The notes: a model not told the origin generated them from the sequence alone. A stretch of DNA of 64,000 nucleotides from an uncultured Flavobacteriaceae bacterium (GCA_964504555.1 CAZDFA010000001.1:32440-96439), one strand, 5' to 3'; positions 1-64,000 are shown, counted from the first letter of the stretch. Numbers and translations: made by a program.

Positions 1-7955: not shown

Positions 7956-8537
7956 GAATATTTGTGCACTGATGTCTTTACTATTATTTTGCAATTGTTC
8001 AAAAAACGATAAATTAAGTGATAATGATCTTATTATTATCGAAAAAATAATCGAAGAACTTTCAGGTAAAGAAAAAATATATAGAAGTACAACCTACCTT
8101 GTAAATCCTTATATCGATTCTTTTGGTTTTCATCCCTATTTTTTAGAAAATGGATTGTCTAGTTATATGGAAGAAAAGAAAAATGAAACATTTGATGCTT
8201 TAGATATAAATGAAGAAGAATTTGAGACAATAAAAGACAAAGTTAATTCTAGATACCAAGAAGATATTTATAATGAGTTATTAGACTTGTCAAACTCCAA
8301 TTCTAGTAATTTAGTTTATACATTCTCAGGTTTAGATAAGGACATTGTTTTTGTTGAATTGTCAGTTCTTTGTGATGGTAAGATATCAAAGAGGATTTAA
8401 AAAATAAAAATATCTTAATTGATCGTAATAAAAGTGAATTGGGGTCAATTGCAGCTATAATAAGGGGTAATGAGATTGAGAAATTAATTCCAATTAATGC
8501 TTATACTAAAGAATTTTTACACGGTACTAATCGTTAG
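7948..8537 (+). pseudogene. Probable Rhs immunity lipoprotein; 1-nt frameshift near 8390 (track ORF ends at 8400, shifted frame continues to TAG 8535-8537)
   Basis: Overlaps the toxin stop by 8 nt; lipobox-like LLFCNC; the shifted frame reads EDLKNKNILIDRNKSELGSIAAIIRGNEIEKLIPINAYTKEFLHGTNR*. Confidence 0.6.
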
Positions 8538-8563
8538 AACTAATAACTAGGGTAATGTGTCAA

Positions 8564-8581
8564 ATCCGATAGTTATCGGAT
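8564..8581. repeat. Short hairpin ATCCGAT-AGTT-ATCGGAT (REP-like)
   Basis: Perfect 7-bp stem, 4-nt loop, just downstream of the immunity gene. Confidence 0.45.
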
Positions 8582-8723
8582 GGTGCTTTTGAGAAATGAG
8601 CTCATTTTAAAATTGATTAGAAACACATCTACGAATGTAGTTCTGGCAGTGAATTTTTTAGGGTTTTGGTTGTTATATTAGCAATACGTTCTGATTTTTA
8701 ATGAAAAGTCTGTAAAAAAGGTG

Positions 8724-8790
8724 CTTAGTTACTATCCTTTTGGCTTAAAACATAAGGGGTATAATAACCAAATAAATGGCAATAACCCAG
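8724..8790 (+). pseudogene. Second Rhs-core stub (LSYYPFGLKHKGYNNQ*)
   Basis: YYPFGLKHKGYN is the Bacteroidota Rhs-associated-core motif; stop at 8772-8774. Confidence 0.75.
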
Positions 8791-8891
8791 GGAAGCCTTC
8801 ACATAGATGTTCTTTAAAAAATATAGAGAACTATTAAAAGAGAGTTGCTTTTATTTTAGTAGTTTCATAGATCATATTAGCACAAATAAAT

Positions 8892-9680
8892 TTGAGATAC
8901 GCGCTACTAAACTCGCTTGCTGTAATTCTCGTATTGGTGGTCAATGGTCTTTCCCAAACGCAACGCTGGAACAATACCACCATAGGAGAACTTTCAGACA
9001 AATACGATAACCTATTTACTCCGGCTGGTTATGCTTTTTCCATTTGGGGGTTGATTTTTTTATCACTTGTGGCTTATGTTGTGTTTCAATGGAATCTTAT
9101 TTTTTTCAAAAACCAACGAACAGACATTATTGAAAAAACGGGATATTGGTTTGCTTTGGCGAATCTGGGTAATACCGCCTGGGTTGTAGCGTTTACCTAT
9201 GGGTATATTGGGGTATCTGTGGGAATTATGATTATAATCTTAATAAGCCTTCTTAAGATTATTTGGAATACTGGAATGTCCAAAAGCAAAGTATCCCTAT
9301 CAATAAAAATATTTCTTTGGGGACCTATCAGTATCTATGCCGGATGGATTACTGTTGCGACCATTGCCAATGTAAGTGCCTTTTTGATAAGTATAGGCAT
9401 CGAAACCAGTGCATTCACACAAATTATCTGGACCATGATCGTGATTACCGTCGCCCTTTTTCTCAATCTTTTTATCCTAGGCTTAAGACGTACTATTGCC
9501 TTTTGCTGTGTGGCTATCTGGGCGTTGATTGCAATCTACGTCCGGCATAAAAATGGTATCAATAGTATTGCTTACTATGCGCTAGCTTCAGCTGCAATTC
9601 TTGGATTGGCTATTCTTAAAACGCTGTTCTGGCCGTATCTTAGCACTCGATTTCCAACTCAGGAACATCACCACGATTAG
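8892..9680 (+). CDS. Tryptophan-rich sensory protein (TspO/MBR-related) membrane protein
   Basis: SDKYDNLFTPAGYAFSIWGLIF and PISIYAGWITVATIAN motifs; TTG start uncertain. Confidence 0.75.
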   Translation: MRYALLNSLAVILVLVVNGLSQTQRWNNTTIGELSDKYDNLFTPAGYAFSIWGLIFLSLVAYVVFQWNLIFFKNQRTDIIEKTGYWFALANLGNTAWVVAFTYGYIGVSVGIMIIILISLLKIIWNTGMSKSKVSLSIKIFLWGPISIYAGWITVATIANVSAFLISIGIETSAFTQIIWTMIVITVALFLNLFILGLRRTIAFCCVAIWALIAIYVRHKNGINSIAYYALASAAILGLAILKTLFWPYLSTRFPTQEHHHD

Positions 9681-9730
9681 TAAACGAAAAACATATTGTA
9701 ACTTTCTTTTTCATCAAATGAAATCAACTC

Positions 9731-10870
9731 ATGCACCACTATAAACACCTCTTTAACCTTTCTGAAAACGGTACTTATATCAATGCCGCCTATATGGCGC
9801 CTCAACTCAAAAGTGTTACTGAGATTGGATTGCTAAGTGTGGTGCGTAAGGAAAACCCGATGAGCATCAGCCCGGAGGATTTCTTTACCGATCGCAAACG
9901 CATAAAAGCGCTCTTTGCCCAACTTATAGATGCACCCGACTGGCAAAACTGTGCTATTATTCCATCCGTTTCGTATGGTATTGCTGCCGTAGCCAATAAC
10001 ATTCCGTTACAGTCTGGAGATGAAATTTTGATTATTGATGAACAATTCCCCAGTAATGTCTATGTCTGGAAGGAACGGGCTAAACAAAGTAATGCAAATA
10101 TCAAATTAGTCGCCCCGCCCAAAACTTTTAATAATCGTGGAAAATTATGGAATCAAGCCATACTTGTTGCAATCACATCTGCCACTCGAGTGGTGACTAT
10201 GGGTCACGTGCATTGGGCAGATGGCACTTTGTTTGATCTTAAAACCATCCGTAAACGCTGTGATCTGGTGGGTGCAAAACTGATCATTGACGGTACCCAA
10301 AGTGTGGGTGCACTTCCTTTTTCAGTACAGGAGTTTAGACCAGATGCGTTGATCGTGTCAGGTTACAAATGGTTGCTAGGGCCCTATTCACTGGGGATGG
10401 CCTATTATGCTGACACTTTTAATGACGGACAACCCCTAGAATACAACTGGATGAGTCGTAAAAACAGTGAAGATTTTAGTCAGCTGGTCAATTATCAAAC
10501 GGACTATCAACCTGGCGCAGACCGTTTTTGTGTAGGAGAATCCAGTAACTTTATTTTGGTGCCTATGCTTATCAAAGCCATTGAACAATTACTAGAATGG
10601 GGTGTGGATCATATTCAAACCTACTGTCAGGATATTTCCATAAAAGCAGTGGAGCAATTACAAGCCAAAGGCTGTTTTATAGAAGATGCTGCCTATCGCG
10701 GGCAGCATCTATTCGGTATTTATTTGCCACAAACTATGGATATATCCGTACTTAAAGAACGCTTTTTCGAAAACGGTATCTCCATTGGTTTCAGAGGTGA
10801 TGCGATACGGGTTGCACCGCATTTGTATAATACAGAAGCTGATTTTGAGCGATTGGTAAAGTGTTTTTAG
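9731..10870 (+). CDS. Class V PLP-dependent aminotransferase (cysteine desulfurase/lyase-like)
   Basis: YINAAYMAP, DGTQSVG, SGYKWLLGP (PLP lysine), IRVAPHLYNT. Confidence 0.9.
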   Translation: MHHYKHLFNLSENGTYINAAYMAPQLKSVTEIGLLSVVRKENPMSISPEDFFTDRKRIKALFAQLIDAPDWQNCAIIPSVSYGIAAVANNIPLQSGDEILIIDEQFPSNVYVWKERAKQSNANIKLVAPPKTFNNRGKLWNQAILVAITSATRVVTMGHVHWADGTLFDLKTIRKRCDLVGAKLIIDGTQSVGALPFSVQEFRPDALIVSGYKWLLGPYSLGMAYYADTFNDGQPLEYNWMSRKNSEDFSQLVNYQTDYQPGADRFCVGESSNFILVPMLIKAIEQLLEWGVDHIQTYCQDISIKAVEQLQAKGCFIEDAAYRGQHLFGIYLPQTMDISVLKERFFENGISIGFRGDAIRVAPHLYNTEADFERLVKCF

Positions 10871-10873
10871 AGA

Positions 10874-10905
10874 TTTGTGACCCTTAGACAAATAAACTAA
10901 ATTTG
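10874..10905 (+). promoter_or_regulatory. Complete Bacteroidota promoter for the TA pair: -33 TTTG (10874-10877), 20-nt spacer, -7 TAAATTTG (10898-10905)
   Basis: Both consensus elements at canonical spacing. Confidence 0.7.
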
Positions 10906-10909
10906 AGTT

Positions 10910-11143
10910 ATGGAAATAAATATCCTAAATGCTAAAATCGAACTCATTCAATGGTTAACCACCTTGGAAGATACTGCCTTGATTCAAAAAATTATGGAAT
11001 TAAGAAAGTGTGAAACTAAAGATTGGTGGTCAGAACTTTCAGAAGCTGAAAAAACAGCTATTGAATCAGGTCTTGCCGATGCTGATAATGGAAAATTAAA
11101 TCCACAGTCAGAAGCAGAAAAAATATATGGAAAGTGGTTATAA
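10910..11143 (+). CDS. Probable type II antitoxin (addiction-module-like)
   Basis: 77 aa, DWW.ELS..EK.AIE.GL.D...G pattern, overlaps the downstream RelE/ParE gene. Confidence 0.7.
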   Translation: MEINILNAKIELIQWLTTLEDTALIQKIMELRKCETKDWWSELSEAEKTAIESGLADADNGKLNPQSEAEKIYGKWL

Positions 11144-11426
11144 GATTTTTTGGACTGATCACGCCTTAAATGAATTAGCACATACTTTCGATTATTTAGA
11201 AACACATTTTACAGAACGAGAGTCAAGAAATCTTGCTGCAGAAATTGATAAAATCTTAACCCTAATTTCAAGAGACCCTCATATATTTCCAGAATCAGAA
11301 ACTAAAGGAGTTCGCAGAACTGTGATTTTCAAATTCAACACCCTCTATTACAGAGAAAAAGAGCATATTATTGAAATCATTTCTTTTTTCTCCAATAGGC
11401 AAGATCCTGATAGCCTCAAACTTTAA
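11127..11426 (+). CDS. RelE/ParE family toxin
   Basis: YKIFWTDHALNEL...FPESE...VRR.VI.KFNTLYYR...IEIISFFSNRQDP. Confidence 0.8.
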   Translation: MESGYKIFWTDHALNELAHTFDYLETHFTERESRNLAAEIDKILTLISRDPHIFPESETKGVRRTVIFKFNTLYYREKEHIIEIISFFSNRQDPDSLKL

Positions 11427-11435
11427 TAGTTGCGA

Positions 11436-11519
11436 TTCCGTGGAAACGCCATACGGGTAGCACCGTATTTGTATAATACAGAAGCTGATTTTGAGAGGTT
11501 GGTGAAATGGTTCTGCTAA
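11436..11519 (+). repeat. Diverged second copy of the aminotransferase 3' end (first copy 10790-10870)
   Basis: Encodes FRGNAIRVAPYLYNTEADFERLVKWFC* versus FRGDAIRVAPHLYNTEADFERLVKCF*; 29-nt identical core at 10821-10849 and 11467-11495. Confidence 0.9.
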
Positions 11520-11565
11520 CGCTATAATTTAAACTTAAAAGCTTTTACGAACTCCACACCTTAAC

Positions 11566-11573
11566 TACCTTTG
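11566..11573 (+). promoter_or_regulatory. -7 element TACCTTTG for mfd
   Basis: TAnnTTTG 16 nt upstream of the start. Confidence 0.55.
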
Positions 11574-11589
11574 CCCAAAATCTTTTTGA

Positions 11590-14500
11590 GTGTCCAACCC
11601 TTCGCTCATTACTACTCTGGAACAGTCTCCACAACTTAGGAAACTAGGGGATACTATTGCCCAAACTCAAGAAACTCTTCACAATAACATACATGCCAAA
11701 GGTCTTACAGGATCAGCCTTATCTTTTGCGATAAGCAGTCTATACAAGCGATTAGAGGTGCCCGTTTTGTTGATTCTCAATGACAAAGAAGAAGCCGCCT
11801 ATTACCTCAATGATCTAGAGCAGTTGTGCAAGGAAGAAAATGTACTCTTCTACCCAGGGAGTTACCGCCGTCCCTATCAAGTTGAAGAAACTGATAATGC
11901 CAATGTGCTATTAAGAGCCGAAGTATTAAACCGCATCAATTCCCGCAAAAAACATGCACTCATTGTCACTTATTCTGATGCGCTTTTTGAAAAAGTAGTG
12001 ACTCGTCGAGAACTAGATAGGCAGACACTTAAAATTAATGTTGGGGATAAGCTGTCACTGGATTTCGTCAATGAAACCCTATTTGAATACCAGTTTCATC
12101 GTGTTGATTTTGTGACTGAACCCGGAGAGTTTTCGGTACGTGGTGGGATTCTAGATGTCTTCTCTTTTTCCAATGATACGCCCTACCGCTTGGAGTTTTT
12201 CGGTGATGAAGTGGATAGCATCCGGACGTTTGATGTGGAGACTCAACTTTCAGAAGAACAGGTCAAGAAAATTTCGGTCATGCCCAATGTAGAAAATAAG
12301 GCGTTGGATGAAAAACGAGACACCTTCCTTAAATACATTGCTGAGAAGACGCTCATCTTCATCAAAAACCGTTCACTCGTATTTGGTCGAACAGATTCCA
12401 ATTTCGCGAAAGCACAAGAAGCCTTTTCCAAATTATCAACCGAAATCAAGCATGCGAGTCCACAGGATTTGTTCTGTACTGGCGAACTCCTCAAAACCCA
12501 ATTAGCAGACTTTCTCACGGTAGATGTGAGTAGTACGATTGAGGGGATTACCCCAGATGCGACCATCCCCTTTGCGCAGCGACCGCAACCGTCATTCAAC
12601 AAGCAGTTTGACCTGCTTATTCAAAACCTGAATGAAAATCATAGGGATGGATATACCAATTACATCAGTTGTGCGAGTGAGCAGCAGGCGCAGCGGTTTA
12701 AAGATATTTTTGATGATTCTGGAACGGATGTAGCTCAATATGAAACCACTGTACTTTCGCTACATCAGGGCTTTATCGATGATGATTTGCGCCTGGCCGT
12801 CTATACCGATCATCAGATTTTTGAGCGCTATTATAAATTCAGCATTAAAAATGGCTATGCCAAGAAGCAGGCCATCACCCTCAAGGAGTTGACTAACCTC
12901 AAGGTGGGGGATTATGTAACCCATATCGACCACGGGATTGGCAAGTTTGGCGGGCTTCAAAAAATAGAGGTGGAAGGCAAGCCTCAAGAGGCAATTAAAC
13001 TGATCTATGGTGAGCGGGATATTCTCTATTTGAGCATACATTCCCTACATAAAATCACAAAATATAATGGCAAGGATGGGAAGGTACCACAGTTGTATAA
13101 ATTGGGTAGTCAGGCGTGGAAAAAGCTTAAAGCGAAAACAAAATCCCGTGTAAAACACATTGCTTTTAACCTGATAAAACTGTACGCCAAACGACGTATG
13201 CAAAAAGGCTTTGCCTATGGTCCGGACACCCATATGCAACACGAACTGGAAGCCAGCTTTATCTATGAAGACACGCCTGATCAAAGTACGGCAACAGCAG
13301 CCGTAAAAGCCGATATGGAAAGCGAACGCCCTATGGATAGATTAGTCTGTGGAGACGTTGGTTTTGGAAAAACCGAAGTCGCCATCCGTGCGGCGTTTAA
13401 AGCGGTGGATAATGGAAAGCAAGTCGCGATTCTGGTACCTACCACCATTCTCGCTTTTCAACATGCACAGACTTTTCGGGAACGACTCAAGGATTTTCCT
13501 GTGCGCATTGAGTACCTGAACCGCTTTCGTACCGCCAAACAAAGACGCGAAGTCATCGAAAGTTTAGAGAGTGGCGCTGTGGATATCGTGATAGGCACGC
13601 ATCAACTAACCAACAAAAACATAAAATTCAAAGACCTGGGCTTACTGGTAATTGATGAGGAACAGAAATTTGGTGTTGCCGTAAAAGACAAACTGAAGAC
13701 CATTAAGGAAAATGTAGATACCTTGACATTGACGGCAACGCCTATACCGCGAACGCTGCAATTCAGCCTGATGGCAGCTCGGGATTTGAGTACTATTAAT
13801 ACCCCACCACCCAATCGCTATCCTATTGAAAGTAGTGTGGTGCGCTTTTCGGAGGAGACTATACGAGATGCGATAAGCTATGAAATACAGCGCGGCGGAC
13901 AGGTATTCTTTATCCATAATCGCATAGAAAATATCAAGGAAGTGGCTGGGCTTATTCAGCGGCTCGTGCCTGATGCTAAAATAGGTGTAGGCCATGGACA
14001 ATTGGAGGGTAAAAAACTTGAAGGTCTCATGTTGTCCTTTATGAATGGGGAGTTTGATGTGCTGGTTTCGACCACCATTGTAGAAAGTGGTCTAGATGTA
14101 CCCAATGCCAACACTATTTTTATCAATAACGCCAATAATTTTGGCTTGTCAGACTTGCACCAGATGCGCGGTCGCGTAGGCCGCAGTAACAAGAAGGCCT
14201 TCTGCTATTTTATCACCCCCCCCTATAGCGCGATGACCGAAGATGCACGAAAACGCATTCAGGCATTGGAACAGTTTTCGGTGCTGGGTAGCGGTTTTAA
14301 TATCGCGATGAAAGATCTGGAAATACGCGGTGCTGGGGATTTGTTGGGTGGTGAGCAAAGTGGTTTTATTAATGAAATAGGCTTTGAGACCTACCAGAAA
14401 ATCCTGAACGAAGCCATTGAAGAATTGAAGGAAGATGAGTTTAAAGAACTCTTTAATGAGAGCGAACTCACTGCTACGAAAAAGAATAAGACTTTTGTCA

Positions 14501-14964
14501 AGGACACTGTGATCGATACTGATTTTAGTCTCCTTTTTCCTGACACCTATGTCAACAATATTGCTGAACGCCTCAATCTCTACACCGAATTGAACAATAC
14601 CAAAAACGAAAGCGATCTCGCCACTTTTGAAAGTAAACTGCTCGACCGTTTTGGCCCATTGCCAGAAGAAGCACAAGACTTACTCAACTCGGTACGCATT
14701 AAATGGGTGGCTACCCGAATAGGACTAGAAAAAGTGGTGATGAAAAATGGAAAATTAATAGGCTTCTTTATTTCAGACCAGCAATCGCCATTTTATCAAA
14801 GCGAAGCCTTTACCCAAGTACTACAATTTGTACAAACACAGGCGCATCGCGTTCAACTTAAAGAGAAAAAAGGACCAAAAGGTTTACGACTCTTATTAAA
14901 ATCTGATGAAGCGAGATCTATTGATGAGGTGATTGGATTGTTGCGCCCTTTCCTAAAATCTTAA
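11590..14964 (+). CDS. mfd: Transcription-repair coupling factor
   Basis: CarD-like YVTHIDHGIGKF, GDVGFGKTEVA, DEEQKFGV, QMRGRVGR, DLEIRGAG, TRCF C-terminus. Confidence 0.98.
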   Translation: MSNPSLITTLEQSPQLRKLGDTIAQTQETLHNNIHAKGLTGSALSFAISSLYKRLEVPVLLILNDKEEAAYYLNDLEQLCKEENVLFYPGSYRRPYQVEETDNANVLLRAEVLNRINSRKKHALIVTYSDALFEKVVTRRELDRQTLKINVGDKLSLDFVNETLFEYQFHRVDFVTEPGEFSVRGGILDVFSFSNDTPYRLEFFGDEVDSIRTFDVETQLSEEQVKKISVMPNVENKALDEKRDTFLKYIAEKTLIFIKNRSLVFGRTDSNFAKAQEAFSKLSTEIKHASPQDLFCTGELLKTQLADFLTVDVSSTIEGITPDATIPFAQRPQPSFNKQFDLLIQNLNENHRDGYTNYISCASEQQAQRFKDIFDDSGTDVAQYETTVLSLHQGFIDDDLRLAVYTDHQIFERYYKFSIKNGYAKKQAITLKELTNLKVGDYVTHIDHGIGKFGGLQKIEVEGKPQEAIKLIYGERDILYLSIHSLHKITKYNGKDGKVPQLYKLGSQAWKKLKAKTKSRVKHIAFNLIKLYAKRRMQKGFAYGPDTHMQHELEASFIYEDTPDQSTATAAVKADMESERPMDRLVCGDVGFGKTEVAIRAAFKAVDNGKQVAILVPTTILAFQHAQTFRERLKDFPVRIEYLNRFRTAKQRREVIESLESGAVDIVIGTHQLTNKNIKFKDLGLLVIDEEQKFGVAVKDKLKTIKENVDTLTLTATPIPRTLQFSLMAARDLSTINTPPPNRYPIESSVVRFSEETIRDAISYEIQRGGQVFFIHNRIENIKEVAGLIQRLVPDAKIGVGHGQLEGKKLEGLMLSFMNGEFDVLVSTTIVESGLDVPNANTIFINNANNFGLSDLHQMRGRVGRSNKKAFCYFITPPYSAMTEDARKRIQALEQFSVLGSGFNIAMKDLEIRGAGDLLGGEQSGFINEIGFETYQKILNEAIEELKEDEFKELFNESELTATKKNKTFVKDTVIDTDFSLLFPDTYVNNIAERLNLYTELNNTKNESDLATFESKLLDRFGPLPEEAQDLLNSVRIKWVATRIGLEKVVMKNGKLIGFFISDQQSPFYQSEAFTQVLQFVQTQAHRVQLKEKKGPKGLRLLLKSDEARSIDEVIGLLRPFLKS

Positions 14965-15001
14965 TTTCAAACACGTATTTCCAAATAAATTTATAAGATA
15001 C

Positions 15002-15856
15002 TCATTCCAAAATCGGAGTGACTCTGTATCCTTCTTGAACTAACAGGTTTATAAGACCATTTTCACCAGCCAAATGAGCTGCACCTACACCGTAAAAAAC
15101 AGATTGATCGATGGAGTAATTTACAATCTTAGGGATCCATTTTTTATTACGGTCATCTAAAAGCAGTTGCTTAAAATTCTTTCTGTCGGCAAAATAGTTG
15201 TCCGTATAATTATAGAGTTCTTGTATATTTTCTTCAGTATAAAATTGAATCATTTTTTGATAGAATGATCTTGTTTTTTCAATATTAGTAATCGTATAGA
15301 TTACTTCGTCTATTTCTTCATCAAAAGGAGTGTCTGTATATATGGGTATTAAGTCTACAGGAGTTTCAAGTCCCTCAATTTCTTTACCAGATTCTTTGGT
15401 TATTTTGATTAATTCATCCTCATAACTTGCTAGATTATTACCTAAACAAATTCTGGTGACTGTACTATTTAAAGGAAATGGTTTTAACTTATTAAGTTTG
15501 GAAAATGGAGTTCCTCCGTTTTCTTTAAAAAATTTCTTCAATATGTCTAGTTCACTTTTACTAGCGTAATTTTCTATACTATCATTATCAAAAATTGAGA
15601 GTTTTACAATTCCTTCAACAATTGAAGTGTTATCTAGATCTGCTTCAAGCACTGTCAGGCTAGAAAGATGTAACGACTTGATCATTTTTGTTTTTAATCT
15701 CAAGTCCTTTTTTGGTATGACATGCATTGTCCCAAACAGGTATGATGTCTTTATATCATCTCCTTCAATTTTCCATAAGAGGCTATCCTCAATATTATTT
15801 TGGTTACAACCCGTAAAGAGGATAAAAACAAAAGTAAATTTGATAATAAATTTCAT
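15002..15856 (-). CDS. TraB/GumN family protein, probable lipoprotein
   Basis: LLWKIEG...SYLFGTMH, GLET, RNKKW, VGAAHLAGENG; lipobox FTGC. Confidence 0.9.
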   Translation of the reverse strand: MKFIIKFTFVFILFTGCNQNNIEDSLLWKIEGDDIKTSYLFGTMHVIPKKDLRLKTKMIKSLHLSSLTVLEADLDNTSIVEGIVKLSIFDNDSIENYASKSELDILKKFFKENGGTPFSKLNKLKPFPLNSTVTRICLGNNLASYEDELIKITKESGKEIEGLETPVDLIPIYTDTPFDEEIDEVIYTITNIEKTRSFYQKMIQFYTEENIQELYNYTDNYFADRKNFKQLLLDDRNKKWIPKIVNYSIDQSVFYGVGAAHLAGENGLINLLVQEGYRVTPILE

Positions 15857-15881
15857 ATCAAGAACAAAGTTCTAATTTATA

Positions 15882-15936
15882 GTAAATGTCAGGTAAATGA
15901 CGGGTAAAATCCCATAAAATTCGTGTTGCAAAAAGT
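15882..15936 (-). promoter_or_regulatory. 11-bp-period direct repeats GTAAATGTCAG/GTAAATGACGG/GTAAA (15882-15908) with a minus-strand -7 element TACTTTTG (15936-15929)
   Basis: The repeats lie between the -7 element and the TraB start, divergent from an XRE regulator. Confidence 0.5.
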
Positions 15937-16004
15937 AAAGAGGCTTTACTATTGCATTAGAAACATCTTGTATCTTAATACATCCATCATATAAGGCAAT
16001 AGAC

Positions 16005-16859
16005 ATGATGATAAAACAACCCGAATTAGGACAAAAAATTTTAGAACTCCGTCAACAAAAAGGATTGACTCAGGAAGAGTTAGTTGAACAATGCAACATT
16101 AGCGTACGCACCATACAGCGTATTGAAACCGGGGAAGTAACTCCACGGTCGTTCACGGTACGCAGCATTCTAGATGCATTAGATTATGACTTGAGCTTGC
16201 TGCACACAGAACCTTCTGCTACAGAGCAACGGTTTAAAGAGCTCCTACTTATTGATGTGAATTCTAAAAAGGAAGCTTCTTTTCTGATCCAGCAATTGAA
16301 TCTGGCGTGGATAGCAGCAATAGTCTATTTCTTTGTCACTATCCCAGATATGATGGCAGATTTTTACCTGTATTCACTTGGCGAACCATTGTATGGGAGT
16401 ACATTATACATACTCATAAAAATAATAGTGATTCTAAGTTTTATTTTCTATTTCAGAGGGCTTATCCTCATCGGTAAACTGTTGCAAAATTATTTGTTGA
16501 AAATAACTGCCTTTTTGATGCTGTTTGCCGGAGTTATTTTTTACACCTATGATATTTTAGCTTTGATCATTCCTTCATTAGACTATAAAATTGGATTTAT
16601 CGCCGAGAATATTAGTTTTGGGATCATAGGCACTCTTTTTGGTTTAAGTCTTATACGGTTGAAAAAGCCCCTAAACACACTAGGGTTAATCTCAGGTATT
16701 TTAGAAATTTCGGCATCTTTTCTGTTTTTACTGGTCATGGTGTTCACATCAACTACCGGAATATTAGGTCTTATGCTGTGGTCAGCTGCAATTATTGTTG
16801 AAGTTATATTGCTGTATAAAGCAGCAGAGTTGATTAAGAAGAAAGAGAGGGGACTTTAG
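16005..16859 (+). CDS. XRE-family HTH regulator with a C-terminal multi-pass membrane domain
   Basis: LGQKILELRQQKGLTQEELVEQCNISVRTIQRIETGEVTPR followed by about six hydrophobic segments. Confidence 0.85.
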   Translation: MMIKQPELGQKILELRQQKGLTQEELVEQCNISVRTIQRIETGEVTPRSFTVRSILDALDYDLSLLHTEPSATEQRFKELLLIDVNSKKEASFLIQQLNLAWIAAIVYFFVTIPDMMADFYLYSLGEPLYGSTLYILIKIIVILSFIFYFRGLILIGKLLQNYLLKITAFLMLFAGVIFYTYDILALIIPSLDYKIGFIAENISFGIIGTLFGLSLIRLKKPLNTLGLISGILEISASFLFLLVMVFTSTTGILGLMLWSAAIIVEVILLYKAAELIKKKERGL

Positions 16860-16883
16860 ATAAGATTTCAGCCTTCGCGGAAA

Positions 16884-17243
16884 TTAAAACGGATAAAACG
16901 CATCTTCAAAATGCTCTAAGGATTCTTGTTTTCCGTTTTTAAGAACGGCGATGATATCAAAGCGCACTTCTACATCCAGATCCTTTTCTACCACATAAGC
17001 ATCGGCTACTTTGATAATGCTTTTGCGTTTTCCAGGAGTAACAAATTCCTGTGGATCTCCAAAGAAATTAGAATTACGGGTTTTCACTTCTATAACCACA
17101 AGAGTACCCTCTTCTTTTTGGCATACAATATCGATCTCATTGCGTTCATACACCCAATTTCGATCCAGAATGACATAGCCTTTTTTGGTCAAATATTGTG
17201 TAGCAAACTCCTCACCCCATTCGCCTAGTTCATTATGCTTCAT
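16884..17243 (-). CDS. YraN family (UPF0102) putative endonuclease
   Basis: HNELGEWGE..A, NEIDIV, VIEVKTR, RFDII; start moved to MKHN. Confidence 0.9.
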   Translation of the reverse strand: MKHNELGEWGEEFATQYLTKKGYVILDRNWVYERNEIDIVCQKEEGTLVVIEVKTRNSNFFGDPQEFVTPGKRKSIIKVADAYVVEKDLDVEVRFDIIAVLKNGKQESLEHFEDAFYPF

Positions 17244-17350
17244 AAATTTCTGCGAAAGCGGAAATCTCATCCCGCATTCAAGATTTATCGGTTGTATGAG
17301 TTTCCCTCCTCTGTCTACCATCAGGCAGGTTCGTGGAAATCTTTGAATTA

Positions 17351-18271
17351 CTAGTTCTCTTTTTCCAATTCTGGCTGGCCATTCACGTCAAACCCAAAAA
17401 TATCTGGTCGTGCATAATGCCCAATAGGATCAAAGTCCAATTTTGATCGGGTAATCTCCGTTAAATCAAGCTCGGCAGTTATAGCACCAGCTTTATCAAA
17501 TAAAGGTCCAGCAATAATCTTTCCATTAGGTGCGACAACCACGCTCCCGCCACGACACATCATTTCGGGTTCACCTTGAGCCAGTGCCTGATGCTCTTTA
17601 GAATACATAGATTTGGTAAAAAACTGATTACATCCCAAGACATAACAGCGCCCTTCAAGTGCAATATGTTGCATGGTTGCTGTCCAGCTATCTCGAGAAT
17701 CAGCGGTTGGGGCGATATAGAGCTCTACACCTTGTTGATACATAGCCATTCGTGCTAAAGGCATATAATTTTCCCAACAAATGAGTCCGCCCAGTTTGCC
17801 AATTTTTGTATCAAAAGTAACTAAGCCTTCCCCTGCGGCTTCACCCCAAATAATACGCTCAAATCCTGTGGGTTTGATCTTACGATGGACACCTAATAAT
17901 CCCTTTGAAGGAGAAATATAGAGCATGCTGCAGTACAAAGTCCCATTGCCCGATTGCTGCTCGGTTACTCCCAAAACGATATAGGTGTTTTGGTCTTTGG
18001 CCAGCTTTTCAATACGCTGCAAATCGGTATCCAGATTAAAGCTGTTTTCGTAATATTGAGAATAAACATCGCGACCAGCTTCAGTACGACTGCCTACTGT
18101 GGTGCCAAAGATGAATCCGCGCGGATAGCCTGGCACAAAAGACTCAGGAAAAACGATCAATTGGTTGCCGTCTTGGGCATATTTTGAAGTAAGATGTTCT
18201 ACTTTTTGCAGCGTCGATTCTTTGTCAAAAAAGACAGGACTATCTTGAATTAGTGTGACCTTAACCTTCAT
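17351..18271 (-). CDS. Nitrilase (carbon-nitrogen hydrolase family)
   Basis: E-K-C triad: FPES, HRKIKPT, LICWENYMPLAR; DPIGHYARPD. Confidence 0.9.
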   Translation of the reverse strand: MKVKVTLIQDSPVFFDKESTLQKVEHLTSKYAQDGNQLIVFPESFVPGYPRGFIFGTTVGSRTEAGRDVYSQYYENSFNLDTDLQRIEKLAKDQNTYIVLGVTEQQSGNGTLYCSMLYISPSKGLLGVHRKIKPTGFERIIWGEAAGEGLVTFDTKIGKLGGLICWENYMPLARMAMYQQGVELYIAPTADSRDSWTATMQHIALEGRCYVLGCNQFFTKSMYSKEHQALAQGEPEMMCRGGSVVVAPNGKIIAGPLFDKAGAITAELDLTEITRSKLDFDPIGHYARPDIFGFDVNGQPELEKEN

Positions 18272-19163
18272 AGTTTATTGTGCAATTTTTGTTACTAACA
18301 GTTAAATTAATTTCTGCTCCCATCACCAAAGCCCTATTATCATCCAAATGTCCCGCAGGGAAATCAAAAATCACTGGATACTCACATTCTTTAACGGCGT
18401 CCCAAACAATTTCCTGCGCGGTTTTTCCAAAAGGGATTCGGTTGTCATGCATTTTGGTCATACCACCTACGATCAATCCTGCTAAATGATCGAGCATACC
18501 ATTGCGTTTTAGGTTCATGACCATTCTATCAATATGGTAAAGGTATTCATCAAGATCTTCAATAAACAAAATCTTCCCTTCGCTATCTAATGCCGAACTA
18601 CTCCCACAGAGCGAATACAAAATAGATAGATTCCCGCCAACTAATTGTCCACTGCCAGTTCCTTCTCTATTGAGAGGATGGGCATTTTCAAAGGTCATAG
18701 GTTTAGGTACGCCAAAGAGGGCGGTGCCTAAGGATTTTTTTGCGTAAGCGGTATTGTCTGGAACGCTAATTGGCATAGTGGCATGAATGGTTTGAAAACC
18801 AATTTTATGTAAATGGCTATGCAGCACCGTTACATCAGAATAACCCACGATCCATTTAGGGTATTTCACAAACTTGTAAAAATCTAGTTGATCGACAATT
18901 CGCACGGTGCCATAACCGCCACGTGCACACCAGATGGCTTTGATATCTGGATTATTTAAAGCGGCTTGAAAATCGGCAGAGCGCTGGGCATCGTCCCCAG
19001 CATATTGATTGTCTTGTAGACCAATAGTTTTACCTATTACAGGAACAAGCCCCCAAGTTTTTAGCAGGGCTAGCCCTTCTTGCAGTTCATCTAAATCTAT
19101 TTTACGAGCAGTTGCAACAATAGCAACCTGATTTCCTTTTTTTAGATAGGGAGGTGTTATCAA
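18261..19163 (-). CDS. LD-carboxypeptidase (peptidase S66)
   Basis: RGGYG, GYSD, GGNLS, LFIED, GH motifs. Confidence 0.92.
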   Translation of the reverse strand: MITPPYLKKGNQVAIVATARKIDLDELQEGLALLKTWGLVPVIGKTIGLQDNQYAGDDAQRSADFQAALNNPDIKAIWCARGGYGTVRIVDQLDFYKFVKYPKWIVGYSDVTVLHSHLHKIGFQTIHATMPISVPDNTAYAKKSLGTALFGVPKPMTFENAHPLNREGTGSGQLVGGNLSILYSLCGSSSALDSEGKILFIEDLDEYLYHIDRMVMNLKRNGMLDHLAGLIVGGMTKMHDNRIPFGKTAQEIVWDAVKECEYPVIFDFPAGHLDDNRALVMGAEINLTVSNKNCTINYEG

Positions 19164-19372
19164 GACTTATCGTATAAATATGAACAAGGTACTATATTTT
19201 GAGAAATCGAATCCAGTCGAAATCCAAAAACGGTTCCAATGGTACAGATCTTGGTGCGCATTCCCCTCACACGAATACTGATTATAATCAGTATTGAACC
19301 TCTCTCCAGGCAGAGGTTTATATGGCATTTCTCATACTTAGTTGGCGCATACAATTCTTTAGATTAAAGCCC

Positions 19373-19380
19373 TATTTTTG
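19373..19380 (+). promoter_or_regulatory. -7 element TATTTTTG for metG
   Basis: TAnnTTTG upstream of ATG 19398. Confidence 0.55.
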
Positions 19381-19397
19381 TGCCTTATAAAAACACC

Positions 19398-21497
19398 ATG
19401 GCACAACGCTTTACTATAACTGCTGCATTACCGTATACCAATGGCCCTATTCATATTGGTCATTTGGCTGGAGTCTATATTCCAGCTGATATTTATGCTC
19501 GGTACTTAAGAATGCGTGGCCATGATGTTTTATTTGTTTGTGGTAGTGATGAACATGGGGTGCCTATTACGCTTAAAGCGAAAAAAGAAGGAGTCACACC
19601 CCAAGATATTGTAGATAAGTATGATGCAATTATCAGAAAATCGTTCCAGGATTTTGGGATCACCTTTGATAATTATTCGCGCACTTCAGCAAAGATCCAT
19701 CATGAAACAGCTAGGGATTTCTTCAAAACAATGCATGAAAAAGAGAAGTTTGTTGAGGAAACCAAAGCACAGTTATATGATGCCGAAGCAAATCAGTTTC
19801 TAGCTGATCGTTTTGTAACAGGAACCTGTCCAAAATGCGGATTTGAAGAGGCTTATGGGGATCAATGCGAAAATTGTGGAACATCGCATAATGCTACTGA
19901 CCTAATCAATCCTAAAAGTGCAATTTCTGGAGCGAAACCAACACTAAAAGAAACCAAACACTGGTTCTTACCATTAGATCAGTATGATGCCTTTTTTAAG
20001 CAATGGATACTAAAGGACCACAAACGAGATTGGAAAACCAATGTCTATGGGCAGTGCAAATCTTGGATAGATGATGGCCTGAGACCACGTGCCGTTACCC
20101 GTGATCTGGATTGGGGAATTCCAGTTCCTGTTAAAGACGCCAAAGGCAAAGTACTTTATGTATGGTTTGATGCGCCTATTGGCTATATCTCGGCAACCAA
20201 AGAATGGGCAGAAAGAGAAGGACAAGACTGGGGACCGTATTGGAAAGATCAAGACACCAAACTCGTTCATTTTATAGGCAAGGATAACATTGTTTTTCAT
20301 TGTATTATTTTCCCAGCGATGCTTAAGGCACACGGTGACTATATCCTGCCAGATAATGTACCAGCTAATGAGTTTCTCAACCTAGAAGGACGCAAATTAT
20401 CTACTTCCAAAAATTGGGCAGTCTGGTTACATGAATACTTAGAAGATTTTCCGGAGCAACGAGATGTATTACGATATGTTCTAACTGCCAATGCTCCAGA
20501 AGGCAAAGACAATGATTTTACTTGGAAGGATTTTCAACAACGCAATAACAGTGAGTTAGTTGCCATTTTCGGAAATTTTATCAATCGCGTGGCGGTACTT
20601 ACGCATAAATATTACAATGGTGTTGTTCCTCAGGCTACTGAATTAAAAGAAGTAGACCGAAAGGCACTCTTAGAAATGGCCGCATACCCTGCGGTAATTG
20701 GTGATGCTATTGAACGCTACCGTTTTCGCGAAGCTCAAAATATCTTGATGAATCTAGCTAGGCTGGGTAATAAATACCTAGCCGATGAAGAGCCTTGGAA
20801 AACCATCAAAACCGATGAAGAGCGTACTAAATCTATAATGTATGTCGCATTACAAATAGCAGCAGCTTTAGCGGTTTTAAGCGAACCATTTTTACCGCAT
20901 ACAAGCAAAAAACTTAAAGGCATTCTGAATTTTGAAGGACTAATTCATGTTAGTTGGGATGATCTTGCTTCTCATATAGGAGAGTTGTCCACTAAAGGCA
21001 GGCAGAACGGGCTTTTGCCAGTCAATCACTCCATCAACAAATCAGAACTCCTATTCTCTAAAATAGAAGACGATACTATTCAAAAACAATTGGATAAATT
21101 GGAAGCAAATAAAAAGGCAAATGAGGCAGCTACAGAAACTGTAGAGGCTCAAAAAGCGGAAATTAACTTTGAAGATTTTACCAAACTTGATATGCGCGTT
21201 GGCACCATTCTGGAAGCAGAAAAAATGCCAAAGACCAAAAAACTAATGGTTCTCAAAGTTGATACAGGCATTGATACCCGTACCATAGTATCTGGAATTG
21301 CCGAAAGTTTTACCGCCGAGGAGATTATTGGGAAACAAGTGACTGTTTTGGTCAATCTAGCTCCTCGAAAATTGCGAGGGGTTGAAAGTCAAGGCATGAT
21401 CCTAATGACAGAAAATAGTGAAGGCAAATTGGTATTTGTAAACCCTGATATATCAAAGGATGGCAATGGGGTAAGCAATGGTTTTACTATTAATTAA
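19398..21497 (+). CDS. metG: Methionine--tRNA ligase with C-terminal tRNA-binding domain
   Basis: [11 protein letters not shown], Zn knuckle [29 protein letters not shown]; start placed at ATG 19398. Confidence 0.98.
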
Positions 21498-21562
21498 TAT
21501 TTCTAAATATATATTAATCAAATAAGTGATTAATCCTTAATTTTTAATGAGGCAGTTTAATA

Positions 21563-22465
21563 ATGCTCCACATTGCGCATCATCCCATTTACAAACATTC
21601 TTTGCCCTTAGGTCATCGTTTCCCGATGGGCAAGTATGAGTTATTACCTGAGCAATTACTATTAGAAGGCACATGTACTTCTTCCAATTTTTTTAAGCCT
21701 GATGTCGTACAGGATAAACACGTTTTAATGTGTCATACCCAAACCTACTTGGATGATCTTAAAAAAGGCACGCTAGATCCTAGAGCTGCTCGGAAACTAG
21801 GATTCCCAATGTCTGAAACACTAGTTCTACGTGAACTTATAATCACAGATGGCACTATAAAGTGCTGTGACTACGCTCTAGAAAATGGTATTGCTATGAA
21901 CATTGCTGGTGGCACGCACCATGCGTATACTGATCACGGCGAAGCTTTTTGTCTTTTAAATGATCAAGCAATAGCAGCGCGTTATTTGCTTGATAATACC
22001 GCAATCAAAAAAATCCTGATTGTCGATCTAGATGTTCATCAAGGCAATGGCACGGCAGAAATCTTTCAGAATGAAGATCGTGTGTTTACCTTCTCTATGC
22101 ATGGCAAAGCCAACTATCCTTTTAAAAAAGAACAATCTGATCTCGACATTGCCCTTGAAACAGGAACCAACGATGCTACCTTTCTCAAAACACTAAAAGA
22201 AATCTTACCAAGGTTGATTGATGAACAGCTACCCGATTTTATCTTTTATCTCAGTGGTGTTGACATTTTAGCAAGTGACAAACTTGGAAAATTGGGCTGT
22301 AGCCTTGAAGGATGCAAGGAACGTGATCGTTATGTTTTACAAAGCTGCAAAGACCATAAAATTCCTGTTCAATGTAGTATGGGTGGCGGTTATTCTCCGG
22401 AGATTAAAACGATAATAGAAGCTCATGCCAATACATTTAGATTGGCTCAAGAGATATACTTTTAA
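21563..22465 (+). CDS. Histone deacetylase family protein
   Basis: HRFPMGKY, GGTHHA, FCLLND, DLDVHQGNG, MGGGY. Confidence 0.93.
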   Translation: MLHIAHHPIYKHSLPLGHRFPMGKYELLPEQLLLEGTCTSSNFFKPDVVQDKHVLMCHTQTYLDDLKKGTLDPRAARKLGFPMSETLVLRELIITDGTIKCCDYALENGIAMNIAGGTHHAYTDHGEAFCLLNDQAIAARYLLDNTAIKKILIVDLDVHQGNGTAEIFQNEDRVFTFSMHGKANYPFKKEQSDLDIALETGTNDATFLKTLKEILPRLIDEQLPDFIFYLSGVDILASDKLGKLGCSLEGCKERDRYVLQSCKDHKIPVQCSMGGGYSPEIKTIIEAHANTFRLAQEIYF

Positions 22466-22528
22466 TCCCCTCCATCATTGCATGTCCATAGACGACTCCC
22501 CCTCGTGTAAGAGGTGTGTTTAAAGCAT

Positions 22529-22536
22529 TAAATTTG
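22529..22536 (+). promoter_or_regulatory. -7 element TAAATTTG, 4 nt before the GTG start
   Basis: Exact TAnnTTTG match. Confidence 0.5.
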
Positions 22537-22540
22537 CCAG

Positions 22541-23692
22541 GTGAAAAAGGCCTATGATTATATTATTCTAGGAGCTGGCTTATCGGGATTGATGATGCTT
22601 TTACGCATGTTGGATGATCCTTTTTTTAAAAATAAACAACTCCTGCTTATTGACGAAAATTTAGACAAGGGTAATGATCGTACGTGGAGTTTTTGGCAAA
22701 AAGAACCTTCTTTTTTAGATCATTTGATATCCAAAACTTGGTCAGCCATCCAGGTGGCCGACAACAACTGGCAACAAGATATTCCCATATCACCTTATCA
22801 ATATGCTACTATAGAAGGAAGTGATTTTTATTCGTATGCTTTCGCAAAAATAAAAGATGTCACTAACCTAACTACACTTGAAGTAACAGTAGTTACTATT
22901 GAAGAACAAGACGCAGCTGTCTTTGTTACTACCGATGATGGAAAGATCCATCAAGGTAAGTATGTACTCAACAGTCTTTTCAAGCCCGAAATCCTAGAAA
23001 AACAAGATCGCTATGCTGTCTTGCAACAGCATTTTGTGGGATGGTTTATTCAAACAGAGGAGCCTGTTTTTGACACTGAAGTCGCTACTTTTATGGATTT
23101 TAGCATTCCTCAGCGTGGAAATTGTCGATTTATGTATGTGCTTCCCTTTTCTCCAACCGAAGCCCTTTTTGAATACACACTCTTCTCTGAAAAACTCCTC
23201 CCAGAAGCAGAATATGAAGTGGCTCTTACAGATTATTTGAACAACAAAAGTATATCGCAATATAACATTAAAAGAAAAGAAAAAGGAAGCATTCCTATGA
23301 GCTGTTACCCGTTTGAGCAGCACAATACTGCCAGAATTATACATATTGGAACAGCTGGTGGCTGGACACGCCCTAGCACGGGCTATACTTTTCAATACAC
23401 CTTAAAAAAATCAGCGGCGTTGCTCCAGTATTTGAAAAAAGGTAAAGACCTAAAGCATTTTTCAAAACGAACGCGCTCCTGGTATTTTGATTTAATATTA
23501 CTTGACATATTAAAGCGGCGAAATGATTTAGGAGGTGAAATTTTTGTCAAGCTTTTTCAGCGTAACCCTTTAGATAGGCTGTTTAGATTTCTAGATGGCG
23601 AGACATCACTCTGGGAAGAATTTCGCCTTGTGCTTACACCGCCACCAAAGGAGTTTATTCGTTCCTTAATAAGGAAACTGATGGGGAAATAA
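22541..23692 (+). CDS. Lycopene cyclase family FAD-dependent protein
   Basis: IILGAGLSG, NDRTWSFW, FMDF, FMYVLP, E.GSIPM, IGTAGGWTRPSTGYTF. Confidence 0.85.
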   Translation: MKKAYDYIILGAGLSGLMMLLRMLDDPFFKNKQLLLIDENLDKGNDRTWSFWQKEPSFLDHLISKTWSAIQVADNNWQQDIPISPYQYATIEGSDFYSYAFAKIKDVTNLTTLEVTVVTIEEQDAAVFVTTDDGKIHQGKYVLNSLFKPEILEKQDRYAVLQQHFVGWFIQTEEPVFDTEVATFMDFSIPQRGNCRFMYVLPFSPTEALFEYTLFSEKLLPEAEYEVALTDYLNNKSISQYNIKRKEKGSIPMSCYPFEQHNTARIIHIGTAGGWTRPSTGYTFQYTLKKSAALLQYLKKGKDLKHFSKRTRSWYFDLILLDILKRRNDLGGEIFVKLFQRNPLDRLFRFLDGETSLWEEFRLVLTPPPKEFIRSLIRKLMGK

Positions 23693-23704
23693 ATCCGACA
23701 TCAT

Positions 23705-25870
23705 TTATTTCAGATTTGTAATCTTAGATTTAAGTGTAACTATATAAGAATGATTCTTATCCAAGAATCCTTCAGCAATCTTTAATGCTCTGGAATACTT
23801 TTCTGTAGATTGGAAAATTTCATTTGGCTTCTTGAGTAAAAGATCAGCTTCTAATTCTAAAATGTATGCCTCATAGATTGTAGTAATATCTTTAAAAGTA
23901 TTCTCGTGTGCATTCGCAGCCTTGCGTAAAAATTCTTCGGTTCGTCCAAATTCTTTTTGATCAAATTTTGATTTTGCAATGTTTAAATAAGTAATCAATT
24001 GATTAACATTTTTTTCCTCTCCATAAACAGAATCCAATTGATTAATAGCTTTTAAAAATAGAGAATCAGCCTTTCTGTATTCTTTTAGGTATAGTCGATT
24101 TAGTCCTAATCCATTGTAAGCTATGGCGATTTTGGGAGAAGAAGAAATCTTATATTTTTTGTGGGTATGAAGTGTAATAGTAAATAGAGAATCTGAAAGT
24201 GTATTATTATATGCAATATTTAAAGTAGCAAGATTATTATGAAGTAAAGTTAAACTAGGAGTAACAAGGTCATTGTCATTAAGAAAAGCCAAAGCCTCTA
24301 TCGTGATATTCTCCTTATTTTGAATTATTTCGAGCTCATCATTTATCTGAGCAATGTTTAACGTTAGAAGTATACGATTAATTTTATCAGTATTTTCATA
24401 ATAGGATAGCGCACTCTTATAATTTGTTTTTGCATTTTTATAATTACCTAAAACAAAATAATATTGTGCCTTAATTTTACCTAAAGAGGCAGTATGCCGA
24501 TCTACATTCTTTGTATTCTCAACAAGTTTCGTTGCAAGAGAAATATTTTTTTGAAAGTTTCGATAATCGGAATTTTTGAGTTGTAATCTTAAAAGTGGCA
24601 AATATGCTGAAAATTCATTATCCGTATTTTGCTGTTTAACATAGCAATCACAAGTTTTACGAGCAAATGGCAATGCTTCATCACTATTAGTCTTCTCCAA
24701 GAATAATGTTTTGTAAAACAAATAATTGCAACCTTCTAAACCAACAAGATTTTCATATTGTTCTAAATATCTTTGAGCATTATTTAAACTGTCTGTTGTC
24801 AAATAAGACTGTATTAATCGTACATAGTTGTTTTTATATTTTTCCTGATTATTAATGCTATCGCGTGATAGTATTTTTAATGAAGATTTATTCAGAGATA
24901 TGGCGTCATTGTAAAAACCACGATTATAATAATTTCTAGAAGCATTTTCTACGATTGAATAGTAATCTAAGTCAACTGTATCCTTAACCTCTTTATAATT
25001 CGCTAGTAAATAAGAGAGCTCATTATCGTAACTATCATAATTTTCAAGCTTATCATAAGAGAGAAGTAAATTGTACTTATTCCAGTAAATAGTCTTTTTA
25101 ATGCTCTTTGGATATTTTGGCTTATGTTCTTTATGTTTGAGAATACTATCAGCAAGAATATAATAGTGTAAAGCATTATTAAAATCACCCTTATCATAAA
25201 GAAAGTGCCCATTTTCTAAATAGGCTTGTCCTAAATATTCATAAACCCCTGCAAAATCTTGATAACTAAGTGTGTCATAATTTTTCCATTGTTTTCCGTA
25301 TGCAATAGCCCGCTGAGCTGCTAGTGCTGCTTGATCATATTTCTGTTGATCCATCATAGTATCATAATAGCTAATTTCTTTAAACATGGATACGTTCTTG
25401 GCTATTGTCCAATCTGGATTAATTAATTGGATTAGGATATTTCTATACAAAGTATTAGTCCGAATACTAGAAAAAGTAAAAAATGAAGTGACGATACCAA
25501 TAATTAGAGAACGAAGTAATAGTAACCTATATCCCTTTGCCATCTTATTATTTTTGTAAAACCATAATAGTACAAGACAGAAAAGGAATACTAGGTTTTG
25601 TATGACCAGAATTTTTCGAATATTAGATATTGATAAGTAGTAGAAAAAAAATAATGTAAATAAGGAAAGGCTAAAAATGACACCCGATCCTATTGCCAAC
25701 CCTTTCTTGATTTCAGGATAACTGAACAGGTAAAATCCTCCAAAAAAGTATAAAATACAAAGTAGAAGAATACTGTATAATAGATGTGAAGTAAATAGAT
25801 GTCCAAATATTAGTGCAGCAAAGATTAAAAGCAATACAATCGCTAAAATTATCTTTTCTACAATTTTCAT
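23705..25870 (-). CDS. Membrane-anchored tetratricopeptide-repeat protein
   Basis: About five N-terminal TM helices; TPR motifs such as AIAYNGLGLNRLYLKEYRKADSLFLKAI; visibly AT-rich. Confidence 0.75.
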   Translation of the reverse strand: MKIVEKIILAIVLLLIFAALIFGHLFTSHLLYSILLLCILYFFGGFYLFSYPEIKKGLAIGSGVIFSLSLFTLFFFYYLSISNIRKILVIQNLVFLFCLVLLWFYKNNKMAKGYRLLLLRSLIIGIVTSFFTFSSIRTNTLYRNILIQLINPDWTIAKNVSMFKEISYYDTMMDQQKYDQAALAAQRAIAYGKQWKNYDTLSYQDFAGVYEYLGQAYLENGHFLYDKGDFNNALHYYILADSILKHKEHKPKYPKSIKKTIYWNKYNLLLSYDKLENYDSYDNELSYLLANYKEVKDTVDLDYYSIVENASRNYYNRGFYNDAISLNKSSLKILSRDSINNQEKYKNNYVRLIQSYLTTDSLNNAQRYLEQYENLVGLEGCNYLFYKTLFLEKTNSDEALPFARKTCDCYVKQQNTDNEFSAYLPLLRLQLKNSDYRNFQKNISLATKLVENTKNVDRHTASLGKIKAQYYFVLGNYKNAKTNYKSALSYYENTDKINRILLTLNIAQINDELEIIQNKENITIEALAFLNDNDLVTPSLTLLHNNLATLNIAYNNTLSDSLFTITLHTHKKYKISSSPKIAIAYNGLGLNRLYLKEYRKADSLFLKAINQLDSVYGEEKNVNQLITYLNIAKSKFDQKEFGRTEEFLRKAANAHENTFKDITTIYEAYILELEADLLLKKPNEIFQSTEKYSRALKIAEGFLDKNHSYIVTLKSKITNLK

Positions 25871-25931
25871 CTATTAACCCCTTAGTTATAGCTTTACAAT
25901 ATTTCTAAGCTAATTTATTACCCTAAGTTAG

Positions 25932-26681
25932 TCAAATCCCCCTTTCTTTCTGAATGGTTTCGTAGGCTTCTTGAACGTTTCTAAATTTTTCTTCGGCACC
26001 TTTTCTATAGGCTTCATCCATATGTTGTAGTTTATCTGGATGGTATTTCTTAGCCATGGTGCGGAATGCTTTTTTTACTTCGGCATCTGTAGCCGTTTTT
26101 TCAATTTCCAAAATTTTATAGGCACTATCTGCCTTTTTGATAAACATGGCCTTGATACTCTCAAAATCATGTCTGTTCAATCTAAAATAACCAGCAATCT
26201 GAGAAAGTACGTGTACTTCAGATTCGCTTACTCGCCCATCAGACTGTGCAATGCCAAATAAGAAATGTAAAATTTGCAAGCGTACCTCGTAGCGCGTTCT
26301 TGTATTGAGGTATTGACAAATACGTGCAGCCGATACTTCATGCTTTTTTACAACATCATTAAAAGTTCTAAAGGTCGCATTGGCTCGCTCTTTACCATAA
26401 GCACGCACAAAATATTGGCGCGCATAATCCAATTCAGACTGACTCACGTGACCATCTGCTTTGATAACAATAGATGCTAGTGAAAGTAAATTCAATTCAA
26501 AATCCCCTGGAGAAACCGTTTGTCTTGACGCATTTTCAAAAATAGTTTTAAAGCCACCTGAGTTTCCCTTTCTTGAAGCAAATAGATTATCAATAACACT
26601 ACCAATGCCATAGCCAATAAGGGCTCCAAAAAACCCTCTTCCAGAGAACCATCCCAATAAAGCTCCTACCCATTTAATCAT
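25932..26681 (-). CDS. DjlA-like protein (TerB domain plus J-domain)
   Basis: N-terminal TM, VIKADGHVSQSE, J-domain AYKILEI...KKYHPD. Confidence 0.9.
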   Translation of the reverse strand: MIKWVGALLGWFSGRGFFGALIGYGIGSVIDNLFASRKGNSGGFKTIFENASRQTVSPGDFELNLLSLASIVIKADGHVSQSELDYARQYFVRAYGKERANATFRTFNDVVKKHEVSAARICQYLNTRTRYEVRLQILHFLFGIAQSDGRVSESEVHVLSQIAGYFRLNRHDFESIKAMFIKKADSAYKILEIEKTATDAEVKKAFRTMAKKYHPDKLQHMDEAYRKGAEEKFRNVQEAYETIQKERGI

Positions 26682-26704
26682 AGTTCATCACACATTTTGA
26701 GTTG

Positions 26705-26831
26705 CAAAAGTACATGCTTTTGTGCATTTAGATTGGTCTTTTAGTTGGTTGTGTTGTTACGTTAAAGTAATGTTGCAGTTACTGTCATTGTGTCTTTAAA
26801 CGCAGTTTGGCTTTAGTTTTGATTATCTTTG
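26705..26831. promoter_or_regulatory. Divergent -7 elements: TACTTTTG (minus, 26712-26705) and TATCTTTG (plus, 26824-26831)
   Basis: Exact TAnnTTTG matches upstream of both divergent genes. Confidence 0.55.
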
Positions 26832-26852
26832 TAACGTAATAAAATTGAAAAT

Positions 26853-27263
26853 ATGTATCCAACAGAATTAGTAAAACCCATGCGGGATGAGCTTACACAA
26901 GTAGGCTTTACCGAATTACAAACTACTCAAGATGTTGAAGCAGCAATGAAGAAAGAGGGAACATCTTTGGTTGTAGTTAATTCCGTTTGTGGTTGTGCAG
27001 CACGTAATGCACGCCCTGGCGTAATTCACTCTATTCAAGGCGATAAGAAACCAGATAATATGTACACTGTTTTTGCAGGTTTTCACACCGAAGCAACGGA
27101 CCTTGCACGTAGTTTTATGGTGCCCTTTCCTCCATCGTCACCATCTGTGGCACTTTTTAAGGATGGAGAATTAGTCCATATGTTAGAACGCCATCATATT
27201 GAAGGTCGCCCTGCAGAGTTAATTGCCGAAAATCTTTCTGACGCATTTCAGGAGTATTGTTAG
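26853..27263 (+). CDS. BrxA/BrxB family bacilliredoxin
   Basis: VVNSVCGCAA (CGC), PPSSPS.ALFKDG, ERHHIEGR. Confidence 0.92.
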   Translation: MYPTELVKPMRDELTQVGFTELQTTQDVEAAMKKEGTSLVVVNSVCGCAARNARPGVIHSIQGDKKPDNMYTVFAGFHTEATDLARSFMVPFPPSSPSVALFKDGELVHMLERHHIEGRPAELIAENLSDAFQEYC

Positions 27264-27286
27264 ATAGACCAAACAATAATATTTAT

Positions 27287-27310
27287 AAACCGCTTTAAAG
27301 CGGTTTTTTT
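27287..27310 (+). terminator. Intrinsic terminator
   Basis: AAACCGCT-TTAA-AGCGGTTT followed by a T-run. Confidence 0.85.
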
Positions 27311-27360
27311 ATTTTTATGTTTTCCTACCCGTTCTACAGGCGGGCGCGAAAGCCTAATGC

Positions 27361-28113
27361 ATGAAAAAACTTTTTGCCTATCCACTTAGTGTAGTTTATT
27401 ACCTATTCTTCGGTCTTGTTCTAGTAGTTTTTCAACCTATACAATGGTTTTGTTTTCGGTTTTTAGGGTATCAAGCACATAAAAAAAGTGTAGACTATCT
27501 CAATGCCTGCCTCTTGGGATGTTTGGCAATTTTAGGCACCCGCTTCCGTTTTGATAATCCGTATCAAATACCTGCTAATAAGCCATACATAATCGTATCC
27601 AATCATCAAGGACAATACGATATCCCACCCTTAATATGGTATTTAAGACGCTTGCACCCCAAGTTCATTAGTAAAAAATCATTGGGTAAAGGCATACCAA
27701 GTATCTCCTTTAACTTACGTCACGGCGGTTCTGCGTTAATAGATCGTAAAGACAAGATACAGGCTCTTGAAACTATTAAAAACCTGACTTCTTATTTGAA
27801 AAAATACAAACGCTCTGTTGTTATTTTTCCAGAAGGTACTCGTAGTAAAGATGGTATCCCAAAACATTTTGCTAAAGGTGGTCTTACCACCTTGTTTGAA
27901 AATATGTCTGAGGCACAAATCCTTCCAGTAACAATCAACAATTCGTGGAAACTAATGCGCTGGGGAGCTTTCCCTTTGGACATTGGAGTGACCGTTGCAA
28001 TTAAAGTCCATCCTACAATTCCCATTCAGAAGCCAATCGAAGAATGTATTGCTCAAGTGGAAGGTATTGTATTGCAAAATTTTGATAAGATAAACCCTCG
28101 TAAAAGCTCATGA
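27361..28113 (+). CDS. Lysophospholipid acyltransferase (PlsC family)
   Basis: NHQGQYD (HxxxxD), FPEGTRS. Confidence 0.9.
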   Translation: MKKLFAYPLSVVYYLFFGLVLVVFQPIQWFCFRFLGYQAHKKSVDYLNACLLGCLAILGTRFRFDNPYQIPANKPYIIVSNHQGQYDIPPLIWYLRRLHPKFISKKSLGKGIPSISFNLRHGGSALIDRKDKIQALETIKNLTSYLKKYKRSVVIFPEGTRSKDGIPKHFAKGGLTTLFENMSEAQILPVTINNSWKLMRWGAFPLDIGVTVAIKVHPTIPIQKPIEECIAQVEGIVLQNFDKINPRKSS

Positions 28114-28760
28114 AAGACCCGATTATTGATGCAACCATTCAATTTGTAAAAGAAAAACTCGCTAATGCTGAAGGTGGTCACGACTGGTTTCATACCGAAC
28201 GGGTATATAAAAATGCATTGCATATCGCTCAAGGCGAAAACGTAGACCTACTAACCGTAAGTTTGGGTGCCTTGCTACATGACATAGCAGATGCTAAATT
28301 TCACGATGGCGATGATACCATTGGGCCAAAACTAGCCACCGAATTCCTGATTAAACATAATGTTGATAATACTGTTATTGAACATGTGGTTCAGATTATA
28401 AAAAATATCTCATTTAAGGGTGGCAATCAAACTCAAAACTTCAATTCTGCCGAATTACAGGTAGTACAAGATGCAGATCGCCTAGATGCAATGGGAGCAA
28501 TAGGTATTGCAAGGACTTTTAATTATGGCGGATTTAAAAACAGAAAATTGTACGACCCTGATATCAAACCCAAATTGGATATGACCGCCAAGGAATATCG
28601 CGCTTCTACCGCCCCAACGATCAATCATTTTTATGAAAAGTTATTACTGCTAAAAGACAAAATGAATACCAAAACGGGTAGTGAGCTAGCAGCCCAGCGC
28701 CACGAGTTTATGGTAATATATCTCAAACAGTTTTATAGAGAGTGGGATGGAAGCTTATAG
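28110..28760 (+). CDS. HD-domain phosphohydrolase
   Basis: GHDWFH, LLHDIAD, QDADRLDAMG, HFYEKLL. Confidence 0.9.
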   Translation: MKDPIIDATIQFVKEKLANAEGGHDWFHTERVYKNALHIAQGENVDLLTVSLGALLHDIADAKFHDGDDTIGPKLATEFLIKHNVDNTVIEHVVQIIKNISFKGGNQTQNFNSAELQVVQDADRLDAMGAIGIARTFNYGGFKNRKLYDPDIKPKLDMTAKEYRASTAPTINHFYEKLLLLKDKMNTKTGSELAAQRHEFMVIYLKQFYREWDGSL

Positions 28761-28771
28761 TTCAAAAACCA

Positions 28772-31201
28772 CTACAAGTCGATTTTACTTAGGGTCACTT
28801 TATCATTTTGTTGATATAGCTTGATGACTTTTACTTCCTTTTGCTCATTTATAGTCCCATAGTTGCGATAAATGGTGTACTTCAAATAAGGAGGAATATT
28901 AAATTGATCTTTCTCACCCAAGTATTGAATATTTACAATCCAATCGCCCGCTGGGGCATCATCAACTATAAATTCTTCCGTCTGGAATCCTTGATCCTGC
29001 TCTTCGTATAGACGTCTCTTGTTATCTTCTAAAGTGTGGGCCCAGGTATAGTATTTTTTATTAGGATTTACAAATTGAAATTCAAATGGGACTGTACGAT
29101 CTGACCACTCAATCACCATTCTGAGGTCAACATTGTACCCAACACGTAGCCATTCATTAGGCAGTCGTTGAAATTCTATTTTGTCTTTATGGTGTGCTAT
29201 CAGTCTACTCAATTCACTTTTCAGTGAATTTTCTAAACCTGTAAAATTGATTCCCTTCAATTGCTTACCTAGCATATTAATATATAACTCTAAAGCTTTA
29301 TTATATTCACCTACTTCCTGATAAATCATAGCGAGATCACGATAGGACTGTGCTTCTTTTGGAGCTAGTTTCACGATACGTTCATACATAAGACGTGCTT
29401 TATCATAGGCTTTAACCGCTTCATACATATATGCCACTACGCGCAAAACCTTAGCATTATTGTTACCTACTACCACCAACTTATCTAGTATTTCATTTGC
29501 TAAAGCTTGATTGTAACGCTGAAAATATTGAGCCATGTCAATATAAAAAGAGAGTGATGGCTCTCTATTAAAAGCCATTTCCTTATAACGCAAGTATTTT
29601 TCTTCAACAGTATTTAGGCCTTCTAGTTCAGTTATATAAGAAGCTTGTTTTCCTGATAAATTAAGCAAGGGAAGGTTTTCCTTATAATTATTGCCACTTA
29701 CAAGAAGTGACGGAACTATGGGATCATCTGTACTTAACCGAGCCGAACCTGTTTTAGTACGAATAATAATTACACCATCAATTCCCAATGTGCCAAAACG
29801 CACAGTAGCCGCTGCCGATTTTAATACGGAAATACTCTCAATATTTTGGGGGTCAACAAAACTATTCACTTCTCCGATAGTAGCTTGAAATTGATTATTA
29901 TCAATAACCCATAGTGGCGAAGCTCCTCCTGACCCCGTAGGTGTCTCATCAGCTCCACCAAAAGTCTGAGTATTTCTAATTGATATAGTTGCTTGAGAAC
30001 CAAAACCATTTACAATAACGCCAGCGAAGCGACCCCGTAAAATATCACTTACAAACTGTACTTCGGGCTTAATTTCTTCACTTGTTAAGTAATTAACTGC
30101 ATATCCCAATTTATCTTTAGACTCCTTGCCAAATCCTGTAATTACTTCATTGTCTTGAGTTATTCTTTTTTCTTTTAAAACAATTTCATCTAAAAGCTCG
30201 GCAAGAGGCTCTAAATAGACGGCTAAGGGAGATTGTCTATTTTCTACTGGCAGACTTTTTGTTTGCGTACCTAAAAAACTAAAGGTTAGTATATCTCCAT
30301 CGTCTGCAGGGATTTCAAAGCTACCGTCTGCTTTGGAATGATATTCTAATAATCCACCTTTTTTAAAGATACTAGCTCCTTGTATCGGTCCACTCTCTGT
30401 TTTAATTATTCCAGTGACAATTGATCTATTGTCTGTTGAAGATATCCCATTGCTAGCTTGTAAAAATGTTCCGTCAGTAAATTGTGCCAGTTGATTGAGA
30501 TATTTTGCATTGCCATCTCTTCCAATCATAATTGAATAGAATGGGATGTTTCCATTTGCCGAAATATCACCATACACCGCATTTCCATTAGAAACTAAAA
30601 CAACAGCATCTGTATCGGTATCACTAATCAAATTGTAATTGGAAAGCCCATTTTGCTGAGTTTGTCCTAATTGTAATCGTAATTCATCTAAGGATTGGTT
30701 TGAAACTTTGAGTTCTTTTTCAGCGATTTTTTGGGTATTAAACGCAGTGAAATTTATAGTTTTAATTTGCTCTTGTTCTAAAAACTGAACCAGCCTTCTC
30801 CAAGTTTTCTCAAAGTCATAATTACCTACACTAGAAGATACATCCCAATAAATATGTGCATTATTTAATTTTTTTTCTTTCTTCTTTTTCCCCTTACCGA
30901 GATAGATAGTACTAACAGATCCAAACAATTGCCTAATATCAGCCCCAACTTTTACAATTTCTTCATATCCTGGAGCGGTAATACTAAGTGCGCTATTCCT
31001 ATCTACTACTTTGTGATACTTGGAATAGACAAAATACCCAAGGTCATTACTTAATACACCTAAGCCTTGATCTGAAACACTCACTTTGGCTCCTTGTATA
31101 GGTTGCTTAGTTTGCTCATCTACTATTCTACCTCTAAAATTGGTCTGACCCACTAGGAAACTTACTTGTAGGAGAATTATAATTTTCAAAAGATTCTTCA
31201 T
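28772..31201 (-). CDS. Exported protein: CarboxypepD_reg-like, vWA-like, CarboxypepD_reg plus TonB plug, TPR and C-terminal beta domain; no barrel
   Basis: FRGRIVDEQTKQPIQGA; IYWDVSSS; DPQNIESISVLKSAAATVRFG.LGIDGVIIIRTK (plug); YRDLAMIYQ (TPR). Confidence 0.75.
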   Translation of the reverse strand: MKNLLKIIILLQVSFLVGQTNFRGRIVDEQTKQPIQGAKVSVSDQGLGVLSNDLGYFVYSKYHKVVDRNSALSITAPGYEEIVKVGADIRQLFGSVSTIYLGKGKKKKEKKLNNAHIYWDVSSSVGNYDFEKTWRRLVQFLEQEQIKTINFTAFNTQKIAEKELKVSNQSLDELRLQLGQTQQNGLSNYNLISDTDTDAVVLVSNGNAVYGDISANGNIPFYSIMIGRDGNAKYLNQLAQFTDGTFLQASNGISSTDNRSIVTGIIKTESGPIQGASIFKKGGLLEYHSKADGSFEIPADDGDILTFSFLGTQTKSLPVENRQSPLAVYLEPLAELLDEIVLKEKRITQDNEVITGFGKESKDKLGYAVNYLTSEEIKPEVQFVSDILRGRFAGVIVNGFGSQATISIRNTQTFGGADETPTGSGGASPLWVIDNNQFQATIGEVNSFVDPQNIESISVLKSAAATVRFGTLGIDGVIIIRTKTGSARLSTDDPIVPSLLVSGNNYKENLPLLNLSGKQASYITELEGLNTVEEKYLRYKEMAFNREPSLSFYIDMAQYFQRYNQALANEILDKLVVVGNNNAKVLRVVAYMYEAVKAYDKARLMYERIVKLAPKEAQSYRDLAMIYQEVGEYNKALELYINMLGKQLKGINFTGLENSLKSELSRLIAHHKDKIEFQRLPNEWLRVGYNVDLRMVIEWSDRTVPFEFQFVNPNKKYYTWAHTLEDNKRRLYEEQDQGFQTEEFIVDDAPAGDWIVNIQYLGEKDQFNIPPYLKYTIYRNYGTINEQKEVKVIKLYQQNDKVTLSKIDL

Positions 31202-31225
31202 ACACTAATTATTTGTTAAAACTAT

Positions 31226-34200
31226 CTATATGGCTATTTTTCCTAATGTAACTTTTTCGTCTTGTTGGTATAACTTAATTACTTTTATCTGTTTAGTCTC
31301 ATAAGTAGTCCCATAGTTACGATAAACAGTGTATTTAAGATATGGAGGGATTACTAAATTACTTTTTTCTCCCAAGTATTGAATATTAACCAACCAATTT
31401 CCTGAAGGAGCATCATCAATAATAAATTCTTCCGTTTGATAACCGTTCTCTTGTTCGCTTACTAGGCGTTCTTTATTTTGATCAAGAGTATGAGTCCATT
31501 TGAAGAATTTCTTTTGCGGATTTACAAATTGAAACTCAAAGGGCACATTACGGTCTGTCCAATCAATTACCATTCTTAGGTCAATATTAAAACCAACGCG
31601 TAACCATTGATTGGGCAATCGAGCGAAATCTATCTTGTCTTTGTGCAGCGCAATGAGCCTACTTAATTCGCTTTTTAGGGGTTTTTCTAAACCATCAAAA
31701 TTTACACCTGCAATCTGTTCTCCTAACATGTTGATATACAAATTAAAGGCTTTATCATACTCTCCAACTTCCTGATATATCATAGCAAGATCTCTATAAG
31801 ATTGTGCTTCTTGAGGAGCAAGTTTAGCGATACGCTCATAAATCAACAAAGCTTTATGATTATCTCTTCCTGCTTCGAATAGGTAGGCAATCACTCGCAA
31901 TATTTTTACATTAGATTTACCTAAAACCATTAACTCTTCTAGAATAGTATCTGCCAAGGAAAGATCATGTTTTTGAAAGTATTGCGCCATGTCGACGTAA
32001 AAAGCTACTTCCGGTTCCCGATTTTCTTCTAATTCTTGATATTTTTTGAATTGCTCCTCAAGATTAGGTAATGCCACAACTTCTTTAATATAGTCAGGAA
32101 TATATTTGTTTTCTTTTAATAGTCCAACAGTTTCTTGGTATGCATTGCCCTTAATTAAAGCAGAATTAGATTTTAACGATCCATTTGTAGTAAGAGCTGA
32201 TAATGTTTTGGTTTTTATCACTATGGCTCCGTCTATGGCAATAGATCCATAACGGTTGGTAGCAGCACTAGATTTAAGTATAGAAATGGAGGCAATATTT
32301 TGCGGGTCAACAAATTCATTAATTTCACTTAAAGTGGCTTGAAAAATAGCATTGTTAATTACCCAGACTACCTCTGGGTTACCACCAGTACCTCCAAAGG
32401 TTTGCGCGGGTCTTAACTCAATTGTGGCGTTAGACCCAAATCCTTTTACAGTTACTCCCGCAAAGCGCCCTCTAAGGACATCACTTACATATTGTGCAGT
32501 TGGTTTTATATCTTCTTCGTCAACTGTATTTACAGCATAACCTAGTCTATCTCTAGATTCTTTTCCGTAGCCCGTAATAATTTTCTCAGATGTTTCTCTG
32601 CGTTCTCCTTTTAGGACCACTTCATCCAAGACTTCTGCGATTGGATTTAACTCAACAAATAACTTTTGTGAAATATCCTCAATGATAAGACCTTTGGGAT
32701 ACATTCCCAAATAGCTAAAGGTTAATATATCTCCTTCTTGCGCACCTATTTCAAAGCTGCCATCAGCATTAGAGATAACCTCTGTAAAACTCCCTTTACG
32801 TAAAATACTTGCACCTTGAATAGGCCCTGAGACTGATTTGACAATTCCTTTTATACGTTCTAATGAACCTCCAGAAACGATCCCATCTGATATATCAATC
32901 AAAGTCTCATCATAATCGTTATTTGAAACCAGGGCAGATGGCTGCTCAGTTTTTTTACTAAAACCACCCTTAGTCTTTATAAAAATAAACGGCCCTCTCC
33001 CATAGGCAATTGCGCCACCTGAATTTTTAACAACTGTGATTGATTCAACATTTTGTGGATTAATAAGTGATAGCGCATCTCCAATTTCAATGCCATCAAC
33101 AATCCATTTAACGGGTTTATTTCTTATTGAGACCACTGCCCCTTCTCCGAATCCTTGTACAACGACTCCTGAAAATTTACCTCGTAGTATATCCGTTATA
33201 AAAACGTCTGTTCCTTTTATTTCATCACTTGTAATGCTGCCGCTTGCAAAACCTAAAGCATCTTTGCTTACTTTTCCAAACCCTAAATCTACTTTTTCCT
33301 CTTCTTTTACATTTTTACCGTTAAGGGTTACTTCTCCTAAAACATCGTTTTTAGGAATTAGTTCAATGTTAGGATTTTTTAGGATATCATCGGCACTTAA
33401 AAACTTAGGGTACATGCCTAAATAGTCAATTGCTATCAGTGCGTCCTTAGGAACGGGTATTGAGAAGCTGCCATCAGCTAGGGTGAAGTACTCTTCAAAC
33501 GTACCTCCTATGCGCAATGAGGCTCCCTGAATAGGTCCAGAAGTACTCACCACTTTTCCAGAAATGGGATTTTTATTTTTTTGTTGTCCTAAAACTCTCA
33601 ATTCTTCATTATACTCATTTCCTTTTGCCAGAGGACTATACTTTTCCTTAGCCAAGGTGTTTTCTTTTGTAGTTATTATAAAAGCCTTTTCAGCAGCTTC
33701 GAGAAATACGCCATAGGTGCTCGAAGCTCTCAATGTGGTCTTTAAAATTATAGACTCGATGTCTCTAGCATATAGGTATTTTGGTATGGGATCTGCGGCG
33801 AGTGTTCCAATTCCATCTACATACCAACTTATTGGAGTTCTCAAAATAAAGGCTTGCTTCGCATTATTTTGAGTTAATATTATAACCTGAGGAAAGTGCC
33901 ATTTAATAACATCTTCTAAGTAATAGAGGTGATCTGCAATATCATCTGCAGTTATGTATTGATCCAAACGAATAGTACCATTTGATCCCTTTAACACGCG
34001 ATTACCTACAATAATATCATCTGTCTTTTTACCTTCTAAAATCACTTCATCCAAAACATTATTTTTTGGTAGCAGGTTTATATCATAGGTTTCCGCTGCT
34101 GTTATTTTTATTTCCTTGGAGAACATACCCAAATAGCTTATTTTAAGAAAGTCCCCTTCCTTGACTTCAATTTCAAAGTTGCCTGATGCATCGGTGAGAA

Positions 34201-35101
34201 ATTCATCTAGCGTGCCACTACGCAGTATTCGTGCTCCTTGTAAGGGCTTATTTAGTGAAGTAACTGTTCCAGCTATTTTTTTTGCTAATGACCCTTGTGT
34301 CTTGATGAGGTTTTTGTTTTGAACAATCTTCGTAGGCAACTCAAGAACTTTGCCATCACTAAAATTGGCTATTTTATGAAAATAGGAATTTTCTTGAGAG
34401 CTAGTGGTCTTAATAGGAAAGACGGGGACAGAAGCTATAATTAATGGTTCTCCAAACAAGGGCTCGTCCTGAATAGCTAATAATACTGCTTCCCGACCAA
34501 CTACATCAATAAGGTCATAATTGGCTATTTTTTTTCGCGGCAGCGCTAATAATTGTGATTTTACACTACTAAGAGATTCTACATTTATTTTGATTGTCTC
34601 TTCAAAAAGTATGGTATTTGCAATAGCAATGATTTCCAATTTTTTTACTTGTTTTTGGGCTAAGAACTGTTGTACTAATGTCCAAGATTCTTCAAATCGT
34701 TTTTGAGAATGGATTTGAGTTGCATCCCAAAACAGGCTTACTTTATCATACGTTTTTGTAGCTTTCTTAAATCGTTTATCCTGCTCTAGGTATATGGTGC
34801 TTACATCCCCTAGGATCGGGCGCATCTCTACTTCAGTTTTTAGAATAGTCTTATAGCCTGGAGCCGAAATTGCTAAAGTACTGGTTGGACCGAGTACTTT
34901 TTCTGGTCTTGAATACACAAAGTACCCGTCGATATTGGTCTGTTCCCCGACACCTTGATCAGAAATTCCAATTTTGGCATAAGCAATAGGAGTTTTTGTT
35001 TTCTTGTCTAGCACCTTTCCTCGTAAAATAGTTTGACCAAAAGTTAATCCAAAGAAAGTGAGATAAAAAAGTAACGAAATGCTGATTTTTTTTGGTCTCA
35101 T
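31226..35101 (-). CDS. Longer tandem paralogue with three CarboxypepD_reg plus plug modules, then TPR and C-terminal beta domain
   Basis: Three P(L/I)QGA.I...(A/S)DG.F.I modules roughly 710 nt apart; C-terminal ~300 aa closely similar to 28772-31201. Confidence 0.75.
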   Translation of the reverse strand: MRPKKISISLLFYLTFFGLTFGQTILRGKVLDKKTKTPIAYAKIGISDQGVGEQTNIDGYFVYSRPEKVLGPTSTLAISAPGYKTILKTEVEMRPILGDVSTIYLEQDKRFKKATKTYDKVSLFWDATQIHSQKRFEESWTLVQQFLAQKQVKKLEIIAIANTILFEETIKINVESLSSVKSQLLALPRKKIANYDLIDVVGREAVLLAIQDEPLFGEPLIIASVPVFPIKTTSSQENSYFHKIANFSDGKVLELPTKIVQNKNLIKTQGSLAKKIAGTVTSLNKPLQGARILRSGTLDEFLTDASGNFEIEVKEGDFLKISYLGMFSKEIKITAAETYDINLLPKNNVLDEVILEGKKTDDIIVGNRVLKGSNGTIRLDQYITADDIADHLYYLEDVIKWHFPQVIILTQNNAKQAFILRTPISWYVDGIGTLAADPIPKYLYARDIESIILKTTLRASSTYGVFLEAAEKAFIITTKENTLAKEKYSPLAKGNEYNEELRVLGQQKNKNPISGKVVSTSGPIQGASLRIGGTFEEYFTLADGSFSIPVPKDALIAIDYLGMYPKFLSADDILKNPNIELIPKNDVLGEVTLNGKNVKEEEKVDLGFGKVSKDALGFASGSITSDEIKGTDVFITDILRGKFSGVVVQGFGEGAVVSIRNKPVKWIVDGIEIGDALSLINPQNVESITVVKNSGGAIAYGRGPFIFIKTKGGFSKKTEQPSALVSNNDYDETLIDISDGIVSGGSLERIKGIVKSVSGPIQGASILRKGSFTEVISNADGSFEIGAQEGDILTFSYLGMYPKGLIIEDISQKLFVELNPIAEVLDEVVLKGERRETSEKIITGYGKESRDRLGYAVNTVDEEDIKPTAQYVSDVLRGRFAGVTVKGFGSNATIELRPAQTFGGTGGNPEVVWVINNAIFQATLSEINEFVDPQNIASISILKSSAATNRYGSIAIDGAIVIKTKTLSALTTNGSLKSNSALIKGNAYQETVGLLKENKYIPDYIKEVVALPNLEEQFKKYQELEENREPEVAFYVDMAQYFQKHDLSLADTILEELMVLGKSNVKILRVIAYLFEAGRDNHKALLIYERIAKLAPQEAQSYRDLAMIYQEVGEYDKAFNLYINMLGEQIAGVNFDGLEKPLKSELSRLIALHKDKIDFARLPNQWLRVGFNIDLRMVIDWTDRNVPFEFQFVNPQKKFFKWTHTLDQNKERLVSEQENGYQTEEFIIDDAPSGNWLVNIQYLGEKSNLVIPPYLKYTVYRNYGTTYETKQIKVIKLYQQDEKVTLGKIAI

Positions 35102-35194
35102 GATCTCTTAATTTAAGTTTCCTTGTACTCAAATATAGCTGTAAAACAAACATAAAATAGTTAACACCGACCTAAATTTACTCAATTTAACTGT

Positions 35195-36247
35195 CTAAAA
35201 GAGTTTTAGTTGGCCATCCTTATATCCTTGATGAAGTTCAGTATTAAGTGGAGGAAGTTCTTTGTCTTTTAAGTACTTGCGCTTTGCAATCTCAAATTGT
35301 CTTTTGATTTGCTTGGCAATTGGACCTTCGCCTTTAATTCTCTTTCCAAAAAGAGAGTTTTCTAGCCTACCACTATGACATTGTTTGATGGCGTGTAGAA
35401 CTTTAGCTGCTCGATCTGGAAAGGCTTGTTGTAGCCATTGCGTAAATATACCGCCAATAGCTCCATTTAACCGTACAATAGTATAGCCTACTTGTAACAC
35501 TCCTCGTTCACTCACTTCCTTTACCAGTGGTAAGGATTCGTGACTGTTAATACCCGGAATAACAGGCCCTGCCATTACCATAACAGGAATGCCTGCTTGT
35601 GTCAACTTTTCAATAGTTCCTAATCTTTTCTTTATTGTTGATGTACGAGGCTCCATAAGCTGTCGAGTGGTCTCAGAAAGTGTGGCTATAGATAAAATAA
35701 CTCGGCATAATCCGTCTGCTGCCAGTTGTGTCAAAATGTCTAAATCACGAAGCACTAGCCCATTTTTTGTAATAATAGCCACTGGATGTTTGTGCTTTAA
35801 AAAGACTTGCAAAAGCTGCCTGGTAATTTGTAGTTTTTTTTCAATGGGTTGGTAGCAATCTGTATTTCCAGAAAGTACTATTGGATGCCCCTGCCAAGAT
35901 TTTCTTTTTATATATTTTTCCAATAGTTGAGGAGCTGTGGGTTTTATCAAAATTTTACTCTCAAAATCCAATCCGGCGCCATAACCCCAATACTCATGGC
36001 TGTTACGCGCATAGCAATACACACAACCATGCTCACAACCTTGATAAGGATTTAGAGAATAATTCATCCCAACATCAGGACTTGTTACTTTGTTTACGAT
36101 GGTTTTTGGAAAAGTCTTAATAAAAGATGTTTTAATCGTTGTGCTTTGATCCAAATAGTCATCTAGGGGTTCTTGGCTATGTTCAAAAAAACGATTTTGA
36201 ACCTGTCCTTGTGCCCCACGTCCCTTAATTAACTTTTTACTATTCAT
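35195..36247 (-). CDS. PA0069-family radical SAM protein
   Basis: KGRGA, NPYQGCEHGCVYCYAR (CxxxCxxC), GNTDCYQP.E; start moved to MNSKK. Confidence 0.9.
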   Translation of the reverse strand: MNSKKLIKGRGAQGQVQNRFFEHSQEPLDDYLDQSTTIKTSFIKTFPKTIVNKVTSPDVGMNYSLNPYQGCEHGCVYCYARNSHEYWGYGAGLDFESKILIKPTAPQLLEKYIKRKSWQGHPIVLSGNTDCYQPIEKKLQITRQLLQVFLKHKHPVAIITKNGLVLRDLDILTQLAADGLCRVILSIATLSETTRQLMEPRTSTIKKRLGTIEKLTQAGIPVMVMAGPVIPGINSHESLPLVKEVSERGVLQVGYTIVRLNGAIGGIFTQWLQQAFPDRAAKVLHAIKQCHSGRLENSLFGKRIKGEGPIAKQIKRQFEIAKRKYLKDKELPPLNTELHQGYKDGQLKLF

Positions 36248-36382
36248 CAATATTCCTATTAATTGGAAATATTCCATAAATATATTCAAATGGTTTTGAA
36301 TAAAAAGGTTAGAATAGAGTTTGTTTTTTATAAAATGGGTTTGTTGAATTCACTACTTTAGTGATACAAGAAAATAAGAAAA

Positions 36383-36853
36383 ATGAGCGCCTTGTTATTT
36401 GATGCTATTCGGAGTGGAAATGAAGAAGATGTAAATAAGCTATTGAAAGAAAATCCCGATATCATAAACGAAACAGATTCCCGAGGTTCTACCCCTCTTT
36501 TATTAGCTAGTTATTACGGTAATGTTGGCATCACCCAGTTACTTTTAGCCGCAAATCCTGATGTCAATGCACAGGATAGTTCTGGCAACACTGCATTGAT
36601 GGGGGTTAGTTTTAAAGGCTATACAGAAATAGCTGAGCTATTGATTGAAGCTGGAGCAGATGTGAATATTACAAATTACAATACATCTAATGCACTTATC
36701 TATGCAGTAACTTTTGGGCAAATAGAAATTGTGAATCTATTATTACAATATGGGGTAAATCTAGCTCAGGCAGATAGCGGAGGTCAATCCGCACTTGATC
36801 ATGCCAAATCAAGAGGGCTAACACAAATCATTAAGCTATTGGAAAATCAATAA
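36383..36853 (+). CDS. Ankyrin repeat protein
   Basis: GSTPLLLA, GNTALM, ADVN repeats. Confidence 0.92.
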   Translation: MSALLFDAIRSGNEEDVNKLLKENPDIINETDSRGSTPLLLASYYGNVGITQLLLAANPDVNAQDSSGNTALMGVSFKGYTEIAELLIEAGADVNITNYNTSNALIYAVTFGQIEIVNLLLQYGVNLAQADSGGQSALDHAKSRGLTQIIKLLENQ

Positions 36854-37478
36854 GATTTTCAACCCAGGTTGTGCAACCTGCTTGAAGTAATTGCTCCCTG
36901 TTTTTCAATCCAACACCTATAAAGTCAATGTCTAAATTCTGGGCAGCTTTTAGATCCCAAACCCCATCACCAACTGCAATTATTTTCTCAAAGACTTGGC
37001 AGTCATAATGAATTTTGGCTTTATCAATAGCTTCTTTCACAAAACCTTCTCTACTCAAATGATTGATTGAGGTTGCAAGTACTTCTTCAACAAAGGGTAT
37101 GTTGGCATCTCGCATTTTTATTGCTGTAGCTTTTGGGAAGGCTCCTGTCCCATAAGCAAAGGGTATTTTTAATTCTTCTAGTTTGAGGAGCGCTGTACGC
37201 GCACCTGGTATCTCGGTTATTGGAGGATACTTTTCTAATGCTGAAGCAAAGAGGGTGTCCACTTTAGCGCAAAGCGCATCTGTGATTTCCTGATTAAAAT
37301 TTCGTCTGTAGTTATATGCCAAAGCGTAGCGATCGGTATGATGCAAGTAATTGTCATAATCTGTATCAATATCGGTTAGACCTAGGTCTCGCATTACTTT
37401 AGTAATTGCGGCAATATAGGTGGGAATACTATCAGTTAAAGTGCCGTCAATATCAAAAATGTAGAGTGTTTTTTTCAT
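36831..37478 (-). CDS. HAD family hydrolase
   Basis: FDIDGTL, GTG, VGDGVWD. Confidence 0.9.
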   Translation of the reverse strand: MKKTLYIFDIDGTLTDSIPTYIAAITKVMRDLGLTDIDTDYDNYLHHTDRYALAYNYRRNFNQEITDALCAKVDTLFASALEKYPPITEIPGARTALLKLEELKIPFAYGTGAFPKATAIKMRDANIPFVEEVLATSINHLSREGFVKEAIDKAKIHYDCQVFEKIIAVGDGVWDLKAAQNLDIDFIGVGLKNREQLLQAGCTTWVENLIDFPIA

Positions 37479-37544
37479 AGCAACAAAGAAACCTCAAAGA
37501 TAGGAGATGCTAAGGCTTTTTATTCACAGAAATTTGATTTCAAG

Positions 37545-37552
37545 TATCTTTG
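37545..37552 (+). promoter_or_regulatory. -7 element TATCTTTG for the amidohydrolase
   Basis: Exact TAnnTTTG 16 nt upstream of ATG 37569. Confidence 0.5.
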
Positions 37553-37568
37553 ATCATATTGATAGACC

Positions 37569-38360
37569 ATGAAAGAACCATTAAGTATTGCTCTCGTACA
37601 AACTGATTTGATTTGGGAGAACCCTGCTCAAAATAGAGCACATCTTGACAAAATTTTCGCAAGTATTACTCCAGACGTGGATTTGGTGTTACTTCCAGAA
37701 ATGTTTACTTCAGGATTTACAATGAATCCAATGTCTGTAGCCGATACCATGCAAGGTATCACAGTAACTTGGTTGCAAAAATGGGCTGCCCAAAAAGATG
37801 TTGCCTTTGGAGGAAGCGTGGTGATTAAGGAAGGCAATGCATATTTTAATAGATTCCTTTTTGTAAGGCCAAATGGCGAGGTACAATCTTATGATAAGAG
37901 GCATCGCTTTATGATGGCTGGTGAGGGAAAAAGGTATACCGCTGGCAATCAGACGGCCCTAATTACCTACAAGGGTTGGAAGTTGTTTCCACAAATTTGC
38001 TACGATCTTCGATTTCCCGTATTTTCTCGAAATGTTATAGATTATGATATCCTTATATATGTTGCCAATTGGCCAAACACTAGGATTCAAGCATGGGATA
38101 CCCTACTTAAAGCACGAGCAATAGAAAATATGTGCTATTGTATTGGGGTTAATCGCATTGGTAAAGATGGCAATGATCTAGATTATTCTGGACATTCTGG
38201 AGTTTATGATCCTTTAGGAAACACCCTGGCTTTTGAAAATGATGCAAATAGACTTATTCATGTTTCTTTATCCAAAGAGCAATTACAAAAAATAAGATTA
38301 AAACTGCCCTTTCTCAAGGATAGGGATCAATTTGAAATTATCTCGTTAAACAAGCAATAA
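37569..38360 (+). CDS. YafV/Nit2-like omega-amidase (carbon-nitrogen hydrolase)
   Basis: LPEMF, YDKRH, QICYDLRFP, VANWP, GVNRIG. Confidence 0.9.
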   Translation: MKEPLSIALVQTDLIWENPAQNRAHLDKIFASITPDVDLVLLPEMFTSGFTMNPMSVADTMQGITVTWLQKWAAQKDVAFGGSVVIKEGNAYFNRFLFVRPNGEVQSYDKRHRFMMAGEGKRYTAGNQTALITYKGWKLFPQICYDLRFPVFSRNVIDYDILIYVANWPNTRIQAWDTLLKARAIENMCYCIGVNRIGKDGNDLDYSGHSGVYDPLGNTLAFENDANRLIHVSLSKEQLQKIRLKLPFLKDRDQFEIISLNKQ

Positions 38361-38361
38361 A

Positions 38362-39993
38362 TTAGTCATCTATAGATGGTCTATCTTTTAGCGTAAATGT
38401 TTCTTTGGGAAACCAGCCTTCACGAGCATCTATTAGTTTTCCAAAGTAAATAACGCGTTCAGGTTGTCTTTTTTCTAAGTAGTTTCCAGTGTCAAAAATG
38501 CCATTCTTGTTAGTGTCTTCAATGAGCCTAAAAGTGTACATTCCTGGGCGAAGAGTATTAAATGTAAATACTTTTTCTTTGATGGCATAGCGTTCTTCAA
38601 TTAGATTACCATTGTCATTTAGCAACTGCACGATATAGGGGAATGCTTTAGCATTAACAAGCGTTAATTCAATATCGCTATAGTTTAAAAACTGTCTTGT
38701 TCTTGGACGATAATTTAAGGTATCACTTTTGTTTCCAAGAAAATCAGTAAGTGCTTCTGGGAGCAGTTGTATGTAATACTGACCCTCTTCTTCTGTCTCA
38801 AATGTTAGGCTAACTTCACTTTTTCTAGTATCCAATTCACTTGTGAATGGAATGGGAATAGAGTCTTTATTTAAAACCGTAATCAATTCATTATTAATCT
38901 CAGTAATCGGAATACTTGAAGCAATCTGATAGGGTTTGTTCAAAACTAAAACGGCACCGGTTTTTGAGGTTAGGGTTAAAGAATCTGCTACTAGTTGCCG
39001 TAATTTTACAGTCAGTGTATCTCGGTAATCTATGGTATAAGCCTCAAAATTAAGGGAGTCTTTTTCTTCTATTTTTGGTTTAAACCAATAATTAAGTGTG
39101 TCAATGCCTTCTTTTCTTGTGATTAAAGTATCAATAGTAACATTTGAAAGCAAGCCTATAGAGAGACTATCTCCATTACCTGTATATCCAAAATTAATTC
39201 GTTGTTCGGCTACATGCCTAGGTCTTCCAGCCTTTGTAGGAGGATTTTCTTTAAACAATTTAAGATCATAGGTATCATCTGATGGTACGGTAATATATCG
39301 ATCTAAAAAAGCCAATTTGTCCAGACTAGGCTGGTACTTGTAGTCAGAATTATCATCTTTAATGGCAAATATCGCGTAGGTGCCTTCCTTTAAATTGGTT
39401 AGTTCAAAATCGGTAATACTGTCTAAAGTAGTGGCAACGTAGCGCGGTACTTCTTTAAAGACAATTGAGTCTGTATAGGTCGTATCTACCTCGTGCAGAA
39501 CAACAGCTATATATTCTTCGGTTTCTTCAAGAAAAGCGTCTTTTACACTACCTTTTACAGTAAGACTATCTATATAATCTCCAGTTGAGAAAATGTATTT
39601 AAAGAATGGATAGGGATTGCCTTCATTATTGTCTACAATACTTTGACCAAAATTGAAAACATAAGTAGTATTAGGTTGTAAAGTATCTTTTATATCGATA
39701 GAAATATATTTGGTAATATTCCCTTGAGGTCCAATTATACTATTTGTTAATGGAGGCGAGATCACGACTTGTTTTCTCTGATCTTCTAAGGTTACAAATT
39801 CATCAAAATAAATACGTATGCGATCTGCTTCAAAATTAGTCGTAAAGTTAGGGGGATCAGCACGCACAAAAACAGGAGGCAAACTGTCTATAGGGCCACC
39901 CGATGGACTACCTTGCTTGGCACAGGTGGCCATAGAGAGTATAGCAATTAATGCTAATAAAACTTGACCCAATAATCCTAACCGTAAGCGCAT
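38362..39993 (-). CDS. Ig-like (Big_5) domain lipoprotein
   Basis: TCAKQGSPSGGP.D..PP, I.FDEFV, YRLIED.N.NG..DTG; start moved to MRLRL. Confidence 0.8.
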   Translation of the reverse strand: MRLRLGLLGQVLLALIAILSMATCAKQGSPSGGPIDSLPPVFVRADPPNFTTNFEADRIRIYFDEFVTLEDQRKQVVISPPLTNSIIGPQGNITKYISIDIKDTLQPNTTYVFNFGQSIVDNNEGNPYPFFKYIFSTGDYIDSLTVKGSVKDAFLEETEEYIAVVLHEVDTTYTDSIVFKEVPRYVATTLDSITDFELTNLKEGTYAIFAIKDDNSDYKYQPSLDKLAFLDRYITVPSDDTYDLKLFKENPPTKAGRPRHVAEQRINFGYTGNGDSLSIGLLSNVTIDTLITRKEGIDTLNYWFKPKIEEKDSLNFEAYTIDYRDTLTVKLRQLVADSLTLTSKTGAVLVLNKPYQIASSIPITEINNELITVLNKDSIPIPFTSELDTRKSEVSLTFETEEEGQYYIQLLPEALTDFLGNKSDTLNYRPRTRQFLNYSDIELTLVNAKAFPYIVQLLNDNGNLIEERYAIKEKVFTFNTLRPGMYTFRLIEDTNKNGIFDTGNYLEKRQPERVIYFGKLIDAREGWFPKETFTLKDRPSIDD

Positions 39994-40050
39994 ATTACCT
40001 GAAGTAATTCTTTTATGCAAAGAAACACATTTTTGATTGGAACGAAATAG

Positions 40051-40731
40051 TTATACGGCTATTGCCATAGCAGCAATACTTAACGTTATTTTAGGTATTT
40101 GTAATAAGGTTAGTCCGCAAGATTCTAAGGTTGCGCCAGTGGTAATGATATCATCAACAAGCAAAATATGTTTTCCTATTAAATCCTCATAATTAGAAAT
40201 ACCAAAAGCCGTATATATTTCGTCGTTTCTAGCAGATCTATTTTTAAAAACCTGCGTCTTGGTATCTTTTATCTTGTGGAGCACTGTGTCATCATAAGTA
40301 GCTTGTAACTTTTCTGCCAATTGCTTTCCAAAACCTGCTACCTGATTGTAGCCTCTTTTGCGCAATTTATTAGGATGCAGTGGTACTGGAATAATAATAT
40401 CTATTTTTTGATAGGCTACTTCATTTGCAAGTTCGGTGCCAAGCCAATTTCCTAAAAAACCACTTATGTTATCCTGATCTCTATATTTAAGATTGTGCAT
40501 CAGCTCTTGTATAGGGCCTTTCTTTTCAAAATAGAATAATGCTGTGCCTAATTTTAAAGGCAGCCTTCCATAAAATACTTTTTTAAGAGAAGCATCGTTA
40601 AACTTATGAAAATTAGTAAGTGGTAGTCTGTGCCTGCAAGAAGTGCAAATAAGGGCTTCATATTGATCTAGTATCGCAGTGCAACATGTACAGCGTTTGG
40701 GATATAAGAAGTTTAAAAGTGAATGGATCAA
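40051..40731 (-). CDS. comF: ComF family phosphoribosyltransferase-like protein
   Basis: N-terminal CxxC...CxxC, VPLH...RGYNQ, LLVDDIITTGAT. Confidence 0.9.
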   Translation of the reverse strand: MIHSLLNFLYPKRCTCCTAILDQYEALICTSCRHRLPLTNFHKFNDASLKKVFYGRLPLKLGTALFYFEKKGPIQELMHNLKYRDQDNISGFLGNWLGTELANEVAYQKIDIIIPVPLHPNKLRKRGYNQVAGFGKQLAEKLQATYDDTVLHKIKDTKTQVFKNRSARNDEIYTAFGISNYEDLIGKHILLVDDIITTGATLESCGLTLLQIPKITLSIAAMAIAV

Positions 40732-40784
40732 TTGAACAATAAAATTTTACCTAATTTAACCACTTTCTTTACAATAAGTGCTCC

Positions 40785-41666
40785 ATGAGTCCAAAAAGCA
40801 ATACAACTGTATTACAGGGATTAATCATTTTGTTAACCGTATTGTTATTGGCTTTGGGTGTTTATACGTTAATATTCCATAAACAAGTCAATAATAATAA
40901 AGCACAATTCGAGCAGGAAAAACAAATATTGAAACAAGAATTAACTGCAGAAATAGCCAAGTATAAGTCTGTAGTTAAAGAAAAAGAAGCTTTAGTTAAA
41001 GATCTGGAAGGAGCTATGGCCTCTTTGGACTCTATTAAAAATGCAATCACCAAAGAAACTATAAGCCAAAGCGATATATTTTTGTATAAGTCAGAAATAC
41101 AGCGACTTAAAAACGAACGTATCTTTTTTGTGAGACGTAATGATAGTTTAGAGCGTGCCAACGAAAATTTGGCGGCCTTACAAGAAAAGACCCGTGTAGC
41201 TCTAGATAGTATTGAAAAGCAAAAAGATGCCCTTAAGGCTCAAAATCGTGTATTGCAAGAGAATCTAGCCAAGGCTTCAAAATTAACTGCTAGTAATCTC
41301 ATTTTGAGAGGAGTAATACAGCGCAACAGCGGTAAGCTTGTAAGAACTCAAAATGCCAAACGAACAGAAATGATCAATGTAGTTTATGAGGTTAATGAAA
41401 ACCCATTGGCCGAAACTGCAGATCTGCCTTTTTATACTCAGGTTATTAATGAGGCAGGTGAATTTACTGGTATTATAAGGGAAGTTGTTTTCCCCGACGG
41501 GACGGTAATTACCTATAATACACTTACTATCGTTCCCTATAAGAAGAAAAAATTTACGGTTAGTGAGTTGGTATTACCATTTCAACGCTTTGACTCTGGC
41601 ACATATACCATCAATGTGTATTTAGGCAGCCGTCTTATGCTTTCAGACCAACTTATCTTAAAATAA
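40785..41666 (+). CDS. Membrane-anchored coiled-coil protein with a C-terminal beta domain (conserved hypothetical)
   Basis: One N-terminal TM, heptad-rich middle, GTYTINVY end. Confidence 0.7.
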   Translation: MSPKSNTTVLQGLIILLTVLLLALGVYTLIFHKQVNNNKAQFEQEKQILKQELTAEIAKYKSVVKEKEALVKDLEGAMASLDSIKNAITKETISQSDIFLYKSEIQRLKNERIFFVRRNDSLERANENLAALQEKTRVALDSIEKQKDALKAQNRVLQENLAKASKLTASNLILRGVIQRNSGKLVRTQNAKRTEMINVVYEVNENPLAETADLPFYTQVINEAGEFTGIIREVVFPDGTVITYNTLTIVPYKKKKFTVSELVLPFQRFDSGTYTINVYLGSRLMLSDQLILK

Positions 41667-41700
41667 GCAGCAACTGGCTTTTAAATTAGCCCTGTATTTC

Positions 41701-41708
41701 TATTTTTG
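41701..41708 (+). promoter_or_regulatory. -7 element TATTTTTG for glycine--tRNA ligase
   Basis: Exact TAnnTTTG upstream of the gene. Confidence 0.5.
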
Positions 41709-41756
41709 TGCTTTTCCAAGTTTCACCTACGCCGAAACTATTAAATCCTAATCATT

Positions 41757-43295
41757 ATGAGTGCTCAAGCAGATCAGTTTAAAAAAGTAATCTCCCATGC
41801 TAAAGAATATGGCTATATTTTTGGAAGTAGTGAGATCTATGATGGTCTAAGTGCAGTTTATGACTATGGACAAAATGGCGCACAGCTTAAAAAAAATATA
41901 AGAGACTACTGGTGGAAAAGTATGGTGCAAATGCATCAAAATATTGTAGGTCTGGATGCTGCTATTTTTATGCACCCAACTACATGGAAAGCTTCAGGTC
42001 ACGTAGATGCATTTAACGACCCACTCATTGATAATAAGGACTCTAAAAAAAGATACCGTGCAGATGTCTTAGTAGAAGATTATCGTGAAAAAATAAATCA
42101 AAAAATCCAGAAGGATATAACCAAGGCTCAAAAACGCTTTGGAGACGCCTTTAATGAAGAAGAATTTAGAGCCACCAATCCAAATGTGCTGAGACGACAA
42201 ACCGAAATTGATAGAATCTCTAAGGAATTAACTAGAGTTCAGGAAGAAAATGACTTAGCAGGATTTAAACAACTCATTGAAGATTTAGGAATTGGCTGTC
42301 CAGAAACTGGATCTAAAAACTGGACAGACGTAAGGCAATTTAATCTCATGTTTGGCACCAAATTGGGAGCATCTGCAGAAACAGCTACAGATTTGTATCT
42401 ACGACCTGAAACTGCACAGGGTATATTTGTAAACTTTCTAAATGTTCAGAAAACAGGAAGGATGAAAATCCCTTTTGGTATCGCCCAGACAGGAAAAGCA
42501 TTTAGAAATGAAATTGTAGCTAGGCAATTTATTTTCAGAATGCGAGAGTTTGAGCAAATGGAAATGCAGTTTTTTGTACGACCTGGTGAAGAATTAAAAT
42601 GGTATGAATACTGGAAACAAACACGGCTAAAATGGCATTTATCATTGGGCTTGGGAGAAGAGAATTACCGTTTTCATGATCATGATAAACTGGCGCATTA
42701 TGCCAATGCAGCAGCTGATATTGAATTCAATTTCCCATTTGGATTTAAAGAATTAGAAGGTATTCACTCCCGGACAGATTTTGACCTGAAAGCACACGAA
42801 GAGTACTCAGGTAAGAAACTACAATTTTTTGATCCAGAATTAAACCAAAGATATGTGCCATACGTGGTAGAAACATCCATTGGATTGGATCGTATGTTCT
42901 TGGCTGTTTTTTCTAAATCCTTGCAAGAAGAGCAGCTTGAAGATGGTTCTTCAAGAGTGGTTTTAAAGTTACCTGCAATACTAGCACCAATAAAAGCTGC
43001 TATTTTACCATTGGTTAAAAAAGATGGCCTGCCCGAAATTGCCAAAACTATTTTAGAAGATCTAAAATTTGATTTTGATGTATTGTATGATGAGAAGGAT
43101 GCGATAGGTCGGCGTTATCGTCGTCAAGATGCAGCTGGCACTCCATTTTGTATTACTGTAGATCATGACACAAAAGATGATCATAAAGTAACTATAAGAC
43201 ATCGTGATAGTATGCAACAAGAGCGCGTTGCTATCCCAGAATTGCACAACATACTGCGACAAGCAACTTCGTTTAAAATGTGGTCTGAAGACTAA
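41757..43295 (+). CDS. glyQS: Glycine--tRNA ligase, single-chain (alpha2) type
   Basis: YLRPETAQGIF, FRNEI, REFEQME, AHYA, GRRYRRQD. Confidence 0.97.
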   Translation: MSAQADQFKKVISHAKEYGYIFGSSEIYDGLSAVYDYGQNGAQLKKNIRDYWWKSMVQMHQNIVGLDAAIFMHPTTWKASGHVDAFNDPLIDNKDSKKRYRADVLVEDYREKINQKIQKDITKAQKRFGDAFNEEEFRATNPNVLRRQTEIDRISKELTRVQEENDLAGFKQLIEDLGIGCPETGSKNWTDVRQFNLMFGTKLGASAETATDLYLRPETAQGIFVNFLNVQKTGRMKIPFGIAQTGKAFRNEIVARQFIFRMREFEQMEMQFFVRPGEELKWYEYWKQTRLKWHLSLGLGEENYRFHDHDKLAHYANAAADIEFNFPFGFKELEGIHSRTDFDLKAHEEYSGKKLQFFDPELNQRYVPYVVETSIGLDRMFLAVFSKSLQEEQLEDGSSRVVLKLPAILAPIKAAILPLVKKDGLPEIAKTILEDLKFDFDVLYDEKDAIGRRYRRQDAAGTPFCITVDHDTKDDHKVTIRHRDSMQQERVAIPELHNILRQATSFKMWSED

Positions 43296-43452
43296 ACTTT
43301 TTAAAGTTTTCATTAAATTACCAGATCAATCACCTGTAAATATTATGGCACTTACTTTATAAGCCTTTTATTTTAGAGGATTTGCCAATTTTTTTGCATA
43401 ATTTTAGCGATTAGTATTTTAATTTACTTAATCATTTAAATAATATTCAATT

Positions 43453-46158
43453 ATGATGAAAATTACAAAGTTGGTTTTTACTTGTTTACTTTTTTTAAGT
43501 ATACAGGCAATAGCTCAAGAGGCTGTAGGACCTAGCTCTGTTGGCACTATTGATGGTCCAATTCTAGTTCCAAGTATTGCAGATCAAATACGAAATGGGA
43601 CTGTCATCTATGCCGACAATACCCCTGTAGAAGGGCATCCAAAATTGCGACACGGCAACCGAATAGTCCCTGGTAAGGGACTCCCAAAGGGGAATGATCC
43701 TTTATTAGGTATTCAAGAGCAGGCAGAGCAACGCCAAACAAGAGCTCCCGATTTGATATTTACTGCTGATATTTCGCAGGCCACACCATCAGATCCAACA
43801 GGAGCTGCTGGACCTAATCATTATTTGGGTGCTTGGAATACTGCATATCGTATTTTTGATAAAAGTGGAAATCCCTTAACGGCAGAATTGTCGTTGGGTA
43901 CTTTGTTTCCAGGAAATGCAATAGGTGATCCAATAGTTTTTTATGATGCTAATGTAGATAATGGTGCAGGTCAACCACGCGGTCGATTTGTGGTAACAGA
44001 ATTTGATAGTAATCCTAATGGATTTAACGTAGCCGTATCTGCGGGGCCAGATCCAGTAAATGATCCTTGGAATGTCTATACGATGAATTTAGGTACTGGA
44101 AATTTCCCTGATTACACAAAATTTGCCATTTGGGGAGATGCCTATGTAGTAACAGCGAATATCAATCCAGGTGGAGCAGCCATGGGAAATCGTGTTTTTG
44201 CAGTAGATCGTGAAGCAATGATAGCAGGAGACCCTAACGGTTCGGTTGCATTTGTTGCCTTTCCATTGCCTGGTATAGCTACTAATGGATTTTATAGCCC
44301 ACACGCATTTCATACAACAGCAGATGAAGCTGTACCTCCAGGAACTCCAGCACCAATTATTTATATGCAAGATGATGCCTGGGCTGGTGTGCCAACTGGG
44401 ATGGATCATCTACAAATTTGGGAAGCAACCATAGATTTTGATACGCCAGCTAATAGTAGTATAGTAACTGCACAAGAATTAGCCGCCAATGATAACAATC
44501 CAGATGAATTAATTTCTCCATTTGTTTCGGTTTTTGATGGTGGTAGTTTCTCAAACCGCCCTCAAGGAGGTGGTGGCGATATAGATATCCTACAAGCAAC
44601 AGTAATGAATCAAGTACAATATAGAAGATTTGGCACGCATAACTCCGTGGTGTTGAATTTTGTGATAGATGCAATCGCTGGCGGTGGAGAATTGGCCGCT
44701 ATACGGTGGTATGAGCTACGACAAACTGCAGATGGCATGCCTTGGACTGTTTTTCAGGAAGGCACCTATACAGCCCCTGATGGTAGAGATGCTTATTCAG
44801 GTAGTATGGTTATGAATTCTCAAGGTGATATTGCGATGGCCTATACGTCGTCTTCTGCTACAGATCGTATTTCTATACGATATACAGGACGCTTTGATGG
44901 AGATCCTCCAGGTGTGATGACTGCATTAGAGCAGACTATTGCAACTAGTAATGCAGCCAATCCTTCTAATAGATTGGCAGATTATGTGCATTTAACAAAT
45001 GATCCAGCAGATGATTCTTTTTGGCATATTGCTGAGCACTTTGAACCATCTCGTAGAGATGTTGTAGCAAACTTTACCCTACAGGCTCCAGAGCCTGATG
45101 ATATAGGTGTTGCTAGTATTGATAGCCCAACTAGTGGTAAATTGACAGCTAGTGAAACTATAGAAATAACGATTACAAATTTTGGAAGTAATGATATTAC
45201 AGACCCTATGGTTCAATATACTATTGATGGGGGGGCTGCAATTACAGAACAATTCTCCGGAATTCTAGCTGCAGGCACATCAGCTTCATTCTCATTTAGT
45301 CAAACTGTAGATTTATCTGACCTTGGGGCTTTTGTTATCGCTGCTTCTACGCTTTTAGAAGGAGATTCAAATCCAGAAAATGATGAGGCAAGTGTCACGG
45401 TTACTAATTCACCTGATTTGCCAGATGCTTGTATTCCAGATTCTGATTGTACGTTCCCCGATGGAGTTACTGTTATTGATATAGCAGATCAAGATATTAT
45501 TTCGGAATGTACTGAACCTGGAGGATATACGGATCAAACAGATATTATTTTCACTTTTGATCCAGATGATAATACTGTAGATGGAATTATTCAATTAGCT
45601 TTTGCAAATTCTAATTTTGCATTATTTATAGATTTTGATGATAGTGGTGTTTTTGAAACAAATGAACTTGTTGGTGAAGGGCTTGCAGGAGGAGCAAACA
45701 CAGATTTTCCTATAACTCTTGACTTTACTGACTTTACAATTGAAGAAAGAATAGGCTCCCACCGCTTTAGAGTTCGCGGAGCTGATCAAAATAATGGAGC
45801 TGGTGATGTAACGGATCCTTGTGGAGATTTAGTATTTGGTAGAACGAACGATTTTACTGCTTTCTTTGATGAATCATTAAGTGTTGGTGATACCGTGTTT
45901 GATGATTCTCAATTCACAATAGTTGAACATCAAGAGAATGTCTTTGATATTTCGCTAAGAACTCCTTTTGATGGTAATGCTGCAATAAGTGTATTTAATC
46001 TTATCGGACAGCAAGTAGTGTTCAATAATTTAGATAAAGAGGGTGATGCCTTTAATTATCAATTGGATATGAGTTTTGCTAAAACTGGTATTTATATTAT
46101 TCAGTTTGGAGATGTAAATGGAGGAGCTACCGTGACAAGAAAGATAGTTGTAAAATAA
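43453..46158 (+). CDS. T9SS type A CTD secreted protein (unknown N-terminal domain, CARDB-like Ig, GEVED-like domain)
   Basis: Signal peptide; ITITNFG...GILAAG (CARDB-like); LFIDFDDSGVFETNE...HRFRV (GEVED-like); VFNLIGQ...GIYIIQ...TRKIVVK (CTD). Confidence 0.85.
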   Translation: MMKITKLVFTCLLFLSIQAIAQEAVGPSSVGTIDGPILVPSIADQIRNGTVIYADNTPVEGHPKLRHGNRIVPGKGLPKGNDPLLGIQEQAEQRQTRAPDLIFTADISQATPSDPTGAAGPNHYLGAWNTAYRIFDKSGNPLTAELSLGTLFPGNAIGDPIVFYDANVDNGAGQPRGRFVVTEFDSNPNGFNVAVSAGPDPVNDPWNVYTMNLGTGNFPDYTKFAIWGDAYVVTANINPGGAAMGNRVFAVDREAMIAGDPNGSVAFVAFPLPGIATNGFYSPHAFHTTADEAVPPGTPAPIIYMQDDAWAGVPTGMDHLQIWEATIDFDTPANSSIVTAQELAANDNNPDELISPFVSVFDGGSFSNRPQGGGGDIDILQATVMNQVQYRRFGTHNSVVLNFVIDAIAGGGELAAIRWYELRQTADGMPWTVFQEGTYTAPDGRDAYSGSMVMNSQGDIAMAYTSSSATDRISIRYTGRFDGDPPGVMTALEQTIATSNAANPSNRLADYVHLTNDPADDSFWHIAEHFEPSRRDVVANFTLQAPEPDDIGVASIDSPTSGKLTASETIEITITNFGSNDITDPMVQYTIDGGAAITEQFSGILAAGTSASFSFSQTVDLSDLGAFVIAASTLLEGDSNPENDEASVTVTNSPDLPDACIPDSDCTFPDGVTVIDIADQDIISECTEPGGYTDQTDIIFTFDPDDNTVDGIIQLAFANSNFALFIDFDDSGVFETNELVGEGLAGGANTDFPITLDFTDFTIEERIGSHRFRVRGADQNNGAGDVTDPCGDLVFGRTNDFTAFFDESLSVGDTVFDDSQFTIVEHQENVFDISLRTPFDGNAAISVFNLIGQQVVFNNLDKEGDAFNYQLDMSFAKTGIYIIQFGDVNGGATVTRKIVVK

Positions 46159-46181
46159 AGCAACATATTAGCTTATAAAGT

Positions 46182-46211
46182 AAAAAGGTTCGGCATTTGC
46201 CGAACCTTTTT
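46182..46211. terminator. Bidirectional intrinsic terminator
   Basis: AAAAAGGTTCGGC-ATTT-GCCGAACCTTTTT between convergent genes. Confidence 0.92.
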
Positions 46212-46239
46212 AAGTTTACAATAATTTTGATCAATAAAA

Positions 46240-46596
46240 TTATCCCTTTTTCATCTCTACAATTTCGACTGGATTGGCTCTTGGGCACCTATTTGGTCTA
46301 CGCAGCCCTCGGAAAGTAAACCATACATTCATACCATCTTTTTTAAATTCATCTGTTAAGTTGATAGGATCAAAAGTAGCTCCTGTGTCTACTGAAATGG
46401 TATATGCGCAATCTCCTTCTGCATCAGAATAGGAAATTGTTCCAAAAGAAAAACCTTGGGCTATCATAGCTTCTTTATTTACTGTTTGGGCAGCTGTTTC
46501 TTTAGTTGCTTCTGCCGTTTTTTTTGTTGATGAACACGATGCAGCACAGCAAAAAATAGCTGAAACTAATCCTGTAATAACGAGTACTCTCTTCAT
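46240..46596 (-). CDS. Small lipoprotein, hypothetical
   Basis: Lipobox AASC; conserved C.Y.I...DPINL..EFKKDG..VWFTF..LRRPNRC. Confidence 0.75.
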   Translation of the reverse strand: MKRVLVITGLVSAIFCCAASCSSTKKTAEATKETAAQTVNKEAMIAQGFSFGTISYSDAEGDCAYTISVDTGATFDPINLTDEFKKDGMNVWFTFRGLRRPNRCPRANPVEIVEMKKG

Positions 46597-46628
46597 AATT
46601 GGTGATTTTGTTGCTATGTTTTAAACTT

Positions 46629-49600
46629 TTAAAAGAAGGCCTTTAATTGCACATTCCCCGTATTTATTGTTCTGGTACCTTCACTTTGTCTTCCAAAATA
46701 CGAAATATTTAAATCTAAATACTTCGTCAATCTACGTTGCACGACCAAATTCCATGTAAAGTTGGTTCCTGGCTGTAAGCCTTCTAAAATCTGGAAGCCA
46801 ACAGGTGTAAATGCATCTCCTTCAAAACGATTTTCAACATAATTAAAACCTCCATTTAACGATAGCTTCTCTCCTGTAGAAACGGCAAAAGTGATGCCAA
46901 GGTTATTTTGACTCAATGATTCAAGCTTGCCAATTTGATTTTCATTTTGCTCAAAGGTATAATTAAGAGCGATTCGTGATCGGTCATTAATAAGATAGGA
47001 TATCTGTGGAGTGAGCTGTAGTTGTTCCAATTCAAAATTACGAGTTGGAAAGTTTTCGGCATCGCTAAGCGAATTACTCAAACTACCAGTTAAGTTAAAC
47101 AGCCAAGTTTTTTTGACTTTGTGTAAAAAATTGAGTTGATGACTGGTCAAATCATTTTCCTGTAGGCCAGTGGAAAGCAAATTTGTGGTTCTGGTATTAA
47201 TAAATGTATAAGAGCTCGTGTAGCGTTGTTTACCTCTATTAAAGAAAAAAGTATTGCGTACACTCAGGTTAAGCCCAATCTCATCATCACTTTCAGTAAA
47301 TGGATTAATGCTAAAGTCTGAACCTTCTCGCAATTCCCTACGGTCAATGATATAACTACTTTGATTGTAAAAATGGGACAAGAACTTTTTAAACCCTTTT
47401 TGACCAGACCATTGCTGCGCATTTAGGATTAGCTGTTGGCTCAACCTATTTTGATGAGTTTGTACAAACACTTGATTGGGTAATAATACGCGAATAAAAT
47501 TGGCCTCATCCATAAATTGAGCTAGATCAAACTCTTCCAATTGTTGTATGCCATCACCATTAAAATCATTCCAAGTATGTGTGCCTTGTCCTTCGTCAAC
47601 TTCCACGAAAGTAAATTCTTGCTGGGGTTGGGTACCTGAATTGGTTTCATAAACTGTATTCCACCGTATTCCATTTTTAAAAAAGGATTGGTCAAAAAGC
47701 AATCTAGAGTTTATAGAAGTTTCTGAGTCTATCGTCTCATCTTCAAAATCTAGCTGTCTAAAATTGGCAAAAAAGGAAAGATTGGTGTTTTTATTTTTGA
47801 TCAATTGCGATTTGAGAAAGTAGGTGTTAGAATTATTTACTCGAGTACGCAAATTATTCCGCAGACTATCATTAACACGATACCGATATCCTACTTCTAC
47901 AAAAACCTTGGTGCTATCTCCTATGCCAATACTGCCTTCATATTGAAAAAAGCGCTGACTATCTGGAGTAAGAGAATCATTGGCTTTGGCACGGCGCAAA
48001 TTATCTTCGGTATAAAACTTACCTCCTAACCAAGCCTTTTTATAGGCATACACAGCACTGCTATAAACTTTGGAAAAAGTTGAGGTAAAATCAACATCAT
48101 CGGTATCTAGAGTACTAGCAATAACTTGTCCTTTTAAGGATTTAGTATCTAGTAGCCCTGCAACAGTATGTCTTCTTCCAGAATAGACACCACTAAAATC
48201 TAAATTTTCAAACGTGTAGGTCGCAAAACTACCACCAGAAGTTTTATAGTTGAGTCCTGTATTTAAAAAACTTTGGTTGCCTAATAGACTACCATTGGCA
48301 TCAGCCAAGGAATTGGTTAAATTCCAGTCTCGGTTGAATTCTACATTGTAGAGTCCTTCCAGGTTTATAAAATTCTGTTGTACGAAATCCCATTTGGCGA
48401 AAGCGTTTAAACCTCCAACACTATCTTTTTTCCAGAGTTGTTGATTACCCTCAAAATGTCCGGCAAATGCTGTATTGTCATCATCATCTATGTCTGAAAA
48501 TAAATTCTGATCGTTTCTACTAGCAGCAGCTTCTATGGCAATATTGGTTTTTTCATTAGGAGTGTAACTTCCATTAAGAATAGCCAATTGTAATAGCGTA
48601 GGTGCAAAAAGTTGTGTTATGGGTGCAAAATTTCCTTGAGGAATACCATTAATAGGAGCGACATACTCAAAAGTACGTTGAAGTGTGTTTATAGTACTTA
48701 CTATATAATCCCCTTGATTTGGCCCGACTTCTCTAAAGCTTACACTAAAAAGCTCTTCCTCGGGATCGATGCTAAACTCAAAAACCTCCACGTCATCAAT
48801 AAAAAAACGCCTGTATAGAATTCTGTTGTCATCAAACTCTTGTGGTATAGCACTAGGAGCAAAAAAAGCCTCTTGGTTGTCACCAGCTTGTTGTAGAATC
48901 GCTATTTGGGTGTCATTGAGGTTTTGCTGCAAAGGTTGATTGCGGGCATCAGATTCTGAGTAGACTTCAGCGCCAATTTTGAATTTATCATCGGCAATAA
49001 ACCGACCACCACCATAACCTACAAAGCGTGTGAAATTACGTTCACTAGATTGATACTCGACTACAATACGCATCTCACTTGTAATAGGGAAGGTGGAGTT
49101 AAAGCGTATTTCTCCAGCGTTGTAGTCAATCACATAATCTGCACCTTCACCGCGTTGTAATAACAACCCATTTGCAAAGACACGTTCACTACCTGAAATA
49201 ACTAAAACAAAAAGCTCGCCATTAGGCCCTGTAAGTTTATAAGGCCCTTGATTGCCTTCCTGCCCTATAAAATTACTTTGAGTAAATACCCCGCGTACCA
49301 GTGCTCCTGTTGCAAAAAGTTCGGTTTTGTTATCACTATCCTTACCCAAAGTACCACCAAGAGAAAGCCCTTGTATTTTTTTGGTAAAACGACCAAAGTA
49401 GGAGTCATTATTTTGCAGGTTAATATCCCCTGCACGTATATTCCAGCTATCAGTAAATAGCTCTATAAAAATCTGATCAAATTCATCAAGATTTTGAGAA
49501 AACCCACCTTCCTGACTTGGGATATTGGCATCTTGTAAGGAGGCACGCAGGGTTACTTTATTATTGAGCTTGCCACTTATTTGCAAATCCAATTCAGAAA

Positions 49601-50057
49601 GTATCGTACTATTTTGATTATTCCCAACCGTAATCCCTCTTAGGATACTTCCGCTAGTATTGAGTCCGTCAAAGGGTTTCAATCCTATTTTCTTTGATCC
49701 CTTGCCCAATTGTATTGCTCGTTGAAAATTTCCAGAACTATTCACTATTCGGGCTGGATCATATTGGGAGTAACTCCTTGTTAAAAAGTCAGGATAAGGT
49801 CGGTATATTATGATCAGGGAGTCTGTGAGTTCGGGGGTTTTCGCTTTAAGTGAAATAAGCGCTTTGGCATAATCAACGGTATAAGCGGTACTATCTATCG
49901 GTTTTCCGGTTTTGGTGGTTAGTTTGAATTGAAACGGATTAATACTCACCGAGTCTATTGCAATAGTATCTGCCACGGCTACTTTTTTGGTACGCAATTC
50001 TTGCGCAAAAAGTCCCGAAGTTAAGAGCATACAACAAATAAGGGTAAAATACCGCAT
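46629..50057 (-). CDS. Large outer-membrane beta-barrel protein with SprA-like motifs (conserved hypothetical)
   Basis: Signal peptide (start moved to MRYF), amphipathic beta pattern, C-terminal Phe (NVQLKAFF), two Y(T/V)(V/I)DY..(A/G).I motifs. Confidence 0.65.
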   Translation of the reverse strand: [1142 protein letters not shown]

Positions 50058-50176
50058 CAGTTCTAAAACTCGGCTTAACAACAAATAGTATACCTATAGT
50101 TGGGCAAGTTAAACTTTATGCCCTTTTTAACGTCTTTGGAAAGGTGAATTTTTAATTTAGCCCATATCGATTGAAT

Positions 50177-50941
50177 ATGAATATTATTTCCTACAACGTT
50201 AATGGAGTGCGCGCTGCACTAAGAAAGGGACTAGATCAATGGATGGATCAGGCAGAACCTGATGTATTAATGATGCAAGAAACAAAGGCTACACCAGATC
50301 AGGTGGACACGGAAGCTTTTGAAAAAATAGGATATCATCATTATTGGTTTAGCGCACAAAAAAAAGGATATAGCGGCGTGGCTATATTGAGCAAAACAGC
50401 CCCGAAACATGTGGAGTATGGTACAGGAATAAGTCATATGGATGAAGAAGGTAGGGTGATACGTGCGGATTTTGAAGGAGTATCAGTAATGAGCCTGTAT
50501 TTACCTTCAGGAAGTAATACCGATAGATTGGAGCACAAGTTTAAGTTTATGGACGATTTTCAATCCTACATCAATGATTTGAGACAAGATTATCCCAATT
50601 TAGTAATCGGTGGAGATTACAACATTTGCCACGAAGCTATAGATATACATGACCCTATTAGAAATAAAAATGTTAGTGGATTTTTACCCCACGAACGAAA
50701 GTGGATAGGTGGTTTTATGGAAAGCGGCTTTGTAGATTCTTTTAGGCATATGAATAAAGAGCCCCACAATTATACGTGGTGGAGTTACCGCGCCAATGCA
50801 CGAGCTAATAATAAAGGTTGGCGTATCGATTATAATATGGTAAGTGAATCATTAAAAGACCAAATAAACCGCGCATTGATTTTACCCGATGCGAAGCATA
50901 GTGATCACTGCCCTCACCTTGTAGAATTAGCATTACCTTAA
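50177..50941 (+). CDS. xth: Exodeoxyribonuclease III
   Basis: ISYNVNG, QETK, GYSGVA, GDYNICH, GWRIDY, SDHCP. Confidence 0.95.
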   Translation: MNIISYNVNGVRAALRKGLDQWMDQAEPDVLMMQETKATPDQVDTEAFEKIGYHHYWFSAQKKGYSGVAILSKTAPKHVEYGTGISHMDEEGRVIRADFEGVSVMSLYLPSGSNTDRLEHKFKFMDDFQSYINDLRQDYPNLVIGGDYNICHEAIDIHDPIRNKNVSGFLPHERKWIGGFMESGFVDSFRHMNKEPHNYTWWSYRANARANNKGWRIDYNMVSESLKDQINRALILPDAKHSDHCPHLVELALP

Positions 50942-50971
50942 TAACAAATATTACTAACCCAAATTATACCT

Positions 50972-51964
50972 ATGCTTACTCTTTTAAAAAAGATTGGATT
51001 TATACTTATTATATTTAGCCTATTCACATCCTGTGTTTCAAAAAAAGTTTTTGAGGACCTAGAGTCTAAATATGCACGTTTGCGAAAAGAGAATAGAACA
51101 CTGTCTTCAGATCTCGCTGACGCGAAAAAGGAATTAAAAAAATACAAAGCCGATTATGAAAACACGAAGAGTACACTCGATCAAACTACGGCTGAAAGAG
51201 ATCGTCTTGCTAGCGAAAATGCCGCAGCTAAGGCAAGTCTAAAAACATTACAGGATTCTTATGACGCGCTAGAAAAAAATAGTAGCACAAGTCTTGCTGA
51301 AAATGCTCAAAAAAATAGAGAGCTCCTAGCGCAATTGGAAGAAAAGCAACGTGAGCTAGCAAGCAATCAAGCTGCATTGGAAACAGAACACAATAGATTA
51401 GAACAATTGGAGCGCGATTTGGCCGCACGATCTTCCCGAATAGATGAGTTAGAATCACTAATTAAGGCAAAAGATGCTAATTTGCAACGTTTAAAAGATG
51501 CTATTTCCAAAGCACTTACTGACTTTGAAGGAAAGGGTCTTACCGTAGAGCAACGCGATGGGAAGGTGTATGTATCTTTAGAAAACAAACTTCTTTTTGA
51601 TAGTGGGAGTTGGACGGTAGGTACTAATGGTAGAACAGCTGTGGTAGAATTAGGGAAGGTCCTAGCTCAGAACCCTGAAATAGCAGTTTTAATAGAGGGC
51701 CATACCGACGACGTGCCCTATGCTGGTAGTGGAAATTTGAGTGGTAACTGGGATCTTTCGGCAAAACGAGCCACGGCAATTGTAACTATTTTGCGAGAAA
51801 ATAAAAGTATAGATCCCAAAAATCTCACAGCTGCTGGTCGTGGAGAATATGCTCCCATAGCACCCAATACAACTGCCGATAATAAAGCAAAGAACAGGCG
51901 TATAGAGGTTATTCTTACGCCTAAGCTAGATGAGGTAACCCAACTGCTTAATGAAGGGAATTAA
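50972..51964 (+). CDS. Coiled-coil lipoprotein with an OmpA/MotB-like peptidoglycan-binding domain
   Basis: Lipobox FTSC; LLFDSGS, EGHTD, NWDLS.KRA, NRRIEV. Confidence 0.88.
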   Translation: MLTLLKKIGFILIIFSLFTSCVSKKVFEDLESKYARLRKENRTLSSDLADAKKELKKYKADYENTKSTLDQTTAERDRLASENAAAKASLKTLQDSYDALEKNSSTSLAENAQKNRELLAQLEEKQRELASNQAALETEHNRLEQLERDLAARSSRIDELESLIKAKDANLQRLKDAISKALTDFEGKGLTVEQRDGKVYVSLENKLLFDSGSWTVGTNGRTAVVELGKVLAQNPEIAVLIEGHTDDVPYAGSGNLSGNWDLSAKRATAIVTILRENKSIDPKNLTAAGRGEYAPIAPNTTADNKAKNRRIEVILTPKLDEVTQLLNEGN

Positions 51965-52008
51965 ATATAATTAAAACAAGACTTTCGCCTTTTCGCAGAA
52001 GTAGGACT

Positions 52009-53043
52009 ATGAAATATACCAATCTTCCAACTACCGATATAAAAGTTTCCAAAATATGCCTAGGCACCATGACCTGGGGAGAGCAAAACATAGAAGAAGA
52101 TGGGCACCAGCAATTGGATTATGCCATTGAACAAGGAGTAAATTTTATTGATACTGCCGAGTTGTATAGTGTACCAAACCCAAGGGCGGAAACCTATGGA
52201 AGTACTGAGCGTATTATCGGAAACTGGCTTCAAAAAACAGGCAGGCGAACTGACTTAATTATAGCAACTAAAATTGCTGGACCAGCTCCATTTACGCAAC
52301 ATATAAGGACAGGTGGATTTGCAAAAAATGAATTGGAAGACGCAGTAAACAAAAGTTTAAAACGTCTTCAAACAGATTATATAGACCTTTACCAATTGCA
52401 TTGGCCAGAAAGGCCTACCAATTTTTTCGGTCAGTTGGGATATATCCATCAAGAAAATCAGCAGTGGGAGGACAACTTTGGGCAAATACTTACTGATCTT
52501 AATGCCTTGATTAAGGCAGGTAAGATTAGATATATTGGTCTTTCTAACGAAACCCCATATGGGCTTTCTCGTTATATGGAAGAAGCGCGAAAAGGACTGC
52601 CTAAAATGATTACTGTACAAAATCCATATAGTTTGCTAAACCGTAAAGATGAGGTAGGGCTAACGGAGATTTTGCATCGAGAAGGAGTGGGGCATTTGCC
52701 TTATTCACCTTTAGGTTTTGGACAATTAACAGGTAAATATTTAGATGGATATCCTCCCAATGCTAGGGCAACCTTATTCCCTAATTACAGTAGGTATCAT
52801 AATGAGCTATCTTTTGAAGCAACTAGGAGTTATAAATCTATAGCCGATGAACACGAACTGAGTCTTACTCAAATGTCTCTTGCGTATGTTAATACTAGAC
52901 CTTTTGTAACGTCCAATATTATAGGAGCTACAAAAATGGTTCAACTCAAAGAAAATATTGCAAGCATCGATATCTCCTTATCAAAAGAAGTGCTGGAAGC
53001 TATTGAAGAAGTGCATGCGACTATCCCTAATCCTGCGCCTTAA
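52009..53043 (+). CDS. Aldo/keto reductase (Tas-like)
   Basis: ICLGTMTWG, DTAELY, DLYQLHWP, GLSNE, QNPYSLLNR. Confidence 0.93.
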   Translation: MKYTNLPTTDIKVSKICLGTMTWGEQNIEEDGHQQLDYAIEQGVNFIDTAELYSVPNPRAETYGSTERIIGNWLQKTGRRTDLIIATKIAGPAPFTQHIRTGGFAKNELEDAVNKSLKRLQTDYIDLYQLHWPERPTNFFGQLGYIHQENQQWEDNFGQILTDLNALIKAGKIRYIGLSNETPYGLSRYMEEARKGLPKMITVQNPYSLLNRKDEVGLTEILHREGVGHLPYSPLGFGQLTGKYLDGYPPNARATLFPNYSRYHNELSFEATRSYKSIADEHELSLTQMSLAYVNTRPFVTSNIIGATKMVQLKENIASIDISLSKEVLEAIEEVHATIPNPAP

Positions 53044-53070
53044 TCAATATAGTGAGATAAAGAACTAAAA

Positions 53071-53853
53071 TTAAGACTTTACAAAACGTAATGTTCTTTG
53101 CCCAAAATTGGTGTTGACAACGGCAAAGTAAATACCACTAGATAATGAAGAGACATCCAATTGCATTTCACTAGAGTTTTCCCTAATGCTATTTTGAATC
53201 TGTCTCCCTAAACTATCAAAAATTGTAGTATTGGCGCTTTCGAAAGAACGACTCAATGAGATAGTTAATAAATCTGAGACTGGATTTGGCGAGGCGATTA
53301 TAGTAGTGAGATCAAAATCATTTACACTCAGAACATCCGTTATACTTACATTAAAAACAAAGTCTACCAATTCATTAAAGCTATTTCCATTTTCCCAAGC
53401 AAATCCTTCTGGATATACATCAGGATTACCATTTGCCGCTACGTTAACCAACAGATTTACTGTGACTCCAGGGATTTGAAAGGTAAAAACATCTCCATTT
53501 TCTATAGGAAACTCTTCTCCAATATTTATACGTAAACTCTCTCCAGCCGCCCCAAAACTCATTGACGGAAAATTCTGCACATAAACAGGATTTCCACTAA
53601 CTGTTGCTCCTTCAAAAATTTCTAATGATCTTGCCTGTTGGGTGCCGCCACTACCAGTAATAAACTCCACGTATTCTAAAAAGCCATCACATTCGGCAGT
53701 AAAAGTTTGCGCCCAATCAAAATTATTTTGAGGATCAAAACCTCCAATATCATTACCAAAAGTGCATTGCGCAGAGGAGTAGGAACTAGCCACAACTACA
53801 AAAACAGAAAAAAAACATAATTTTAGTGTAAGAGAAAGGTGATTTTTAGACAT
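53071..53853 (-). CDS. Small T9SS type A CTD secreted protein
   Basis: Signal peptide; SPNPVSD...IFDSLGR...LDVSSLSSGIYF...RFVKS. Confidence 0.85.
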   Translation of the reverse strand: MSKNHLSLTLKLCFFSVFVVVASSYSSAQCTFGNDIGGFDPQNNFDWAQTFTAECDGFLEYVEFITGSGGTQQARSLEIFEGATVSGNPVYVQNFPSMSFGAAGESLRINIGEEFPIENGDVFTFQIPGVTVNLLVNVAANGNPDVYPEGFAWENGNSFNELVDFVFNVSITDVLSVNDFDLTTIIASPNPVSDLLTISLSRSFESANTTIFDSLGRQIQNSIRENSSEMQLDVSSLSSGIYFAVVNTNFGQRTLRFVKS

Positions 53854-53919
53854 AAATGTTGATTGTTAATTAGGTCAATATAGTCGTACAACTTCAAAAT
53901 TCTTACAAGAAGCTAAGAA

Positions 53920-55287
53920 TTAATCAAACAGATGCTTAACAACATCATGTATTTTTCCTGCTTTAATAATCTGAATGCCCATATTTTGGTCGGGAAGCTT
54001 ACAGTATTTGGAGATGATAATTTTTTGAAAGCCTAGTTTTGCTGCTTCCGCGATGCGCTGCTCTATTCGATTTACTGGACGCACTTCTCCAGCTAACCCA
54101 ACTTCTGCAGCAAAGCATAGTGTTTTATCAATTGCAATGTCAATATTAGAGGATAAAACAGCTGCTGCCACCGCAAGGTCTATGGCGGGATCATCTACAG
54201 TAATGCCCCCAGTAATATTTAGAAAAACATCTTTTGCTCCTAATTTGAATCCTGCTCGCTTTTCTAGTACTGCAAGCAGCATATTAAGTCGTTTTACATT
54301 ATAACCAGTAGCACTACGTTGTGGTGTGCCATATACCGCAGTACTTACTAATGCTTGAATTTCTATCATTAAGGGACGCATTCCTTCTAGTGTCGCGGCT
54401 ATGGCGGTACCGCTTAGTTCTTCTTCATTTTTTGAAATGAGAATTTCACTAGGATTGGTTACCTCTCTTAGACCGCTGCCTTGCATCTCATAAATACCCA
54501 GTTCATGTGTGCTTCCAAATCTATTTTTATGTGCTCTTAAAATGCGATAGACATGATTGCGATCTCCTTCAAATTGTAAAACAGTATCTACCATATGTTC
54601 CAAAATTTTTGGGCCTGCAATATGGCCATCCTTGGTGATATGGCCAATAAGGATTACAGGAGTGGCTGTTTCTTTGGCAAATTGAATGAGCTCGGATGTG
54701 GTTTGCCGTATTTGAGAGATACTACCTGGACTGCTCTCTATATGGCTAGAATGAAGTGTTTGTATGGAATCTATAACTACAATATCGGGTTGTAGATCAT
54801 CTATATGCCTAAAAATATTTTGAGTTTTTGTTTCTGACAGGATAAAGCATTGTGTGCTATTTGGATATATACGGTCTGCTCGCATTTTGATTTGTTGCTG
54901 GCTTTCTTCTCCCGAAACATATAAGGTTTTTATTGAAAGTTGTAAGGCTATTTGCAGTAGTAGGGTGCTTTTGCCAATACCTGGTTCTCCTCCTAAAAGT
55001 GTTAATGATCCTGAAACCAAACCACCTCCTAAAACACGATTAAATTCTTGATTACCTGTATTTAACCTAGTTTCTGTGTTTGTTGTTATTTCTGAAATAC
55101 GCCTGGCTTTGGTAACCCGTTCTTTTTGATTTTGACCTATTTCGGAATTCCAAAGCGCTTTTTCTTCCTTTTGAATGACCTCTTCTACAATAGTATTCCA
55201 TTGCTTACAAGCCTGGCATTGTCCCTGCCACTTGCTGTGCTGTGTGCCGCAGTTTTGACAGAAAAATGTAGTCTTAGTTTTGGCCAT
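53920..55287 (-). CDS. radA: DNA repair protein RadA/Sms
   Basis: CQNCG...QCQAC, GEPGIGKST, KNRFG, Lon-like C-terminus. Confidence 0.98.
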   Translation of the reverse strand: MAKTKTTFFCQNCGTQHSKWQGQCQACKQWNTIVEEVIQKEEKALWNSEIGQNQKERVTKARRISEITTNTETRLNTGNQEFNRVLGGGLVSGSLTLLGGEPGIGKSTLLLQIALQLSIKTLYVSGEESQQQIKMRADRIYPNSTQCFILSETKTQNIFRHIDDLQPDIVVIDSIQTLHSSHIESSPGSISQIRQTTSELIQFAKETATPVILIGHITKDGHIAGPKILEHMVDTVLQFEGDRNHVYRILRAHKNRFGSTHELGIYEMQGSGLREVTNPSEILISKNEEELSGTAIAATLEGMRPLMIEIQALVSTAVYGTPQRSATGYNVKRLNMLLAVLEKRAGFKLGAKDVFLNITGGITVDDPAIDLAVAAAVLSSNIDIAIDKTLCFAAEVGLAGEVRPVNRIEQRIAEAAKLGFQKIIISKYCKLPDQNMGIQIIKAGKIHDVVKHLFD

Positions 55288-55413
55288 TGTTGTTTTTCAC
55301 GCTAAGCGAAAGTAGCCAAATTCAACTAATAAGACACGCGGTTGAAACGTTTAATGACGGCAACTTAATTTTGACAATCCAAAAACTAAACAATGAGATA
55401 TGCTCTATTAAAC

Positions 55414-56562
55414 CTAATATCCAAAATCAGCTTTAATTAGGTCAACCTTTTCTAACATTAAGTCTTTAGTTAATCCTGCAACTTCTTCTTGTAGAAAGGC
55501 ACTTTGATAGAGGCGCAAGGCCTTTTTTGGATGCCCTGTTTGCTCGTAAAACAATGCTAAATAGTAATTTCCTAGCAGCGTTTCTGGATGGTGAACTTTA
55601 GCCAATTTGCCTAAATTTTCAAGTTCTTCCCATTGTTCTTGTTTCTTTATGGCCGTGTATACCGCCACAAAGTCATTAATGCGGATTTTATCTTTTAGCC
55701 CAAAAAGTTCATCAACGGTAGTATATTTATCTACTAAGTAGTCATAAGGTGATCCGTCAAGTTTTAAGATCACTTCCTTATATTCTTTTTTACTAATGGG
55801 TCTGTATATGGAGAATATCTCTTCTAGGGCTTTGGGTATAGCCCGACCTACTAATGAGTAGTGCGTTGCTCCATCAAAATCATCAAATGCGTACCGCAAA
55901 TTTTCATTACTTACATTTTTAAGTTTGTTGTTTAAAGCTATAATATCATCCCGTAGTATTTGAATGTCTTCACTAGCGGTTGCGAGATAATAGAACGTTT
56001 TTGTTTCTATTTGAGATAGGCGTTCTACCAATCGTTCATCCATTAATGGCGCCAATTCAGGACTTAAGGAGATATAACCTTGAAATAGGGTGCTGTCTTT
56101 AAAGAGATAGTAATTGAGAAAATTGGCAGTAAGGTCATGGCCTATTACAATTCTGAAATTTGCAGTTCGATAATTTTCATCTAGCCAGGGCATCATTTCT
56201 AAGCCTAAAAACTCAAAGAATTCCGCACCTTCTTCAGTTGGAAGAAAATTATCTTCATCATAATAAGTGTCGTCACTTCTAGTTTCAGATTGTTTGACTC
56301 CAACGACAATAGCATCAGGCATTTCTTCCCAATAGCTATTATAATCTACCAGTCCAGATATTGGTTCAAATAGATAATCTCCATCCAAGGCAAGAATTAT
56401 AGGATAGGTTTTTTCAATATTATCACCGTAATTTCGAGGAAGTTGAATTTTGAGTTGTCGGGTTTGGCCTAGTTTTTCAGATTCAATCGAATGATATTCA
56501 ACCTGAGCCTTTAGGCCTGTTACGCAAATAACAAGGACAAGGTATGATAGTAACTGTTTCAT
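55414..56562 (-). CDS. Alpha/beta hydrolase (putative esterase) with a C-terminal TPR-like region
   Basis: YPIILALDG, IGHDLTA (GHxxxA in place of GxSxG), ATHYSL. Confidence 0.8.
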   Translation of the reverse strand: MKQLLSYLVLVICVTGLKAQVEYHSIESEKLGQTRQLKIQLPRNYGDNIEKTYPIILALDGDYLFEPISGLVDYNSYWEEMPDAIVVGVKQSETRSDDTYYDEDNFLPTEEGAEFFEFLGLEMMPWLDENYRTANFRIVIGHDLTANFLNYYLFKDSTLFQGYISLSPELAPLMDERLVERLSQIETKTFYYLATASEDIQILRDDIIALNNKLKNVSNENLRYAFDDFDGATHYSLVGRAIPKALEEIFSIYRPISKKEYKEVILKLDGSPYDYLVDKYTTVDELFGLKDKIRINDFVAVYTAIKKQEQWEELENLGKLAKVHHPETLLGNYYLALFYEQTGHPKKALRLYQSAFLQEEVAGLTKDLMLEKVDLIKADFGY

Positions 56563-56594
56563 TTTAAGGAGCGTTTTAAAACAGGTCTAAAATA

Positions 56595-57569
56595 CTAATT
56601 TTTAATTTTCTTCAATTTAAATAGGAAAATTAGACAACAAAATCCGCCAAAAACTATATTAAAAACGGTCTGTGTAGTCCAAACAATCCAACCAAATGCT
56701 TGGGCATCTTGACTGGCATAACCAAAAAGATTAGCAAAAACTGCTACCATTGCTATTGGGTAGAGACCCATCCCAGCATTAGTGGCCGACATAGAGAAAC
56801 CACCTGCAATAAAGGCAGTTAGCATAACACCTAATGGTGCGTCTCCCAAACTGGGCACGGTGTACTTCATAATCCAAAACATACTGGCGTACATTGTCCA
56901 TATAAATATGGTATGGAAGATGAATGCGGTATTGTTTTTCATTTTCAGAATGCTCTTGACACCTTCCAATATTCCAAGACCAAAATTGCGCACTTTTACC
57001 ATTAAGGGGTGTTTTGAATTCTTGAGAATGCGCAATCCAATAATACCTATGAACAACATTAACGTAAGGGCTATTATGGATGGTAATGGATTGGCAGATT
57101 CCTTGAAAAAATCTATTAAGGCTGTTGATTGCAAAAATACCGCTGTGGCCATAATAAGAATGAGCATGACTAGGTCTGCGAGTCGTTCAGAAACAATGGT
57201 GCCGAATGCCTTGTCAAAAGATATGGGTTCTAATTTGCTGATAACAACCCCACGTAAAACCTCACCTATCCTTAAAACAAATGTATTGGCAAAATAGGCG
57301 GTCATCACAGCAATAAAACTGTGTTTAAGCTTTGGATGACAACCTAAAGGCTCAAGCATAAACTTCCATCTATAGGATCTCGAAATATGACTAAGCAGGG
57401 CAAAAACTAAAGAAGCACTAACCCATAAGGGATTGGCACTTTTCATAGCCTCCCATAATTGCTGTCTCTCTTGGCCTGTCATTTTACCAAGTGAATACCA
57501 TATCAAAAAACTTCCTAGAAGTATGGGAAGTAGATATTTTAAAAAATTAAATACCTTTTTTTTTGACAC
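56595..57569 (-). CDS. Lysylphosphatidylglycerol synthase TM-domain (flippase-like) protein
   Basis: RSYRW, AN...RIGEVLR, FGTIVSERLAD, GMGLYP. Confidence 0.88.
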   Translation of the reverse strand: MSKKKVFNFLKYLLPILLGSFLIWYSLGKMTGQERQQLWEAMKSANPLWVSASLVFALLSHISRSYRWKFMLEPLGCHPKLKHSFIAVMTAYFANTFVLRIGEVLRGVVISKLEPISFDKAFGTIVSERLADLVMLILIMATAVFLQSTALIDFFKESANPLPSIIALTLMLFIGIIGLRILKNSKHPLMVKVRNFGLGILEGVKSILKMKNNTAFIFHTIFIWTMYASMFWIMKYTVPSLGDAPLGVMLTAFIAGGFSMSATNAGMGLYPIAMVAVFANLFGYASQDAQAFGWIVWTTQTVFNIVFGGFCCLIFLFKLKKIKN

Positions 57570-57920
57570 TTACTTTAGGAGATTGGTGGCTTCATCAGGA
57601 AACACCAATGTGGGTTTAAATTTTTTGGCATCGCCTAATTCCATGAATGCATATACAATGAGTATAAGGATATCTCCTTTAGACACTTTACGTGCAGCCG
57701 CACCGTTTAGCGTGACTTCTCCGCTTTTTCTCGGGCCAGGAATGGCATAGGTTTCGAGTCGTTCCCCATTAGTAACATTAACAATCTGCACGCGCTCTCC
57801 TTCAATAATGTTGGCAGCATCTAAGAGATCTTCATCAATAGTAATACTGCCTATATAATGTAATTCAGCACCAGTAACTTTTACTCTGTGAATTTTAGAC
57901 TTAACAACGTTTACAAGCAT
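57570..57920 (-). CDS. panD: Aspartate 1-decarboxylase
   Basis: [29 protein letters not shown]. Confidence 0.98.
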
Positions 57921-57924
57921 TAGG

Positions 57925-57932
57925 CAAAGATA
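57925..57932 (-). promoter_or_regulatory. -7 element TATCTTTG, 4 nt before the panD ATG
   Basis: Exact TAnnTTTG in the 19-nt panC-panD gap. Confidence 0.55.
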
Positions 57933-57939
57933 GGTGTTA

Positions 57940-58788
57940 TTAGTTTAAAGCTATATTATCTATGAGCCGTACTTCTCCTGCAAAAGCTGCGATAAAAGCA
58001 CGGTATTTTTGATGTTTACGCTTTCGCGAAAGCAGATTCAGGTTTTTGATATTAGCTATTTCAAAATACTCTAAATCTAAAATGGGATGTTCATTAAACT
58101 GCTGAGTCACCCAAGATTTTAATTGAGCTGCGCTTTTAGACTCAAATTGTTTTTGTGCGGTTTTTAAGACTTGAAAAATTAAAGGAGCAGCATTTAATTG
58201 GTCGTTAGTCAATCTTGCGTTTCGACTACTCATAGCCAAACCATTTCTCTGCCGGTATATAGGGCTGCCAACAATTTGAACGGGTAGTCGCTCGAGCTTA
58301 ACCATTTTTTTTACAATAAGAAGCTGCTGATAATCTTTTTCGCCAAAAAAAGCCATATGAGGCATTATCTGCCTAAAAAGAAGATTTAATACTGTGCCTA
58401 CACCGTCAAAATGACCCGGTCTATATCGGCCTTCCATGGCAGTGGCAAGGCTTCCAAATGCATATTTTTTGGATTTGGGTTTATTATCATACACTTGGGC
58501 GATGCTAGGCACGTAGGGCATAACTTGTTTATGATATGGTGCTAAAAGCTTGATATCGTCATCTAAAGTGCGTGGGTATTTCTTTAAGTCATCATGATTA
58601 TTAAACTGCGTTGGATTCACAAATATGCTTACAACAACAACATCACAGTATTGCAATCCAAAATCGATCAGTGAGGTATGCCCTTTATGCAATGCTCCCA
58701 TAGTAGGGACAAAACCTATTTTTTGGCCAGAATCTTTTAAGCTTTTGACTGCATTTGCAATTGTTGCTTTATCGTAAATGGGGGTCAC
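57940..58788 (-). CDS. panC: Pantoate--beta-alanine ligase
   Basis: [49 protein letters not shown]. Confidence 0.98.
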
Positions 58789-58850
58789 TTTATTACAAAA
58801 TTAACAGGGCTCAAACATAGTGTTTTAAGTCCAAAGTGCATAAAATTTAG

Positions 58851-58858
58851 TACTTTTG
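58851..58858 (+). promoter_or_regulatory. -7 element TACTTTTG for the GT5-DUF4270-glmS run
   Basis: Exact TAnnTTTG upstream of ATG 58900. Confidence 0.55.
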
Positions 58859-58899
58859 CGTGTTTTTGAGTATTTTTTCTAACCAAAGTAAGCGGATTT

Positions 58900-64000: not shown

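Follow-up and report, generated by a model that had tools for sequence, protein, structure and literature searches.

A predicted toxin–antitoxin cassette enclosed by two diverged copies of an aminotransferase gene end in an uncultured Flavobacteriaceae bacterium

In an uncultured Flavobacteriaceae bacterium, the 3' end of an aminotransferase gene occurs twice, and the space between the two copies is filled by a compact cassette of a promoter and a predicted ParE-type toxin–antitoxin pair. As judged from the nucleotide sequence, the data require that two diverged alleles of this gene end were joined with the cassette between them. To explain how this came about we propose, at about even chances, a displacement scar: diverged alleles of the aminotransferase 3' end would have recombined, and the cassette would have travelled as a passenger. 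The locus lies in a stretch of 64,000 nucleotides (GCA_964504555.1 CAZDFA010000001.1:32440-96439), which is referred to here as the window. Its features, in coordinates of the window, are as follows.

9731-10870, plus strand: intact class-V (cysteine desulfurase/selenocysteine lyase-like) aminotransferase gene, 379 aa (PF00266, E 5e-25)
10790-10870, plus strand: tail A, the working end of that gene, last 26 codons and stop, FRGDAIRVAPHLYNTEADFERLVKCF followed by the stop (repeat search and translation)
10821-10849, plus strand: core copy 1, 29 nt identical in both tails, candidate crossover site (sequence comparison)
10874-10905, plus strand: predicted cassette promoter of Bacteroidetes type, TTTG at 10874-10877, a 20-nt spacer and TAAATTTG at 10898-10905 (motif and conservation)
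10910-11143, plus strand: antitoxin-like gene, 77 aa, sharing 17 nt with the start of the toxin gene (co-conserved with the toxin)
11127-11426, plus strand: predicted ParE/RelE-family toxin gene, 99 aa (PF05016, 28.7 bits against a cut-off of 23)
11436-11519, plus strand: tail B, the displaced orphan copy of the gene end, FRGNAIRVAPYLYNTEADFERLVKWFC followed by a stop, outside any open reading frame (repeat search and translation)
11467-11495, plus strand: core copy 2, identical to 10821-10849 (sequence comparison)
11590-14964, plus strand: mfd (transcription-repair coupling factor), which ancestrally follows the aminotransferase gene (Pfam domains of the same gene in L037)

The two tails form the single direct repeat of the region (10790-10866 against 11436-11512), which is 77 nt long, 83% identical and spaced at 646 nt. 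Tail A closes a gene whose orthologues, found in 11 genomes of the genus, share 64-74% identity with it. Tail B has no open reading frame body upstream; it starts 9 nt after the toxin stop and is in the toxin frame, but stands behind TAA TAG. The encoded peptides differ at three residues (D/N, H/Y and C/W). Tail A retains the His and the Cys-Phe that almost every orthologue tail shares, tail B has Tyr and Trp at the positions that are His and Cys in nearly all orthologues, and its stop is shifted by one codon. At position 10813, L037 carries A in place of T and thereby matches tail B; this could reflect gene conversion or the ancestral state and is not polarisable. A reading of the window made from its sequence alone (hereafter the sequence-only reading) had described a repeated gene end flanking only a promoter and a gene pair, and repeat search, translations and profile matches all agree with that description. 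Every codon pair that it had listed as synonymous is correct, the three amino-acid differences coming in addition. Comparison of the 2.75-Mb genome with itself revealed no other bracket of this kind, the remaining local direct repeats being tandem paralogues or intragenic repeats; the tail repeat, as the only one of its kind, is therefore more than a chance match. A mechanism operating generally in this genome was dismissed on the same self-comparison.

Relatives of the organism preserve the arrangement without the insert. In G022, a different species of the same genus, and in G234, which belongs to another genus, mfd comes immediately after the aminotransferase gene, there is a single tail, and the cassette is absent. 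The window thus represents an insertion into the ancestral aminotransferase-mfd junction; insertion of an element into the gene had already been advanced in the sequence-only reading and is borne out by these two junctions. Relative to such a simple junction, the excess DNA amounts to one tail plus one cassette, or 646 bp, and mfd starts 70 nt beyond tail B. The insertion is present in all five assemblies of the species, four besides the window, each from a different sample and 99.6-100% identical; the insert is fixed in the species. Beyond it, no second tail was found in any of the 125 Flavobacteriaceae genomes that have the gene, and the gene end is therefore not a recurrent target. In one metagenome contig (L084), an unrelated gene pair occupies the gap between the aminotransferase gene and mfd, without a second tail.

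The cassette was delimited by an alignment of the window to four loci whose copies of the gene pair are 62-71% identical. Homology sets in a few bases past the stop of tail A and runs to the toxin stop, which lies 9 nt short of tail B, so that the cassette fills the entire space between the tails. On its own, the promoter with the two genes measures about 555 bp. The promoter motif, which we take to follow the Bacteroidetes -33/-7 consensus, ends 4 nt ahead of the antitoxin ATG, and its sequence is conserved upstream of the homologous cassettes in the four other loci of the alignment. The PF05016 match covers profile positions 1-89 of 89; the 99-aa toxin has no NCBIfam match and no match among PDB sequences. 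Its 77-aa partner matched no Pfam or NCBIfam family in searches up to E 5 and could not be placed in a known antitoxin family; it adjoins the toxin in all homologous loci for which gene tables were read, as it does in the alignment. From the toxin profile and the overlapping, co-conserved partner, the pair is classed as a predicted type II toxin-antitoxin module of the ParE/RelE superfamily. The cassette has a GC content of 32.7% against a genome mean of 36.8%; being near that mean, composition is weak as proof of foreign origin.

The divergence between the tails bears most directly on their history. Over 26 aligned codons, 14 bases differ, 10-11 of them synonymously and 3-4 non-synonymously (pS 0.59, pN 0.066, dN/dS ~0.06). 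In 50,000 trials of 14 random substitutions, so few non-synonymous changes were never obtained. Outside the core, the arms have changed at about 10 of 12.3 synonymous sites, which is near saturation, and tail B nonetheless reads as an open frame that shares 23 of 26 residues (88%) with tail A; together, these two facts imply that tail B was not neutral over that time. It had been proposed from the sequence that both copies evolved as coding sequence in different lineages, and that non-synonymous-rich divergence would instead point to simple local duplication and decay. The differences are rich in synonymous changes, and the dN/dS of ~0.06 upholds the proposal, with local duplication and decay rejected at P ~0.001-0.004. 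Most of the divergence thus arose while both tails were working gene ends in separate lineages. The unusual residues and the shifted stop of tail B fit a short spell of decay after displacement.

A different origin of the repeat would be insertion of the cassette with a long target duplication of about 80 bp, the copies then diverging in place. There is precedent for this geometry in restriction-modification units, for which insertion with long target duplication has been described and a repeat-based life cycle proposed (Furuta et al. 2010, PMC2853133). The window shares with these units a selfish gene unit, direct repeats of more than 30 bp overlapping a gene 3' end, the lack of mobility genes and a single-copy repeat at the empty site, here seen in another species and another genus (G022 and G234). 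Unlike most of the published cases compared, in which the repeats are near-identical (PMC2853133), those of the window are 83% identical and, at a dN/dS of 0.06, are alleles of two lineages and not a duplication. In what we consider the fairest local model, a duplication in situ was simulated in which tail A was fully constrained and tail B drifted neutrally; three or fewer amino-acid differences arose at P = 0.0007-0.004. Local duplication followed by orphan decay is rejected by this simulation, the observed divergence being overwhelmingly synonymous, and arms near saturation at synonymous sites are hard to square with a tail B that is open and 88% identical. We regard target duplication as very improbable. 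Insertion of restriction-modification gene units with long target duplication was reportedly described by Nobusato et al. in 2000.

The synonymous-rich divergence would be explained equally well if a diverged second copy of the aminotransferase gene, whether a tandem paralogue or an acquired xenologue, had once stood between the first copy and mfd and had lost its first 352 codons through insertion of the cassette or a later deletion, leaving tail B. Orphan tails do arise by deletion for this same gene: in G018, a member of the genus, a tail of 38 intact codons lies 6 nt after a spermidine-synthase-like gene and appears to be a plain deletion remnant. Tandem paralogues are also present elsewhere in the genome. 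However, neither the 41 relatives nor the 125 family genomes contain a tandem pair of this gene, second matches lying on other contigs or hundreds of kilobases away. The remnant would moreover need chance or gene conversion to account for the identical core, and trimming of both cassette junctions to within 0-9 nt. Taken together, we consider a second-gene remnant improbable.

The 29-nt core, reported from the sequence alone, was confirmed at 10821-10849 and 11467-11495. Given 14 differences between the tails, an identical run of this length has a probability of ~0.01 under a uniform model and of ~0.02 when codons are weighted by synonymous sites. In orthologues, 17-26 of the 29 nt match, with 3-12 positions differing, and nucleotide-level constraint on the core is therefore unlikely. 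The simplest reading is that the core marks a crossover or conversion tract, and we infer a crossover within it solely from the pattern of differences. Core copy 1 contains an 11-nt palindrome, TGTATAATACA, at 10824-10834; a palindrome would suit a site-specific recombinase as well.

A search of the surroundings for recombination machinery, which the sequence-only reading had found wanting, gave the same result. No integrase or transposase domain was detected in open reading frames of at least 110 aa at 561-8400 and 15002-18271 (about 10 kb around the insert). Positions 1-30000 contain no tRNA gene, no Rfam match was obtained, and no terminator-like site was found; a tRNA or other RNA target was ruled out, there being none nearby. 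Three tyrosine recombinases are encoded in the genome, all on other contigs; two measure ~300 aa, and the third, of 368 aa, does not lie in an obvious island.

Elements that integrate into the 3' ends of protein genes offer a comparison, and they leave behind recombinase-less CIMEs (cis-mobilizable elements) of 1.2-13 kb or 130-220 bp; the ICESt3 family, for example, targets fda, rpsI and rpmG in Streptococcus (PMC7563491). Repeats of the target gene 3' end, an identical core, an intact target and cargo between the repeats are common to these systems and the window, and CIMEs, too, have no internal integrase (PMC7563491). The window could accordingly be viewed as a decayed site-specific integrative element, a lone CIME. 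An integrase-bearing element with a replacement tail would have inserted, tail A being attL and tail B attR around the 29-nt core, and later deletions would have spared the toxin-antitoxin pair; alternatively, a miniature element may have been served in trans by a host tyrosine recombinase. Diverged arms on either side of an identical core are the classic picture of attL and attR, and the palindrome within the core, the documented occurrence of recombinase-less CIMEs derived from 3'-end elements (PMC7563491), the three tyrosine recombinases of the genome and the 71%-identical cassette copy that neighbours a tyrosine recombinase in the integron-like array of L040 all speak for such an origin. 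CIMEs are as a rule identified through a functional element in tandem with them (PMC7563491). In the window, no integrase was found within ~10 kb, no occupied site or second tail was seen in the 125 genomes with the gene, and the 646-bp insert carries a toxin-antitoxin pair only. No leftover DNA is seen, since the cassette begins flush with the tail A stop and leaves just 9 nt before tail B, and two very precise deletions would be needed. Plasmid, phage and viral collections yielded no match either. A decayed integrative element is possible, but on this evidence we hold it to be unlikely.

A phylogeny of the tails had been proposed as a check, and it was uninformative as to native and incoming sequence. 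Tails A and B are nearest each other (64/78), and every orthologue, at 47-60/78, is equally far from both, so that the comparison polarises neither as native. Neither the full aminotransferase nor its last 157 aa, when used as protein queries, matched anything above 74% identity beyond the cluster of the species itself, and scans of genome and metagenome contigs with degenerate peptide patterns found no closer tail allele and no unit of tail plus cassette. With the tails equidistant from all orthologues and no closer allele in the collections, native and foreign parts are not assignable, and the foreign tail A and old tail B of the sequence-only reading are candidate assignments. The ~650 bp suggested earlier as the size of the incoming element is a minimum, as more of the gene may have been imported with it.

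Under the displacement scar, the following course of events would account for the locus. In one lineage, a cassette of ~555 bp would first have settled immediately behind the gene's stop codon. DNA comprising this gene end and the cassette would then have entered a related lineage and recombined with the resident gene inside the 29-nt stretch of perfect identity. The complete frame would have been kept with tail A, and the second end, tail B, would have been left behind the cassette, upstream of mfd, where its decay would have started (His to Tyr, Cys to Trp and the shifted stop). The joining would probably have been carried out by host homologous recombination, either as a single crossover with a small circle or as an event with one-sided homology. 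If a circle entered by a single crossover in the core, both tails would be chimeric, the left part of A and the right part of B being native and the left part of B and the right part of A incoming. If it was instead a linear fragment, joined by homology at one end and illegitimately at the other, tail A would be foreign and tail B native. The addictive toxin-antitoxin pair may have made loss of the insert costly, leading to its fixation in the species. We infer the order of events, the part of host recombination and the stabilising role of the toxin.

Relatives of the cassette are scattered over the family. The toxin has 101 homologues among the sequences searched; in a set of 400 other family genomes it is present in 17, each from a different genus, and a close copy is absent from the genus of the window. 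Such a patchy distribution is typical of mobile modules. Around ~26 homologous cassette loci that were examined, a duplicated gene end was seen in none, and the idea that the cassette family generally carries gene tails was dropped. A search for the same toxin-antitoxin pair plus tail in other genomes had been put forward as a check; neither these loci nor the peptide-pattern scans contain one. About 5 of the ~26 cassette loci lie in cassette arrays, between non-coding direct repeats that are themselves far above the control distribution. In L040, 100-nt hairpin repeats enclose a DUF559 gene and a cassette whose toxin is 71% identical; this integron-like array adjoins a tyrosine recombinase whose score meets the NCBIfam cut-off for 'site-specific tyrosine recombinase/integron integrase'. 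In L066, a 60-nt repeat present in five copies bounds cassettes of 400-800 nt. The toxin family clearly moves as a compact cassette, and its mode of landing in the window differs from that of the array-borne relatives.

The cassette resembles integron toxin-antitoxin cassettes in being compact and without its own recombinase, and it has homologues in the repeat-bounded arrays of L040 and L066; in contrast to integron cassettes, an attC-like hairpin, an array and an integron integrase are all missing from the window. Shuffled sequence folds as well as the tail regions do (z -0.2 to -0.9), which sets the tails apart from the attC-like repeats of L040. An integron cassette was rejected for the window on the missing attC-like fold at the tails and the missing integrase nearby. 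A further parallel is the C-terminal displacement of rhs, CDI and T6SS effectors, in which a short homologous gene end arrives with a toxin/protector pair and the former end is pushed downstream as an orphan (Jackson et al. 2009, PMC2935791). Unlike in those systems (PMC2935791), the host gene in the window encodes a housekeeping-type PLP enzyme, the new tail encodes the same peptide and brings no new toxic domain, and the toxin-antitoxin pair is a separate operon. The locus fails one defining feature of each system compared: the integrase and recurrent target, the polymorphic toxin gene, or repeats copied from one target.

To our knowledge, the movement of chromosomal toxin-antitoxin modules is largely unexplained, since most of them lie in gaps of the core genome without a transposase or integrase. 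The locus described here is a clean footprint, with two gene-end alleles of diverged lineages, an identical core and only the cassette between them. We tentatively suggest, as a broader possibility that we hold to be well short of probable, that small toxin-antitoxin cassettes spread as integrative units that need no recombinase of their own. A few dozen codons from the end of a conserved host gene, once joined to the cassette, would serve as a portable homology arm, host recombination at a short identical core would leave the gene intact, and the toxin would penalise loss; the window would be a minimal 646-bp example. If it is true that host recombination is guided by a carried tail, this would explain how addiction modules invade without machinery of their own and persist in streamlined genomes, why they often sit flush against conserved gene ends, and where the short orphan gene tails that annotation pipelines ignore come from. 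At 646 bp, the locus offers a testable minimal substrate.

Between the window and L037, a contig of the same species that is 99.6% identical to it, the sole substitution within the duplicated aminotransferase 3' end lies at position 10813. There, a codon of tail A, the working end of the gene, goes from GTT in the window to GTA in L037, and GTA is the state found in tail B, the displaced copy. The difference may reflect gene conversion between the two tails, or else the ancestral state.

Two other loci concern the aminotransferase end and its junction with mfd:

L084:1119-2500, JGI contig BBAY78_10006759, from a 71%-identical relative: aminotransferase-mfd gap with unrelated genes
L019:1507-1620, genome G018, from the genus of the window: orphan aminotransferase tail of 38 codons, with its frame still open

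The gap in L084 contains an ECF-sigma-like gene together with a gene of 202 aa on the opposite strand, and no second tail was found within it. Since this gap is filled by other genes, the aminotransferase-mfd junction varies between lineages. The orphan tail in G018 starts 6 nt past the stop of a spermidine-synthase-like gene, and the rest of the aminotransferase is gone from that genome; the tail appears to be a deletion remnant lying flush with another gene's stop.

Homologues of the toxin-antitoxin cassette also occur between repeats, which are non-coding direct repeats in the first four loci below:

L066:1-2800, genome G411: 60-nt repeat present five times, at a spacing of 400-800 nt
L064, genome G204: repeat units of 300-400 nt with 86-98% identity
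L065, genome G123: one repeat pair of 104 nt
L063, genome G076: one 40-nt repeat pair; an adjoining ORF resembles an IS-type transposase, as judged by eye
L040:1969-5237, JGI metagenome contig Ga0321331_1004476: integron-like arrangement

The cassettes of the first four are more distant homologues, with approximately 50% identity to that of the window, and these repeat-bounded stretches of Flavobacteriaceae genomes look like arrays of cassettes. In L040, whose toxin shares 71% identity with the window toxin, a 152-aa ORF lies behind the gene of a 387-aa tyrosine recombinase and shares its orientation; past that ORF come two hairpin repeats of 100 nt each (87% identical to each other), which enclose the toxin-antitoxin pair together with a DUF559 gene. 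This recombinase scores 222 bits against the NCBIfam model 'site-specific tyrosine recombinase/integron integrase', for which the cut-off is 220.

Upstream in the window, the ORFs at 7407-7955 and 7948-8400 gave no family match in the Pfam scan. For the 77-aa product of the ORF at 10910-11143, which partners the ParE toxin, there was no match to a Pfam or NCBIfam family. This partner is kept beside the toxin in all homologous loci whose genes were read, and may belong to an antitoxin family that is as yet undescribed.
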